Virus record (IMG/VR): IMGVR_UViG_3300026051_000003
Coordinates: 1-51,673 of that record
Origin: a virus
Lineage: Duplodnaviria > Caudoviricetes
Length of the DNA stretch: 51,673 nucleotides
Direction: 5' to 3' (one strand)
The stretch's first letter is position 1. Every line of letters begins with the position of its first letter. The translations under genes and the position numbers were made by a program. Under the pieces are notes generated by a model. The model made no database searches. It was not told where the DNA came from and saw nothing but the letters and a program-made list of their open reading frames with translations. Positions 1 to 51,673 of this stretch are shown piece after piece.

Positions 1-11
1 GGTCACATGCT

Positions 12-137
12 GTATGATATGGATAACTGGCGAAAGGGTATGTCGTGGATGAAGCTGTTGAATTCCACGCTGCGGCATGTGTGGGCATTCATCCGAGGCG
101 AGGACCTGGACCCCGAATCCGGGAAACCGCATCTTGC
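12..137. repeat. terminal direct overlap (126 bp), left copy; assembly circularity
   Basis: Identical to 51548-51673; falls inside one ORF. Confidence 0.95.
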
Positions 138-243
138 TCATGCAGCATGTGACCTAGGATTTTTGTTGGAGTATGCCCAGACATGCCCCGAAAAGGATGA
201 CCGTTACCATAGGTCATGTGACCTAGAAAAGAGGTCGGAATGA
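12..243 (+). CDS. DUF5664 dATP/dGTP diphosphohydrolase-like protein, 3' part (continues from window end)
   Basis: NWRKGM...RH...GEDLDPESGKPHLAHAAC motif typical of DUF5664. Confidence 0.85.
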
Positions 244-464
244 GCAAGGACATCCGCATCGAGGCGGCGATGAACGCCCTGTTCCGGGACCTTGAAGCCC
301 ACGACACCGCCATCAACCTGTTGCGCGACGCGGAGGAATTCGTCGTGCTGCACAAGCGCGAGGGGTCGTGGCGCTGGTACTACAGCACGAAGGACGAGAT
401 CGAGCTGTCCGTATACGTCAACCTTTTCCAGGATGATTTGCTGAAGGAGATACGGGGGGAATAA
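240..464 (+). CDS. hypothetical protein
   Basis: ATGA overlap with upstream gene, GC3-rich codons. Confidence 0.75.
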   Translation: MSKDIRIEAAMNALFRDLEAHDTAINLLRDAEEFVVLHKREGSWRWYYSTKDEIELSVYVNLFQDDLLKEIRGE

Positions 465-676
465 TGGATCGGTACAACATTTGGGTTGAAGACCCATATG
501 ATTCAATTGATGTTCACTTAGAGTATGCAAGATGCTATCATGGTGAATGGTGCAAGGCCAAGGATGTTAAGCAGTTGATCTCAGACTGGAAAACTTGGTT
601 GCGTGCCGAGTCCTACCATGCCGGAAATGAAATATATGATGAGATACTAGACTTGTTTGAGGCATTTGATGATTAG
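464..676 (+). CDS. hypothetical protein (lower GC)
   Basis: TAATG coupling, GGGGGA SD. Confidence 0.7.
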   Translation: MDRYNIWVEDPYDSIDVHLEYARCYHGEWCKAKDVKQLISDWKTWLRAESYHAGNEIYDEILDLFEAFDD

Positions 677-1919
677 CCCACGTGACGCTGGATTGTTCCG
701 CGCGCTCTGCACAAAGGAAGACTGGGCGTACTACAATGCGGCCATCATGGCCGTTGCATGGCCCAAGACGGACCTGCAGATTCTCTACGGCTACATGGCG
801 GACCTGCACAAGGTGACGGACGCGGACTACACGCCGGCCGACCTGTCCGCCTACATCGAGTCCGTGGCGCGCGACGAAAAGCTGGCGGGCCTCCGGGGCG
901 TGCTGGATGCAATGCACGCGGCCTCCCCGATGGACCGCAGCATCATGCAGCATTCGGTGCGCCAGTTCACGGCCCGGCAATTGGCCTTCAAGGCCGCACA
1001 GGACATTGCCGCGACCCACACGGACCCGGAGCGCTTCAACCCGGGGCGAGCGCGGGAATTGCTGGAGCGTGCCACCGAAGTGTACGCCGGCCGCTCGGAA
1101 TCGCAGGTGCTGGACTGGTTGCACTCAGGGCTGCCTGACGTCACCCAGGATCGCCCCAATCGCTGCCCCCTGGGTCTGTCCCCGCGGCTCGATGCTGCGA
1201 TGGCAGGTGGGCCAGCAGCGGGCGAACTGTGCGTGTTCCTGGCCGGCCCGAAGAAGGGCAAGACTTCCCTCCTGGCGCTGTGCGGCCTCAGCAATGCGCG
1301 GGCGGGCCGCACGGTGCTGCACGTCACGCTGGAGGTCGGCAAGGAAATGGCACGGGCGCGGTACGATGCCGGCCTCACCGGGCTGGACTACGAGACGATG
1401 TGCCTGAATCCGCAGGTGGTGGAGTCCGCGCGCAAGTCGATCGCCGGCGCCGGCGGTGCCGTCCACATCGTTGACTGGCAGTACGAGGAACATTCGCCAT
1501 CGGAGCTGATCCCACTGGTGCGGCGGTACCAGCCGAACTTGGTGATAGTGGACTACCTGGAGTTGATGATCCCGGACCAGACGAAATCGTTTTCCCGCAA
1601 GGAGCAGCGGCACCTGTACAGTAAGTTGGGGAAGGACATGCGCGGCACGGCGAAGATGCTGGGCGTGCCGGTGGTGACGGCCTGGCAAGTGAACCGCGAA
1701 GGCTCGCAAGCGGATGTCACGAAAGAGACCTATGTGTCGGAATGCTGGGATGTGATTAAGCATGCGGACAGTATCATTGGTATTTCCTGCACAGATGAGG
1801 AGCGCAACAACCATATGATCCGGGTCCACACAATCTTGCAGCGATTCAGCGAGCAGCGATGCAGTGTGCGGTTTCGTGCAGATTTTGGGTGCAATACGCT
1901 AAAGGAAATTACATTGTGA
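669..1919 (+). CDS. DnaB-like (SF4) replicative helicase
   Basis: Walker A AGPKKGKT, LHVTLE, Walker B VIVDYLE, TAWQVNR, HAD. Confidence 0.9.
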   Translation: MISPRDAGLFRALCTKEDWAYYNAAIMAVAWPKTDLQILYGYMADLHKVTDADYTPADLSAYIESVARDEKLAGLRGVLDAMHAASPMDRSIMQHSVRQFTARQLAFKAAQDIAATHTDPERFNPGRARELLERATEVYAGRSESQVLDWLHSGLPDVTQDRPNRCPLGLSPRLDAAMAGGPAAGELCVFLAGPKKGKTSLLALCGLSNARAGRTVLHVTLEVGKEMARARYDAGLTGLDYETMCLNPQVVESARKSIAGAGGAVHIVDWQYEEHSPSELIPLVRRYQPNLVIVDYLELMIPDQTKSFSRKEQRHLYSKLGKDMRGTAKMLGVPVVTAWQVNREGSQADVTKETYVSECWDVIKHADSIIGISCTDEERNNHMIRVHTILQRFSEQRCSVRFRADFGCNTLKEITL

Positions 1920-2482
1920 AATGGGCAATAGGGATCGACCCCGGCTTTGGGGAAACTGGCATGGTGCTGCGGCGGCATGGCGATGACGCAGTGGTGGAGT
2001 ACGCCTTGCTCGCTCGCGGTCCCGGTGAGCATGCTTTCCCGCGCACCGTTGCGCTGGTGGACCAGGTGGGCAGCCAGCTCGAAGAATGGATTTCCGCGTA
2101 CCATATCCGGGACCTGGACGTCGCGCTGGAAACCCCCATCTACAACGCGAACCCCCACAGCTTTGAGTTGCAGTGGCGGCTGGTCCACGCCATCGAGGAA
2201 TGGCTGTACTTCTGCGTGACCGGCATGGTGCGGGCTCTGTGGCTGACGGAAGTGTCGCCCACCACCAGTAAGAAGCTTGGTGGCGGACGTGGGGGCGCCA
2301 GCAAGCCGGAGATCGCGGCGCGGATGCCGGTGCTGGCCTGCCCGCCCGCGGCCTCGGACAGCCTGTACACGGTGGCGGATGCGTGGGCGCACAGCCTGTC
2401 CGCGTGGCGCAAGGACGCGACGCATATCGATTTCACGCACTTGAAGATTGGAGGCAACGATGACACGCGAGAAACTACTTGA
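1916..2482 (+). CDS. RuvC-like Holliday junction resolvase
   Basis: N-terminal AIGIDPG..TG, VALE, SPTTSKK, C-terminal ADA; GTGA overlap with helicase. Confidence 0.8.
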   Translation: MKWAIGIDPGFGETGMVLRRHGDDAVVEYALLARGPGEHAFPRTVALVDQVGSQLEEWISAYHIRDLDVALETPIYNANPHSFELQWRLVHAIEEWLYFCVTGMVRALWLTEVSPTTSKKLGGGRGGASKPEIAARMPVLACPPAASDSLYTVADAWAHSLSAWRKDATHIDFTHLKIGGNDDTRETT

Positions 2483-2840
2483 GTTCGCGGCCTGGGTTGA
2501 AGCCAACAACGTGAAGCTGCTGGGCCGCCGCATCGCGGTGGTGCCGGAGGAAGCCGATTTGATGACAGCGGGCGGCCTTGTGATTCCCGAGCAGTACGCC
2601 ACGAAGCCCAAGCGCGGTCGTGTGGTGGCGTTCGGGGAAGGTGCGAAGTTGCCAGACAAGGACGGCAATCCCAGTGAAGTGCTGGGCCTGTCCCTCGGTG
2701 ACAACGTGCTGCACAATGTCTACAACACGCTGTCCATGACGATCCCGGACCGCGATGGGCAGCCAGTCGTGGTGTCGGTGTTCCACGTCACGGACATCTA
2801 TTTGTACTGGCCCAAGGGTGTTAGCATCGAGGTGAAGTAA
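2460..2840 (+). CDS. groES: co-chaperonin GroES (Cpn10)
   Basis: LLGRRIAV...TAGGLVIP...KPKRGRVVAFGEG...GDNVL...DI. Confidence 0.85.
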   Translation: MTREKLLEFAAWVEANNVKLLGRRIAVVPEEADLMTAGGLVIPEQYATKPKRGRVVAFGEGAKLPDKDGNPSEVLGLSLGDNVLHNVYNTLSMTIPDRDGQPVVVSVFHVTDIYLYWPKGVSIEVK

Positions 2841-3070
2841 TGCGAGATCGCATCATTCTATTCTTCGCGGCCTTGGGAATAAGCGTTGGAAGTAGTGCGT
2901 GCATTATCCATCAGGAAATACAGTCCCTGCACGCCACCATTGATTCCCTGCGCGCCGCACCGGCCCCGCGGGACACTGTGTACATGGACCTGGGGTACTA
3001 CGAGGCGGACGAGGTAGATGTGCCGATGGCTGAGGGGCCGACCCCATGGAAAGATGGCCGGTTGCGGTAA
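2840..3070 (+). CDS. hypothetical protein with N-terminal hydrophobic segment
   Basis: TAATG coupling; hydrophobic N-terminus. Confidence 0.65.
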   Translation: MRDRIILFFAALGISVGSSACIIHQEIQSLHATIDSLRAAPAPRDTVYMDLGYYEADEVDVPMAEGPTPWKDGRLR

Positions 3071-3076
3071 GGATAA

Positions 3077-3149
3077 GCCCGCGTAGCTCAATTGGGAGAG
3101 CGCCGCATCTGTGCGGCGGTTGCAAGTTCAACTCTTGCCGCGGGCACCC
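3077..3149 (+). tRNA. tRNA-like RNA with 4-nt anticodon loop (no assignable anticodon)
   Basis: Acceptor GCCCGCG/CGCGGGC, D stem GCTC/GAGC, anticodon stem CCGCA/TGCGG with loop TCTG, T arm GCAAG-TTCAACT-CTTGC. Confidence 0.85.
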
Positions 3150-3156
3150 GAACAAT

Positions 3157-3624
3157 ATGACAACAGATGCATATGAGATTGGTTGGTTGGCCGGCATCTT
3201 CGATGGCGAAGGGTGGGTCGGTGTTTACCGTAGCGGGAAATCATACGGGGCATATCTCGGGGTTAGCAATACAGACCGCGAGATGATTACTCGAATCTTT
3301 CGACTAGTGGGCAATCGCGGGCGCATCTATGACAAGATGCCGAAAAACTACCCAGACCATTGGGCACCCTACTACGAATGGCGCTGCCATAAACGCGATG
3401 ATATTCTGGCTATACTCACTGTACTGCAACCACATCTGACCACTAAAGCGGTTCGCGCCGGCCTAGCTATTCAACTAGCGAATTTGATTGGATCGCGCAA
3501 TTGCGGGCCTGTACAGGTTAATCGTGTTGCGCGCAACGATATTGCAGTGCAGATTCAAGCCCTAAACAAAAAAGGTCGTCGCCCTGACGATCTTACCCGC
3601 CAAGACGACGATCTTCGCTGTTAG
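3157..3624 (+). CDS. free-standing single-motif LAGLIDADG homing endonuclease
   Basis: WLAGIFDGEG motif, VSNTD, L.PHL..K; lower GC. Confidence 0.9.
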   Translation: MTTDAYEIGWLAGIFDGEGWVGVYRSGKSYGAYLGVSNTDREMITRIFRLVGNRGRIYDKMPKNYPDHWAPYYEWRCHKRDDILAILTVLQPHLTTKAVRAGLAIQLANLIGSRNCGPVQVNRVARNDIAVQIQALNKKGRRPDDLTRQDDDLRC

Positions 3625-3664
3625 CCTAGTGGCCGGCTATCGCCTACGAAGCCACCTTTAGCCA

Positions 3665-3691
3665 AAGCAAATCTATTAATGAGATTTGCTT
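3665..3691. terminator. hairpin between convergent transcription units
   Basis: AAGCAAATCT-N7-AGATTTGCTT perfect 10-bp inverted repeat. Confidence 0.5.
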
Positions 3692-3727
3692 CATGATGAC
3701 CACTCCCTTCCTGGCCGTACAAGCCGG

Positions 3728-4084
3728 TTAAGGTAGTTCGCTTGCCCGCACCCCCAGATACGTTCCCAGCACAAACCACACCATCGGGTGCTTCATGGCC
3801 CGCTCGAACCAGTTCGATTGCCGGTCCAGCAGCGCCTGGTAATGTCGTTGCATAATCCGTGCCCGTTCCGCGGCAAACATGCTGTCCGCGAGGGCAAGTT
3901 GCTGTGCTTCCCACAGGTCAATCTGCAGCATGGTGAGGCTGTGCTGCTGGCCGTCGATGAGGCGCAAGAGGGAATCGGCCTGAGCGTATGTGAAACATAC
4001 CGTTGTGCTATCCGCGGGGGCGCCGGATGCGGTCGAGTAGGGCGGCGCGCACATCGTCCCCAGCGCCACACTGAGCGTCATCAT
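3728..4084 (-). CDS. spanin-like membrane protein (coiled coil, C-terminal TM); start uncertain
   Basis: Last gene of lysis cassette; helical middle and hydrophobic PMVWFVLGTYLGV tail. Confidence 0.5.
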   Translation of the reverse strand: MMTLSVALGTMCAPPYSTASGAPADSTTVCFTYAQADSLLRLIDGQQHSLTMLQIDLWEAQQLALADSMFAAERARIMQRHYQALLDRQSNWFERAMKHPMVWFVLGTYLGVRASELP

Positions 4085-4319
4085 GCATGCGAGCCAGATC
4101 GCGGCGACTTTCAGCTTCAGCCCGGATGGCCGTGCGTTTTGCAGTGCCGGCATTGCGGTTTGCCTCCAGTTCGCCCTCAAGCGAAGGCGTCTTCGGCTTG
4201 GGGCCTATCAACTTGTTCAGGATCAGTAACAGCGACGACCCGACGAATGCCAGTGCCGCTAAGGTCTTTATTTGCAGAGACTTTTTCACGTAGTATTTGC
4301 GCTCCGTGGACAAGGGCAT
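4008..4319 (-). CDS. i-spanin (Rz)-like protein; start uncertain
   Basis: N-terminal TM followed by charged helical region, in lysis cassette. Confidence 0.5.
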   Translation of the reverse strand: MPLSTERKYYVKKSLQIKTLAALAFVGSSLLLILNKLIGPKPKTPSLEGELEANRNAGTAKRTAIRAEAESRRDLARMHDDAQCGAGDDVRAALLDRIRRPRG

Positions 4320-4449
4320 TGCTGCCCAGGTATACGCCGGCCAGCGTCTTCAGGACGTCCGCCTGCTCTGGGGTTAGCTGGACAGTAGCAGCAATCGTGC
4401 CGATGAAGACAACGACGAACAGTTTCCGGTAGCCCAGCATGCCGACCAT
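4177..4449 (-). CDS. putative holin
   Basis: RKLFVVVFIG...AGVYLGSNA two-TM pattern; TGATG coupling. Confidence 0.6.
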   Translation of the reverse strand: MVGMLGYRKLFVVVFIGTIAATVQLTPEQADVLKTLAGVYLGSNALVHGAQILREKVSANKDLSGTGIRRVVAVTDPEQVDRPQAEDAFA

Positions 4450-4751
4450 CAGATAGCCTCGATTTCCCGCACGACGGTTTCCGGGAACACCGTGAAGTCG
4501 GCCCACTTCTTCTCTTCCCAGTCGTAGGTTTTGGCGATCACCAGCACCCGCATCGTGGGGTCCTCGGGGTCCTTGCCGCGGTAGAGTTGCCAGCCGCACG
4601 TCCAGAGGCTGCGGCATGGGCGTATCTCGTCAGTGCCGTCCCAGTTCGAGACTTCCCGGATATCGCGCCACGTCACCACAACCAGCTTGGCTTTGTCCGG
4701 CGTGATGGTAGTGTACGTGCCGGCAAGGGTCTTGGGCTTATAGGTCGCCAC
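4449..4751 (-). CDS. hypothetical phage protein
   Basis: GTG start with SD; LVVVTWRDI...TCGW pattern. Confidence 0.65.
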   Translation of the reverse strand: MATYKPKTLAGTYTTITPDKAKLVVVTWRDIREVSNWDGTDEIRPCRSLWTCGWQLYRGKDPEDPTMRVLVIAKTYDWEEKKWADFTVFPETVVREIEAI

Positions 4752-5088
4752 GACGATCCCCCTTCGGATCAAACTCGCAGTGCAGGTGCTGATTTGGTGT
4801 GCCGGCCGCTTCGACCACGATGTCGTAGTCTGGCCCAAGGGCTTCCTTCATTTCGGCCCGCACCACGGGCGCCAGTTCCGGCGGCATGTGCCGGACGCGG
4901 AAATCCACCGCCTGGCCGCTATAGTGCAGGGAGGGTTTCGCGCCCCCACCATGCTTCCCGTCGAGCCCACTGGTTAGGATGCAGTCGTAGCCATGCGCCC
5001 CGAAGACATCCCGCGCGACCATGATGGCCAGCAAGGCTTCGGGCTGTAGGCCGGCCACGTACACACTGGGCTTCAGTTTCAACGCCAT
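4738..5088 (-). CDS. endolysin, peptidase M15-like Zn peptidase
   Basis: TSG.DGKH...SLHYSGQAVDFR and C-terminal HLH.E (H-x6-D...H). Confidence 0.85.
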   Translation of the reverse strand: MALKLKPSVYVAGLQPEALLAIMVARDVFGAHGYDCILTSGLDGKHGGGAKPSLHYSGQAVDFRVRHMPPELAPVVRAEMKEALGPDYDIVVEAAGTPNQHLHCEFDPKGDRRGDL

Positions 5089-5279
5089 CACTTGCCCCCG
5101 ATCCAGGCCAGCACCACCGGCACCTTGGCCGCGAGGGCAACAAGCGCACCCGCTATGGCGCCCAGTAAGCCGGCCTTCACTTTGTGGACGGCCAGTTCGA
5201 TGCGCAGTTGCGTGACCTGGGTTTCAATGTTGCTGAGCCGCTTGTCCAGCAGCTTCTCGAAATCTGTCATCCCGTTCAA
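5088..5279 (-). CDS. small coiled-coil plus TM protein (holin/antiholin-like)
   Basis: Coiled-coil N-terminus, hydrophobic C-terminus, adjacent to endolysin. Confidence 0.6.
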   Translation of the reverse strand: MNGMTDFEKLLDKRLSNIETQVTQLRIELAVHKVKAGLLGAIAGALVALAAKVPVVLAWIGGK

Positions 5280-5288
5280 TGCTCCCCC

Positions 5289-8200
5289 TTAAGGCGTCTG
5301 AATGCCGACGCGATCCATTTCCTCGACAATTAGGTCCTCGTATTTGCTGTTGCGCTTGCGGTAGCGCAAATCCCAACTGATGGCATAGGCTTCCCGGGCA
5401 ACTTCCTTGGGGTCCGAGGACCCGATGCGCAGGTCGTCGCGGATCACCAGTTCGTTGAAGTGGTCCCGGGCTTCCATGATCTTATCGACGTCCCCCTCGA
5501 TGTAGGCGTCCGTCATGCCCTTCAGGGCTTCCTCCAACTGGAACACCCGCGCACGCTGCTGGGCCATGATGGCGCTCTTGCCGCGGCGGTGCAGTTCGTC
5601 CCGGATGCTGCGCTGCCCGAACATCGTCGGCAGCAACTCGCCGCCCATGCTGCCCGGCAATCCCTCGGGCCGCACGGCTCCCGGCAGGTTTTGCAGAGCC
5701 TGTTGGAAATCTCCCTGCTGCAGCGGCAGGCTGATGGATTCACGGAAGTCCAGGGGCCGTTCGAGGGCACCCCGCGTGTCGCGCTGCTCACCTTCCCGGA
5801 GCGCATTCCAGCTCTTGCCGGCCGTCTCCCACGCCACCATCAGCGGCACCATGTTGTCCATCGTCTCCAGGAATTTAGCATGTGCGGCCGTAGCGGCCTC
5901 CGGATCATGCGAGTTCATGGCGGACAGCATGCCGTAGAAACTCATCATGGCGTCGATGCCGGGCGACGTCAGGTCATCCCCGCGTTCCGGCAAGTACCCA
6001 AGGCCAGTGTACGACGTCAAGTCGATGCCGTACTCCTGCGCAGCAACCCGCGACATCCACCCGGACAGCATCAGGTACTGCGCCAGAGCACCGGGGTTGC
6101 GGTGGAACTGGGAAAGCAATTCCTCGGTCTGCTTGGGGATGAAGCTCAGGAACTGCGTGCCGCTCACCACTGCGCCCTTTGGCAGGAAGGACGACAGCAC
6201 TGGCGAACGCCCAAGTGCCCCGTACATGTGGTTCGTTTCCTCGGCACCGCGCAGGGACTCGAACAGGATGCGCTTTCCAAACCCGGCTGCCACAGCTTCC
6301 TCGAACGTGGCAAAGCCGGCTTTGGTCAGGTACATATCCATCGCAGCAAGCGCCGACATGCCGCGCACCATGAATTCCGTCTTCGCCGTGCTGGGACCTA
6401 CCAGGCCTATCGGCGTGATGGAAGGCATCTTGGTCATCATCCCACTGAACTGCTTCATGGCTGGTGATTCAAGGATGTCCACGAAGCTCTGGTACACACC
6501 GATTTGCTTGGCCATCGCTTGGCCCTCCGGCGTAGCCATCTGCCACAGCGCCTTGGATGTGCGGAACAGCCCATACCGCGAACTGGTCGTGGCAACCGCA
6601 GAGGCCATCTGCATCAGCGTATAGCGCGGGTTGCCAGCGAGTGTGCCGGCCCAGATCATGCCGGACAGCCCGGTGAGGGCGCGATCAATCTGGGTGGGGG
6701 ACCATGCCTTGCGCGCCATCGCGGCACCCTTGCCGAGCGCGCCCCCGACCGCGGCACCGACCGCAGCACCAGGCGCTCCGCCCATCGCGCCGCCTACGGC
6801 TCCGCCGGCAATTGCACCCATTGCGGCACTGGCAGGCCCACGATCCGCCAGGAACTCGTCCATCTTGGCCCCAACAAACGACGGCTTACCCTTCAGGTGG
6901 TTCACGGTATCCTGCGCGAACCCGGCGAACATCGCCTTGCCGGTCGTGGCACTGAGGCGCTCACCAGCAGCCAGCACACTTTCGAACGCCGGCTCCAAGT
7001 AGATTTTCCGGTACATGAAGCGCCCGTACATGTCGAGAGCCAGCACCAGGTCCTTTTCTGTCTGTGCGCCCTTACGCTCCAGCAGGTGCCCTACGAACAC
7101 TTCTGCTTTTGCCGGCATGCCGATGCCTTCCCACGGGCGCGCACCACCACTGAACATGTCCTTGGTGACTATGTGGCGGATGTAGCCTTCCAGATAGCCG
7201 GTGTCCTCGGACAGGCCCTGCAGCTTAGCGGCATGGTCCATCAGCGTGCGGATTTCATCATGGGCACGCAGCAATTCCTTGTCCGCTTTGGAGGCCAGTT
7301 GCCCCCATGCAGGGTCGGACATCTTGGTGTTGAGCAGGTCGTACAACTGGGTAGACCGTGTATCATCAATCGTGTGCGGCTTGAAATGCACCTTCGGATT
7401 CCACTTGGACCGCTGCTTCAAGATGCCGGCACGATTCAGCACATCGTAACTGATGGAGTTGAACGCTTTGGTGTCGCGCTCCATGCGCAGGTACGAACCG
7501 CGCAACATTTCAGAGGTCTTCGGGTCGTACACATCGAAGAACCGCAGCACTTCCTTGGCCCGCGCAAACACCTGGCCAACTCCTGTGTCCCATACCTGAT
7601 TCAGCATGAAGCTGCCGGGATAGAGGGTCTCGGACAACTGGTCCTTGAACGTATCCATCCAGCGCGTGAAGCCTTCCGGCGTGGAGGTTTCCGGCACTTG
7701 CTGGGCCGGCAGGATGTTGTCCGTGTACGGCGCGAATTCCTGGTCCGGCAGCTTCTTCATCGTCGCCTTGAGGTTGTCCAGCTTGCGCTCCAGAAGAGCA
7801 ATCGCCGGCTTGTCTCCGCGGCTGCGGGCGGCTCCGAGGTTCTTGCCGGTGATGCCGATTTCCGCGGCAACGCCCCGCACAGCATGCGCGCGGATGTCGT
7901 GGTGCAGAAGGTCCAGGTTCACATCTGGATGGATACGGTAGTGCGCGGACTGCGGGGACATCACAGCGTCATCCAGCCCGATGCCGCCCGTTCGGATCAT
8001 GTGCGCGAGGCCATCCCCAGCTTGCTCCGAGTCGGTAGGCCCCAGCAATTGACGGGCTGCAGCGTCGGCCTCATCCACCATGATGGGCGAGAACTCGACG
8101 TCGGCTTCCAGTTCCTTGCGGCGGGTTGCCTTCAGTTCTTCAACAGCAACCGGGTCGTCGGAAAGTTGCTTCAGAATCTCGGCATCGTCGCCCTCCGGAA

Positions 8201-9539
8201 TGAACTCGGCTTTGCGGCGAGATGAACGCCGGAAGCGCACGGGTTGCGTGGCGCCGGGGTCCTGGAATGTATCCAGCCACATCTTCTCGTTCGTGACCTG
8301 CTTCTGGGCGGCCAATATACGGCGGGACTGTTCCTCGGTGCGCGTGCCGGTTTGGGCAATCTGCTTGTCACCGATAGCGGTCATGCGCTTCAGGTAATTC
8401 TCTGCCTCCGCGCTTGCCTGGAGAGCATCTTCGTACCGACCAGTGCGCCGGGACACACGCAACGATGTCCGCAACGCTGTCTCGGCATTCAGCACGCGGG
8501 ACAATGGCGCCCCGGCCTTCGTCAGCATCGCCGGCACTTCACTGGCCCCGAACAACAGGTCCCCAAAGACTTCCGCGCCAGCCGACCCCATCGAAATCAT
8601 GGCCATCGATGCCTGCCCGAAATCACCGGCATCATCGAGTGTCTTGTAGATGCTGTCCACCATGCCGGGATTGCGGTAGTCAATCTGGCGCTCCACCACT
8701 TCCTGCCATTGCAGGTTCTCACCCAGCAGGCCCGGCAGATGCAGGACGTTTTGGTTCGCTGCCTGCAGGATTTCGGAGCCGGCTTCGTACTTGTCCCAGT
8801 CCGGCAAGGGCGTATTCATGGTGAGCTTGCTAAGGCCGATCATTCCCATGCCCTTGAGGCGCTGGCCGAATGTCCACCATGCAGCCGTTGTGCCGGTCGT
8901 GAACTGCCGGGCTTTACCCTCATGGTCTTCCAGCGTCAGGGTCGGCAACACTCTGGCCTCAAGTTCGGCCCGCTGCTCCTTGGGGACGAACAGCAGTTTC
9001 TGGGCCTTGTTCAGGAAGGCGAAGAAGTCCAGGGATGCGAGCCCGAATCCAACTTCACCTGCCCCCTTCGTAGCGAGTTTGCCGGCCGTCGAAGCAGAGA
9101 TGTCGTGGTAGAGGTCGCGCTTCCAGTCCCGCATGCCGGACATGCCCTCGATAGCTTCCGGGCCGGCCTCGTTTGCGAACTTGAGCAGGAAGTTGCGCAA
9201 CATGGAGGTTTCCTGCGGGTCGAAGGTCATGCCGTCCTTCTGCATGGACTCCAGTTGCTGTAGCGTTTCGTAGGCAGCAGCCCCGGATGCTTCAAAGCCG
9301 GGCCGCAGGACGTCGTAGAGCGCGCTGACGTCGAGGGTGCTGTCCGGCGCATTCAGGCCGCCCGGCGTCACCACGTTCTGGATGGTCATATCGTCGTAGC
9401 CCTGCTCCCGCAGCGTCCGCATTGTGTTGGCCTGCAACTCGTCATACGCAGGCGTTGTGAGGAACGTGTCCACGGGCGTCTTGCTCGGGGTCGTCGGCTT
9501 CCCGGACCATGTGAATTCACTGAGGTCGTACTGACCCAT
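5289..9539 (-). CDS. large internal virion (DNA ejection) protein
   Basis: 1416 aa, helical, Gly/Ala-rich hydrophobic hairpin, last of three post-tail genes. Confidence 0.7.
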   Translation of the reverse strand: MGQYDLSEFTWSGKPTTPSKTPVDTFLTTPAYDELQANTMRTLREQGYDDMTIQNVVTPGGLNAPDSTLDVSALYDVLRPGFEASGAAAYETLQQLESMQKDGMTFDPQETSMLRNFLLKFANEAGPEAIEGMSGMRDWKRDLYHDISASTAGKLATKGAGEVGFGLASLDFFAFLNKAQKLLFVPKEQRAELEARVLPTLTLEDHEGKARQFTTGTTAAWWTFGQRLKGMGMIGLSKLTMNTPLPDWDKYEAGSEILQAANQNVLHLPGLLGENLQWQEVVERQIDYRNPGMVDSIYKTLDDAGDFGQASMAMISMGSAGAEVFGDLLFGASEVPAMLTKAGAPLSRVLNAETALRTSLRVSRRTGRYEDALQASAEAENYLKRMTAIGDKQIAQTGTRTEEQSRRILAAQKQVTNEKMWLDTFQDPGATQPVRFRRSSRRKAEFIPEGDDAEILKQLSDDPVAVEELKATRRKELEADVEFSPIMVDEADAAARQLLGPTDSEQAGDGLAHMIRTGGIGLDDAVMSPQSAHYRIHPDVNLDLLHHDIRAHAVRGVAAEIGITGKNLGAARSRGDKPAIALLERKLDNLKATMKKLPDQEFAPYTDNILPAQQVPETSTPEGFTRWMDTFKDQLSETLYPGSFMLNQVWDTGVGQVFARAKEVLRFFDVYDPKTSEMLRGSYLRMERDTKAFNSISYDVLNRAGILKQRSKWNPKVHFKPHTIDDTRSTQLYDLLNTKMSDPAWGQLASKADKELLRAHDEIRTLMDHAAKLQGLSEDTGYLEGYIRHIVTKDMFSGGARPWEGIGMPAKAEVFVGHLLERKGAQTEKDLVLALDMYGRFMYRKIYLEPAFESVLAAGERLSATTGKAMFAGFAQDTVNHLKGKPSFVGAKMDEFLADRGPASAAMGAIAGGAVGGAMGGAPGAAVGAAVGGALGKGAAMARKAWSPTQIDRALTGLSGMIWAGTLAGNPRYTLMQMASAVATTSSRYGLFRTSKALWQMATPEGQAMAKQIGVYQSFVDILESPAMKQFSGMMTKMPSITPIGLVGPSTAKTEFMVRGMSALAAMDMYLTKAGFATFEEAVAAGFGKRILFESLRGAEETNHMYGALGRSPVLSSFLPKGAVVSGTQFLSFIPKQTEELLSQFHRNPGALAQYLMLSGWMSRVAAQEYGIDLTSYTGLGYLPERGDDLTSPGIDAMMSFYGMLSAMNSHDPEAATAAHAKFLETMDNMVPLMVAWETAGKSWNALREGEQRDTRGALERPLDFRESISLPLQQGDFQQALQNLPGAVRPEGLPGSMGGELLPTMFGQRSIRDELHRRGKSAIMAQQRARVFQLEEALKGMTDAYIEGDVDKIMEARDHFNELVIRDDLRIGSSDPKEVAREAYAISWDLRYRKRNSKYEDLIVEEMDRVGIQTP

Positions 9540-11059
9540 TACTTGCCTCGCTTCGCGGCATCAGCCCGCAGCTCGTCAAGGGCGCGGATCATTTCGTCCC
9601 GGATCGCCTGATCCAGCTTGGCGCGATCCAGCGTGCCATCCGGGCTCACCGGCACTTTCGCCTTCGCTGCCGCAATCGCTTTTGAGGCCAGGTTGCGATA
9701 GTTGGCGGCCACGTACCCAGGCACCTGCGCCGCGAACGTGCTGGACAGTGCATCGATTTGCTGCAAAGTCCATGTTGCATCGCTGTCCTTGGCCTGCTGC
9801 TTGATGGCGTTGTACTCATCCAGCGCCGTCTTGTTCTGGTTCGCCCGCAGCTCCTCTACCGTGATGCCCATCTTCTCCGCGTCGCGCTTCTCCATTTGCA
9901 GGGTAATCGCATCATCCCGCTGCACAACGTTTTGCCGTACGCGGTACAGCGCCTCGAACTCGGACATATCCTGCACCCCGAGGGACTTCTTGAGGGCTTC
10001 CCCGCTGACAGCCCCGTACTGGTTGCCGGAATCGATGGCGGCCGTGATGATGGCTCGCGTCGAGGCCCGGGAATCCCCCTTGGTCTCGGTGCGGATGCGC
10101 AGCACTTCGTCCGCATTCTCGGGGTCCAACTCCCACTGCGTCACGTAGTCCATGACCTGCATGCGCTGTGCGGTTTCCGTGTCGCCGGCGGTTTTCTGGG
10201 GTGCTTGCAGATGGCGCATGACTTCCGGGTCGAAGGGGCTGAGAGCGTTGCCATCAGCGTCCTTGTTCTCAAGCGCGTACAGGTGGGCATCCCGGGCACT
10301 GATGCCAAAGGTGTCCCGGTAGGATTTCCAGACGTCCCACTCGTTGTTCGCGGCCACGGCCCGTGAGTAGGCGTTGAGTGTGTCCGTGTCGAGGTCCCGC
10401 ACGCCCAGTTGCTTCATCAGCCCGCCAATCATCACGCGCGCACTTTCGACATCCGGGGCGTTCTCGATGTGGTCCACCAGAAACTTGGTGGTCGTCTTCC
10501 AGTTCTCGTCGCGCTGGTTGAGGGCGCGGCGCGTGCTGGTGAAGAGCGGCAAGGCTGTGGAGCCGGTCGCAAACCAGCCCAGCACGGCGGGGTCCGGCTG
10601 CGAACCATCTGGCCCCTGGAAGGCTTCGGGGTTCGTGTTGAAGATGTTGGCAACGCGCTCATGCACCTTGTCCACCCGGTCCAGGGCGTCGTCGCGTTCT
10701 TTCTGGAGCTTCTCGATGGCTGAAGCTTTCGTCTGCTCCGCGGCCGCCTGCTTTGCCTGCAAGCCTTGCAAGCCACCAAGCCCGAAGGCCGCGGCACCTT
10801 CCGCGCCCCCACCGCCGGCTCCCACGCCAAGTGTGCCGAGGGCCAGAGCCAGTCCCGCGGGCGACAGCAATTGCTGCAGCAACCCCGGCGTCTGCATTCC
10901 CTGCACCTGCTGGATTTGCCCGGCAGCGGTGTTCGCCTGCTGCTGCGCCGGCAGTGCGCTGGCCAGCAAGTCCTGGAGACTCATGCCGCCCTGCAGACTG
11001 CCTGTTGCATTACTCATCGAAGGAGTCGTTACACCCAAATCGCTTAGGTTTTGCGGCAT
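9539..11059 (-). CDS. internal virion/ejection protein
   Basis: Gln/Ala-rich N-terminus with Gly-rich hydrophobic segment; synteny. Confidence 0.65.
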   Translation of the reverse strand: MPQNLSDLGVTTPSMSNATGSLQGGMSLQDLLASALPAQQQANTAAGQIQQVQGMQTPGLLQQLLSPAGLALALGTLGVGAGGGGAEGAAAFGLGGLQGLQAKQAAAEQTKASAIEKLQKERDDALDRVDKVHERVANIFNTNPEAFQGPDGSQPDPAVLGWFATGSTALPLFTSTRRALNQRDENWKTTTKFLVDHIENAPDVESARVMIGGLMKQLGVRDLDTDTLNAYSRAVAANNEWDVWKSYRDTFGISARDAHLYALENKDADGNALSPFDPEVMRHLQAPQKTAGDTETAQRMQVMDYVTQWELDPENADEVLRIRTETKGDSRASTRAIITAAIDSGNQYGAVSGEALKKSLGVQDMSEFEALYRVRQNVVQRDDAITLQMEKRDAEKMGITVEELRANQNKTALDEYNAIKQQAKDSDATWTLQQIDALSSTFAAQVPGYVAANYRNLASKAIAAAKAKVPVSPDGTLDRAKLDQAIRDEMIRALDELRADAAKRGK

Positions 11060-11784
11060 TACAGTCCTATCATCGGCAGGCCGCCGGCCATGCCCATTAT
11101 GCTATTTGTTGCCTTCATGCCAGACATTTGCTCAGTACCGGACAATTGCGGGCCGCCATTCAAGAGCCCCGGCAACGAAAAGCTTGTAGCTAGTTGGCCG
11201 AGTTGCACCAGATCGCTCAACCCAAAGCCCGAGGACTTCGTGGTGTTCGTTGTCGTCGGCTGCGCCATGCGTTCCGCGGACAACACGTTGAGCGCACCGC
11301 CGCCGGCATTCAGGATGTTACTGAACAGTTGCTGGTTGGCACTCAGCTGCACCTGCGCACGCTGGAAGGGTAGTTGCATCAGCGCCTCGCCGCCCTGTTG
11401 CTGGGCGCCCAGTATCGACTGGTTGATGCCCTGCTGCGTGCCGAGTTGGTTCAGGAGAGTCTGCAGCACTTCGCTGCTGGACCCGCTGACACCGCGGCTG
11501 CTGAGTTGCTCCCGGCCCTGCGCACCCAGCAGGTTGCCCTGCATGCCGAGTTGGCTCTGCGCCATCTGCGCGGCCCGCATGATGGATTGCTGGATGAGTT
11601 CCTGATCCGCGCCAGAAGGGCCGCCTACCTGTCCGCCAGCCAGGGCGCCAAGGTTGCCGAGTTGGCCCGCACTTTGCGAGGCCAGTCGCTGCAGCAATTG
11701 CAGCAAACTGGATTCCGCCCCCTCACGGCCCGGCAACGTGGTGGTGCTGGTTTGAGTTGTCGTCTTGCCGCTAAACAGTCCCAT
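11059..11784 (-). CDS. pilot/ejection protein
   Basis: MGLFSG start, Gln/Gly/Ser-rich; synteny. Confidence 0.65.
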   Translation of the reverse strand: MGLFSGKTTTQTSTTTLPGREGAESSLLQLLQRLASQSAGQLGNLGALAGGQVGGPSGADQELIQQSIMRAAQMAQSQLGMQGNLLGAQGREQLSSRGVSGSSSEVLQTLLNQLGTQQGINQSILGAQQQGGEALMQLPFQRAQVQLSANQQLFSNILNAGGGALNVLSAERMAQPTTTNTTKSSGFGLSDLVQLGQLATSFSLPGLLNGGPQLSGTEQMSGMKATNSIMGMAGGLPMIGL

Positions 11785-13388
11785 TATACGCCTCCAATTA
11801 GGTCAACAATGACCCCTTGTACTTCAATTGTGTTTGCGGCTGAATCTGTATCCGTAACGTCGATGGTAATCTCCACATCCTGCTCCCAATCAACAGTAAG
11901 TAGCGGACTCGCATTACCACTGCCATTGGCACCGGCGGTCGTACTATGCAGCATATGGTTGACTTCGGTGTTGTTTGCACCGCTAGTAGCGGCCGGGAAG
12001 ATGTAGTAGTACGCGGTGCCGCCCCCTGTCGCCGTCACGCCAATACCCGTCATCGCAACGCCTTCCAATTCAGGGTGCGCAGCCAGTGTGCCGGACGCTA
12101 CGTCCCACTGCCAGTGAAGGGTAATTCGCAGCATGTCCCCAACCCGCACCGTATTCTTCGGCACAGTCACGGAAAATCCAGACAAGGTGCCAGTTGCTGT
12201 CGTCGAATGGGATGCTGTGTCAATGTTGGCAATTCGTCCGCGCTGGGCGACGTCGGCCACGTAATTTGCGCCCCCGCCCGCTGCCCCGAAGATATTCGTT
12301 GTGCCGATCACAACATTGTCACTGCCAGTAGTATCCAGTCCATTGGCGGCAGAAGCCGGTGTCGGGCAGTAGAAGGTGTCGATCATACCGCCGCTGGCCG
12401 CGACATTCATCCCGTCCGCGCCGGCGCTGATAGCCTTGCAGCCACTGGACAGCACATCCTTGAGCAGCTTGCTAGCGGCGCCCAACTCGAAGGAATCCCC
12501 GGTTGCGCCGATGACGGTGCAGTTGTCCACTGAGATGCGGGACCAGAGTGCGTTCGCGGTTGCCGATGCGCCCAGGATCGAGATGCCCTTGCCGGTCGGA
12601 GAATCAATCATGGCGCCGTTGATCGTGATGTCCTGCAGGTACGCGGCTGCTGTGGCAGGCTCCATCAGGATGGCTCCGGCCCCGGCACTGATCGACTCGA
12701 AATTCGTGATGGAGAGGTTCTGGACGTCCGCAACTGAGAGATGCGCGCCGCCGGAGCCGCCCGATACGCGGGTGTTCTGGATGCGGACATTGGACGAACT
12801 GTTGCTGGGTGTGCCGTCATGCGTGATGGCGATGGCATTTCCGACCACGTTGTAGATGTACATGTCCGCGATGGTGACGCGCGTGTTGCGCTGCAACTTG
12901 ATAGCGTTCACCCCGGACCCTGTGGAGTTGCCGTCAATTGCGAAGTTGATGAAGGCCAGATCGTCGTACTGGCTGGTGCCGCATGCGAAGATCGGCCCGT
13001 TGCCGCTGGACAACTGCACGATGCTGGATGGCCCGCAGCCCATGATGACAACCTTGTCGGAGTCGATGGTGACGCCGGTGGTCGTGATCGTTGTGTCGGG
13101 GGGCAGCAGCACCAGGCCACCGCCTGCATCAACCGCAGCGTCTATTGCATCCTGCAACTGGGTAGAGCCGCTGTATTCGCCGGCATTGATGATATTCCAG
13201 AAGGACTTCAGGCCGTCGATTGTGTACGACGTGCCGGTGAAGTCGATATTGCCCCCGACCAGCAAGGGCCACGCAATGTCCGCGGTTTGCGCGGAGTATC
13301 CGTTCAGTGCCGCCGTCAGGGCATTGAGCTGCGCGGCAGTTAGCCCTTGCTTGGCAACAAAGGTGGGAAGGTTGATAAATCCACTCAT
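11784..13388 (-). CDS. tail spike with pectin-lyase-like beta-helix
   Basis: N-terminal LTAAQLN anchor, LQDAIDAA..GGG.VLLP, parallel beta-helix repeats. Confidence 0.8.
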   Translation of the reverse strand: MSGFINLPTFVAKQGLTAAQLNALTAALNGYSAQTADIAWPLLVGGNIDFTGTSYTIDGLKSFWNIINAGEYSGSTQLQDAIDAAVDAGGGLVLLPPDTTITTTGVTIDSDKVVIMGCGPSSIVQLSSGNGPIFACGTSQYDDLAFINFAIDGNSTGSGVNAIKLQRNTRVTIADMYIYNVVGNAIAITHDGTPSNSSSNVRIQNTRVSGGSGGAHLSVADVQNLSITNFESISAGAGAILMEPATAAAYLQDITINGAMIDSPTGKGISILGASATANALWSRISVDNCTVIGATGDSFELGAASKLLKDVLSSGCKAISAGADGMNVAASGGMIDTFYCPTPASAANGLDTTGSDNVVIGTTNIFGAAGGGANYVADVAQRGRIANIDTASHSTTATGTLSGFSVTVPKNTVRVGDMLRITLHWQWDVASGTLAAHPELEGVAMTGIGVTATGGGTAYYYIFPAATSGANNTEVNHMLHSTTAGANGSGNASPLLTVDWEQDVEITIDVTDTDSAANTIEVQGVIVDLIGGV

Positions 13389-15655
13389 TAGCTTTCAGCC
13401 TCGTATCCGTTTACAGTGCCCTCGATTTCCATGCCTTGTATCAAAAAGTCCTCATCCAGCGTGCTCTGGGTGATGCTGACCGTCAGGCTGCGCCCACGCT
13501 TGTCCAGAGGGATTTCGGCCACCATCAGTTCTCCCCCGGTGCGCAGCAAGTTCGAGGGCTCGATGTCGAGTTTCAAGTCCTTGTCGATCACGTACATCGG
13601 TACCGTGTACATGTTTTGCTGGCGAGTTGTCGTGCCGGACACGATGTCCTCGTCGGTCCACCACGTCACCGCGTACTCCCAGTGCCCCCGCGGTAGCAAG
13701 AACAAGCGCAGCGTCTTCCATGTTTTCTGCAAACTGATGTAGGCCGGGTTCAGGGACCGTCCGTTCATGGCACTGGTCTGCATCTCGAAGTCGATGGCGC
13801 TGCTGGTGTAGTCGCTGAGCGTCAGGGCGTTCAGGTAGCCGACCTGCCCGCTGCTGCCGCCGACCATGACAACCTCCGTCACGGGGCTTGCCACTTCAGC
13901 CACCACCAATGCTTGCGCGTCAATTTCCCACGGCCCGTAGAATTTCTGGGTCGTGGTGTTGAAGACATAGATGTTCTGGGCGCTTTGATCGCCAGCCAGC
14001 GGCACCGCGATGTAGACTGCCGTGGAGCGCGGGCTGTGGACCAGCCGCGACTCGCCGATGTAGGTCTGGTTGATGGTGTTGGGCGAACTGTCGCTGGGTG
14101 CCCACAAGTCCTGAATCGGCAGACTCGGGAAGTTGGCCTGCAAGTCCCCGAATTGATCAGTAGCGGCCAGTGACACGAGGCCCTGCGTGCCGATGCCCCA
14201 GGCATCGTTGCCGACCTGTGTGAAGGACCGGGCGTTCGAGATGCCAGTGCCTACTTTCAGGCCACTCAACTGGTAGCTGAAGGGGCCGTTGCCGGCCAGT
14301 TTCCAGAAGCCTTCCTTGCCGGCCAGCACAGCTAGTCCGTAGAAGTCGCCCAGTGCGGCCCGCACTTCGACGCCCCGGGAATCAATCTCGATGTAGCCAG
14401 CATCGATCAGGGTGTCGAATTCATCCTCAGTGTTCGTGGGGGTCGGCGAGAACCACACATTCGGGAGGCGATCCCCGGAGTAATAGAAGCGCCGCGGGTT
14501 TGCGATGTCGCCCCAGCCGCACAGACGTTTCTGGTGCTCCGTCAGGTAGCGCACGGGCGGTGCATCGTCCAGCAAGGTAGGCGCCGCAATGCCGTCCCAT
14601 TGCCATACGGAAACCTGGGTAGCGCCGTTGTTGTCCGACCAGCACACGGTGCTGCGGTACGGCGCGAAGTACACTTGGGAACGCTGCTTGGGGTGTAAGG
14701 GGCGCCATGCACGATCCAGATTCTTGTCGTGGTAGATGTAGTTGCCGGCCGCGGCCAGCAGCACCCGCACTTTCGCGCCGGAGTTCGTGACGTACTGGAA
14801 GTCCTGGAGAGCGACGATAGTGTCCGCCGTGAAGGGGTCCGTGGCCGTGTCGTTGTACTGCAGCCCGGATATGTAGGTCGTGTACTGCGTGCCTGCGGCG
14901 GCAGTTCCTTCGACTTCCCACTCCAGTTCGTAGGCGGAGTTCGCGGTCGTGAAACTCGCAGTGTCGAGAGTGCTGGTCGTGAGGGTGCTCAGCAGCACTT
15001 CATCCACATACACCAGTGTGCTGCCGCCCACGGTGCATTGGATTTCGATGCTGTGCCAACTGCCCACGCCGACAAACTCACTGCCATCAATCAGCACGTA
15101 CTTGTTGTCCGAGGCCTGTTTGTAGTACAGCCCCCCACTCCAGATGCCAAATTCTTTGCCGGAGCCGCTGGCCCCTTGCGCCCGCACCACAAAGCTGTTG
15201 GCATTGGTGGTGCTGCCATAGGCCGGCAGATTGGTGCCGCGGAACATGAAGCGCAGCGACCACTTTGTGTTGGCGCTGAGCGTGACGACGCGACTTTCCG
15301 TGAAGGTTTTATTCGAGTCCCCGGCCGGCACACTGGTCGTCAGGACACCATTCGCGGTCGTGTCGGTGATGAGGCCACTGCTGGCGTCATTCTGGGTCAG
15401 CGTATTAGTGCTGATGAAGCTCTGGAAATCAGTCTGCGTGCTGTCCGTCGCTCCGACGTCCGGGGACTTGATGGTCTGCCCCCATTGCGTGATGCCGGGC
15501 CGTTTCCGCAGCATGCCGTCCAGGTCCGTGCCGACATTGCGCGCCACCCGCAACTCGGATTCCGGCATGGTAGTTTCCTGCCCGGCCGTGGACAGCCCCG
15601 GACGCCATGGCATCAGGGACAATCGAAAGTCTCGTACTTCGCGTTTAGTAGCCAT
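13388..15655 (-). CDS. tail nozzle (tubular protein B / P22 gp10-like) with inserted LamG-like domain
   Basis: ARNV..DLDG.LRKRPG N-terminus; insert with WHSIEI...VYVDE; position after adaptor. Confidence 0.75.
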   Translation of the reverse strand: MATKREVRDFRLSLMPWRPGLSTAGQETTMPESELRVARNVGTDLDGMLRKRPGITQWGQTIKSPDVGATDSTQTDFQSFISTNTLTQNDASSGLITDTTANGVLTTSVPAGDSNKTFTESRVVTLSANTKWSLRFMFRGTNLPAYGSTTNANSFVVRAQGASGSGKEFGIWSGGLYYKQASDNKYVLIDGSEFVGVGSWHSIEIQCTVGGSTLVYVDEVLLSTLTTSTLDTASFTTANSAYELEWEVEGTAAAGTQYTTYISGLQYNDTATDPFTADTIVALQDFQYVTNSGAKVRVLLAAAGNYIYHDKNLDRAWRPLHPKQRSQVYFAPYRSTVCWSDNNGATQVSVWQWDGIAAPTLLDDAPPVRYLTEHQKRLCGWGDIANPRRFYYSGDRLPNVWFSPTPTNTEDEFDTLIDAGYIEIDSRGVEVRAALGDFYGLAVLAGKEGFWKLAGNGPFSYQLSGLKVGTGISNARSFTQVGNDAWGIGTQGLVSLAATDQFGDLQANFPSLPIQDLWAPSDSSPNTINQTYIGESRLVHSPRSTAVYIAVPLAGDQSAQNIYVFNTTTQKFYGPWEIDAQALVVAEVASPVTEVVMVGGSSGQVGYLNALTLSDYTSSAIDFEMQTSAMNGRSLNPAYISLQKTWKTLRLFLLPRGHWEYAVTWWTDEDIVSGTTTRQQNMYTVPMYVIDKDLKLDIEPSNLLRTGGELMVAEIPLDKRGRSLTVSITQSTLDEDFLIQGMEIEGTVNGYEAES

Positions 15656-16668
15656 TAGAGTCCGTGCAATTCCCCAGTGTCAAACGCATCGCCCCAATCA
15701 ATGTTGACAGTCGGCAATCCGTAGGCCACACGCATCGAGCGCCGCACACTGTTGCCGGGCTCCATCACTGGGCGGGACTCCGTGACGCCGGCATTGGATT
15801 GCTGCAGGTTATGCCCGCGCAGCACATCCTGGAGAATGGTCTGCATCTTGGCGCTGTCCTCGTAATCACGCAATGCAAGCTGGACCAGGACGTCGATTAA
15901 GACTCCCAGATATGAGTGAGGGTAGAGGATTTGATCCTGGTCCGAATCGATCACCGGATGGCGCTTCTGGTACTCATACTGGAGCATGCGAGCGTTTTCC
16001 GGAAAGGGGTCGAAATGCACGACCTGCCGGCCGTTTTGCAGGCCGTAGATCGTGAAGATGTCCGGGTCCGCCAGCAGGATGCCGGAGCGTTCGCGGCGCC
16101 TGTCCCGGAACTGGTTCGGGGTGCGCGGCTTGATCTTGTACGGCGCAAAGGCATTCTGCCAGTCGTCCACGGGGCGCCCGAAATCCTCCGGCAATGCATA
16201 ACGGTCCATCGCCATCGTGAAGCCGATCTCGTCCGAGGCCGCAACACTATCGTTGACCCATGCGCGGTTCAGGGTGATGGAACTGGTGGACGGCACGGTA
16301 GCCACACGGTAGATATACTCGTCGCCGCTAGCCTGGAACGCCCAACCGATGTGGGCCTCCGTGAAGCCGGTGTAGTTCGACACGGTGATGGTCTTGCTGT
16401 TTTGCGTGGCCGTGATGAACTGGCCGTCATCAGTCGAAGCGTCGTCGTCCGGGTCGGCGCTGCTCTGCACGGCCGCCACCATCACGATTGTTGCTTCCTC
16501 GCGCAGGAGAGGCCAATCGTTGTACGCACCGAGGGACTCCAGCACACGGTTCAGCAGGCGCAGCAACTTGCGGTGTTCCGCCAGCGGCTGGACTTCCTCC
16601 AGCGTCGTGAACTGCGGCCAGCTCAGGCGGTCAGCGACTTCGTTCAGTAGGTCAAGGGCGGCAATCAT
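15655..16668 (-). CDS. head-tail adaptor (tubular protein A-like) with inserted beta domain
   Basis: LDLLNEVADRL N-terminus, DWP.L, YALPEDF, FDPFP. Confidence 0.75.
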   Translation of the reverse strand: MIAALDLLNEVADRLSWPQFTTLEEVQPLAEHRKLLRLLNRVLESLGAYNDWPLLREEATIVMVAAVQSSADPDDDASTDDGQFITATQNSKTITVSNYTGFTEAHIGWAFQASGDEYIYRVATVPSTSSITLNRAWVNDSVAASDEIGFTMAMDRYALPEDFGRPVDDWQNAFAPYKIKPRTPNQFRDRRRERSGILLADPDIFTIYGLQNGRQVVHFDPFPENARMLQYEYQKRHPVIDSDQDQILYPHSYLGVLIDVLVQLALRDYEDSAKMQTILQDVLRGHNLQQSNAGVTESRPVMEPGNSVRRSMRVAYGLPTVNIDWGDAFDTGELHGL

Positions 16669-17117
16669 TACGCAACTTTCTGGGCAGACAGCGACAAGTT
16701 AATGGCGCTGCCACCGTTCTTCGTGTAGGTCCATGCCAGGCCATACGGCAGAAAGACGGGACCCGGGCCAGTCGTAGAAGCCGCGACAGCCAATGGGCCA
16801 AAAGTGGCCAGAAGGGCCGTCTGGGCAAGTTCCAAGTCTATCGCTGCAGCCAGCCCCGTATCCGTTGTCAGCCCGCCCGGCACTGAAGTGCTGGCGGTTT
16901 GCGCCGCATTGGTATACGCGGCAAGCGCGAATGTCGGGTCCGTAGAGGCGGCTGTTTGCGTGCCCCAGACGGATAGGTAGTAGAGCCCAGGTGGCAACTG
17001 TATGGTGCCGGTACTCGTGGCACCAGATGGAACCGCCGTAATGAAGTCAGTGATGTGAAAAATCTCTGCACCGCTTTTAAGCTGCTGGACATTTTTCAGG
17101 TTGTTGGAAGAAGCCAT
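16668..17117 (-). CDS. virion structural beta-sandwich protein
   Basis: Thr/Ala-rich 149 aa in structural operon; TAATG coupling. Confidence 0.6.
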   Translation of the reverse strand: MASSNNLKNVQQLKSGAEIFHITDFITAVPSGATSTGTIQLPPGLYYLSVWGTQTAASTDPTFALAAYTNAAQTASTSVPGGLTTDTGLAAAIDLELAQTALLATFGPLAVAASTTGPGPVFLPYGLAWTYTKNGGSAINLSLSAQKVA

Positions 17118-19090
17118 TAATCTACCTCGGTAATCAAAGTGATTGCTGCATCGGTGCTGGACGGATTCTTGACCTGCACCAAACGATATGTGCCGCCGCG
17201 CACCATGACCATCGTGGCGGACGGCAGGAATACGCCGGCGCTGGCCCCGGCACTCAGTTGCACGGCATTGTCCGATTCCAGCATGATGTAGCCCGGGGCT
17301 TCCAGCGCCCCCACCACGTTGTCGGTCGTACTGGCCGCCACACTGATGCGGCGTGTGGCGAATTCGCGCCAGGCCTGGTCCTCGGCATCGGAGCGCAGAT
17401 AGTGCAGGCGCAGTCTGTTCTGCGTGGTGCGGAGCGTGCTGTTCAACTCCAGGACCAGCACGTCGGCGTAGAACGGCAGCACATCCAGATACGGCACCGC
17501 ATCGGGGTCATCGGGATCATCAAGGCCGCCGCTGGCCTGCACGTAAACGATCACGGTGTCTGTGTCGTCACTCGTGCTAGTATCTGTGTCCGGAGCACCG
17601 CTGGTGAATGCTGCCGTTGTAGTAAGGGCGCTGGAGGCTGTCCCGGAGTCAACCGTTGCAACAATCGCCAGTGTTGCCGAAGCGCCATCTGCCAGTGTGC
17701 CAGCTGACCAAACCCCGGTTCCGGCCACAAAACTACCGGCGCTAGGCGTATCGCTAACATAGGTCAGCCCACTGGGTAGCGTTACCGTCACGACTACACT
17801 AGACGCATCTTCGCCGGCATTGGAGATGGTCGTTGTCAGTGTGAGCGTTTCACCCTCGATGGGGTACTGCTGGTCCACCACAATACTGACGGTGTAATCG
17901 GTGAGGCCCGCCGGCAACGCGCCCGGAACACCGCCGCCATATCCGCTAGTCAGGTAAGCAAGGGGCCGGACGTCTTTCAGAATCGTGATCGTCAGATCAT
18001 TCGGCAGTACCCAATCATAGGTGCTGGCCGTGTCTACAAAGATAGTGGCTTCCGCTACTCCAACAGCAATAGTATCGTGGGGCCAACCATCGGGAGTTGC
18101 GGATTCTCCACCACCAGTTTCCCAGGGTTTCTGGTACCACCCAACAGAGTTGAGTGTGCCTTCCGTGCCACCAACATCTGGTCCCCCAAGCAGCACGTTA
18201 TAGTCGATCGTCCCCGCCATCGTTACCCCAGTTGATGTATTGCCGCCAAAGAAGGGGAGGATGTTTGTAGCGTGTGTGGAGTTCACAAAGAATAGGTTTC
18301 CGTAAACGTTAACAGTGCCAACGTCAATACTAGAGTTGGGTAAGTACTCCACGGCTGGGATTGTTGCCCCGGCCCCGGTAGATTTGTATACGGTATTGTA
18401 GATCGCGGTTTTTACAGGCGTTGAACTAGTGGTGAGTTGCCCGAAATAGAATGTTGATCCCGAGCATGTAACATCTTCGATACTGACACAGTGGTCGAAC
18501 GTATAAGTATATGTTCCAGCCCCTTCAGCAACTCTACCAGTGTTCTGGAAGTAGCAATAGGAGCACTGCAATACTTCACCGCTTGCCGACGAGACATTCG
18601 CCCAGACATGCCGTAATCCAGCGGCTGCTTGCCCCGAATCTCCGCCTAGAACGGCGCAGTACCGAAATAGCGTCGGCAAAGCAGTTGCTGCCCCATCCCG
18701 AGCGATTGTATAGACGCTCGTATCCGCATACTGCGCCGATGCATCGAAGATCAGGTTTTCAAGAATGTTGTAGCCGGTGTTAGCATTCGAGCGAAACAAG
18801 CGATGCACACCCGCGCCCGCCGGGGCAATCGTTGCCATCGCCGGGGTACCTGAGGAATCCGTCCCCCGAATTTTGTACCCAAAATCAGTAAAGCTAGCTG
18901 GAGTGCCGCCAGATGGGGCGGCTAAGGTCGTTTCGGAAGTAGGCCAGGCATGCGTCGCATCATTAACAACATTGAGGATATCCCCCTTTGCCGCCAACAA
19001 CGCTAGCCCACCTGCAAGCGTTGTCTTCGCGTTTGCATAGGTGAGGCCGTCGCCGTCAGTGCCGAGAGTGCTTACCCAGTACGTAGCCAC
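17117..19090 (-). CDS. adhesin-like virion protein: beta-helix + DUF11 Ig-like domain + C-terminal anchor domain
   Basis: TYWVS..G.DGDG..YANAK.TL start; DUF11 pattern GETLTLTTTISNAG..A..VVVT..LPSGLTYVS...W..GTLA.G.SATL. Confidence 0.75.
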   Translation of the reverse strand: MATYWVSTLGTDGDGLTYANAKTTLAGGLALLAAKGDILNVVNDATHAWPTSETTLAAPSGGTPASFTDFGYKIRGTDSSGTPAMATIAPAGAGVHRLFRSNANTGYNILENLIFDASAQYADTSVYTIARDGAATALPTLFRYCAVLGGDSGQAAAGLRHVWANVSSASGEVLQCSYCYFQNTGRVAEGAGTYTYTFDHCVSIEDVTCSGSTFYFGQLTTSSTPVKTAIYNTVYKSTGAGATIPAVEYLPNSSIDVGTVNVYGNLFFVNSTHATNILPFFGGNTSTGVTMAGTIDYNVLLGGPDVGGTEGTLNSVGWYQKPWETGGGESATPDGWPHDTIAVGVAEATIFVDTASTYDWVLPNDLTITILKDVRPLAYLTSGYGGGVPGALPAGLTDYTVSIVVDQQYPIEGETLTLTTTISNAGEDASSVVVTVTLPSGLTYVSDTPSAGSFVAGTGVWSAGTLADGASATLAIVATVDSGTASSALTTTAAFTSGAPDTDTSTSDDTDTVIVYVQASGGLDDPDDPDAVPYLDVLPFYADVLVLELNSTLRTTQNRLRLHYLRSDAEDQAWREFATRRISVAASTTDNVVGALEAPGYIMLESDNAVQLSAGASAGVFLPSATMVMVRGGTYRLVQVKNPSSTDAAITLITEVD

Positions 19091-19257
19091 TACTTCTTTT
19101 TCCTCTTGCCAACTCGACGCGCCTCGCTGAGTGCGATGGCGACGGCTTGCTTGCGGGACGTCACTTTCTGGCCCGACGAACTCTTGAGCGTGCCGGCTCC
19201 GTACTCATGCATCACTTTAACGATCTTCTTTTTCTGCAGAGGCGTTTTCTTTGCCAT
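19090..19257 (-). CDS. DUF6496-like small basic protein
   Basis: KVMHEY..GTLKSSSG.KVTSRKQAVAIALSEAR. Confidence 0.85.
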   Translation of the reverse strand: MAKKTPLQKKKIVKVMHEYGAGTLKSSSGQKVTSRKQAVAIALSEARRVGKRKKK

Positions 19258-20710
19258 CCTTGCGCTCCAGTACACATACGATATGCTGTCCGTCCCCAGC
19301 TTTCTTGATGCGGAGTTTCCACCCGTTGCGCGTGTAGGGGCGGCAAATCTTGCGAACCAGCGCCTTATCGAAGTTTTCAACATGCTCGGGAACCCTTTCC
19401 GGGGGCATGGTGCCGTTAGGTACGGTGAAGATGAACTTGTCGGGCTTCCAAAAATCGATATGTTGCAGGAATTTGGTGCGCGTAGCCTCGTCCAGATGCT
19501 CCAAAACTTCGGTAGCGATAACTGCATCCAGATCGTAGAATCGTCCGCAATCGTTAATCGGGTCGTCTTCCAAGTTTCGCAGATCAAATACTGACGCATT
19601 CAAGAATCGAGCATCACACTGCATCACTGCCACTTCGCTAATATCAAACCCGCAGTATGTAACTTGTCGGCGCGCTGTTAACATACTGCCAAAGATACCT
19701 GGTCCACACCCAAACTCGGCAACAGCTCCACCATAGGGCACTTCTTCAGCGACTCGCTGGAACATCTCCGGATACTTACGCCACGAGTCCGCGCCTTCGC
19801 GCCCGTACACTTCGTCCCAGTAGTCCTTGGTGTTGATGTTCTTCTGGCGCTGCATCGTGCGGCCCGGCGCATCCACCGGCACTTCGTACATCGTCTGGGT
19901 AGCAATGTCCAGATGCTTGCAGAGTACCTCACCGTGGACATAGACCGGGTGTCCGTGCATGTTCAGCAGCCGGCAGAACCGGATGTCGTGGCCGATCATC
20001 ACTTGCATGTTCATCGCCATGTCCGGCTCGTCTCCCGGCATGATGCGCTCATCCGCCCAGATCGGTATTTCCTCGCCATGCTCTTTGCGCAACTGCTCAA
20101 TCGTATCCACGATGGACGAAACGCGGGCCAGCAGGAAGCCCGCGCCAGCCCCAAAGATAGGCTGCGGCTCCGCACCGTCGCCCATCGGGAAATCCCACCA
20201 GGCACCTTCCCCATGTGCCCGGTATATCAGTGGCTCAATCGGCGCTTGTCGCGTGGTGTACACGGCCGACACTGCGCCTGCCTCTGGGTTGCGCTCCATG
20301 AACGAGTACAGGGTACGTAGCCCCTGCTGCGGGGGAAGCGTGTCATCGTCCCAGTAGAGGATGTACTTGGCGCCCATCCGAATCGCTTCCTTGGTCATAA
20401 TCTGCCGCGCCTCCCCGGAAAGGCGGCCGGCCTGCACCAAGGTTGCAATGACGGTGTTCAGGGGCGTAATCAGTTTGTCCTTCGCCAACGAGAACTGGAT
20501 AGGTACCAGCAACGGCGAGCGTGTGCCCGGCACCCAATACTTCTGTCCGCATCCACCCTGATCAGTAGGGCACCGCAGCACGGTGTTGTCCTCTTTGTCG
20601 CCGCACGGAATCGCAATCACGATAGTCGGCTTGCTGGCCAGCTTGATGCTGGGGCGCGCAATGTCGCGTAATGTGGGGGTGCCGTCAAGGTCTACTGGGT
20701 TAATCATCAC
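19217..20710 (-). CDS. GT2-family glycosyltransferase fused to class I SAM methyltransferase
   Basis: YILYWDDD (DxD), GAGAGFLL, GHDIRFC; EFGCGPG, ATEVLEHL. Confidence 0.85.
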   Translation of the reverse strand: MMINPVDLDGTPTLRDIARPSIKLASKPTIVIAIPCGDKEDNTVLRCPTDQGGCGQKYWVPGTRSPLLVPIQFSLAKDKLITPLNTVIATLVQAGRLSGEARQIMTKEAIRMGAKYILYWDDDTLPPQQGLRTLYSFMERNPEAGAVSAVYTTRQAPIEPLIYRAHGEGAWWDFPMGDGAEPQPIFGAGAGFLLARVSSIVDTIEQLRKEHGEEIPIWADERIMPGDEPDMAMNMQVMIGHDIRFCRLLNMHGHPVYVHGEVLCKHLDIATQTMYEVPVDAPGRTMQRQKNINTKDYWDEVYGREGADSWRKYPEMFQRVAEEVPYGGAVAEFGCGPGIFGSMLTARRQVTYCGFDISEVAVMQCDARFLNASVFDLRNLEDDPINDCGRFYDLDAVIATEVLEHLDEATRTKFLQHIDFWKPDKFIFTVPNGTMPPERVPEHVENFDKALVRKICRPYTRNGWKLRIKKAGDGQHIVCVLERKDGKENASAEKEDR

Positions 20711-20738
20711 TACCTGCTTCCTGCTGTTTCCGCTCCAT

Positions 20739-20921
20739 TTATTTACCTAGAATTGCAATACCGGCAATCTGGCTCTTGTAAAAAGTACCTGTTTTTACAT
20801 TCCCATCCGACATAGCCGTATACTGGAAGACAAGAGCGGTTTCATTGTCGATCAAAATCTCGACATTACGGAACGTGTAAGTGCGTCCGGTTGGGAGAAA
20901 AATACACAAGGATTCTTTCAT
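20739..20921 (-). CDS. hypothetical protein (AT-rich)
   Basis: GGAGG SD, 60 aa. Confidence 0.7.
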   Translation of the reverse strand: MKESLCIFLPTGRTYTFRNVEILIDNETALVFQYTAMSDGNVKTGTFYKSQIAGIAILGK

Positions 20922-20958
20922 ATACTGTCCCTCCTGCTGTTGTCAATCCTGGTGAGGG

Positions 20959-20986
20959 CGGAGGCGGCCCCCACCGGGACCGCCCC
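20959..20986 (-). terminator. GC-rich hairpin after beta-helix gene
   Basis: GGGGGCGGTCCC-GGTG-GGGGCCGCCTCC on minus strand; no U-tract. Confidence 0.4.
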
Positions 20987-20995
20987 CACGAAAAC

Positions 20996-21979
20996 TTACG
21001 CCAAGGTTTCCCCCAGCCCGCCAACGCCGTCTGCAGCGGTAGCCGGTCTGGTGTTGCGGATATGCCCCTCAGCCGTAGTCTGCCAGACACAACTATCGTC
21101 GTCGGTCATAAACCGACTATCGTCCAGCAGAATGAGGCCCTGGGTCAAGGTCGCCTTCAGTTCGAAAATCTGGTCCTGCGGAGTCGCGTAGTTGGCCGAC
21201 ACCGAGTAGAACGTGCAATTTTTGAACATAACGTAACGATCAATCGCGGTAGCATCCTCCAGCACAACATGCTCGTAGCCTGCCGCACTGATGAATGCTG
21301 TAAAGAGACAGTCTTCGAAGACGGTGCGGGTCGCCGCACCATCCAGCCACAGTTCACCCTCGGTACTAGCATCACGAGCAATCGTGTCCAGGCCGATGAC
21401 GCAGCGCCGAAACACGTTCTCCGCGCCGCCATTGATTTTGAGCGACGTGCCGCCGGCCGCAACCTGCGTAGCATGTCCCATCCCGGCGATGTGCATGTCC
21501 TCGAAGGCATTGCGCTGCCCTGTGACCTGGAGGGCAATCAACGACGCCGCATTGTCCACGCCGTGAAAGATCGAGACATTCTTGAACAAACAGCCGCTGG
21601 CCGTCACGTTCACGAGGGGCGACACGCTCGTCGCGGTGGACAACTGAGCGATGCGCGCTCGCTGACTGATGGCGGAGGGCGCCCCCACACCGATCAAGTG
21701 GGTGAGGTCCTTGTTCCACGTCAGCGTAGCGGACTGGTAATCCGTGGTGGCCGATGCCGTGTTGCTTTCAGCGAACAGGAAGATAACATCGTTCTGATTG
21801 GCTGTCGCCAGTGACAGAGCCTTTGCAAGCGTTTTCACAGCACGGGACGGCGATTTTCCCGTATTCCCATCATTCCCAGAAGCGGGTTTGACATACCATG
21901 TATTCCCCTGGGTAAGGATTCCTGCAGGCCCCAAATATACATTCGCAGAGATAACATCAAATCGAGACGGTTCACTCAT
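20996..21979 (-). CDS. beta-helix structural protein (head fibre/decoration-like)
   Basis: WYVKPASGNDGNTGKS...KTL.KAL N-terminus, beta-helix repeats; in capsid module. Confidence 0.7.
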   Translation of the reverse strand: MSEPSRFDVISANVYLGPAGILTQGNTWYVKPASGNDGNTGKSPSRAVKTLAKALSLATANQNDVIFLFAESNTASATTDYQSATLTWNKDLTHLIGVGAPSAISQRARIAQLSTATSVSPLVNVTASGCLFKNVSIFHGVDNAASLIALQVTGQRNAFEDMHIAGMGHATQVAAGGTSLKINGGAENVFRRCVIGLDTIARDASTEGELWLDGAATRTVFEDCLFTAFISAAGYEHVVLEDATAIDRYVMFKNCTFYSVSANYATPQDQIFELKATLTQGLILLDDSRFMTDDDSCVWQTTAEGHIRNTRPATAADGVGGLGETLA

Positions 21980-22044
21980 TTCATTGCCTTTCAATCGCCA
22001 ATCTATTTACCCGCTGTTGGCAGCAGTGGTCTAAATGGCGAAGG

Positions 22045-22485
22045 TTAGTTGCTGCAAAAATCCTCCATGCCAACGGGATTCTTTTTCAAGTCTCGTAATA
22101 GCTGGACAATCGTTGCCTTTCGTTCTTCATGGGCAGGCACAGGGGCATGTTTTGGATTCCGCTTATAAGTGTGAAACTCTAAAAGCAGTTCTGCCTGTTC
22201 CCGCTTATTAACCAAATACGGCAAAATATGATCCACAACTGCAACTGCTTTTGCATGATCAATCTGCCACCGATATCCAGTATTCCACTTTGGGTTTGGG
22301 GTATCATACGATGTGTATACTGTACCTCCAAACATCGCTCGAAGTTTCATAAGAGGTCGAATGTCTGTATTCGTTACCTGAATAGATAATCGATGCCAAG
22401 GACGATCTTTGCGTGGATAAACTGCCAGCAATCCTTCGCCGTCAATAAATCCAGCAGCCCATGCTAAATCAGTTTTGCTAATCAT
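22045..22485 (-). CDS. free-standing LAGLIDADG homing endonuclease
   Basis: WAAGFIDGEG, VTNTD, FGG, ILPYLVNK.EQA; AT-rich. Confidence 0.9.
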   Translation of the reverse strand: MISKTDLAWAAGFIDGEGLLAVYPRKDRPWHRLSIQVTNTDIRPLMKLRAMFGGTVYTSYDTPNPKWNTGYRWQIDHAKAVAVVDHILPYLVNKREQAELLLEFHTYKRNPKHAPVPAHEERKATIVQLLRDLKKNPVGMEDFCSN

Positions 22486-22488
22486 TAC

Positions 22489-23403
22489 CTATGCACCAGC
22501 ACTGCCAACACAGCCCCTCCAATCGGCCGCGCCGTGCGACAAACGGTAGAACATTGCCGTCTTCATGTTGCGCGTGTCGAAATCCAGCGCAGAGTCCGTG
22601 AAGGGCTCCTTACGCCAGTACACGATCACGCGGTGCATGTCCGGGTCGGACAGCAAGAACCAGGCATCCTTGTCGGTGAGGTACTTGCTGAAGATCGGCA
22701 TGAGCCCAAGCTGGTTGAGAGCGTTGGACGCATTGTTCGCCGTGTCGGAGCGAAGCTGGCTCCGGAGCAACTCGTGGATGTCCCACTGCAGGTCCGGATG
22801 GGCCAGCAGACGCCGACCTTCCATCTCGATCAACTGGTTCCGCTCATCGCGCATATCGCTATACACGTTGATGGCCGCTTCGAGCGTACCCTGAGCAAGA
22901 TCGCCAGTGATGAGGTTGTCGAAGGTGCCGCCGCCCGTCAGGACGTGAGCATCCGAGCACAGATACTGACCATCCGGCGTGGTCGTGGACGCGAAGGCGC
23001 CGTTCCACACCGAGAACAGTTCCGTCTCGATGCTGTTGCGGGCCGCACGCGCCAGAGCCGGCGCAGCGTCCGTGATGGCCCCGTCAATGTCATCCTCCAT
23101 AGCTTCGAACGAGAGCTGGAAGCCCTTGCCCCACGTTTCGTGCGTGAAGCGTTTGTCGTAAGCCTGGAGCAACTTGTCGAACTCTACCTTCGCCGCCTCG
23201 GACTTCTTACCGAACTGCGAGAAACCGGTGATGCCGGTGATTTCCTCGTAAGCTCGACTGGAGTCCCTGACGTTGAAGACCTCCGGGTACGTCAGACCCG
23301 GCGCGTTGTAGTTCTCAAACATGATCTCATCGATATACGGCAACCGACTCGCAAAAAGGTCGGTAAATTGACCGCGTACCATGATGTTTCCGGCACTAGC
23401 CAT
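22489..23403 (-). CDS. major capsid protein (HK97 fold, Mu-like gpT-related)
   Basis: SSRAYEE...GF, PDG..L.S..H, G..DWRG..GS.G C-terminus; follows scaffold. Confidence 0.88.
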   Translation of the reverse strand: MASAGNIMVRGQFTDLFASRLPYIDEIMFENYNAPGLTYPEVFNVRDSSRAYEEITGITGFSQFGKKSEAAKVEFDKLLQAYDKRFTHETWGKGFQLSFEAMEDDIDGAITDAAPALARAARNSIETELFSVWNGAFASTTTPDGQYLCSDAHVLTGGGTFDNLITGDLAQGTLEAAINVYSDMRDERNQLIEMEGRRLLAHPDLQWDIHELLRSQLRSDTANNASNALNQLGLMPIFSKYLTDKDAWFLLSDPDMHRVIVYWRKEPFTDSALDFDTRNMKTAMFYRLSHGAADWRGCVGSAGA

Positions 23404-23417
23404 TAGTACTTACCTCC

Positions 23418-23972
23418 TTATGCGATACCAGCCTGCTCAGAAGCGAACAGGTGGTAGAGCGGGTGAATCTTGACGATGACTCGCGCATTCGCCAAGGTGA
23501 TGTCGTTCTCCGGGTCCGTCGAAACACGGATGCCCTGCAGCGGGGAACACACGGTCGTCGTATGCCCGCTGGTTGCCGTACTGCCATCCAGTTCCGCAAT
23601 CGACTGCAGCGTCGTGGTATTGCCGCCCGTCGTGTTCACGAAACTGAAGTTGGCCCCTACAAATCCGCCCGGTCCCGTCACCGTGTTGTCATCCATCTGG
23701 ATTTCGTACAGCTGATCGGGATCATCGTAAATCAGCAGGGACTGGGTGGTCGTGCTACTCGTCAGAGGATGCACGGCCGCGCCCACAAAACGGAGGGCAG
23801 TTGTCGGGGTGGCAGTCCAACCCACAACCTGGCCCGTCGTATTCATCGCCATCGGCTCGCCCTCGTACACTGCCGTAGACGCTTTCAGCGTATAGGGGTT
23901 TACCTGAGGGGCCGTGCCGGCTTTGCCATTGTTGATGGCTCGAAGTCCGGCCGGAAAGTCAATGTTAGCCAT
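23418..23972 (-). CDS. capsid cement/decoration protein
   Basis: MANID.P.GLR start, YDDPDQLYEIQ.D; immediately upstream of MCP. Confidence 0.7.
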   Translation of the reverse strand: MANIDFPAGLRAINNGKAGTAPQVNPYTLKASTAVYEGEPMAMNTTGQVVGWTATPTTALRFVGAAVHPLTSSTTTQSLLIYDDPDQLYEIQMDDNTVTGPGGFVGANFSFVNTTGGNTTTLQSIAELDGSTATSGHTTTVCSPLQGIRVSTDPENDITLANARVIVKIHPLYHLFASEQAGIA

Positions 23973-24615
23973 TGTTGTCCTTGTTTGTTAGCTCCTGAAT
24001 GGCGGAACCACTGCCGGTGCCAGGATCAAACGTGCTGAGATTGCTGCCACGCTTTTCAACGTGGTAGGGGTTCTCGTCACGCTTGCTACCCTCACCCACA
24101 ATGCTGACGCCTTTCCGAAGTGTGGTAATCGTGGATTCGTCATAATTGCCCCTGCGACGCATTGACTCCAGGACCGGCTTCATCCGGCGGCTCTCGAACA
24201 CACGCGCATCAAGGCGCCCCAGCACGAGGTCCGCGCGCCGGATATTGTTATCCAGCCCGGCGGGACCCACCATGCGCTCCGGCGGTTCCTTGACACACTT
24301 CAGGGCTTCCGTGGCATATGCATCGTCCCATGTCATAAAGACCCAACCGCGTTTGCCGCGGCGGTCCCGGTACTTGGGCGACAGCCACCGAAGCACCTGG
24401 CCCTCGGGATACTCATTGTCCGGAGGGATGGTGCCGTCGATCTTAAACGGATTCTGTATATCATACGGGTCAAACAGTACGGCTATTTCTCGCTCGATCA
24501 ATTCTGAGTCGATGCCGGGTTTCCCCTCGCGCAGTTCCTTTTTGAGGTCCTGCACCATTTGCTGAAGTTTTGCAACTTCATTCTGCTCGTTGGTCATAGT
24601 AGGTTCGTTGCTCAT
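23965..24615 (-). CDS. hypothetical head-module protein
   Basis: EG..LRWL...GW...IRR.DLVL pattern; between scaffold and MCP. Confidence 0.7.
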   Translation of the reverse strand: MSNEPTMTNEQNEVAKLQQMVQDLKKELREGKPGIDSELIEREIAVLFDPYDIQNPFKIDGTIPPDNEYPEGQVLRWLSPKYRDRRGKRGWVFMTWDDAYATEALKCVKEPPERMVGPAGLDNNIRRADLVLGRLDARVFESRRMKPVLESMRRRGNYDESTITTLRKGVSIVGEGSKRDENPYHVEKRGSNLSTFDPGTGSGSAIQELTNKDNNG

Positions 24616-24618
24616 GTG

Positions 24619-25437
24619 TTACGCCTTCTTCTGGATGTGGTCAGACAGGTGCTCGCTGTAGTATTCGGCCCGCTCCTTCAAGCGGTCCGTGTTGAAATCC
24701 TTGCCCTTCGGCAGAGCCCGCTTCAGCTTTGCAGCCAGAGTTGGGTCTATCTTGGCCTTGGATTCCGCGGCGGGTGCCGGCGAAGTGCGCGTGGTGGCAG
24801 TTTTGCCCGACACGACACGGCGCTGGCGAGGCCGAACGTCACGCTGGATAGCAATATCGTTGGCCAGGTCATATACGACGCGCGGATTGCGCGCCACGAC
24901 TGCGGGGTCAAGCGCGGACAGCATCTGGTCTACTTCGCGCGCAAAGTCGCTGGTGTAGTCCTTCAGGTCCGGGTACCGCTCCACCGCCATCGTGGTGTAA
25001 TACGCCCGCTGCTTAGCAAACTCCTGTTGCGCCGTGAAGCTGGAGAACCGTTTCTCCACCAAATCCTCAGTGCGGCGCGTACTCAAATACGCCTCGAATG
25101 CCTCTTTCTGCCCCTCGGGGACCTGTGCCCGGAGGTTTTCGAGCTGCGACACAGACATTGCGTCGAGTTCATTCGCGGGTTCTTGTTTCGCGGCAGGTTT
25201 GCTCGCCAGAAGTGCAGTCCGCAATTCGCGGATTTCATTCCGCAGGGACTGCTCCAGACGATCCTGCTTTCGCACAAGTTCGCCGCGCACATTGTCTAGC
25301 GTGCGGCCTTTGTCGCCCTTGCCCTTTTCGTCAGTTTCCTCGACGTCAGTTTCCTGGTCGATCACTTCCTCGGACTCGGACTCTGTGGCAGGCGACTCCA
25401 CCATTACGCCTTCAAGGTGCTCACGTAGACTATTCAT
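24619..25437 (-). CDS. capsid scaffolding protein
   Basis: Acidic N-terminus, coiled coil, YPDL; synteny. Confidence 0.75.
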   Translation of the reverse strand: MNSLREHLEGVMVESPATESESEEVIDQETDVEETDEKGKGDKGRTLDNVRGELVRKQDRLEQSLRNEIRELRTALLASKPAAKQEPANELDAMSVSQLENLRAQVPEGQKEAFEAYLSTRRTEDLVEKRFSSFTAQQEFAKQRAYYTTMAVERYPDLKDYTSDFAREVDQMLSALDPAVVARNPRVVYDLANDIAIQRDVRPRQRRVVSGKTATTRTSPAPAAESKAKIDPTLAAKLKRALPKGKDFNTDRLKERAEYYSEHLSDHIQKKA

Positions 25438-25494
25438 AGGTCCTCCATTTACGCCGGAAGTGGCGAACGCGCATCAGCGCGGGTTATGGTCAAA

Positions 25495-25707
25495 CTACTT
25501 CGATTTCCGCTTTCTCTGCGGATTCTTGCCGGCCAGCATTGTGGCTGCCGTTTTCGCAATAGGGCTATTCACTCTTGAGTTCTTGACAACAGACTCCAGC
25601 GTACTGGAGCTAAGGTTCATCTTTCCCCAGGTCTTTATGGGGACCGTACCGCTCGTAATCATACTCGTGGTCTTATCAAGAGACTTTGCTTTCCTCCACT
25701 CACTCAT
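25495..25707 (-). CDS. small basic hypothetical protein
   Basis: AAGGA SD, start MSEWRKAK. Confidence 0.55.
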   Translation of the reverse strand: MSEWRKAKSLDKTTSMITSGTVPIKTWGKMNLSSSTLESVVKNSRVNSPIAKTAATMLAGKNPQRKRKSK

Positions 25708-25897
25708 TCGTATCCTTTCCCAGCGACTGCAAATATTCAATCGCCATTCTATAGCCGTCATATCTGCCCATCGCTTGGGCTACTTTAGTTTCTGTTCGGG
25801 CGGCCTGCATAACGGTATCCCGATGCTGTTCGAGTTGCTGATACAAGTCGCGCAGGATGAGTTGCCATTCCGGGCCGCGTGTAAGTTCGTATGCTAT
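25700..25897 (-). CDS. small post-portal helical protein (apparent ATA start)
   Basis: Open frame AYELTRGPEWQLIL...AMGRYDGYRMAIEYL fills the gap after portal; absent from ORF track. Confidence 0.6.
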   Translation of the reverse strand: MAYELTRGPEWQLILRDLYQQLEQHRDTVMQAARTETKVAQAMGRYDGYRMAIEYLQSLGKDTNE

Positions 25898-28206
25898 GCT
25901 ACACCGCCTTCCATCAAGTTCAGGCCAGCCCCCACCGGCATGTTATTGGCCTGCGTGCCGCCCGCCGGCACCTGGTTCTGCTGCTGCTTCAGGAGAAGCT
26001 GCTGCTGGTGCTGGCGATAGTGGTGGGCCAGCAATGCGACCTGCTGCTGTGTCAGGGCGTCGAAATCCTTGCTGTTGCGGTACTGGTCGATGACCTGCAT
26101 GTGTTTGCCATCATCGTCAATAGGGATTACCTCAACCGGCATGCCCGACAGCATAACCTTCACTTCTGTCAACTGGTCCATCGGCTGCCGCATGCCGCCC
26201 AATTGCGGGATGCTGGGAAGCAGTTTCTGGATGTCCGCGCCTTCACTGAAGTGCTGCAAGAAGTTCTCGATCAGCGCACGGCGAGCAACGGGATCGCTGG
26301 CGTACAGCGGTTCCGCGGCCAGGATCGTGTAGCGCACCTGTGCCAGCGTGCGCATGACCTCTTTGTTCGTGTTGACGGTGTTGCCCTTGAACACAAACTT
26401 GAAGCGGTTGCTGAGATCATGGGTGCGCTGGCGCTGGCGCCGCGACTTGCCGGTGACGCGCGTCCACTTCTCGTCCGAGGCGTAGTGGTCGTACAGCGCG
26501 TAAATCTGGTACATCAACTCAGCCCAACCACCCTTTTGAGCGGCCGTGATGAAGCTGTCAATCTTGGCACCGGATTCGCTCAGCAGGGCCAGTGTGCCGC
26601 GCGCTGTGCGGGGCGCGTTCCGGACCTGACTGGAGCCACCCGCCTGGGGGCTCACGCTGATGCGGTCCGCGAACAGCAGCATCGAATCCACGGCCGACAA
26701 GTTCGACAGCGGAGTCTGCGGGAACTGCGGGAAGAAAATGCCGTTCGGATCGCCAATCGGAATGCCGGTGCCGGGCTCCAGGTTTTTGAACAACTTCGGA
26801 TCGCCAGGCAGCGCACTGGGCACATAGAAGAAGATCGGGTTGTTGATGAGTTCCTGCGCATCATTCACCGCGTTGACAATCGCGTTGACCTCTACGTTGA
26901 TGGGGGCCAGAATCTGCCCCATCGACCAACTGTAGTACCGGCCGCTCACCGGGATACTGTGTAGGTCCGCGAAAGGCCGACGCTCATGCGGGAAGACTTC
27001 CGCGAGATGCTGGGCCTTCACTACCTTTTCCAGCGCGTAGGGAATCTGGTAGATGATGTCCTCAAAGATGCCGTCCTGGTCAAGATCCTCACGCGCATGA
27101 ACCTCGAACATCAGCACCTTGTCGCTGCGGTACGGCTCTAGCTTTGCCAGTTCATCCGTACTGCGCACAACCGTGTTGTTGCTGGACTGCTGGCCCGTCA
27201 CCATATCCTTCTGCCGCGACAGGTCCTTGTTGTCCGGCATCTCTTCATGCGTGTCCGCCGTGGAGCGAGACCGCAGGCGTTCCATGTCTTCGTCGTCCAG
27301 CATCCACCCGTCGTAGAGGCGGCGCTGCTCGATTTCCTCAACCGTCAGCCAGTACTGCTGGGTGACTCGTTCCGCGGACTGCAGGTCCTTAGCGCGAAAC
27401 GGCACAATCAAATCCTCGAACTCGACTAGCTCTACTTCGACGTTATCCTTGTAGGGGTACGGCCGAAAGATGTACACTTCAATGGATTCTATGTATTTGC
27501 ATGGATGGAACTCGACCAGAATGTCGCGGTACTGGATTTCACCTTCCACGAAATCAATCCGGAAAGACAGCCCCTCAAGCGGTTGCTCCTGCATCGGATC
27601 AATATCAACGTCGCCCGCATAAGCCGCCGATATATTCAAATCCGTGAACATCGCCGCAAGAATCTCAGCCGGCACCTTCATGCGTTTCTGCGGCACTGGC
27701 TGCGACGTCAAGTCAATGGCGCCGGCATGCCACATGGTGCTTGCCTGCTCGATGAATACGGTGCTGCGTTCCTCGTAATTGTAGTACGCCTTGACGGCCG
27801 CCACCCCATCGAGATGGCGGTTCCGGAACCACGACTCCATCGTCTGGTACAGATTCGGGATGTCGAAGTCGATTGCCCAGTTCACCATGCGTTCCGAGGC
27901 GGCGGTTTCCTCTTCGTCGTATTCCACCGGCACACGTTGCGCGTGGGTGTGCGGGTCCACCGACCAGAACGCCCCCATCTCTTTCGGGACGAAGGTTTCG
28001 ATTTTCTCTGCCAGCACCGGCAAATGAATGTTCGACTGACCGTCGTACCGCAGCTTGCGTTTGCGCAACCCGAAATACAGGTTTCGGATGTAGTTGCGCA
28101 ACTTCATTGCGGGCGCACGATCCTGCACGTCCTGCTCGATGAGGCGCACAAAGATGCGGCCCTTTTCGGCTGCTTCGTCTGGCGTAAAGATGATTGTGCT
28201 GGCCAT
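25894..28206 (-). CDS. portal protein
   Basis: 770 aa after terL, SNIHLP, RPF..L...P..G.YY, TARG..AL, Gln-rich tail. Confidence 0.88.
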   Translation of the reverse strand: MASTIIFTPDEAAEKGRIFVRLIEQDVQDRAPAMKLRNYIRNLYFGLRKRKLRYDGQSNIHLPVLAEKIETFVPKEMGAFWSVDPHTHAQRVPVEYDEEETAASERMVNWAIDFDIPNLYQTMESWFRNRHLDGVAAVKAYYNYEERSTVFIEQASTMWHAGAIDLTSQPVPQKRMKVPAEILAAMFTDLNISAAYAGDVDIDPMQEQPLEGLSFRIDFVEGEIQYRDILVEFHPCKYIESIEVYIFRPYPYKDNVEVELVEFEDLIVPFRAKDLQSAERVTQQYWLTVEEIEQRRLYDGWMLDDEDMERLRSRSTADTHEEMPDNKDLSRQKDMVTGQQSSNNTVVRSTDELAKLEPYRSDKVLMFEVHAREDLDQDGIFEDIIYQIPYALEKVVKAQHLAEVFPHERRPFADLHSIPVSGRYYSWSMGQILAPINVEVNAIVNAVNDAQELINNPIFFYVPSALPGDPKLFKNLEPGTGIPIGDPNGIFFPQFPQTPLSNLSAVDSMLLFADRISVSPQAGGSSQVRNAPRTARGTLALLSESGAKIDSFITAAQKGGWAELMYQIYALYDHYASDEKWTRVTGKSRRQRQRTHDLSNRFKFVFKGNTVNTNKEVMRTLAQVRYTILAAEPLYASDPVARRALIENFLQHFSEGADIQKLLPSIPQLGGMRQPMDQLTEVKVMLSGMPVEVIPIDDDGKHMQVIDQYRNSKDFDALTQQQVALLAHHYRQHQQQLLLKQQQNQVPAGGTQANNMPVGAGLNLMEGGVA

Positions 28207-28209
28207 AGA

Positions 28210-28575
28210 TTAGTCCGTGACTACGAATTCGACAGTGGCTTCATTGCCGGTGTCGGTATTCTTGAAATAAAGCCCGGTGACGTTCGCGCCCGACATAGCG
28301 AGTGCGTCGCCGTACACCTGCTGGGCCGTGGTGTTCACCGCGATGTATATGGGGCGGTCCGACACGACAAGCATGTGAGTGCCGGGCGTGCTGGAGCCAA
28401 TGTCGCCAAGCGATGCCTGCTGGAACGCCGACATGTTGGTCGCAAGCACGACACGATCCGCGGCATGCACGGTGTACGATTCAGCCGTTGAGCTAAAGTT
28501 CTGCTCGTACAGCTTCTGGTTATTCCGGGTAAGCAAAAGCCGAACTCTCTGTTCGACTTCCATCGTATCGGCCAA
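28210..28575 (-). CDS. small beta-sandwich structural protein
   Basis: AGGAG SD; similar to C-terminus of 17117-19090 protein. Confidence 0.7.
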   Translation of the reverse strand: MADTMEVEQRVRLLLTRNNQKLYEQNFSSTAESYTVHAADRVVLATNMSAFQQASLGDIGSSTPGTHMLVVSDRPIYIAVNTTAQQVYGDALAMSGANVTGLYFKNTDTGNEATVEFVVTD

Positions 28576-30091
28576 TGTAATCTCCTGTATGCATGTTGAG
28601 GCCCCGGAAGTCGTCCAACGGGTCGCTGGCCTCCTGGCGGGCGGATTCGCGTTTCAACTGCGTGTATGTCATGCCGGACTGGAACAGGTAGCGGATGCAT
28701 GCGATGAAGTCATCGTCGGACTTCCGCACTTCCTGGCGCTCACCCTTGATGTCGCGGTCCTTCGATGTCTTCCAGTCATCCCACACGAAGCGCATGAAGT
28801 TCTTCTTCACGTTCGGGCAGGTGTTGAATACGATCAAGCCCGGCTCACTCCAGTCATTCCGGAGTTTCAGGGCTTCGTGGATGCTGTCGATGCCGGCTTC
28901 AATATTGTACTTGGCGGCGGGCAGTGTCCAGATGCCGCACTCCGCAAACATCTGGCGCACCGACTTGCCACTCGTGCGCTCGTTCTGGTGGGAGGCGGGA
29001 TCGATCAGGCGCATGCCGATGATCTCGTCTTTTTCCAGTTCCTTGATTTTCGCGCTGACGTCGGCGATGGTGCGCAGATTCTCGTCGAACAGTTCCCGGT
29101 AGATATACTTCTGGTTGTCCGGCGTGATGGCGAACCACGTCACGGCCACCGGCTTGCGGGGGTGCGGGTCGATGATACACACGCGCGGCCAGGTTTGCGG
29201 CACCTTGAAGGGCTCAATCCAGTACGGGGCTTCTGGCTTCCACTCCTTGAACACCCGGCCCGTCAAGTGCCCCCACTCGCCCCCGATGCGCATGGCGCGC
29301 TCATCGTCGCGCAGATCATCGACAAATGACTTGATGGCCTCATCCGACAAGTACCCGCCAACTTCGGTGCGGTTTTCCTCAATGCGGAAACGGTACATCT
29401 TGACTTCACCATCCGGATCGTTTGCACGTTCCGCGATGATGTCCGCAATCCACGGCTGGGTCAGGGGAGTCAGAGTCATCCAGCAATGCCCATTGAAGTC
29501 CACGAGACCTCGCCGCAATGCCACGAACTTCTTGTATCCGATGGGTTCGTCCACCCAGAACCAATGTCCGCGCGTACCTTCGAACGACAGATCGTCCTGC
29601 GAATCCGCCATCAGGTACCACACCGACCCATTCTTCCACTTCACTTCAATCGGAATGCCTTGATTCGAGGTACGAATCGTGTAGAACCCTGCCGGCGCCC
29701 ATTCCCGGATTTTCTCCCAGATGTTCTGCTTGATGGCTTGCGGGAAGTCCTGAGCGATGACGCGGCCCACATTTGGCACCGGAATCGGCTTACCGTTCGG
29801 CAACCGCACGATGCGATCCGGATGATCTGGGTCCAGCCACGGCCGGTAGCCTAGACTGTGCGCTACTGCCTCGACCACGCCGCAAACGGATTTCCCGCCG
29901 CGGTTGTCGCCTATTGCCAAACGGATGCTGGCAGTGCTATCCTGGAAAAATTTCTTCTGGCCGGGCGATGCTGGGTTCGGCCTGAAATGCACAATCTTCT
30001 GGGTGCGGTACGATGCCTCCAGCGCCATCAGGTGCTTGTAGAGTTCCTGCAGATGCTCCTGAGCTTCGAGGCCGGCGCTTATGTGTGACAA
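28520..30091 (-). CDS. terL: terminase large subunit
   Basis: GDNRGGKS Walker A, WVDE Walker B, TLTP coupling motif, IIDP and DD..ACIRY nuclease motifs. Confidence 0.92.
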   Translation of the reverse strand: MSHISAGLEAQEHLQELYKHLMALEASYRTQKIVHFRPNPASPGQKKFFQDSTASIRLAIGDNRGGKSVCGVVEAVAHSLGYRPWLDPDHPDRIVRLPNGKPIPVPNVGRVIAQDFPQAIKQNIWEKIREWAPAGFYTIRTSNQGIPIEVKWKNGSVWYLMADSQDDLSFEGTRGHWFWVDEPIGYKKFVALRRGLVDFNGHCWMTLTPLTQPWIADIIAERANDPDGEVKMYRFRIEENRTEVGGYLSDEAIKSFVDDLRDDERAMRIGGEWGHLTGRVFKEWKPEAPYWIEPFKVPQTWPRVCIIDPHPRKPVAVTWFAITPDNQKYIYRELFDENLRTIADVSAKIKELEKDEIIGMRLIDPASHQNERTSGKSVRQMFAECGIWTLPAAKYNIEAGIDSIHEALKLRNDWSEPGLIVFNTCPNVKKNFMRFVWDDWKTSKDRDIKGERQEVRKSDDDFIACIRYLFQSGMTYTQLKRESARQEASDPLDDFRGLNMHTGDYIGRYDGSRTESSAFAYPE

Positions 30092-30315
30092 AGCAATTCC
30101 TCAACTGCAAGCGTATCCAGGTCCTCGCGCGGCACCGACAACGGCATCACGCAGATATTCGGCGTAATGTCTCGCGGGAAGCAATGGTCAGCGATAGCCT
30201 TCATCTCGTCCAGGAGCCACAAACCGAATGCGGTTGCATCCCCGTCCCCGGCCTGCCAGACCGCGGTAAAGCCAGTCTGGTTCTCGTAGATCAAGATTAT
30301 GCGTGTTTTAGGCAT
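30079..30315 (-). CDS. hypothetical protein
   Basis: Fills the terS-terL gap with overlaps at both ends. Confidence 0.55.
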   Translation of the reverse strand: MPKTRIILIYENQTGFTAVWQAGDGDATAFGLWLLDEMKAIADHCFPRDITPNICVMPLSVPREDLDTLAVEELLCHT

Positions 30316-30934
30316 CGAAGTTATCAAAATCGATAACATCCGGCGCCTGATCTGCAACTGCACCCAGGGCTGCGGATTCTGCGATGACTTCCTCAGTGCG
30401 CTGCACCAAGTCCTTGTTGTCGTCCGCAAACCGGATATGGAGCATCTTCAGTTCCTGTAGTTTGCCCGTCACGGCATTCTGGAGTCCCTCGATGTCGGCC
30501 GGCATCAGTAACTGGCCACTGCTGTGGTCCGCGGACAGAGCTTTCTCGTACTGCTGCACCACATTCGCCTTGTCCGTGATGATGCCGAACGCAGTCGCCT
30601 TCTGCACCAGGTTCGGGCCATAGTACTGGTAGCCTGCTAGTTTCCCGTCTTTGTCGTACTTCGGGATGCGCCCGGACTCAATGTCTTCCGGGGTGATGCT
30701 GTCAAGCAGATCCTCAGCTTTGATGTGGATGCGGGCTGCCAACGTGGCGGCAGCTTTGGCGCGGGCATCCTGTAGAGCGGATTCACTATTCTGGGCCTCC
30801 AGGAGAATGCGCTTCACGGTCGGGCGCGACCATTCGGTGCGCCGCGTGGTTTCCGCAATTGTGCCGGTCGCAGCATAGGTCTGCAGCACGATTTCCTTAT
30901 CGACCGGAGTTGGCTTGACGCCGCGTCTACCCAC
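30308..30934 (-). CDS. terminase small subunit (N-terminal HTH)
   Basis: GTIAETTRRTEWSRPTVKRIL HTH, FGIITDK; upstream of terL. Confidence 0.7.
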   Translation of the reverse strand: MGRRGVKPTPVDKEIVLQTYAATGTIAETTRRTEWSRPTVKRILLEAQNSESALQDARAKAAATLAARIHIKAEDLLDSITPEDIESGRIPKYDKDGKLAGYQYYGPNLVQKATAFGIITDKANVVQQYEKALSADHSSGQLLMPADIEGLQNAVTGKLQELKMLHIRFADDNKDLVQRTEEVIAESAALGAVADQAPDVIDFDNFDA

Positions 30935-31148
30935 TGGTGGAATCCTCCACGACAATCAGGTCCGGCGCGAAATCGGCCCGGCACTGCTCTTCGGCTTTCT
31001 GGGCCAGCACCTTCGCTGTCACGTTCTCCACGACGGCCCGCACCCATTCCGCGGACTGAATCTTCGCCGGCACGTTGCCTAGTGATTTGTAGTACGCCAG
31101 CACTTCCTCGATCCGCGCTGCCTGCTTTTCCGTGAAATCAATCTGCAT
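30927..31148 (-). CDS. hypothetical protein
   Basis: GGGGG SD; follows fibre gene. Confidence 0.65.
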   Translation of the reverse strand: MQIDFTEKQAARIEEVLAYYKSLGNVPAKIQSAEWVRAVVENVTAKVLAQKAEEQCRADFAPDLIVVEDSTSG

Positions 31149-31160
31149 GATACCCCCTGC

Positions 31161-32846
31161 TTAGGTTGTGGTTCCGTCCGGCAGAATCCAGTTCGTGCCG
31201 TCGTCGATGTTGAGATTCGCATCCGTCGTGTTGAAAATCACGCGGCCTGCGGTGCCGGCGGCCGGCCTGCTGCCATCCGCGTAGACTCCGATGGTCAGCA
31301 TCTTTGTTGCGGCCATCGTGACGTCGCCATCCGCGAAGATGGTATTGTCCACTTCCAGAAACTTCTCGATGTAGACGCTGCCGTCATCCGTGCCGGGCGT
31401 GATGTGGGTCGTCGTTGCGGCGTCCTGCAGCCCGGTACTGGTGTAGAAATAGGACACGCCATCGCTAAAATGGTTGTTACCTTGCTCGCACACGAAGGCA
31501 AATTGCTTCACCCCGGTAGTGAACGGGGCGGCCAGGACACCAACAGCACGACCGCTTGTTGACTGCCCAAACCCGTAAACGCCGACCGCATTTGTGCCGG
31601 TGCCGGCCGATGTATTCTGGCCGTACCCCTCGTAGCCGTAGGAGGTTCCAGTGCTGGCATTCACTGCCTTTGTGAAGGCGCCGTAGATCGCACCTACTGT
31701 GCTGCTGATAAGCGACTGGTTGATCCCGGTATTTGCACTCTGCAGGGCTACTAACGTCTGCCCATCCGTTGCAAGTTGACCAGCCCATGAACTCGTAGCT
31801 GCTGGTGCGTTCGGAATGGATATGGTAGAGTGGTAACCATATACCGTTGCACTGAGCACGACACCGCTATTCACCAAATCGATATCCAGATCGGCGCCGT
31901 AGACAGTCGGCGATGCCACAAAAGTCGCGGCATTCGTGTAGTCGAAATCGATGTTCAGGCCGCGGTAAACGGAGCCGATGTCGTTCGCGGCAGTCGTGAT
32001 GGCGAACTGGGATAGGATATTGTCCTTGGCACCGGCAGCCGTTGTGGAGGCTTTGAACTTGCTGTTGGTAATCAGGTGGGTGCCGGCGTCCCAGTCCGCC
32101 GTCAGGTTCTTAGAGCCGTCCCGGAAAAGAATGCCGTTGAAAGCGTTGGAGCCGAGGTTGCTCCACTTGCCGGACGTGCCGTTGTAGACGACCATATCGC
32201 CCTGCACCGGGGTATAGTCGCCCTGGGAATCGGAATGCTGGAAGAACTTCTCGCGGCCCGTTGCCCAGGTGGACCCGTTGTAGATAATTCGGTCGAAGGT
32301 GGCAGGGCTGGCAGCGCTGACGTTGCTCAGGTTGTTGAGGGTGATCGCCGGCAAATCCGCGAACACGATGGCAGCATTCGTCCACGCCGTCCCGTTGCCC
32401 CGCAGGAAATGCGCACTGGTCGGCACCGCGGCATCCGCTACGTCCGACAAGTCCGGCAAAGCCAATGGGCCGTTCACCCACGCGGCACCGTCGTACTGGA
32501 CTACATCCAGGGCAGCCGGTGCCGTGATTGCGACGTCATCTAGGTCGTCGAGGTCCTTGGATACCAGGTCCACGAGGTCGGCTGTCTGGGCAGTCCAGCC
32601 CTCAATGCCGGCGTCGTAGCGCAGGAAATCCCCATCGGCCGGCGTCGTGATGCTCACGTCCGTGTGGTCCGGCAGAGCATGGGTTTCGATGGATGTGACG
32701 AAATTGGTGAGGGAGTCCGCGATGCGCCGGAGTTTGCTGGTCGTGGTCGTGTCACGGGCTAAGGCTCCGGGGTCGATTCCGGCTTTGGATTCGAGATTTC
32801 GGGCGATGGATTCAAGTTGAGCGATGTCGGTAGCGTCGTAGGACAA
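31161..32846 (-). CDS. fibre protein with L.DL.DV...P...L.Y.G..W repeats
   Basis: About five tandem fibre repeats, then Gly/Tyr-rich beta region. Confidence 0.75.
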   Translation of the reverse strand: MSYDATDIAQLESIARNLESKAGIDPGALARDTTTTSKLRRIADSLTNFVTSIETHALPDHTDVSITTPADGDFLRYDAGIEGWTAQTADLVDLVSKDLDDLDDVAITAPAALDVVQYDGAAWVNGPLALPDLSDVADAAVPTSAHFLRGNGTAWTNAAIVFADLPAITLNNLSNVSAASPATFDRIIYNGSTWATGREKFFQHSDSQGDYTPVQGDMVVYNGTSGKWSNLGSNAFNGILFRDGSKNLTADWDAGTHLITNSKFKASTTAAGAKDNILSQFAITTAANDIGSVYRGLNIDFDYTNAATFVASPTVYGADLDIDLVNSGVVLSATVYGYHSTISIPNAPAATSSWAGQLATDGQTLVALQSANTGINQSLISSTVGAIYGAFTKAVNASTGTSYGYEGYGQNTSAGTGTNAVGVYGFGQSTSGRAVGVLAAPFTTGVKQFAFVCEQGNNHFSDGVSYFYTSTGLQDAATTTHITPGTDDGSVYIEKFLEVDNTIFADGDVTMAATKMLTIGVYADGSRPAAGTAGRVIFNTTDANLNIDDGTNWILPDGTTT

Positions 32847-33141
32847 TTAGACTCCCCGGTGGTTGAAGATACCCAGTACGGCGGGTACAGGTAGAAATAA
32901 GTCCACAGACGTCCACAGCACGGACAAACTGGTTGTGTGAATGGTGCGTACGGCCAGCCGTATGAAGGGTCGCCTGTTGACGTGTATGGCATTTTGCACT
33001 CCTGCTGCGGTATTTTGCGAATATCGAGGCTAACTGGTTGCCGAGGAAAGCATTTAGTGTTTTTGGGGCTTCCTGGCGTGGAGCTTCGCCCTTGCATTCT
33101 GCACGATATCGTGGCGTTTTGCGCCAAATCGGGAAAGGGAG

Positions 33142-33157
33142 GCAAGTTCTGTGCCAA
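33142..33157 (-). promoter_or_regulatory. sigma54-type -24/-12 promoter, late operon
   Basis: TTGGCACAGAACTTGC (GG-N10-GC) on minus strand. Confidence 0.65.
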
Positions 33158-33260
33158 TTCGTCGGTAAATCTGCGGCATTGCCGACGTTTTGGAACATTT
33201 TCGCCAATTTCGCGGATTTCAGCGAATGTTGAAAGCCCCAGTACCCAAAATATACCCATA

Positions 33261-33374
33261 GGCCCTAGAACTTCCATATCTCAACGCTAAGGCATTTTGG
33301 GTTGTTTTGCTCCCCGGTGTAGCCCTTCGGCATCAAAGTGGCTTAGCGTTGAAATTTGGGGCCTTCTAGGGGCC
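33261..33374. repeat. imperfect palindromic ~100-bp element, copy A
   Basis: TCAACGCTAAG/CTTAGCGTTGA inverted repeat; similar to 40223-40328. Confidence 0.65.
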
Positions 33375-33635
33375 TTCACGAAACGGGACGAGTTGACTTT
33401 CGCCCTGGCCGGCATGATTTGGCCCCACCCCACCCCGCGGCGCGCGGCAAGTTGTTGTGCGACAGGCAGTTAGGGGGCATGGGGCATGCCGACTTGGGGC
33501 TAAGCGGTTGGCATCACGCAATTTAACCCAGAAAAGGCCCTTTTTTGTTGCGGCGCGGTTCACGTGGTAGCCTTAGTTGGCCGGTTCGCAGTCCCCTGGG
33601 CCCCCTGGGGGCACACTTCAATAAATTAGCAGGCC

Positions 33636-34142
33636 TGCCCCATGACGCTTAGCCACATGACGCTTAGCACCTGGCGCCCAGCACCATGCACCATGACTGC
33701 TAAGGGCCTAGGCTATGGGTTAGCAGGCCAGGGGGCATGAGGCCAGGGGCATGAGGCCAAGGGTATGGGGCCTAAGTGTAACTTATAAGCCTGTAAGCCT
33801 GTAAGCTTAGATACTGCTTGCCTGTATGCCTTTTGGGGTAGGCCCCTAACATGTAAGCAATGCTTACCTGTTAGATTGCGTGATTGCATGCTTGCGTAAT
33901 GCATACCTGCATACCTGTATACTACATACTGTTAGCCTGTTAGCAACATGAATGCACAGCGACATGGGAGCAAGAGGCTTACCTAGATACCTTAGCCTCT
34001 GGCGTTTTACAACTAGCTTAGTTACGAGGAGGGCACCTTGACCTATCGGTCCTGTGCCATTCTCGACGGCGCCATGGCCCATTGTGCCGCACCATGGCGC
34101 ATGCGACCCTGCGCACATGCTGGCATGATCCATGCACCATGC
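33636..34142. repeat. non-coding tract of short tandem repeats
   Basis: CATGACGCTTAGC x2, GGGGCATGAGGCCA x2, TAAGCCTG x2-3, GCATACCT x2, CTGTTAGC x2, many CATG. Confidence 0.75.
34120..34136 (+). promoter_or_regulatory. sigma54-type -24/-12 promoter, early operon
   Basis: CTGGCATGATCCATGCA (GG-N10-GC), 40 bp before first early ATG. Confidence 0.55.
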
Positions 34143-34175
34143 CGGGCAGAACCTTAACCGAATGGAGTAAGCGTC

Positions 34176-34370
34176 ATGACCATCAAAAAAGGCTTATCAC
34201 CCTCTAACAGGATAGCAATGGCGCGGGAAATATGGTACTTGCGCACCGGATATAAAGCCATGTGCCCGATGCTTTCACCCAAGGATCGGAATCATCTAGT
34301 AAGGCAAGATGCAATCTGCATGTTGCAGTCCGGCAAGAATTGGCTATATGGGAAAATTCTGCCGTTCTGA
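34176..34370 (+). CDS. hypothetical early protein
   Basis: GGAG SD. Confidence 0.65.
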   Translation: MTIKKGLSPSNRIAMAREIWYLRTGYKAMCPMLSPKDRNHLVRQDAICMLQSGKNWLYGKILPF

Positions 34371-34389
34371 CCAACAAGGAGTAAGCACC

Positions 34390-34647
34390 ATGACCAAGTA
34401 CACAAAAGACGATTGCGGATGTTACGTAGACGGCGCCAAGGGCATATACGCGGGCCTTGCAATCCAGGGCATCGCCACCGCTTACGGGTGGATTGGCGAT
34501 CACGCTAACCCCACCGACGAAGAGTACTTCGACGCCGAAGATGAAGCAACAGACTACATGCAAACCCACTACTCCGTTGATGGCTGTTATTGGGGCCGGA
34601 ACGATAATGGCGATTGGGGTTTGTGGAAAATCGACGAACAGGAGTAA
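34390..34647 (+). CDS. small acidic early protein
   Basis: AAGGAG SD; Asp/Glu-rich. Confidence 0.75.
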   Translation: MTKYTKDDCGCYVDGAKGIYAGLAIQGIATAYGWIGDHANPTDEEYFDAEDEATDYMQTHYSVDGCYWGRNDNGDWGLWKIDEQE

Positions 34648-34652
34648 CCGCC

Positions 34653-34775
34653 ATGACCATCAAGACCACTATCCGCCTCATTGCCGGCGCCTTCGGTCTC
34701 CGGCGCCAGTTGCCGCGCCGGACCGATTCACTTGGCGTTGCCCTTGTCGCCATTGGCCTGGAATTAGGGCTTTAG
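34653..34775 (+). CDS. 40-aa hypothetical protein
   Basis: AGGAG SD, same initiation cassette as neighbours. Confidence 0.5.
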   Translation: MTIKTTIRLIAGAFGLRRQLPRRTDSLGVALVAIGLELGL

Positions 34776-34787
34776 GAGAAAACCACC

Positions 34788-36077
34788 ATGAACACACTCA
34801 TACGCGATCGCGTGAAGCTACTGCGCGCCTTGCAAAAGGGCATCACCACCATGCGAGGTGACGGCAAGACTCCGTTTCGGGAAATTGATAACGTGGTGGA
34901 ATTGGTGCGAGCGATCCGGGCCGATGCCACGACCTATCTGTCCTATTCCCAGGACTGCGAGGGTCAAGTGTCCTACGCCACAAAGCCCGAGTATCGTATG
35001 GACAGCATGCACCGTACCCGTACCACGCTGGCCCGGTTCATCCGGCGGCATATGGCCTATGGCGCGGACCGAATCAGTGACCGGGTACTGAATGCACTGT
35101 GCACCAGTGTCTTTGGCACACTTGCAGACGCTGGCCAGTACATTGAAATTGTGCGAGGCGACGACATTGTGGAAGCATACGCGGATGAATTCGGTGGACA
35201 TTCGTGCATGACGGGCAGAGACTCCGAGTACACACAACTATACGCCGACAATGAGGATATAGTCGGGTTGCTCAAATACCGCAATGGTATGTGTGCACGG
35301 GCGCTGGTATGGTACCTCGAAGATGGCACAGTCTTGCTCGATCGTATCTACCCGAACGAAGGCTACCATGTAGCAGCAATCCAGGAGTACGCCAAAAACC
35401 GCGGGTGGGTGTTGCGCACACATCAGGGTATGCCTGGGGCACGCTGGTCAACGGATCGACACTATAGCGTGGAGCTAGACCACTGTGAAGGGGATTGCTT
35501 GCCGTATGCCGACTCATTCCACTACGCGACACGCCAGGACGCTAACACCTTGCGGCTGTATACCGACAATCGCGGGGACTTCGCGCTCGATTCGACCGAC
35601 GGATACCCGGAAACGAATCAGGATTCCTGCTATGCTTGCGGCGCGTCCGTTGGCGAGGATGATACCTATCCGTCACCAGATGGGGATAGCATATATTGCG
35701 ATGAATGCTACAGTGAACGGTACGGCACATGTAACCATTGCTACGAAACCGTGGCGCGTGATGATTTAACATGTATCGCCTCAAATCACGATACGGTGTG
35801 CTCTGATTGCTTGCCAAAGCATTACGCCGAATGTGAGTCCTGCGATGAATGGTTCGTACCCGAAGGGACCATCACCACCGATGAAGGGTCCGTGCATTGC
35901 CATGACTGCGCAAGCGCTAACCTGGCGCAATGCGACGGATGCGACACATACACCGACGACCCGGACACACTAACAACAGTTAGTGAGGGAAGCAACCTAT
36001 GCTCAGAGTGTGTCGAAGCCAAAGTCGCCGAAACCCAAATTATCCTGGAGTTACCATCATGCACTACCCTGAATTAG
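34788..36077 (+). CDS. protein with C-terminal tandem CxxC zinc-finger repeats
   Basis: SCM, ARALVW, LLDRIY, PY.DSF motifs then four CxxC...CxxC units. Confidence 0.8.
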   Translation: MNTLIRDRVKLLRALQKGITTMRGDGKTPFREIDNVVELVRAIRADATTYLSYSQDCEGQVSYATKPEYRMDSMHRTRTTLARFIRRHMAYGADRISDRVLNALCTSVFGTLADAGQYIEIVRGDDIVEAYADEFGGHSCMTGRDSEYTQLYADNEDIVGLLKYRNGMCARALVWYLEDGTVLLDRIYPNEGYHVAAIQEYAKNRGWVLRTHQGMPGARWSTDRHYSVELDHCEGDCLPYADSFHYATRQDANTLRLYTDNRGDFALDSTDGYPETNQDSCYACGASVGEDDTYPSPDGDSIYCDECYSERYGTCNHCYETVARDDLTCIASNHDTVCSDCLPKHYAECESCDEWFVPEGTITTDEGSVHCHDCASANLAQCDGCDTYTDDPDTLTTVSEGSNLCSECVEAKVAETQIILELPSCTTLN

Positions 36078-36928
36078 AAAAGCAAGTACGGGCGGCACTG
36101 GACTTGCCCCAATTGCGGCGGCGGTGTGAGGCACCAATTGCGGACCTGTTCGCGGCACTAAACGGCACGCTAGAAGGTAATGAGGCAGTGGGGCGACATA
36201 TGCTGCGCGACAATGGGGCGGGAATCCTGGCAGTAGCGCACCTTGACACGGTGCAGCAAATCAGCACATGGAACAAGAGTGATAACCTAATTTTCAATCC
36301 GCGCCTTGATGATCGACTCGGAGTATATACGCTCCTGGACTTGTTACCCAGACTGGGTGTGGTGGTGGATGTACTATTTACGGAAAACGAAGAAATTGGG
36401 CGCAGTACCGCGGGAGACTTCTTGCCGACAAAAGACTATCAGTGGATGGTGGAATTCGACCGATGCGGCACGGATACGGTCACATATTGCTATGACTGGA
36501 ACCTGGTGCTGCACGATTATTTCCGAATCGGGCAAGGCTCATTCTCCGATATATGCTACCTGGAACATCTAGGTTGCAAGGGTTTCAACGTCGGGATAGG
36601 CTACCAGAACGAGCACAGTTTGCAAGCATACTTTGCAGTGGACGAGTACGTTGCACAGGTTGCACGATTCCTGGCATTCTACGCCGACCACCAGGCCAGT
36701 ACATTCCTGCATACGCCGGATATGGTGTATGCCGATGTACCGTACTGGCGAGCATTTGAGGACATATCAGAAGCGGACACAGACGAACCTGTAGGCTATT
36801 GCCCGTGTTGCGAGGATGAGCGCGAGGAATGGGAGACTGAGGATTGTTGTGGCCATGTAGTGTGCCGCATATGCTCTACGGAGTGCATGCTTTACGCGGA
36901 CTTGCTCGGACACGGATTCGACACTTAA
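36059..36928 (+). CDS. M20/M28-family zinc metallopeptidase with C-terminal Zn ribbon
   Basis: AHLDTV, LDDRLG, ENEEIG, EFDR, SFSD, GY.NEH. Confidence 0.85.
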   Translation: MHYPELEKQVRAALDLPQLRRRCEAPIADLFAALNGTLEGNEAVGRHMLRDNGAGILAVAHLDTVQQISTWNKSDNLIFNPRLDDRLGVYTLLDLLPRLGVVVDVLFTENEEIGRSTAGDFLPTKDYQWMVEFDRCGTDTVTYCYDWNLVLHDYFRIGQGSFSDICYLEHLGCKGFNVGIGYQNEHSLQAYFAVDEYVAQVARFLAFYADHQASTFLHTPDMVYADVPYWRAFEDISEADTDEPVGYCPCCEDEREEWETEDCCGHVVCRICSTECMLYADLLGHGFDT

Positions 36929-37026
36929 CCGGAAAGGGGCACGCAATATGCTACGTACCTTGATGGCAATTGTCTTGTGGGTACTGTCCTGGTGGATTGA
37001 CCGCTAGGACCAACGAAAGGAAAACC

Positions 37027-37302
37027 ATGATAGGCACGCATAAAACCACTGTAACGACTGAAAACGGCATTTCTCGCGTCACGTACCACACGACGGTAAT
37101 ATTTGAGTATGACCGAAACCGCGGCACCGTGCGCCTCAACAGCGGCGGATGGCAAACCGCCACCACAAAGAAACGAATCAACCAGGCTTTTGAGTTATTC
37201 GATTTACCGTGGAGAGTCTACCAGGAGAACTTTGTATGGCGCGTTGTCGGGCCAAACGGGGCCGGGCGCGAATTCACCGACTATATGGCGTTGGAGGTAT
37301 AA
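37027..37302 (+). CDS. conserved phage early hypothetical protein
   Basis: YH.T.I...LNSGGWQTATTKKRIN. Confidence 0.75.
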   Translation: MIGTHKTTVTTENGISRVTYHTTVIFEYDRNRGTVRLNSGGWQTATTKKRINQAFELFDLPWRVYQENFVWRVVGPNGAGREFTDYMALEV

Positions 37303-37402
37303 CCATGTATGACGATCAAGACCTTATCACGCTATGGCTCTGTATCGGACTTTCAATTGTGCTTCTTGTGGCTTTCGGGGCCGCTGTCGCAGGAGTGTAC
37401 TG

Positions 37403-37708
37403 ATGCGCGTGTACCTAGACGATGTTCGTTCGGCGCCCGAAGGATGGATACGTGTAAGGCGCCCACAAAACGCAATACGGCTGCTGGAAACTGGTCTCGT
37501 CACCCATATCAGCGTAGACCATGACCTTGGTAATGACAGAGAGAGTGGCTATACCGTACTATGCTGGATTGAAGAAAAGGTGATGACGGCTGAGTTTAAG
37601 CCGCCGCAAATAACCGTACATACAGCGAATCCCGCCGCGGCCCCAAAAATGCACGCATGCGTCCGGGCCATTTTACGGTTCAGCGATGAAACGAAAGGAC
37701 GTGTATAA
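37403..37708 (+). CDS. cyclic-phosphate-processing receiver-like domain protein
   Basis: VYLDDVR..P.GW, ISVDHDLG, GY, VHTANP. Confidence 0.8.
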   Translation: MRVYLDDVRSAPEGWIRVRRPQNAIRLLETGLVTHISVDHDLGNDRESGYTVLCWIEEKVMTAEFKPPQITVHTANPAAAPKMHACVRAILRFSDETKGRV

Positions 37709-37868
37709 TGCAACACGAACGGACTTTATTGCAATGCTTGATCCGGGCTATGTGGAACAGTAAGCACGACTTTATCCGGGCACATGACCAGGCGCTATAC
37801 CATGCCGCACGATACTACGCGGCACAATATGAAGGGTTCCGGGCCCTCATTCGGAAGGTTGCCGGCGT

Positions 37869-38078
37869 ATGACCCTCGCAGAATTCATTAACGCACTGGA
37901 GCCCGCAAAGCCCGCGTACAACTACGCCGTTTCAAGCGTGGAGCGCAACATGTTCCGCGCCAACGTGTTGCGAGCGGCCGGCGCGGAAGGTTTCACGGGC
38001 GCGGACCTGGCACAAATCGTGCGCGTGATGGAGGATAAGATTGCACGCACCCCGTACCAGAACTGGAGTGGCGATTAG
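37869..38078 (+). CDS. hypothetical protein
   Basis: ATGA-coupled ORF in early array. Confidence 0.6.
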   Translation: MTLAEFINALEPAKPAYNYAVSSVERNMFRANVLRAAGAEGFTGADLAQIVRVMEDKIARTPYQNWSGD

Positions 38079-38263
38079 CTAACGCTCGCAGAAAGGCAAG
38101 GCATGAACGAACCCCAAAACCCTGTGCGGGCAGAAATCGCGGCGGTGCTGCGCGACCTCCGCAAAAACCCGGCATACACCAGCAACGCGGCGCGGCGCAC
38201 AATGGCCGCCGCATTGCTCGAAACACGCGGCATCAAATGGCCGACAACCCAGGAAGGTGACGA

Positions 38264-38692
38264 ATGAAGATCGTAATCAACGCTTGCTTTGGCGGCTTTA
38301 GCTTATCCCATAAAGGGGTGATGCGCTATTTGGAGTTGTGCAAAAAACAGGTATGGCTCGAACCTGGGACGTCCCAGATATCGGGACTGCCAACCTATTG
38401 GCTTGTACCGCCGGACAAGCGCCAAAAAGAAATGACGTCGAAAGAATGGGCGGCAGCTTCACTAGCAGAACGCCAAGAACATAATAAAATCAGTGCCGAG
38501 CAGACCCTATATGATCAAGATATACCCCGCGATGACCCAAACCTTGTACAAGTCGTCGAAGAACTAGGGAGTGACGCCGATGGACGTTGCGCAGAGCTGC
38601 GTATTGTCGAAATTCCAGACGGCACAAACTGGGAAATAGACGAATATGACGGGTATGAGCACGTCGCCGAAGTACACCGAACCTGGAGGTAG
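38264..38692 (+). CDS. conserved phage hypothetical protein
   Basis: MKIVIN.CFGGFSLS...R.DP.LVQVVEELG...EYDG.E. Confidence 0.8.
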   Translation: MKIVINACFGGFSLSHKGVMRYLELCKKQVWLEPGTSQISGLPTYWLVPPDKRQKEMTSKEWAAASLAERQEHNKISAEQTLYDQDIPRDDPNLVQVVEELGSDADGRCAELRIVEIPDGTNWEIDEYDGYEHVAEVHRTWR

Positions 38693-38847
38693 CAAATGAC
38701 CCCGTACGAAAAATCCGCACGCCGCATTGAGCGCACCCATCGCATTGCCCTGACCGTGCAACTCACGCTATGGGGGGCGGCGGTAACCCTGGCAATCCTT
38801 GGACTGCACACGTACTTTGCCTGGATGCGTCTGGAGCTGATGTATTA

Positions 38848-39048
38848 ATGAAAAAGATTCGATACCGTATTAAGCATTGTGATCACCCCATCTGGCCCGG
38901 CATCCGCGGCTATTTCTATGCGGAACGGCGCGAGCCCTGGCCCTTCAAATCCTGGATATTTGTATGGGGGTCAATTCACAGAACCCCGGACGAAGTAGAG
39001 ACGTTCGTGCGCGGTGCAATCGTCAAATACATAGAGGTAGAAGAGTGA
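38848..39048 (+). CDS. hypothetical protein
   Basis: TAATG coupling. Confidence 0.55.
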   Translation: MKKIRYRIKHCDHPIWPGIRGYFYAERREPWPFKSWIFVWGSIHRTPDEVETFVRGAIVKYIEVEE

Positions 39049-39290
39049 GCTGTCTATACTGCTATTCATGCAACCAACTCGTGGACACGGACGATGCCCC
39101 GGATGGGTGCAAATCGTGCCAGGACAAAGGGATGCTATGGTGCTGGGGTTGTGGGCGCGGCTACGAACCGCTGGCATGCCCCAAAATCCGGGACGAGCAC
39201 ACGCACCATATCGTGGGCGCCTTGTGCCCTGAAGGCCACGCATACCCCGGCACCGTCAAGCAAGACCTGGAGGATTTAGGATGGACATAG
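39045..39290 (+). CDS. Cys-rich Zn-binding hypothetical protein
   Basis: Multiple CxxC; GTGA coupling. Confidence 0.6.
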   Translation: MSCLYCYSCNQLVDTDDAPDGCKSCQDKGMLWCWGCGRGYEPLACPKIRDEHTHHIVGALCPEGHAYPGTVKQDLEDLGWT

Positions 39291-39643
39291 TGCACGGCTA
39301 CGTATTGCTGCGGCGGGACCGGGCCGGCAAGTACCGCTCCCTGTACGGATGGACAGATGATGTCTACCAGCTCGGGCAATGGTTCAAGTCCACCAGCGGC
39401 CCCGGATTCCATATGTGGACAACATTGTATGATGTACAAAAATACATACATATGAGCCATGCAGATGATATGTATGCACTTGTGGCCGTCGAAGCCGCAG
39501 GCCGGCACTTGATTTCGCGCAGTCGAGGCCTTTTACTGGACGGCACATACCACCCCATCCTAATCGTGCGCGAACGGATGTTGCGGCACGAAGTGCAAAC
39601 CCTAGCGGAAGGACCGACATGGAACCATGCAAATGGATCGTGA
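39281..39643 (+). CDS. hypothetical protein
   Basis: GGAGG SD; GPGFH motif. Confidence 0.6.
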   Translation: MDIVHGYVLLRRDRAGKYRSLYGWTDDVYQLGQWFKSTSGPGFHMWTTLYDVQKYIHMSHADDMYALVAVEAAGRHLISRSRGLLLDGTYHPILIVRERMLRHEVQTLAEGPTWNHANGS

Positions 39644-39864
39644 TGGAGTACAACTACGACGCCACCGGGCCAAATGCAATACGGCCCATTGCAATTTGCG
39701 GCGACCACGAAGCCGCGCTCCTGGACGCCGGCGCCCGCAACGATGCGTGCGGGGCCTGGCCCGAGAAGCATGACGAGCTGAGCGGCCCGCCGCCGCGCCG
39801 GTACGCGGTGCTGGAAGTGCCTTACGTGGCGGGACCACTGGAAGGCGTGCTGCGGAATATCTAG
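39619..39864 (+). CDS. hypothetical protein
   Basis: Last ORF of early array. Confidence 0.6.
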   Translation: MEPCKWIVMEYNYDATGPNAIRPIAICGDHEAALLDAGARNDACGAWPEKHDELSGPPPRRYAVLEVPYVAGPLEGVLRNI

Positions 39865-40119
39865 CAATGTGTGGGTTAAATGACCCGCTGTAGAATATTC
39901 TACACCCTATTCGCAAAATGCAACATTCGTGCAAAATAGCAACTGCCGGCCCCGCAAGGCCTTACGCGCGCGCCGCCGGCCTCGCTCATGCACCCATGCT
40001 GCATGGTTCATGTCTATATCTAAGTAAGCTTGTAAGCATATAAATACTATACCTCTTACTTAGATTACCCATATACAGCTACGCAGTATAGGGGTTAACT
40101 TAGATACATGCATGGCGCA

Positions 40120-40135
40120 TGGCATGCATGTTGCT
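40120..40135 (+). promoter_or_regulatory. sigma54-type -24/-12 promoter, replication operon
   Basis: TGGCATGCATGTTGCT (GG-N10-GC). Confidence 0.6.
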
Positions 40136-40222
40136 GGTATCTTCACCAGAAGGTTTGTATGTGTTGGTTGTTTTGCCGCGCCCGCCGCGAAGTGGGCAGT
40201 GCCGCGGACCCAGGATGCGCAG

Positions 40223-40328
40223 GAAGGCCCCAAATTTCGACGGAGAGCGACGATCATGGGGCACCCCGACTACTGATATGCCGCGGATGATTTGAGGGCC
40301 TTAGAATCGAGATATGGAGGTTTTACGG
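40223..40328. repeat. ~100-bp element, copy B (inverted relative to copy A)
   Basis: GAAGGCCCCAAATTTC and GCCTTAG-N4-GAGATATGGA shared with reverse complement of 33273-33366. Confidence 0.65.
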
Positions 40329-40329
40329 T

Positions 40330-40866
40330 ATGGAGAAAAAATTCAAGATTGGTGAAACTGTGTTCCGGGCCGATTATGGCCGGGAAGAGTACTGGGTTGA
40401 ATGCCCCGATTGCGGGGGGTCCACGAAAATCCACGTTACGCTTGCGGATGGCTCGGTGTGGGCGATAGCGTGTAGGGGTTGCGATCCGGGCGGGTACAGG
40501 CCCTCCTTGGGCATAATTCGCCAAACGCGGTTCGCGGTCCGCGCCACGTCGCATTGCATTATTGGAATTGACGAGGGTCTGGACACGTTGGAATATAAAC
40601 TTGAGTCGTCTTCTGGCGGCTGGTATTGCCATACTCCGGACAGCGTTTTTGCGACGGAGGCGGAAGCTATTGCTTACGGCAATCTCCAAAAGCAGAAGCG
40701 TGAAGCGGAAGAAAACAAACGCTTTATGGCGAAGACCAAGGACACCAAGTCCTGGGCATGGAATCTCGCATACCATCGCCGGGAAGCAAAGCGGGCTGAA
40801 ACGGACTTGGCCCATCACCAGGCAAAAGCAGCAATTTGTAAGGAACATGTCAAGGACGAAAAGTAG
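40330..40866 (+). CDS. hypothetical protein with Zn ribbon
   Basis: KFKIGETV, CPDCGG...CRGC, VFAT.AEA. Confidence 0.75.
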   Translation: MEKKFKIGETVFRADYGREEYWVECPDCGGSTKIHVTLADGSVWAIACRGCDPGGYRPSLGIIRQTRFAVRATSHCIIGIDEGLDTLEYKLESSSGGWYCHTPDSVFATEAEAIAYGNLQKQKREAEENKRFMAKTKDTKSWAWNLAYHRREAKRAETDLAHHQAKAAICKEHVKDEK

Positions 40867-40877
40867 GAGGTTCAGGT

Positions 40878-41057
40878 ATGGCGGATAAAGAACGGTATTG
40901 TATCGTCGAGATCGAGATACAGGCGGAAGGCGATTTGCACGCCGAACAGCGCCGGTTTGTGGTGGACGGCGAACGGCTCCTGGAAGAGATCGAAGGCGTT
41001 TTCGAGCAGTACGCCGGCATTATGACGCGCAGCGAAGTCAAGGTGTACTTGGCGTAA
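40878..41057 (+). CDS. small acidic hypothetical protein
   Basis: AGGAGG SD. Confidence 0.65.
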   Translation: MADKERYCIVEIEIQAEGDLHAEQRRFVVDGERLLEEIEGVFEQYAGIMTRSEVKVYLA

Positions 41058-41084
41058 GGTAAACCAAGCATGGAGGTTGACGTT

Positions 41085-41282
41085 ATGGCGGATAAATTAC
41101 TTGATCCCACGTTGTTGGACGATGCGGTCAAGGTGGGATTGTCGATGCCGGGCTACGCTTTGCTTCAGTGGGATTTTGACGCTATTCAGTACGCGCGATC
41201 CTCGCATCAACTGCCGGTGGATGTAATCGACCTGATCTTGGCGTGGCGGGACGCGAGCCTCAAGGACCGCGGGCTGGCGTGA
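41085..41282 (+). CDS. hypothetical protein
   Basis: GGAGG SD. Confidence 0.65.
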   Translation: MADKLLDPTLLDDAVKVGLSMPGYALLQWDFDAIQYARSSHQLPVDVIDLILAWRDASLKDRGLA

Positions 41283-41334
41283 AACTTGCACCTCAGCACC
41301 GAGCGTAGCTCCCAACGAACACGGAGGTTTTGAT

Positions 41335-41706
41335 ATGGCAGCACGTTGCAAAAAGCACGATCCGAACATGGTCTCGCACGAGACGATTAACAACGCGATA
41401 CGGGTTTTGGATAAGGGCTACGGAGACTGTGTTAATTTTAAGGCAGCAGTCGAGAAGTTTCGAGAGCTTACTGGCGTGAAGCTGCTTCCGCGAATCGCAA
41501 GGCCCGGTGACGAGGTTTGGTGGATTGGTGGCTCGCCAAAAGAGCGGTGCCTTGTCCTGCAGCGCGCCGCATCGCCAGGATTTCGAGATATGGAGTCGAA
41601 TGAAATTCCCTTGTGGTCTAGTATGGAGGGGTTCTTTGTTGGGCGTTGTACCAACCTAAACTATACCTTTGCGGACGAGACACCAGTCGCGGGCTATGAT
41701 GGCTGA
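41335..41706 (+). CDS. hypothetical protein, paralog family member 1
   Basis: GGAGG SD; RPGDEV...DETPVAGYD. Confidence 0.7.
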   Translation: MAARCKKHDPNMVSHETINNAIRVLDKGYGDCVNFKAAVEKFRELTGVKLLPRIARPGDEVWWIGGSPKERCLVLQRAASPGFRDMESNEIPLWSSMEGFFVGRCTNLNYTFADETPVAGYDG

Positions 41707-41881
41707 CACCAAGCTGCGGGACTTGTGGCGGGCGGCATCCCGCGCCCTGGACCAGGCCCGCCGCACGGGCCGCGCGGAGGATTGGGCCGCATGGGGCGGG
41801 CGGTACGCGGAGTATATCGCCGCGAAACTTAAAGACCTGGAGGACGATCATGGCAACGAAGAAACGGACATTGGCATATGA
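41699..41881 (+). CDS. hypothetical protein
   Basis: Overlapping coupled ORF, GC-rich. Confidence 0.55.
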   Translation: MADTKLRDLWRAASRALDQARRTGRAEDWAAWGGRYAEYIAAKLKDLEDDHGNEETDIGI

Positions 41882-42197
41882 TTGGTCGAGGCTTGGGGAT
41901 TACGGGGATGCAGTGCGGGACCTGTTTGTGGCATTAGGGTATGTTGTTGTCGAGCCAAAGCCAAAGGGTGTTGTGGCGACGCCCGGCATGGAGGTTTTTT
42001 GGAAACTGTCTCGGACTACTTGTCTCCGGACTCGCATTGTAAGTACTGAGAGTTACGCGGCCAAATTCGGGGCTGACAATATGGGGGTAATGATCCCCTT
42101 TTTAAATGACAGGGGGCGTGTGGACGGGCATGACGCCGAATATTTCACCACCCTGGACGGACAGCCTATCATTGGCTACGAGGACCCCGATGCTTAA
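41850..42197 (+). CDS. hypothetical protein, paralog family member 2
   Basis: GGAGG SD; TPGMEV...DGQPIIGYE. Confidence 0.7.
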   Translation: MATKKRTLAYDWSRLGDYGDAVRDLFVALGYVVVEPKPKGVVATPGMEVFWKLSRTTCLRTRIVSTESYAAKFGADNMGVMIPFLNDRGRVDGHDAEYFTTLDGQPIIGYEDPDA

Positions 42198-42405
42198 GAC
42201 AATCCGCTTGCCGGAAAACGTGGTGCGGGCGGTCATCCTGTACGAGGACGGCGCCGGCGCGCCGGGGTCCGAGATTGTGGGCGACCAGGATATCGGGCGC
42301 GTGCGGGTGCTGCTGGCGACCGCTTTAGTCAATATGGACCGGGAGTTGCTGGCGCGGCGTGTGGTGGAGTTGCTGCGGGCGGACACGACGGAGGTAGAGG
42401 GATGA
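42190..42405 (+). CDS. hypothetical protein
   Basis: GAGG SD. Confidence 0.6.
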   Translation: MLKTIRLPENVVRAVILYEDGAGAPGSEIVGDQDIGRVRVLLATALVNMDRELLARRVVELLRADTTEVEG

Positions 42406-42797
42406 GCGATAAATATCCCCGGACATCTGACGCGATGGTCGATGAGTGGGCAGACGCGCCCGTGGAAGAGAGATATACTAGCATGCTCTATGGGAGGCTT
42501 GTTTTTATGGCGCGCGACCTCCGAGATGCCAAAGCCCTGCTCGCCGCGAAGGACATGGATCTGCGCAAGGCTAGGCAGAGTCTTCATTTTGCCGAAGCAC
42601 GAATCGAGAGAGACGCGGCACGAATTGAGGAACTGCGGCTGTATACCGACAAGGCGCAACGGTTCTTTTCTATCAAAACCGATCCTATGGGGTGTGCTGT
42701 GAACGACGCGGAGTTTGATGAGCACTCAGACCTTGGCAGATTCCTTTCGACCTATCTCCGTCAGACCCCCGACGGCTGGCGGCTGGAGAAGGAGTGA
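42402..42797 (+). CDS. coiled-coil hypothetical protein
   Basis: ATGA coupling. Confidence 0.65.
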   Translation: MSDKYPRTSDAMVDEWADAPVEERYTSMLYGRLVFMARDLRDAKALLAAKDMDLRKARQSLHFAEARIERDAARIEELRLYTDKAQRFFSIKTDPMGCAVNDAEFDEHSDLGRFLSTYLRQTPDGWRLEKE

Positions 42798-42985
42798 CAA
42801 TGTGGATTGTTCTGATGCTGGTGCAGGATCGCACTTACGTCCTGTCAGACGATGATGTGCCTGCTACGTTCGCGACGCAGTATTGCGCGTGGGATGCAGC
42901 GGAAAAATCAATCTTGTACTCGGCGGCCAGTAAAGTGTGGCTGGTTGATATGTTAACTGGAGCAATCGAAAGCGGGATAGAGTGA
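42794..42985 (+). CDS. hypothetical protein
   Basis: GTGA coupling. Confidence 0.55.
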   Translation: MTMWIVLMLVQDRTYVLSDDDVPATFATQYCAWDAAEKSILYSAASKVWLVDMLTGAIESGIE

Positions 42986-43188
42986 TGGCAGAAGCGACGT
43001 TACTACCGCGCGGCTTGTCAAACCGCGACGCATGGCTGAGAGCCCGCGCGGCCGAACTGATGAACGAGATCACGCGTCACTGGAGCGCGTTCGGATTGGA
43101 CGGACTCAACAGGCCGCTGCGCGGACTGCTGTTGGAGTTGGCCGAAGTACTCGAACTACTGGAGTGTTCGGGGAGACGATTACCATAA
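42982..43188 (+). CDS. hypothetical protein
   Basis: GTGA coupling. Confidence 0.55.
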   Translation: MMAEATLLPRGLSNRDAWLRARAAELMNEITRHWSAFGLDGLNRPLRGLLLELAEVLELLECSGRRLP

Positions 43189-43204
43189 CGAAAGGACTGT
43201 TCGA

Positions 43205-43402
43205 ATGAGCGCAAGTAAACAAGTGTCTGTCCAATTCCCGGCAATCACGTTGCTAGGCGTAGCGTTTGTAGTGTTAAAGCTGTGCCATGTCATTAACTGG
43301 TCGTGGTGGTGGGTTACTGCGCCATTTTGGGGAGGGATTGCGGTATTGCTTGTGCTTCTGGTACTTGCCGGGATTCTTGCCGCGATCTTAAAGTCAAGAT
43401 GA
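43205..43402 (+). CDS. small phage membrane protein
   Basis: LL...FVVLKL..VI.WSWWWV.AP.W pattern. Confidence 0.8.
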   Translation: MSASKQVSVQFPAITLLGVAFVVLKLCHVINWSWWWVTAPFWGGIAVLLVLLVLAGILAAILKSR

Positions 43403-43890
43403 ACCTGGACGAATTGGTGCGCCAGCACCATGCTGAGGCGGTGTGCATCGCGGAGCAATGGGCGCCCGCCGGCAGCGCGGAGGACGTCGTGCAAAATGCA
43501 TGGATCGCGGCCCTGGAGCACCCGGATCGCGTGCCGGACGATCCGCGGCACTTCATGCGCTGGTTCGTGCGGGTGCTGCGGAACCAGGCCAGCAACATGC
43601 GGAGCGGCCTCCAGACCGGGCGCACGGGCAGCGAATTGGAGTGGCGCAACCGTCCGCTCCGGGACGTGTACACGGTGCCGCCGACCGCTGACGTGGCATG
43701 CGAATTGCAGGAGATGCTGGAGAAGATGCGGGGCATGGTGCCGGGACGTCGGCAAATGCTACTGGCAGCGATGCAGGGGTACACACACGCGGAAATGGCC
43801 GCGGAAGAGGGCATCAGCGAATGGGGGTCGCGTTGCAAGTTGCGGCGCGCACGGCTGCAATTGAGGGCATTATGCGAGGGGAACGAATGA
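43399..43890 (+). CDS. ECF-type sigma-70 family sigma factor
   Basis: AEDVVQNAW, F..WF.RVLRN (region 2); GYTHAEMA...GIS...R..L.RAR (region 4). Confidence 0.85.
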   Translation: MNLDELVRQHHAEAVCIAEQWAPAGSAEDVVQNAWIAALEHPDRVPDDPRHFMRWFVRVLRNQASNMRSGLQTGRTGSELEWRNRPLRDVYTVPPTADVACELQEMLEKMRGMVPGRRQMLLAAMQGYTHAEMAAEEGISEWGSRCKLRRARLQLRALCEGNE

Positions 43891-44246
43891 ATATCAACGG
43901 GACGCGGGCGGAGTTGAAGTTCGGGGACTGGTTGCTGGAGCGCCGGTACGAAGTTTTTTACCCGTGCGGGCCGGGCGGCACCGCGGACATTGTGTGGCGC
44001 GCTGGTCCGGGCGAACCGTGGCGGTCCGCGCAGGTCAAGAAACCATATTACCGCGCCGGAGAAAAGGTGCCGAGTGTCAAGCTGCGCCGCAGTGATGGCG
44101 GGAAGTACGCGCCCGGCGACGCGGACTATTTCGCGTGCGTGGACTACGAGCAGGGGTATCTGTGGATGATTCCGCTGCATGAAGCGTGTATGTACGGCGA
44201 TTTGCGGCTGCAGAAAGACTGGCTTAGATTTAGGAGAGGGTTATGA
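43887..44246 (+). CDS. PD-(D/E)XK endonuclease (homing-type)
   Basis: G..AE...V..P...ADIV...QVK...Y...D.DYFA. Confidence 0.8.
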   Translation: MNINGTRAELKFGDWLLERRYEVFYPCGPGGTADIVWRAGPGEPWRSAQVKKPYYRAGEKVPSVKLRRSDGGKYAPGDADYFACVDYEQGYLWMIPLHEACMYGDLRLQKDWLRFRRGL

Positions 44247-44400
44247 GAACGCTTACAGCAGTTTGGATTGTCTGGACCCTCGGTATGTGTGCAGGGTACA
44301 TGGCAGTATTGGAGTGGCCAACATGGGCTGGAGTTGTGACCGGGTTTGTGAGTATGCTGCTGTCCTTGATTCTCTTCTACTTGATCGCGGATGACGCGCG

Positions 44401-45165
44401 ATGATTACCTGGGAATCCCTCAGCAGCGATTCGCGCCAGCACGGCGACCAGATCAACTACCAGGTGTGCCCGGAGTGTATGGACGCGAAGTGGCACTTCT
44501 ACATCAACACCGGCACGGGCGGCTACAAGTGCTTCAAGTGCGAGGCCGCAGGCTACTTGCCAGTGGAAGGCACGTTCAACCGGCCCAAGCCCCGGGAAGC
44601 TGTGTGGGAGGAAATCAGCCTGCCGCCGAATGGCCCGCCGGGTGCATGGGCGCGCTCCTATCTGTTGCAGCGCGGCATTGGGCGCACGACATTCGAGCAA
44701 CTTGGCTTGCGTGAATGGACGGGGCAGGGCCGCATCCTGATCCCCTACACGAATTCCGAGGGCGCGGTCATCTACTGGCAGGCGCGGGATTTCACGGGGC
44801 GCCAGGAGCCTCGGTACCTCGGTGCGCCAGACGTGCGGCGCCCGCTGTTCATCGCGCCGGGCGACGGCCGCATCGTGCTGGTGGAGGGTGTGTTCGATGC
44901 GGTGCGCGTGAACCAGGTCGGGCCGACAGCCGTGGCGATGGGCGGCAAGACGCTGGCAGAGCACATGGTGAAGCCGCTGGAGCATGTGGTGCGGGCCGGA
45001 TCGCAGGTCTACGTGTGTTTGGACGGGGATGCCTTGAAGAATGCGCTGGAGCTGCAATGCTTCGTGCAGGCGCAGCTCGGCATCGACACAATCATGGCAT
45101 GCCCGGACTTCGGGGAGGACCCCGGCAGCATGCCACTGGAAAAACTGGAGGGTTTGTTTAGTTGA
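44401..45165 (+). CDS. DNA primase (Zn finger + TOPRIM)
   Basis: CPEC...H...CFKC, RILIP, YWQAR, LVEGVFDA, CLDGDA, DPG. Confidence 0.9.
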   Translation: MITWESLSSDSRQHGDQINYQVCPECMDAKWHFYINTGTGGYKCFKCEAAGYLPVEGTFNRPKPREAVWEEISLPPNGPPGAWARSYLLQRGIGRTTFEQLGLREWTGQGRILIPYTNSEGAVIYWQARDFTGRQEPRYLGAPDVRRPLFIAPGDGRIVLVEGVFDAVRVNQVGPTAVAMGGKTLAEHMVKPLEHVVRAGSQVYVCLDGDALKNALELQCFVQAQLGIDTIMACPDFGEDPGSMPLEKLEGLFS

Positions 45166-47531
45166 AGGCCATCTTCATCATCAGCACCCTGGAGCGTGAC
45201 GCGCTCAAGTTTGGACAGGCCCTGACGTGGCGCACCGAAGGCGAACTGCGGGACCTGGCGCGGGATTGCGGGCTCGACGTCGAGGTTGAGTTTGTGATCC
45301 AGGACCCTCTCTTGGCGGGCCGCAACAAGGCCGGCATCGGCATTGCGGCGATCCGGGAGGAACGCCCCCGGCTGCTGGACGCCATTAGTGCCGCGGCCCC
45401 GGACCTGGTTGTGTGCTTCGGGCCCGTGGCGGCGGCCTGCGTGCTAGGCCATGGCAACCTGCGCGAGGACGATCTGGTGCGGCGCCGGCATGAGCCCTTC
45501 GGCCCGGATGGTCCGCCCGTGTACTATGTGTATGGCCTGGAGAACGTGCGGGCGAGGCCCGGCCTCAAACAGTGGTGGCATCTAGACTTGAAGGCGGCAA
45601 TTGCGGGCTACACGGAGCCGGTGTACGGGGAGTACACGTACCTGCGGCCCGGTACCGATGATTGGGACTTGCCGTGGAAGTCGGCTCATGCGATTGGGTA
45701 CTGGGCTTATGATGTGAAAGAACTCGGGTGGGACTGTGAAACTACTGGGCTAGTATTCTGGCATCCAGAAGCGCGGTTGCGCATGATGCAAATCAGTGAT
45801 CGGGTTGGCCGTGCATGGGTGATACAAGGTACGCCAGATTCCCGTTTCCCGCAATGGTTACTGGATATATTAGCTGATCCTAACATACGTAAGGTGGGCA
45901 GCAACATCAAATTCGACGTGAAGTGGGCGCGCCGCTTCGGCATAGAAGTTAACAACTTCGCTGATTCCGGCACCCGCGAACACATCATAGATTCGTCGCA
46001 ACCGTACACCGACCTGAAGCGCCTGACGTTCAAGTACCTCCCGCGCCTGGCTGACTACAGCAAGCCACAGAAGGAATACATCAAGCAAGTTGGAGGCGGT
46101 AGCACCACGGTCGGTTGGGCTGTAGCCGAGGACGAGCCTATGTTCCAGTACGCGGCGGCAGATGCCGAGGCCAGCTTGGCGGCATACCTCGGACAAGTTG
46201 GTCCTTTGGCTTCGCTGGAGCGCCCCCGCAAACTCTATGAGGAACTCTACCCGGTGCTGGCCGACATGGAGTACCAGGGTGTGCGCGTGGACACAGCCAT
46301 CAACCTTGAACTGGACAGCCTGTACACAGAGCGGCTGCGGGATGTCCGTGCCCGCATCGCGGCGCAACTAGGTCCCGTGAACCTGAACAGTGCCAGCGCC
46401 CTTGCCGGCGCTTTGCTGGACGCGGTGCCGGGGCTCGACTTGAGTTTCAAGGACTGGAAGAATCTGGTGGGCAACGAGGAATCGCCAGAACTTTCGACGC
46501 GCCGGGAAATCCTGGAGCGGGAATCGCACAAATCCCCCGTAATCCAGGACGTGCTGGAGTACCGGCGGCTCCGAACGCGCCACACGAACTTCATCAAAAA
46601 GGTGCGGGAGAAGCATCTGGTGGAGCACCACGGGCACAGCTTCATCCATGCCAGTTTCCGCACCGATCTGGTGGAGACATATCGGTTGAGCTGCACGGAG
46701 CCTAACATGATGAACATCCCGCGCAAGGACTTCCAGACCCCGGAACTGTCCGTGAAGCGGCAATTCGTGTCGCGCTGGGATGGCGGCCAGATGCTGGAAG
46801 TGGACCAGTCGCAGGTCGAGATACGGTTCGCGGCATGGGCGTCCGGCGATGCGGCGATGCAGGACGCGGTAGCAAGTGGGCGCGACATCCACACCGAGAT
46901 GGCCAGTATATTGCTGGCAAAGCCGGCCGCGGACATCACGGAGCAGGAGCGCTACGAGTGCAAGACGAGGACATTCCTTATCATGTACGGCGGGGGCGCG
47001 AAGAAGCTGGCAGAGCAACTGATGAAGTCCGACGTGAACCCCCGCAAGGTGACGAAGGACGAAGCCTGGAAGATGATCCGGGATTACTTCGCTACGTTCC
47101 GCGGCCTCAAGGCGCACATCGACGACACCCATGACCGTGCGTGGAAGGAGCTGGCCGTGGAAACCGCCTTCGGGTTCCGCCGCACCTTTGCAGCGCCCGT
47201 GACGCGCGAGGACAAGTGGTCCCTGCAGCGCCAGGCATTCAACACCAAGGTGCAGAGCGGCGCAGCCTGCCTCACGTACTGCGCTATGATCGTGTTGCAG
47301 AACGCACTACGAGAGCGCAACTTGCAATCGAAAATGGTGGTGCAGGTGCATGACTCATTGCTCATAGATGTCCATCCCGACGAGGTTAACGTGTTGCCTG
47401 GCCTAGCGAAATGGGCCATGGAGCAGGGGGCCGTAGAGAAAGCCCGGGAGTTTGGCGTAGAATTTGCAGTAGACCTCAAAGCTGACGTGAAGATGGGCGA
47501 TTCGTGGGGTAATATGGCAGAAGTGAAGTGA
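45162..47531 (+). CDS. polA: family A DNA polymerase with N-terminal UDG-like domain and 3'-5' exonuclease
   Basis: DCETTG, NIKFD, YAAAD; motif A DQSQVEIR, motif B RYECKTRTFLIMYG, motif C QVHDS. Confidence 0.93.
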   Translation: MKAIFIISTLERDALKFGQALTWRTEGELRDLARDCGLDVEVEFVIQDPLLAGRNKAGIGIAAIREERPRLLDAISAAAPDLVVCFGPVAAACVLGHGNLREDDLVRRRHEPFGPDGPPVYYVYGLENVRARPGLKQWWHLDLKAAIAGYTEPVYGEYTYLRPGTDDWDLPWKSAHAIGYWAYDVKELGWDCETTGLVFWHPEARLRMMQISDRVGRAWVIQGTPDSRFPQWLLDILADPNIRKVGSNIKFDVKWARRFGIEVNNFADSGTREHIIDSSQPYTDLKRLTFKYLPRLADYSKPQKEYIKQVGGGSTTVGWAVAEDEPMFQYAAADAEASLAAYLGQVGPLASLERPRKLYEELYPVLADMEYQGVRVDTAINLELDSLYTERLRDVRARIAAQLGPVNLNSASALAGALLDAVPGLDLSFKDWKNLVGNEESPELSTRREILERESHKSPVIQDVLEYRRLRTRHTNFIKKVREKHLVEHHGHSFIHASFRTDLVETYRLSCTEPNMMNIPRKDFQTPELSVKRQFVSRWDGGQMLEVDQSQVEIRFAAWASGDAAMQDAVASGRDIHTEMASILLAKPAADITEQERYECKTRTFLIMYGGGAKKLAEQLMKSDVNPRKVTKDEAWKMIRDYFATFRGLKAHIDDTHDRAWKELAVETAFGFRRTFAAPVTREDKWSLQRQAFNTKVQSGAACLTYCAMIVLQNALRERNLQSKMVVQVHDSLLIDVHPDEVNVLPGLAKWAMEQGAVEKAREFGVEFAVDLKADVKMGDSWGNMAEVK

Positions 47532-47646
47532 TGTAGTAGCGGCGTGGTGATATTGGCCCAGTGAATGGGCAGTAGGAGAGCACCTTGTCTCTGCCGCGGC
47601 AAACGAGACTCGGAAACATTGGTTCGAATCCAGTCTACTGCATCAC
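47528..47646 (+). ncRNA. tRNA-like structured RNA with expanded D and anticodon arms
   Basis: T arm ATTGG-TTCGAAT-CCAGT directly followed by a 3' strand pairing with 47528-47539 (12 bp); two internal hairpins. Confidence 0.65.
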
Positions 47647-47691
47647 AGTATTTTGCGGTCGGGGCATCGAGGGCACTTACAAAGGAGTAAA

Positions 47692-48027
47692 ATGCGGACA
47701 GAGAGAATGGAACGGATTCACCGCAATATCACTGATGGCGCGGTGGACACGAATCTGCGCTGGCTTCTTCGCCAGATGTGTGACGAGATGGACACGATTA
47801 ACGAGCGACTGGATATGCACGCCCCGAAGGGCGGCGTATACATTAAGCCCGGGGATATTGTTACCGGGGCGCTGAGCGGCACTCGTTACAGGGTCGTCCC
47901 ACAAATGAGACGGGGGATGGCGACCGTAGCATGGAACAATGTAGATGTTCCCTCGTACGCCCTCGCTCTGTATGGCGAGTTGCTGAAGGATGGTCAGCCT
48001 GTCCTCGGCTACGAAGGAGCAAAATGA
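47692..48027 (+). CDS. hypothetical protein, paralog family member 3
   Basis: AAGGAG SD; KPGDIV...DGQPVLGYE. Confidence 0.7.
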   Translation: MRTERMERIHRNITDGAVDTNLRWLLRQMCDEMDTINERLDMHAPKGGVYIKPGDIVTGALSGTRYRVVPQMRRGMATVAWNNVDVPSYALALYGELLKDGQPVLGYEGAK

Positions 48028-48182
48028 CCGCATTCGTGACATGGCTGGCAGTGATCGCCGTATCGTGGGCGTTGTCGATGTGGCGCGACATCCGGGGCGA
48101 TGACGACCCCACAACGCACTGGACTCTAGGGGCCATCGGAGGTACCGTGGCCGGCGTACTGGCAATGATTTTGTGGAGGTAG
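48024..48182 (+). CDS. small two-TM membrane protein
   Basis: ATGA coupling; two hydrophobic segments. Confidence 0.6.
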   Translation: MTAFVTWLAVIAVSWALSMWRDIRGDDDPTTHWTLGAIGGTVAGVLAMILWR

Positions 48183-48186
48183 CAGA

Positions 48187-48408
48187 ATGAAACTGTATGT
48201 GGCGCGCGACAAGGAGTACGGCCATGTAGGCCCTTACGTGCTTTGCCCCAAGAAGATGGCGCTGATGGAGGGCGGTTACTGGGACCATAAGTATGCGGAG
48301 GATATGCTGGACGAGCGCATGATGAAGCTGATCCGCAAACTGAAACTCAAGAAGGGCGAGCAGAAACTGGTGGAACTGACAATGACGGAGGTAGTAGACA
48401 ATGGCTGA
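48187..48408 (+). CDS. hypothetical protein
   Basis: GGAGG SD; MKLYVARDK. Confidence 0.7.
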   Translation: MKLYVARDKEYGHVGPYVLCPKKMALMEGGYWDHKYAEDMLDERMMKLIRKLKLKKGEQKLVELTMTEVVDNG

Positions 48409-49129
48409 AGTTTTCAAGGTAAATATCAAAGGCAACATCTCGAATTTGTCCTCGGACAGCAAATTTGTGGACATCCCGGAGAATGATTCGGTGCTGTTCC
48501 GGCCGGCCCCGCCCGTGCGCGACGATGGCATGTTGTTCTACCCGGTCGTGAACCACTACAAGCTGAAGGACGCGGAAGGCCGCGGCACGGCACTGGCGGA
48601 CCTGGAAGCGCACGGCAACGACGAGACCGGGTATGTGGACTACATCGCGCGGCTGTCCAAGGCGCTGCTGGAGAGCGGCGGCGACGACCTGAAGAAGATC
48701 GGCAAGGACCTGAAGGCGTCCCGGCGCTTCTACTGGCAGGGCTGGAAGGCCGTCAAGGGCGCGGACGGCACTTTCCAGTACGAGCGGTGCCGGTTGATGG
48801 CGGTGCCGAAGACGTGCGCGACGGATATCATGCAGGCGTTCAAGTCAATGGACGAATTTGGCGAAGCGCCGGGATGCGACCCGGTAGGGGGTCAGCTTGT
48901 GCGGATTTCCCGCAGCGGCAGTGGCTTCAACACGAAGTACCGCGCGGAACGCAGTGGGCTCGTGACGTCACTCGACGACATCATTCCGGATTGGAAGACC
49001 CAGTTGTTCGAGGACATCTACGACGCCCTGAAACTCAACATCGTGTCGCCGGACGAGCAGAAGAAGCTGGCGCAGTTGACATACCCGAACCTTCCGTGGA
49101 AGGAATTGGAGGAAAAACATGGCCTCTAA
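48401..49129 (+). CDS. putative single-stranded DNA-binding protein (gp32-like)
   Basis: FRP.PP...HY...RFY...DP..G..V.I.RSG.G..TKY pattern; replication context. Confidence 0.7.
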   Translation: MAEVFKVNIKGNISNLSSDSKFVDIPENDSVLFRPAPPVRDDGMLFYPVVNHYKLKDAEGRGTALADLEAHGNDETGYVDYIARLSKALLESGGDDLKKIGKDLKASRRFYWQGWKAVKGADGTFQYERCRLMAVPKTCATDIMQAFKSMDEFGEAPGCDPVGGQLVRISRSGSGFNTKYRAERSGLVTSLDDIIPDWKTQLFEDIYDALKLNIVSPDEQKKLAQLTYPNLPWKELEEKHGL

Positions 49130-49382
49130 GAAGAAAGCAATCCCGAGCGTAAATGTCCGCCCAAAAGATGTGACCGGAATGAACTTCACTCTCAGTCTCG
49201 AAGCAGACGGGAAGCTCCGTGCCACGGGCGACGACGAGGAAAACTGGTCTATCGGTATCCTGGGGAGAGACGGTATCTTGCATCTCTATAAAGGAATTGA
49301 CAGCGACTTTTTGCAGACAAACGACGCTGGCTGCATTCTTGTTGACCATGCTGGGTACGACTACGAGGACGAGATGGAGTAA
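49119..49382 (+). CDS. hypothetical protein
   Basis: GGAGG SD. Confidence 0.65.
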   Translation: MASKKKAIPSVNVRPKDVTGMNFTLSLEADGKLRATGDDEENWSIGILGRDGILHLYKGIDSDFLQTNDAGCILVDHAGYDYEDEME

Positions 49383-49684
49383 TGCGCGGCCGCACAGCGA
49401 AGATGTTGCGCCGGTACGCCGGCATGGTTATCCACCTGGCCCCGGAGGACGTGCAGCGACATCCCCGGTGGTTCTGGAGAAAGGTTAAGGGCGGATGGAA
49501 GCAAATGAATGTCGTGGAGCGGACCCGATTGAGCAACTCTATGCGGCAATTGCCGCGGAATCTCGACGTAAGGTACTGGAGCAGCCCTACGACGCCAGCA
49601 CCATGCGATACGAGCGCCGACCCAGCATCCGATTCCGGGCCAGTGAGTCCGGGAACTGCCCCCGCCGCATCTGGTACCGCTTGA
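49382..49684 (+). CDS. small basic hypothetical protein overlapping exonuclease
   Basis: TAATG coupling; MRGRTAKMLRRYA. Confidence 0.45.
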   Translation: MRGRTAKMLRRYAGMVIHLAPEDVQRHPRWFWRKVKGGWKQMNVVERTRLSNSMRQLPRNLDVRYWSSPTTPAPCDTSADPASDSGPVSPGTAPAASGTA

Positions 49685-50397
49685 TGGGCTTTGTGCCGAC
49701 GCCGGACGACCCGTCGTTGGTGCTGAAGCAGCTGGAGGGCAATATTTCCCAGGACGTGATCCGCGGGCTGTTCCAGCAGTACGGCATCCCGGTCCGCGGC
49801 ATCGTCTTCGAGGCGGACGGCGCGCAGACGGAAACCCTGGACGGGCGCAAGGAATTCGAAGTGCCGATGGATGACGGTTCCGCGGAAACGGTGCTGGTGT
49901 CCGCCCGCGCAGATGGGGACCTAGATGCCGCGGGAGAGCCGGCGGTGTTCGAATTCAAGACGATGGCGAAGTACGCCGTGAAGTGGTTGCAGGCCGCCTT
50001 TGCGAAGGGTGGAGTCGAAGCTGCGCTGGAGTACCTGCACCAGAAGCGCCGGTACTACATCACGCAGATGCAGATTACGATGGCAGTGTTCAAGTTCAAG
50101 CGCACGTACTTCAACTTCAAGGACAAGGACACGACGGACTACGGGCTGGTGCGGGCAGATGGTAGTCACTGCGGGCTGGTGCTGGAGTACGACGACGGCA
50201 TGGTGCAGAAGCTGCTGCGGAAGTTCGCGGACGTCAAGCGCTATGTGCTGGCGGAGAAGGAAATCCCGTTCAATGCGCCGGATGTGCCGCTGGATGGCTC
50301 GATGGAGTGCGGGTACTGCCCGTTCTACTATCGGTGCTATGCCGCGCAGTCCCGCGGCGGTCGCGTTATATACCCTGGAATGGAGGCAGCAGCGTGA
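49495..50397 (+). CDS. Cas4-like PD-(D/E)XK exonuclease
   Basis: ASE.G.CPR..WY, ADG, EFKT, Q.Q, C..CPF...C cluster. Confidence 0.85.
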   Translation: MEANECRGADPIEQLYAAIAAESRRKVLEQPYDASTMRYERRPSIRFRASESGNCPRRIWYRLMGFVPTPDDPSLVLKQLEGNISQDVIRGLFQQYGIPVRGIVFEADGAQTETLDGRKEFEVPMDDGSAETVLVSARADGDLDAAGEPAVFEFKTMAKYAVKWLQAAFAKGGVEAALEYLHQKRRYYITQMQITMAVFKFKRTYFNFKDKDTTDYGLVRADGSHCGLVLEYDDGMVQKLLRKFADVKRYVLAEKEIPFNAPDVPLDGSMECGYCPFYYRCYAAQSRGGRVIYPGMEAAA

Positions 50398-50594
50398 TCC
50401 CTTACGAATGGCACTACAACCCTGCAACTGGCTACGGGGAACTCCAGTGGGAAGATGGCGTGTACCTCCTGCTGCAGGGCGCACAAGCCGCCGCCTTTGA
50501 TGCGGCCCCGGATAAGCACATGCTAGCAGTCGAGCAATATCCGCAGGCACGCCAGCACCTGGCCGACATGCGCGCGAAACGGAGGGCACGATGA
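50394..50594 (+). CDS. hypothetical protein
   Basis: GTGA coupling, GGAGG SD. Confidence 0.6.
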   Translation: MIPYEWHYNPATGYGELQWEDGVYLLLQGAQAAAFDAAPDKHMLAVEQYPQARQHLADMRAKRRAR

Positions 50595-51058
50595 GAATCT
50601 ATCTCGCGGGGCCGATGAGCGGCATCCCGAACTACAACTTCCCGGCCTTCTGGCGCGCGGCCCGGGAATTGCGCAAGCGGGGCTTCATGGTCATCTCGCC
50701 GGCTGAGGAAGATGTGTACGATAGGCGAGTTGCCGTCCGTGATCCAGAGGGGATGTCCTGGTGGCACGTCACTGGCAACCCCGTCGATATTGGGTACCAG
50801 TCGGACGAATTGGAGAAGTTCACTGTGACGTGGGATGGCGTGCTGGCGGACATGATGCGCCATGACTTGCCGATTGTGTGCGAGGTTGACGGCGTGGTGT
50901 TCCTGCCGGGATGGCCCGTGTCGCGCGGCTGTGCCCGCGAGCTGGCTGTCGCTCTGTGGACGGGGCGCCGCACTGGCCTGTACGCGCCGGATGCGCCGGA
51001 GGGTGTGCAGTGGCGCGAGGACATGCGGCCGGACCCGAAATTGCTGGAGGTGGAGTAA
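50591..51058 (+). CDS. DUF4406 / nucleoside 2-deoxyribosyltransferase-like protein
   Basis: IYLAGPMSG...NFPAF, SPAE, D...LPGW..SRG...E. Confidence 0.85.
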   Translation: MRIYLAGPMSGIPNYNFPAFWRAARELRKRGFMVISPAEEDVYDRRVAVRDPEGMSWWHVTGNPVDIGYQSDELEKFTVTWDGVLADMMRHDLPIVCEVDGVVFLPGWPVSRGCARELAVALWTGRRTGLYAPDAPEGVQWREDMRPDPKLLEVE

Positions 51059-51300
51059 TGTGGGTTACCATACAGTATGAGTGCGGGCAGAGTCAATCCG
51101 TAGAGTACATACATGAACCCGGGGAGTTTTGCCCTCAGTGCGGGGCTAAGAGTGCGTGGCACGAGAATGATTTCGGGGATTACTATCTTGGGGAGCGCAT
51201 TGTTTGCACAACGTGCGCCTCTAGCTGGACGATGCAGGGGCCACGCCCCGCAGATCAATATAGGCGCCAGGTTATCGCGCAGTTGTTGGAGGTGGAGTGA
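51058..51300 (+). CDS. Zn-ribbon hypothetical protein
   Basis: CPQCG...CTTC; TAATG coupling. Confidence 0.7.
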   Translation: MWVTIQYECGQSQSVEYIHEPGEFCPQCGAKSAWHENDFGDYYLGERIVCTTCASSWTMQGPRPADQYRRQVIAQLLEVE

Positions 51301-51673
51301 TGGGGCACGGACAGGTTGATTGCCCAAAGTGTTGGCCAGCGTATTGTACGTGTGGGGGCGATCTCATACCCTACGTCAACTACCTTCTGGAGCGAACGGA
51401 GAAAACGACGATGCGTGAATTCGACACCGGCGCCACCCGCGATACGGCTGATTCTGCACATTTTGATGAAGGCAAGCCTCCGTTAGCTAACCTGCCCAGC
51501 GCGTTGCTATATGGGGTTGCCGACGTCATTGCGTATGGCGCCCAGAAGTATGATATGGATAACTGGCGAAAGGGTATGTCGTGGATGAAGCTGTTGAATT
51601 CCACGCTGCGGCATGTGTGGGCATTCATCCGAGGCGAGGACCTGGACCCCGAATCCGGGAAACCGCATCTTGC
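51300..51673 (+). CDS. DUF5664 dATP/dGTP diphosphohydrolase-like protein, 5' part (alternative start 51411)
   Basis: REFDTGATR...FDEGKP...GA.KY..DNWRKG; joins 138-243 across the circle. Confidence 0.85.
   Translation, partial: MGHGQVDCPKCWPAYCTCGGDLIPYVNYLLERTEKTTMREFDTGATRDTADSAHFDEGKPPLANLPSALLYGVADVIAYGAQKYDMDNWRKGMSWMKLLNSTLRHVWAFIRGEDLDPESGKPHL
51548..51673. repeat. terminal direct overlap, right copy
   Basis: Identical to 12-137. Confidence 0.95.

What the first reader, a model, noticed from the sequence alone, without database searches (positions are those of the whole stretch)
47528..47646. Second tRNA-shaped RNA: canonical T arm and acceptor, remodelled D and anticodon arms
Seen: ATTGG-TTCGAAT-CCAGT T arm, then CTACTGCATCAC pairing with GTGATGTAGTAG (12 bp, one G-U) that overlaps the polA stop. 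A D-loop-like remnant CAGTAGGAGAGCACC is preceded by an inserted hairpin TATT-G-GCCCA-GTGAA-TGGGC-AGTA. The anticodon arm is elongated, CC-TT-GTCTC-(TGCCGCGGCAAAC)-GAGAC-TC-GG, with no 7-nt loop. An alternative 5' strand GCAGTAG (47569) pairs perfectly with the same 3' strand, allowing two conformers. Inference: a tRNA-derived ncRNA. With 3077-3149, both tRNA-like genes found keep the elbow and acceptor but cannot decode.
Basis: partly seen in the sequence, partly recalled or inferred. Interest (0 to 1): 0.7.

Follow-up and report, generated by a model that had tools for sequence, protein, structure and literature searches.

The report
Orphan tRNA-derived element after phage polA
Just after the DNA polymerase gene of an uncultivated phage lies a 119-base stretch that keeps a tRNA's acceptor stem and T arm but has no usable anticodon loop; it is clearly tRNA-derived, but no relative carries it and no RNA data exist, so it may be a working tRNA mimic or only a rearranged leftover.

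Summary
It is more than chance: the Rfam tRNA model scores 24.5 bits at 47569-47642, E 2e-4 for the whole 51.7-kb genome, though below the 29-bit cut-off.

The element is tRNA-derived. It has a perfect T arm, a 7-bp acceptor stem with A73, and a D-loop remnant. Two hairpin insertions replace the D stem and lengthen the anticodon arm, so it cannot decode. It is not a YrlA RNA, a tmRNA, or an attP-type tRNA fragment.

It lies in an 870-nt lineage-specific insert between polA and the SSB gene, alongside small ORFs; the one I searched has no homologue. Most of the 20 polA relatives (36-50% identity) where both genes are visible have them nearly adjacent. None has a tRNA-like element there. Neither of two near-complete relative genomes holds a copy.

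No covariation or expression test was possible. The only close relative (about 90-95% identical, in a soil run) has no contig over this stretch.

I rate two readings equally, at 0.4 each. One is a co-transcribed tRNA mimic processed by host tRNA enzymes. The other is a recently rearranged, functionless tRNA remnant. Interest is modest.

The parts
45162..47531 (+). polA (family A DNA polymerase with 3'-5' exonuclease, 789 aa); its stop TGA at 47529-47531 lies inside the first 4 bp of the 12-bp stem
   Evidence: ORF list and translation; precomputed Pfam PF01612 + PF00476 and about 50 homologues at 36-60% identity
47465..47474 (+). TGCAGTAGAC inside the polA coding sequence: a third, perfect 10-bp complement to 47633-47642
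   Evidence: Inverted repeat I2. GCAGTAG occurs 7 times in the window against 4.5 expected, with 3 copies clustered here. May be chance.
47528..47539 (+). 5' strand of the 12-bp closing stem (GTGATGTAGTAG); the inner 7 nt, GTAGTAG, serve as acceptor 5' strand in the extended form
   Evidence: Inverted repeat I1; pair probabilities 0.76-1.0 in the 119-nt ensemble
47551..47574 (+). Inserted hairpin TATT-G-GCCCA-GTGAA-TGGGC-AGTA where a D loop would be
   Evidence: Sequence; GCCCA/TGGGC pair probabilities 0.63-1.0; model R1 deletes it when aligned to real tRNAs
47569..47575 (+). Alternative acceptor 5' strand GCAGTAG (7 Watson-Crick pairs with 47635-47641); overlaps the 3' side of the inserted hairpin, so the two folds exclude each other
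   Evidence: Inverted repeat I9; used by the Rfam tRNA alignment; MFE of the 75-nt form
47571..47582 (+). D-loop / D-stem 3' remnant AGTAGGAGAGCA, which I read against the usual tRNA pattern A14 R15 .. G18 G19 A21 GAGC A26
   Evidence: Sequence; the positional assignment is my own reading from general tRNA knowledge; aligned to the GG..AG region of real tRNAs by R1
47583..47613 (+). Elongated arm in place of the anticodon arm: CC/GG, a 2x2 internal loop, GTCTC/GAGAC, a 13-nt loop containing the palindrome TGCCGCGGCA (which can add UGC/GCA around a CGCG loop); no 7-nt anticodon loop
   Evidence: Sequence; MFE of the compact form; ARAGORN finds no anticodon arm
47614..47617 (+). 4-nt variable loop AAAC
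   Evidence: Rfam tRNA alignment
47618..47634 (+). Canonical T arm ATTGG-TTCGAAT-CCAGT (5 bp including one G-U; 7-nt loop)
47635..47646 (+). Acceptor 3' strand CTACTGC, discriminator A47642, then TCAC, which extends the stem to 12 bp; no encoded CCA
47692..48027 (+). Downstream ORF (111 aa, AAAGGAG ribosome-binding site just upstream of the ATG) with no homologue; part of the 870-nt insert between polA and the SSB gene (48401-49129)
   Evidence: No terminator-like site lies between the element and this ORF.

Best explanation
The element is a tRNA-derived, non-decoding RNA that is co-transcribed with polA.

Shown:
- It descends from a tRNA gene.
- It keeps the acceptor stem, the T arm and a D-loop remnant with a GG dinucleotide. 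By general tRNA knowledge, those are the parts that host tRNA enzymes read.
- One hairpin is inserted in the D region, and the anticodon arm is lengthened into a hairpin with no anticodon loop.

Inferred mechanism:
- The acceptor/T-arm stack is recognised by RNase P on the 5' side.
- A 3' tRNA-processing nuclease cuts after A47642.
- The element would then act as punctuation. It would cut the polA message away from the downstream ORFs and release a small, stable tRNA-like RNA. That RNA would be about 74 nt if the inner strand GCAGUAG is used, or about 110-119 nt if the outer strand is used.
- The outer 5' strand overlaps the polA stop codon. A terminating ribosome would therefore unpair the 12-bp stem and favour the compact fold.

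This last step and all enzyme steps are inference only.
For: - tRNA ancestry: RF00005 scores 24.5 bits, E 2.0e-4 per genome. The T-loop motif is enriched, 2 observed against 0.11 expected. Model R1 aligns to canonical tRNAs with both extra hairpins deleted.
- Damage is not random. The acceptor has 7 of 7 Watson-Crick pairs, and the T stem has 5 of 5 pairs. The two non-tRNA hairpins are cleanly paired: the drawn structure has 36 pairs, 3 of them G-U.
- Those G-U pairs would be A-C mismatches on the other strand, which folds less well (-37.0 against -43.8 kcal/mol).
- The compact form folds as a three-way tRNA shape at its MFE, 41% of the ensemble.
- No terminator-like site was found between polA, the element and the next ORF, so co-transcription is plausible.
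- The same genome holds a second tRNA gene that is intact except for a 4-nt anticodon loop. Two anticodon-less tRNA shapes and no canonical tRNA suggest that non-decoding mimics are kept.
- Precedent, from abstracts or passages read: RNase P processing of mascRNA makes the MALAT1 3' end and needs an extended acceptor stem (PMC8457004, abstract). M. smegmatis YrlA, which has a 7-bp acceptor-like stem, is cleaved by RNase P RNA in vitro and carries a CCA tail in vivo (PMC4201824, passages).
Against: - No homologue exists anywhere I could search, so there is no sign of selection.
  - The 22-mer spanning T loop to discriminator has 0 exact matches in IMG/VR and 0 in GTDB species genomes.
  - 0 of 2 near-complete relative genomes and 0 of 5 fragments have a tRNA-model match at the equivalent place.
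  - R1 finds nothing but itself above 28 bits in 57 sources, 448,623 bases.
- In most of the 20 polA relatives where both genes are seen, polA is followed within about 30-100 nt by the SSB gene. The element therefore sits in a lineage-specific insert with small ORFs, the one tested having no homologue. This is compatible with recent junk.
- The score is below Rfam's cut-off.
- In the full 119-nt context the T stem is only 13-18% populated, and the MFE uses a different inner fold.
- By my crude ORF picking, spacers over 100 nt are common in this genome, so the 160-nt gap is not itself unusual.
Confidence: 0.4

Rival explanations
1. The element is a functionless remnant. A tRNA gene, or a piece of one captured by recombination, arrived with the 870-nt insert between polA and the SSB gene. 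Two small palindromic insertions or deletions disrupted it recently. The T arm and acceptor look perfect only because too little time has passed for point mutations to accumulate.
For: - The element is lineage-specific. It is absent at this spot in all 20 relatives where the polA-SSB junction is visible, and the junction is a variable hot spot with gaps from about 30 to 566 nt holding unrelated small ORFs.
- The neighbouring ORF has no homologue.
- The tRNA score is sub-threshold.
- No homologue was found in any search.
- Partial tRNA-like sequences are a known, pervasive by-product of recombination at tRNA genes (PMC9897764, abstract and passages).
Against: - The changes are confined to the two arms not needed by tRNA-processing enzymes, and the replacements are themselves well-paired helices.
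- The acceptor stem is extended by 5 further Watson-Crick pairs beyond the tRNA part.
- The 3' acceptor strand has two further exact complements nearby. My own estimate for a 7-mer complement arising by chance within about 90 nt is roughly 0.005.
- A second anticodon-less tRNA exists in the same genome.
Confidence: 0.4
2. The element is a tRNA decoy. The RNA mimics the tRNA body (acceptor, T arm, elbow) and soaks up a host factor that binds or cuts tRNAs. Candidates are a tRNA-targeting defence nuclease or toxin, or a tRNA-modifying or processing enzyme. Because it lacks an anticodon loop, it would not take part in translation.
For: - The genome holds two tRNA-shaped genes without a working anticodon loop and no canonical tRNA.
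- The phage carries a cREC_REC (cyclic-phosphate-processing receiver) protein at 37334-37708, E 3.7e-26. Iyer and colleagues predict this domain to process 2',3'-cyclic RNA ends and find it linked to RNA ligases (PMC7824862, passages). That hints at a conflict over RNA damage.
- A polA relative (L007) carries a Ro60/TROVE gene with two YrlA-like tRNA mimics, so tRNA mimicry occurs in this phage group.
- Phage tRNAs are known to counter tRNA-cleaving defences (PMC10264068, PMC11464382 and PMC11555353; search listing and abstract openings only).
Against: - The published cases use decoding-competent tRNAs that replace cleaved host tRNAs, not anticodon-less decoys.
- No partner protein is identifiable here.
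- No RNA ligase or Ro60 gene was found in the window.
- There is no conservation.
Confidence: 0.12
3. The element is an attP-type tRNA fragment or another DNA-level signal. In this reading the tRNA-like 3' part copies the host tRNA gene into which the phage integrates, or the clustered GCAGTAG repeats are protein-binding sites such as an origin.
For: - The best tRNA-like stretch is the 3' part, from T arm to discriminator.
- There are three direct copies and one inverted copy of G[C/T]AGTAG within 180 nt, inside the replication module.
Against: - The genome has no tyrosine integrase (PF00589) and no serine recombinase (PF00239) at E <= 1.
- The 22-mer has no identical match in 185,579 species genomes.
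- Both acceptor strands are present, which a simple att core would not need.
- The flanks of the repeats are not alike; only 6 of 29 columns are invariant.
- The 14-mer consensus is not enriched: 6 matches against 4.0 expected.
- Similarity between the polA 3' end and the element is not significant; 89 of 500 shuffles reach it.
Confidence: 0.05

Closest known systems
Canonical tRNA (Rfam RF00005)
   Same: 7-bp acceptor stem with discriminator A, a 4-nt variable loop, a 5-bp T stem with a TTCGAAT loop, and a D-loop GG followed by AGAGCA. The model aligns end to end.
   Different: No D stem; a 31-nt arm with a 13-nt loop instead of a 17-nt anticodon arm; an acceptor that can extend to 12 bp; 24.5 bits, below the 29-bit cut-off; ARAGORN does not call it.
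mascRNA / MALAT1 3'-end tRNA-like element (PMC8457004, abstract read)
   Same: A tRNA-like structure directly downstream of a long functional transcript. Leader-trailer pairing extends the acceptor stem. Likeness of function is proposed here, not shown.
   Different: mascRNA is a eukaryotic nuclear RNA with no sequence relation. No match to that Rfam family appeared in the E <= 10 search. Processing here is untested.
YrlA / bacterial Y RNAs (Rfam RF02553; PMC4201824, passages read)
   Same: Non-decoding tRNA mimics that also occur in phages. They keep the T arm and D features. D. radiodurans Yrn1 is described with a 6-nt 'anticodon loop' and with T and D arms oriented differently from YrlA relative to the 5' end.
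   Different: No YrlA hit for this element, although the same kind of search finds YrlA-like RNAs in relative L007 (49.8 and 29.6 bits). The order of parts is not permuted. There is no TROVE/Ro60 gene in the genome. I saw no GNCGAA motif in the stem by eye.
D-armless (type III) mitochondrial tRNA, such as mt-tRNA-Ser(AGY) (PMC7609411, passages read)
   Same: The compact 74-nt conformer is a three-way junction in which a 7-nt connector replaces the D arm.
   Different: Those tRNAs keep a 7-nt anticodon loop and decode; this element has none. ARAGORN's mitochondrial mode finds nothing.
tRNA gene fragments left by integrating elements (PMC9897764, abstract and passages read)
   Same: A low-scoring, partial tRNA-like sequence in mobile DNA.
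   Different: Both acceptor strands are present, the genome has no integrase, and no matching complete tRNA was found.

Membership tests
tRNA (RF00005) | Covariance-model score at or above the gathering score of 29 bits | tested here: not met
   24.5 bits at 47569-47642. The window's other tRNA scores 56.7 bits.
tRNA (RF00005) | 7-bp acceptor stem, discriminator base, and a 5-bp T stem with a 7-nt TTCRANY loop | tested here: met
   GCAGTAG/CTACTGC with 7 of 7 Watson-Crick pairs, A47642, and ATTGG-TTCGAAT-CCAGT
tRNA (RF00005) | D stem of 3-4 bp | tested here: not met
   The model deletes the D arm. The best candidate I could draw, GCGT/GAGC, has only 2 Watson-Crick pairs plus a G-U and a G-A, by my reading.
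tRNA (RF00005) | 5-bp anticodon stem with a 7-nt loop and U33 | tested here: not met
   13-nt loop. ARAGORN finds nothing in default, intron or mitochondrial modes, and only a mismatched 'Gly(gcc)' at the 80% threshold.
YrlA (RF02553) | Match to the family model | tested here: not met
   No hit at E <= 10 on 47400-47800. L007 gives 49.8 and 29.6 bits in a search of the same kind.
YrlA (RF02553) | Permuted order (T arm, closed acceptor-like stem-loop, D arm) with the 5'/3' stem on the anticodon side | tested here: not met
   The order here is D-like, long arm, T arm, acceptor 3' strand, as in a normal tRNA. The family architecture is taken from the consensus and from PMC4201824.
YrlA (RF02553) | Encoded next to a Ro60/Rsr (TROVE) gene | tested here: not met
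   No TROVE match in the window at E <= 1. Relative G002 has one next to its YrlA-like RNAs. A host-encoded Ro60 cannot be excluded.
tmRNA | Detected by a tmRNA model or ARAGORN; G3-U70 pair; tag reading frame | tested here: not met
   ARAGORN tmRNA mode finds nothing. tmRNA_permuted scores 10.8 bits against a cut-off of 47. Pair 3-70 is A-U, by my reading of the sequence. The element is 119 nt, with no room for a tag frame.
attP-type tRNA fragment | An integrase in the element, and an identical 3' tRNA segment in a host genome | tested here: not met
   No PF00589 or PF00239 match. The 22-mer has 0 matches in GTDB species genomes. The host may be unsampled, so the second half is inconclusive.
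tRNA-like processing element (mascRNA type) | Cleavage by RNase P and a 3' tRNA-processing nuclease that releases a small RNA and defines the upstream transcript's 3' end | not testable with these tools
   No RNA run is listed for this phage. Only the position and the extended acceptor stem fit.

The most novel reading that the evidence does not exclude
This virulent phage keeps two tRNA mimics that have lost only their decoding ability. One is 3077-3146, with a 4-nt anticodon loop. The other is 47528-47646, with its D and anticodon arms rebuilt into hairpins. In this reading they act as decoys or competitive substrates for host factors that read the tRNA body, such as tRNA-targeting defence nucleases or toxins. 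In addition, the polA-proximal mimic would switch between a 12-bp closed form and a compact tRNA-like form, depending on whether a ribosome is terminating on the polA stop codon.
Probability: 0.1. Interest if true: 0.75.

Novelty: new variant of a known kind. Interest (0 to 1): 0.33.

Why it matters
If the RNA is made and processed, it would be a bacterial-virus counterpart of tRNA-like punctuation elements. With the phage's other anticodon-less tRNA, it would suggest that phages keep tRNA shapes for uses other than decoding, for example as processing signals or decoys in conflicts over tRNA. If it is a remnant, it is one more example of the partial tRNA-like sequences that confuse annotation. 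At present nothing separates the two readings, so the practical value is a well-defined, cheap experiment rather than a discovery.

Tried and rejected
**Searches for homologues**
- blastn of 47400-47800 against 50,697 phage records: no match.
- Exact 22-mer (T loop to discriminator): 0 matches in IMG/VR and 0 in GTDB genomes.
- polA as a single query in IMG/VR: no close relative.
- polA alignments: 80 IMG/VR loci and 34 metagenome loci, with best identity 50%.
It did not return the contig of the closest relatives, P0002 (58%) and P0025 (60%). Their context could not be read because the look-up of encoding contigs is closed.
- Degenerate pattern with a free T stem in GTDB: 5 hits, all ordinary or odd tRNAs. 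Four are DPANN archaeal tRNA-Gly-type genes and one is a Caulobacteraceae MAG tRNA. They share only the acceptor stem. L123 is unrelated to the window by tblastx.
- Gapped pattern (D remnant ... T loop) in IMG/VR: 9 loci. These are phage tRNAs with long variable arms plus uncalled odd tRNA-likes. None has this architecture.
- The downstream ORF has no homologue, so no cassette could be traced.

**Sequencing runs**
- No RNA holder is listed.
- X1 is probably the source sample.
- X2, a soil run, holds short contigs mostly 90-95% alike. It has no cover between 46912 and 48118. Nothing can be said about the element in that relative.

**Ideas dropped**
- Duplication of the polA 3' end: not significant.
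- Iteron-like repeats.
- A shared promoter or other repeated motif in the spacer.
- An unusually long spacer as an argument for function.
- Archaeal-type intron splicing: the phage encodes a bacterial-type sigma factor and a GroES.
- Stop-codon readthrough: by my reading, readthrough of the polA stop would add only 10 codons.
Full report
**Setting**

The window is a whole IMG/VR virus record of 51,673 nt, estimated 100% complete. A structural module lies on the minus strand. A replication module on the plus strand wraps around the record ends. The plus-strand genes identified are:
- DnaB-like helicase, 657-1919
- RuvC-like resolvase, 1859-2482
- GroES-like Cpn10, 2448-2840
- LAGLIDADG endonuclease, 3157-3624 (Pfam E 3.3e-4, 21.3 bits, just under the 22.5-bit cut-off)
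- sigma-70-like factor, 43303-43890
- primase, 44401-45165
- polA, 45162-47531
- SSB, 48401-49129
- Cas4-like exonuclease, 49495-50397

No tyrosine integrase or serine recombinase is present. I therefore treat it as a probably virulent phage of a bacterium.

The finding lies in the 160-nt spacer between the polA stop (47529-47531) and the next ORF. That ORF starts at ATG 47692 and has an AAAGGAG site just upstream.

**Observation**

- T arm: 47618-47634.
- 12-bp closing stem: 47528-47539 with 47635-47646, 11 Watson-Crick pairs plus one G-U, overlapping the polA stop.
- Inserted hairpin: 47551-47574.
- D-loop-like stretch: 47570-47584.
- Long arm: 47583-47613, with a 13-nt loop.
- Alternative 5' strand: GCAGTAG at 47569-47575.

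The tRNA resemblance is more than chance.
- RF00005 aligns over its full length at 47569-47642 with 24.5 bits. E is 0.0064 in a 401-nt search of all 4227 families and 2.0e-4 for this family over the whole genome.
- The T-loop motif is over-represented: 2 observed against 0.11 expected.

It is nevertheless below Rfam's 29-bit cut-off. ARAGORN does not call it in any standard mode.

**Structure**

Two mutually exclusive folds exist.
- The 75-nt compact form (47569-47643) has as its MFE a three-way junction: a 7-bp acceptor, a 7-nt connector in place of the D arm, the long arm, a 4-nt variable loop and the T arm. It scores -24.1 kcal/mol, makes up 41% of the ensemble, and has z -2.09.
- In the 119-nt context the 12-bp outer stem dominates, with pair probabilities 0.76-1.0. 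The T stem is only 13-18% populated.
- Nearest-neighbour models ignore tertiary contacts, so this is a caution and not a refutation.
- The plus strand folds better than the minus strand, -43.8 against -37.0 kcal/mol. That fits the three G-U pairs in the drawn structure.

The stretch AGUAGGAGAGCA matches the usual tRNA pattern A14-R15..G18-G19-A21-GAGC-A26, by my reading from general tRNA knowledge. The GG that normally touches the T loop is therefore still there and is unpaired in the extended form.

**Ancestry**

I built a covariance model of the extended structure (R1) and searched 57 sources totalling 448,623 bases. It returned the element itself at 152 bits. All next-best matches of 15-28 bits fall on tRNA or tRNA-like loci; in the two alignments shown, the D-region hairpin and most of the long arm are deleted.

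This is what one expects of a tRNA that has gained two hairpin insertions. No particular donor tRNA was found. tRNAs sharing the acceptor stem and T loop in GTDB species genomes are four DPANN archaeal tRNA-Gly-type genes and one odd Caulobacteraceae tRNA, and they are alike only in those parts.

**Comparative evidence**

There is none for the element.
- About 50 polA homologues at 36-60% identity exist.
- I retrieved 26 relative loci. In the 20 where both genes are visible, most have polA followed by the SSB gene after roughly 30-100 nt. A few have unrelated small ORFs in between, with gaps up to 566 nt.
- The window's 870-nt insert is therefore lineage-specific. It comprises the element plus ORFs at 47692-48027, 47931-48182 and 48187-48408.
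- The first of these ORFs has no homologue in 5.8 billion proteins.
- Two near-complete relative genomes and five fragments contain no tRNA-model match at the equivalent position.
- Among 114 polA loci, ARAGORN finds canonical tRNAs in only 3, none next to the polA stop.
- A soil run holds a relative that is mostly 90-95% alike, but its short contigs leave 46912-48118 uncovered. No RNA run is listed.

This is missing data, not a negative result.

**Known families**

- Not a YrlA RNA. There is no model hit, the order of parts is not permuted, and the genome has no Ro60/TROVE gene. As a positive control, relative L007 gives YrlA-like hits of 49.8 and 29.6 bits beside a 527-aa TROVE protein.
- Not a tmRNA.
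- Not an attP core in any testable sense.
- The compact form resembles D-armless mitochondrial tRNAs (PMC7609411, passages) but lacks an anticodon loop.
- In position and in its leader-trailer-extended acceptor stem, the element most resembles the mascRNA element that RNase P uses to make the MALAT1 3' end (PMC8457004, abstract). This is likeness of proposed function only.

**Interpretation**

That the element descends from a tRNA is, in my judgement, about 90% likely. Whether it is a working RNA is open.

For function:
- The damage is confined to the two arms that tRNA-processing enzymes do not need.
- The replacements are clean helices.
- The acceptor stem is extended by five more pairs.
- The 3' strand has extra exact complements nearby.
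- The genome's only other tRNA gene (3077-3146, 56.7 bits) is perfect except for a 4-nt anticodon loop.

Against function:
- The element is an orphan, sitting with small ORFs in a known insertion hot spot.
- It scores below the family cut-off.
- Its T arm is not favoured thermodynamically in the long form.
- The spacer length is not unusual in this genome.

I give 0.4 to a co-transcribed, processed tRNA mimic that acts as punctuation. I give 0.4 to a recent functionless remnant, about 0.12 to a decoy role, and 0.05 to DNA-level explanations. The idea that ribosomes terminating at the polA stop shift the RNA from the closed to the compact fold follows from the geometry but is untested.

**Verdict**

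The feature is real and tRNA-derived, and it was correctly described. Its status as an ncRNA is unproven. Novelty is at most a new variant of the known kind 'phage tRNA-like or pseudo-tRNA element'. Interest is modest until a relative or an RNA end is found.

Noticed in passing
window 3077-3146 (+), with ORF 3157-3624: The only high-scoring tRNA gene of the phage (56.7 bits) has canonical acceptor, D and T arms. Its anticodon stem closes on a 4-nt loop (UCUG), or 6 nt if the last pair opens. ARAGORN gives 'tRNA-???'. A LAGLIDADG-type endonuclease ORF (weak Pfam match) follows 10 nt later. Its 25-nt T-arm/acceptor string has no exact match in IMG/VR.
   Followed up: partly
L007 1867-1922 and 1979-2079 (G002:C1:40483-40669, minus strand), TROVE gene at G002:C1:40973-41911: A 41%-identity polA relative carries two YrlA-like tRNA mimics (29.6 and 49.8 bits, below the cut-off of 69) directly beside a 527-aa Ro60/TROVE gene, upstream of its polA. 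This looks like a phage Rsr-Y RNA module in this phage group.
   Followed up: partly
window 37334-37708 (+): A cREC_REC (cyclic-phosphate-processing receiver) domain protein, E 3.7e-26, sits next to a Kyano_Gp96-family ORF at 36970-37302. The literature predicts the domain to process 2',3'-cyclic RNA ends. No RNA ligase was found nearby (PMC7824862 passages).
   Followed up: partly
polA-SSB junction in relatives (for example L002 5376-5942, L083 2139-2455, L087 5861-6254, L093 2132-2400): The junction is an insertion hot spot. Gaps range from about 30 nt to 566 nt and hold unrelated small ORFs. Several relatives carry a TTGAC(A/T)...TAGAAT-type promoter there. L093 has a stretch of about 130 nt closed by an 11-bp stem (GGAGCGGGG.../...CCCCGCTCC) that matches no Rfam family at E <= 1.
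   Followed up: partly
L129 314-412; L135 about 3700-3800; L127 8753-8852; L131 7022-7120: Other IMG/VR contigs hold tRNA-like genes that ARAGORN does not call. L129, for example, has what looks like a 9-nt anticodon loop and a long variable region. Several jumbo-type tRNA clusters (L128, L132-L134) have Asn, Ile or Thr tRNAs with unusually long variable arms.
   Followed up: no
L123 6342-6426 (-): A Caulobacteraceae MAG has an 85-nt tRNA with a Leu-type D arm and a long variable arm, but ARAGORN reads it as Pro(tgg). It shares the acceptor stem GCAGTAG with the element. The locus is otherwise unrelated to the window.
   Followed up: partly
window 44500-50500 against run X2: A soil metagenome run holds short contigs mostly 90-95% identical to parts of polA, the ORF at 48187-48408, the SSB gene and the exonuclease gene. 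A close relative of this otherwise isolated wetland phage therefore exists in soil.
   Followed up: partly
window 39381-39391 (+): A second T-loop-like 11-mer (GGTTCAAGTCC) lies inside or near ORF 39281-39643. No tRNA-model match is there at E <= 1.
   Followed up: no
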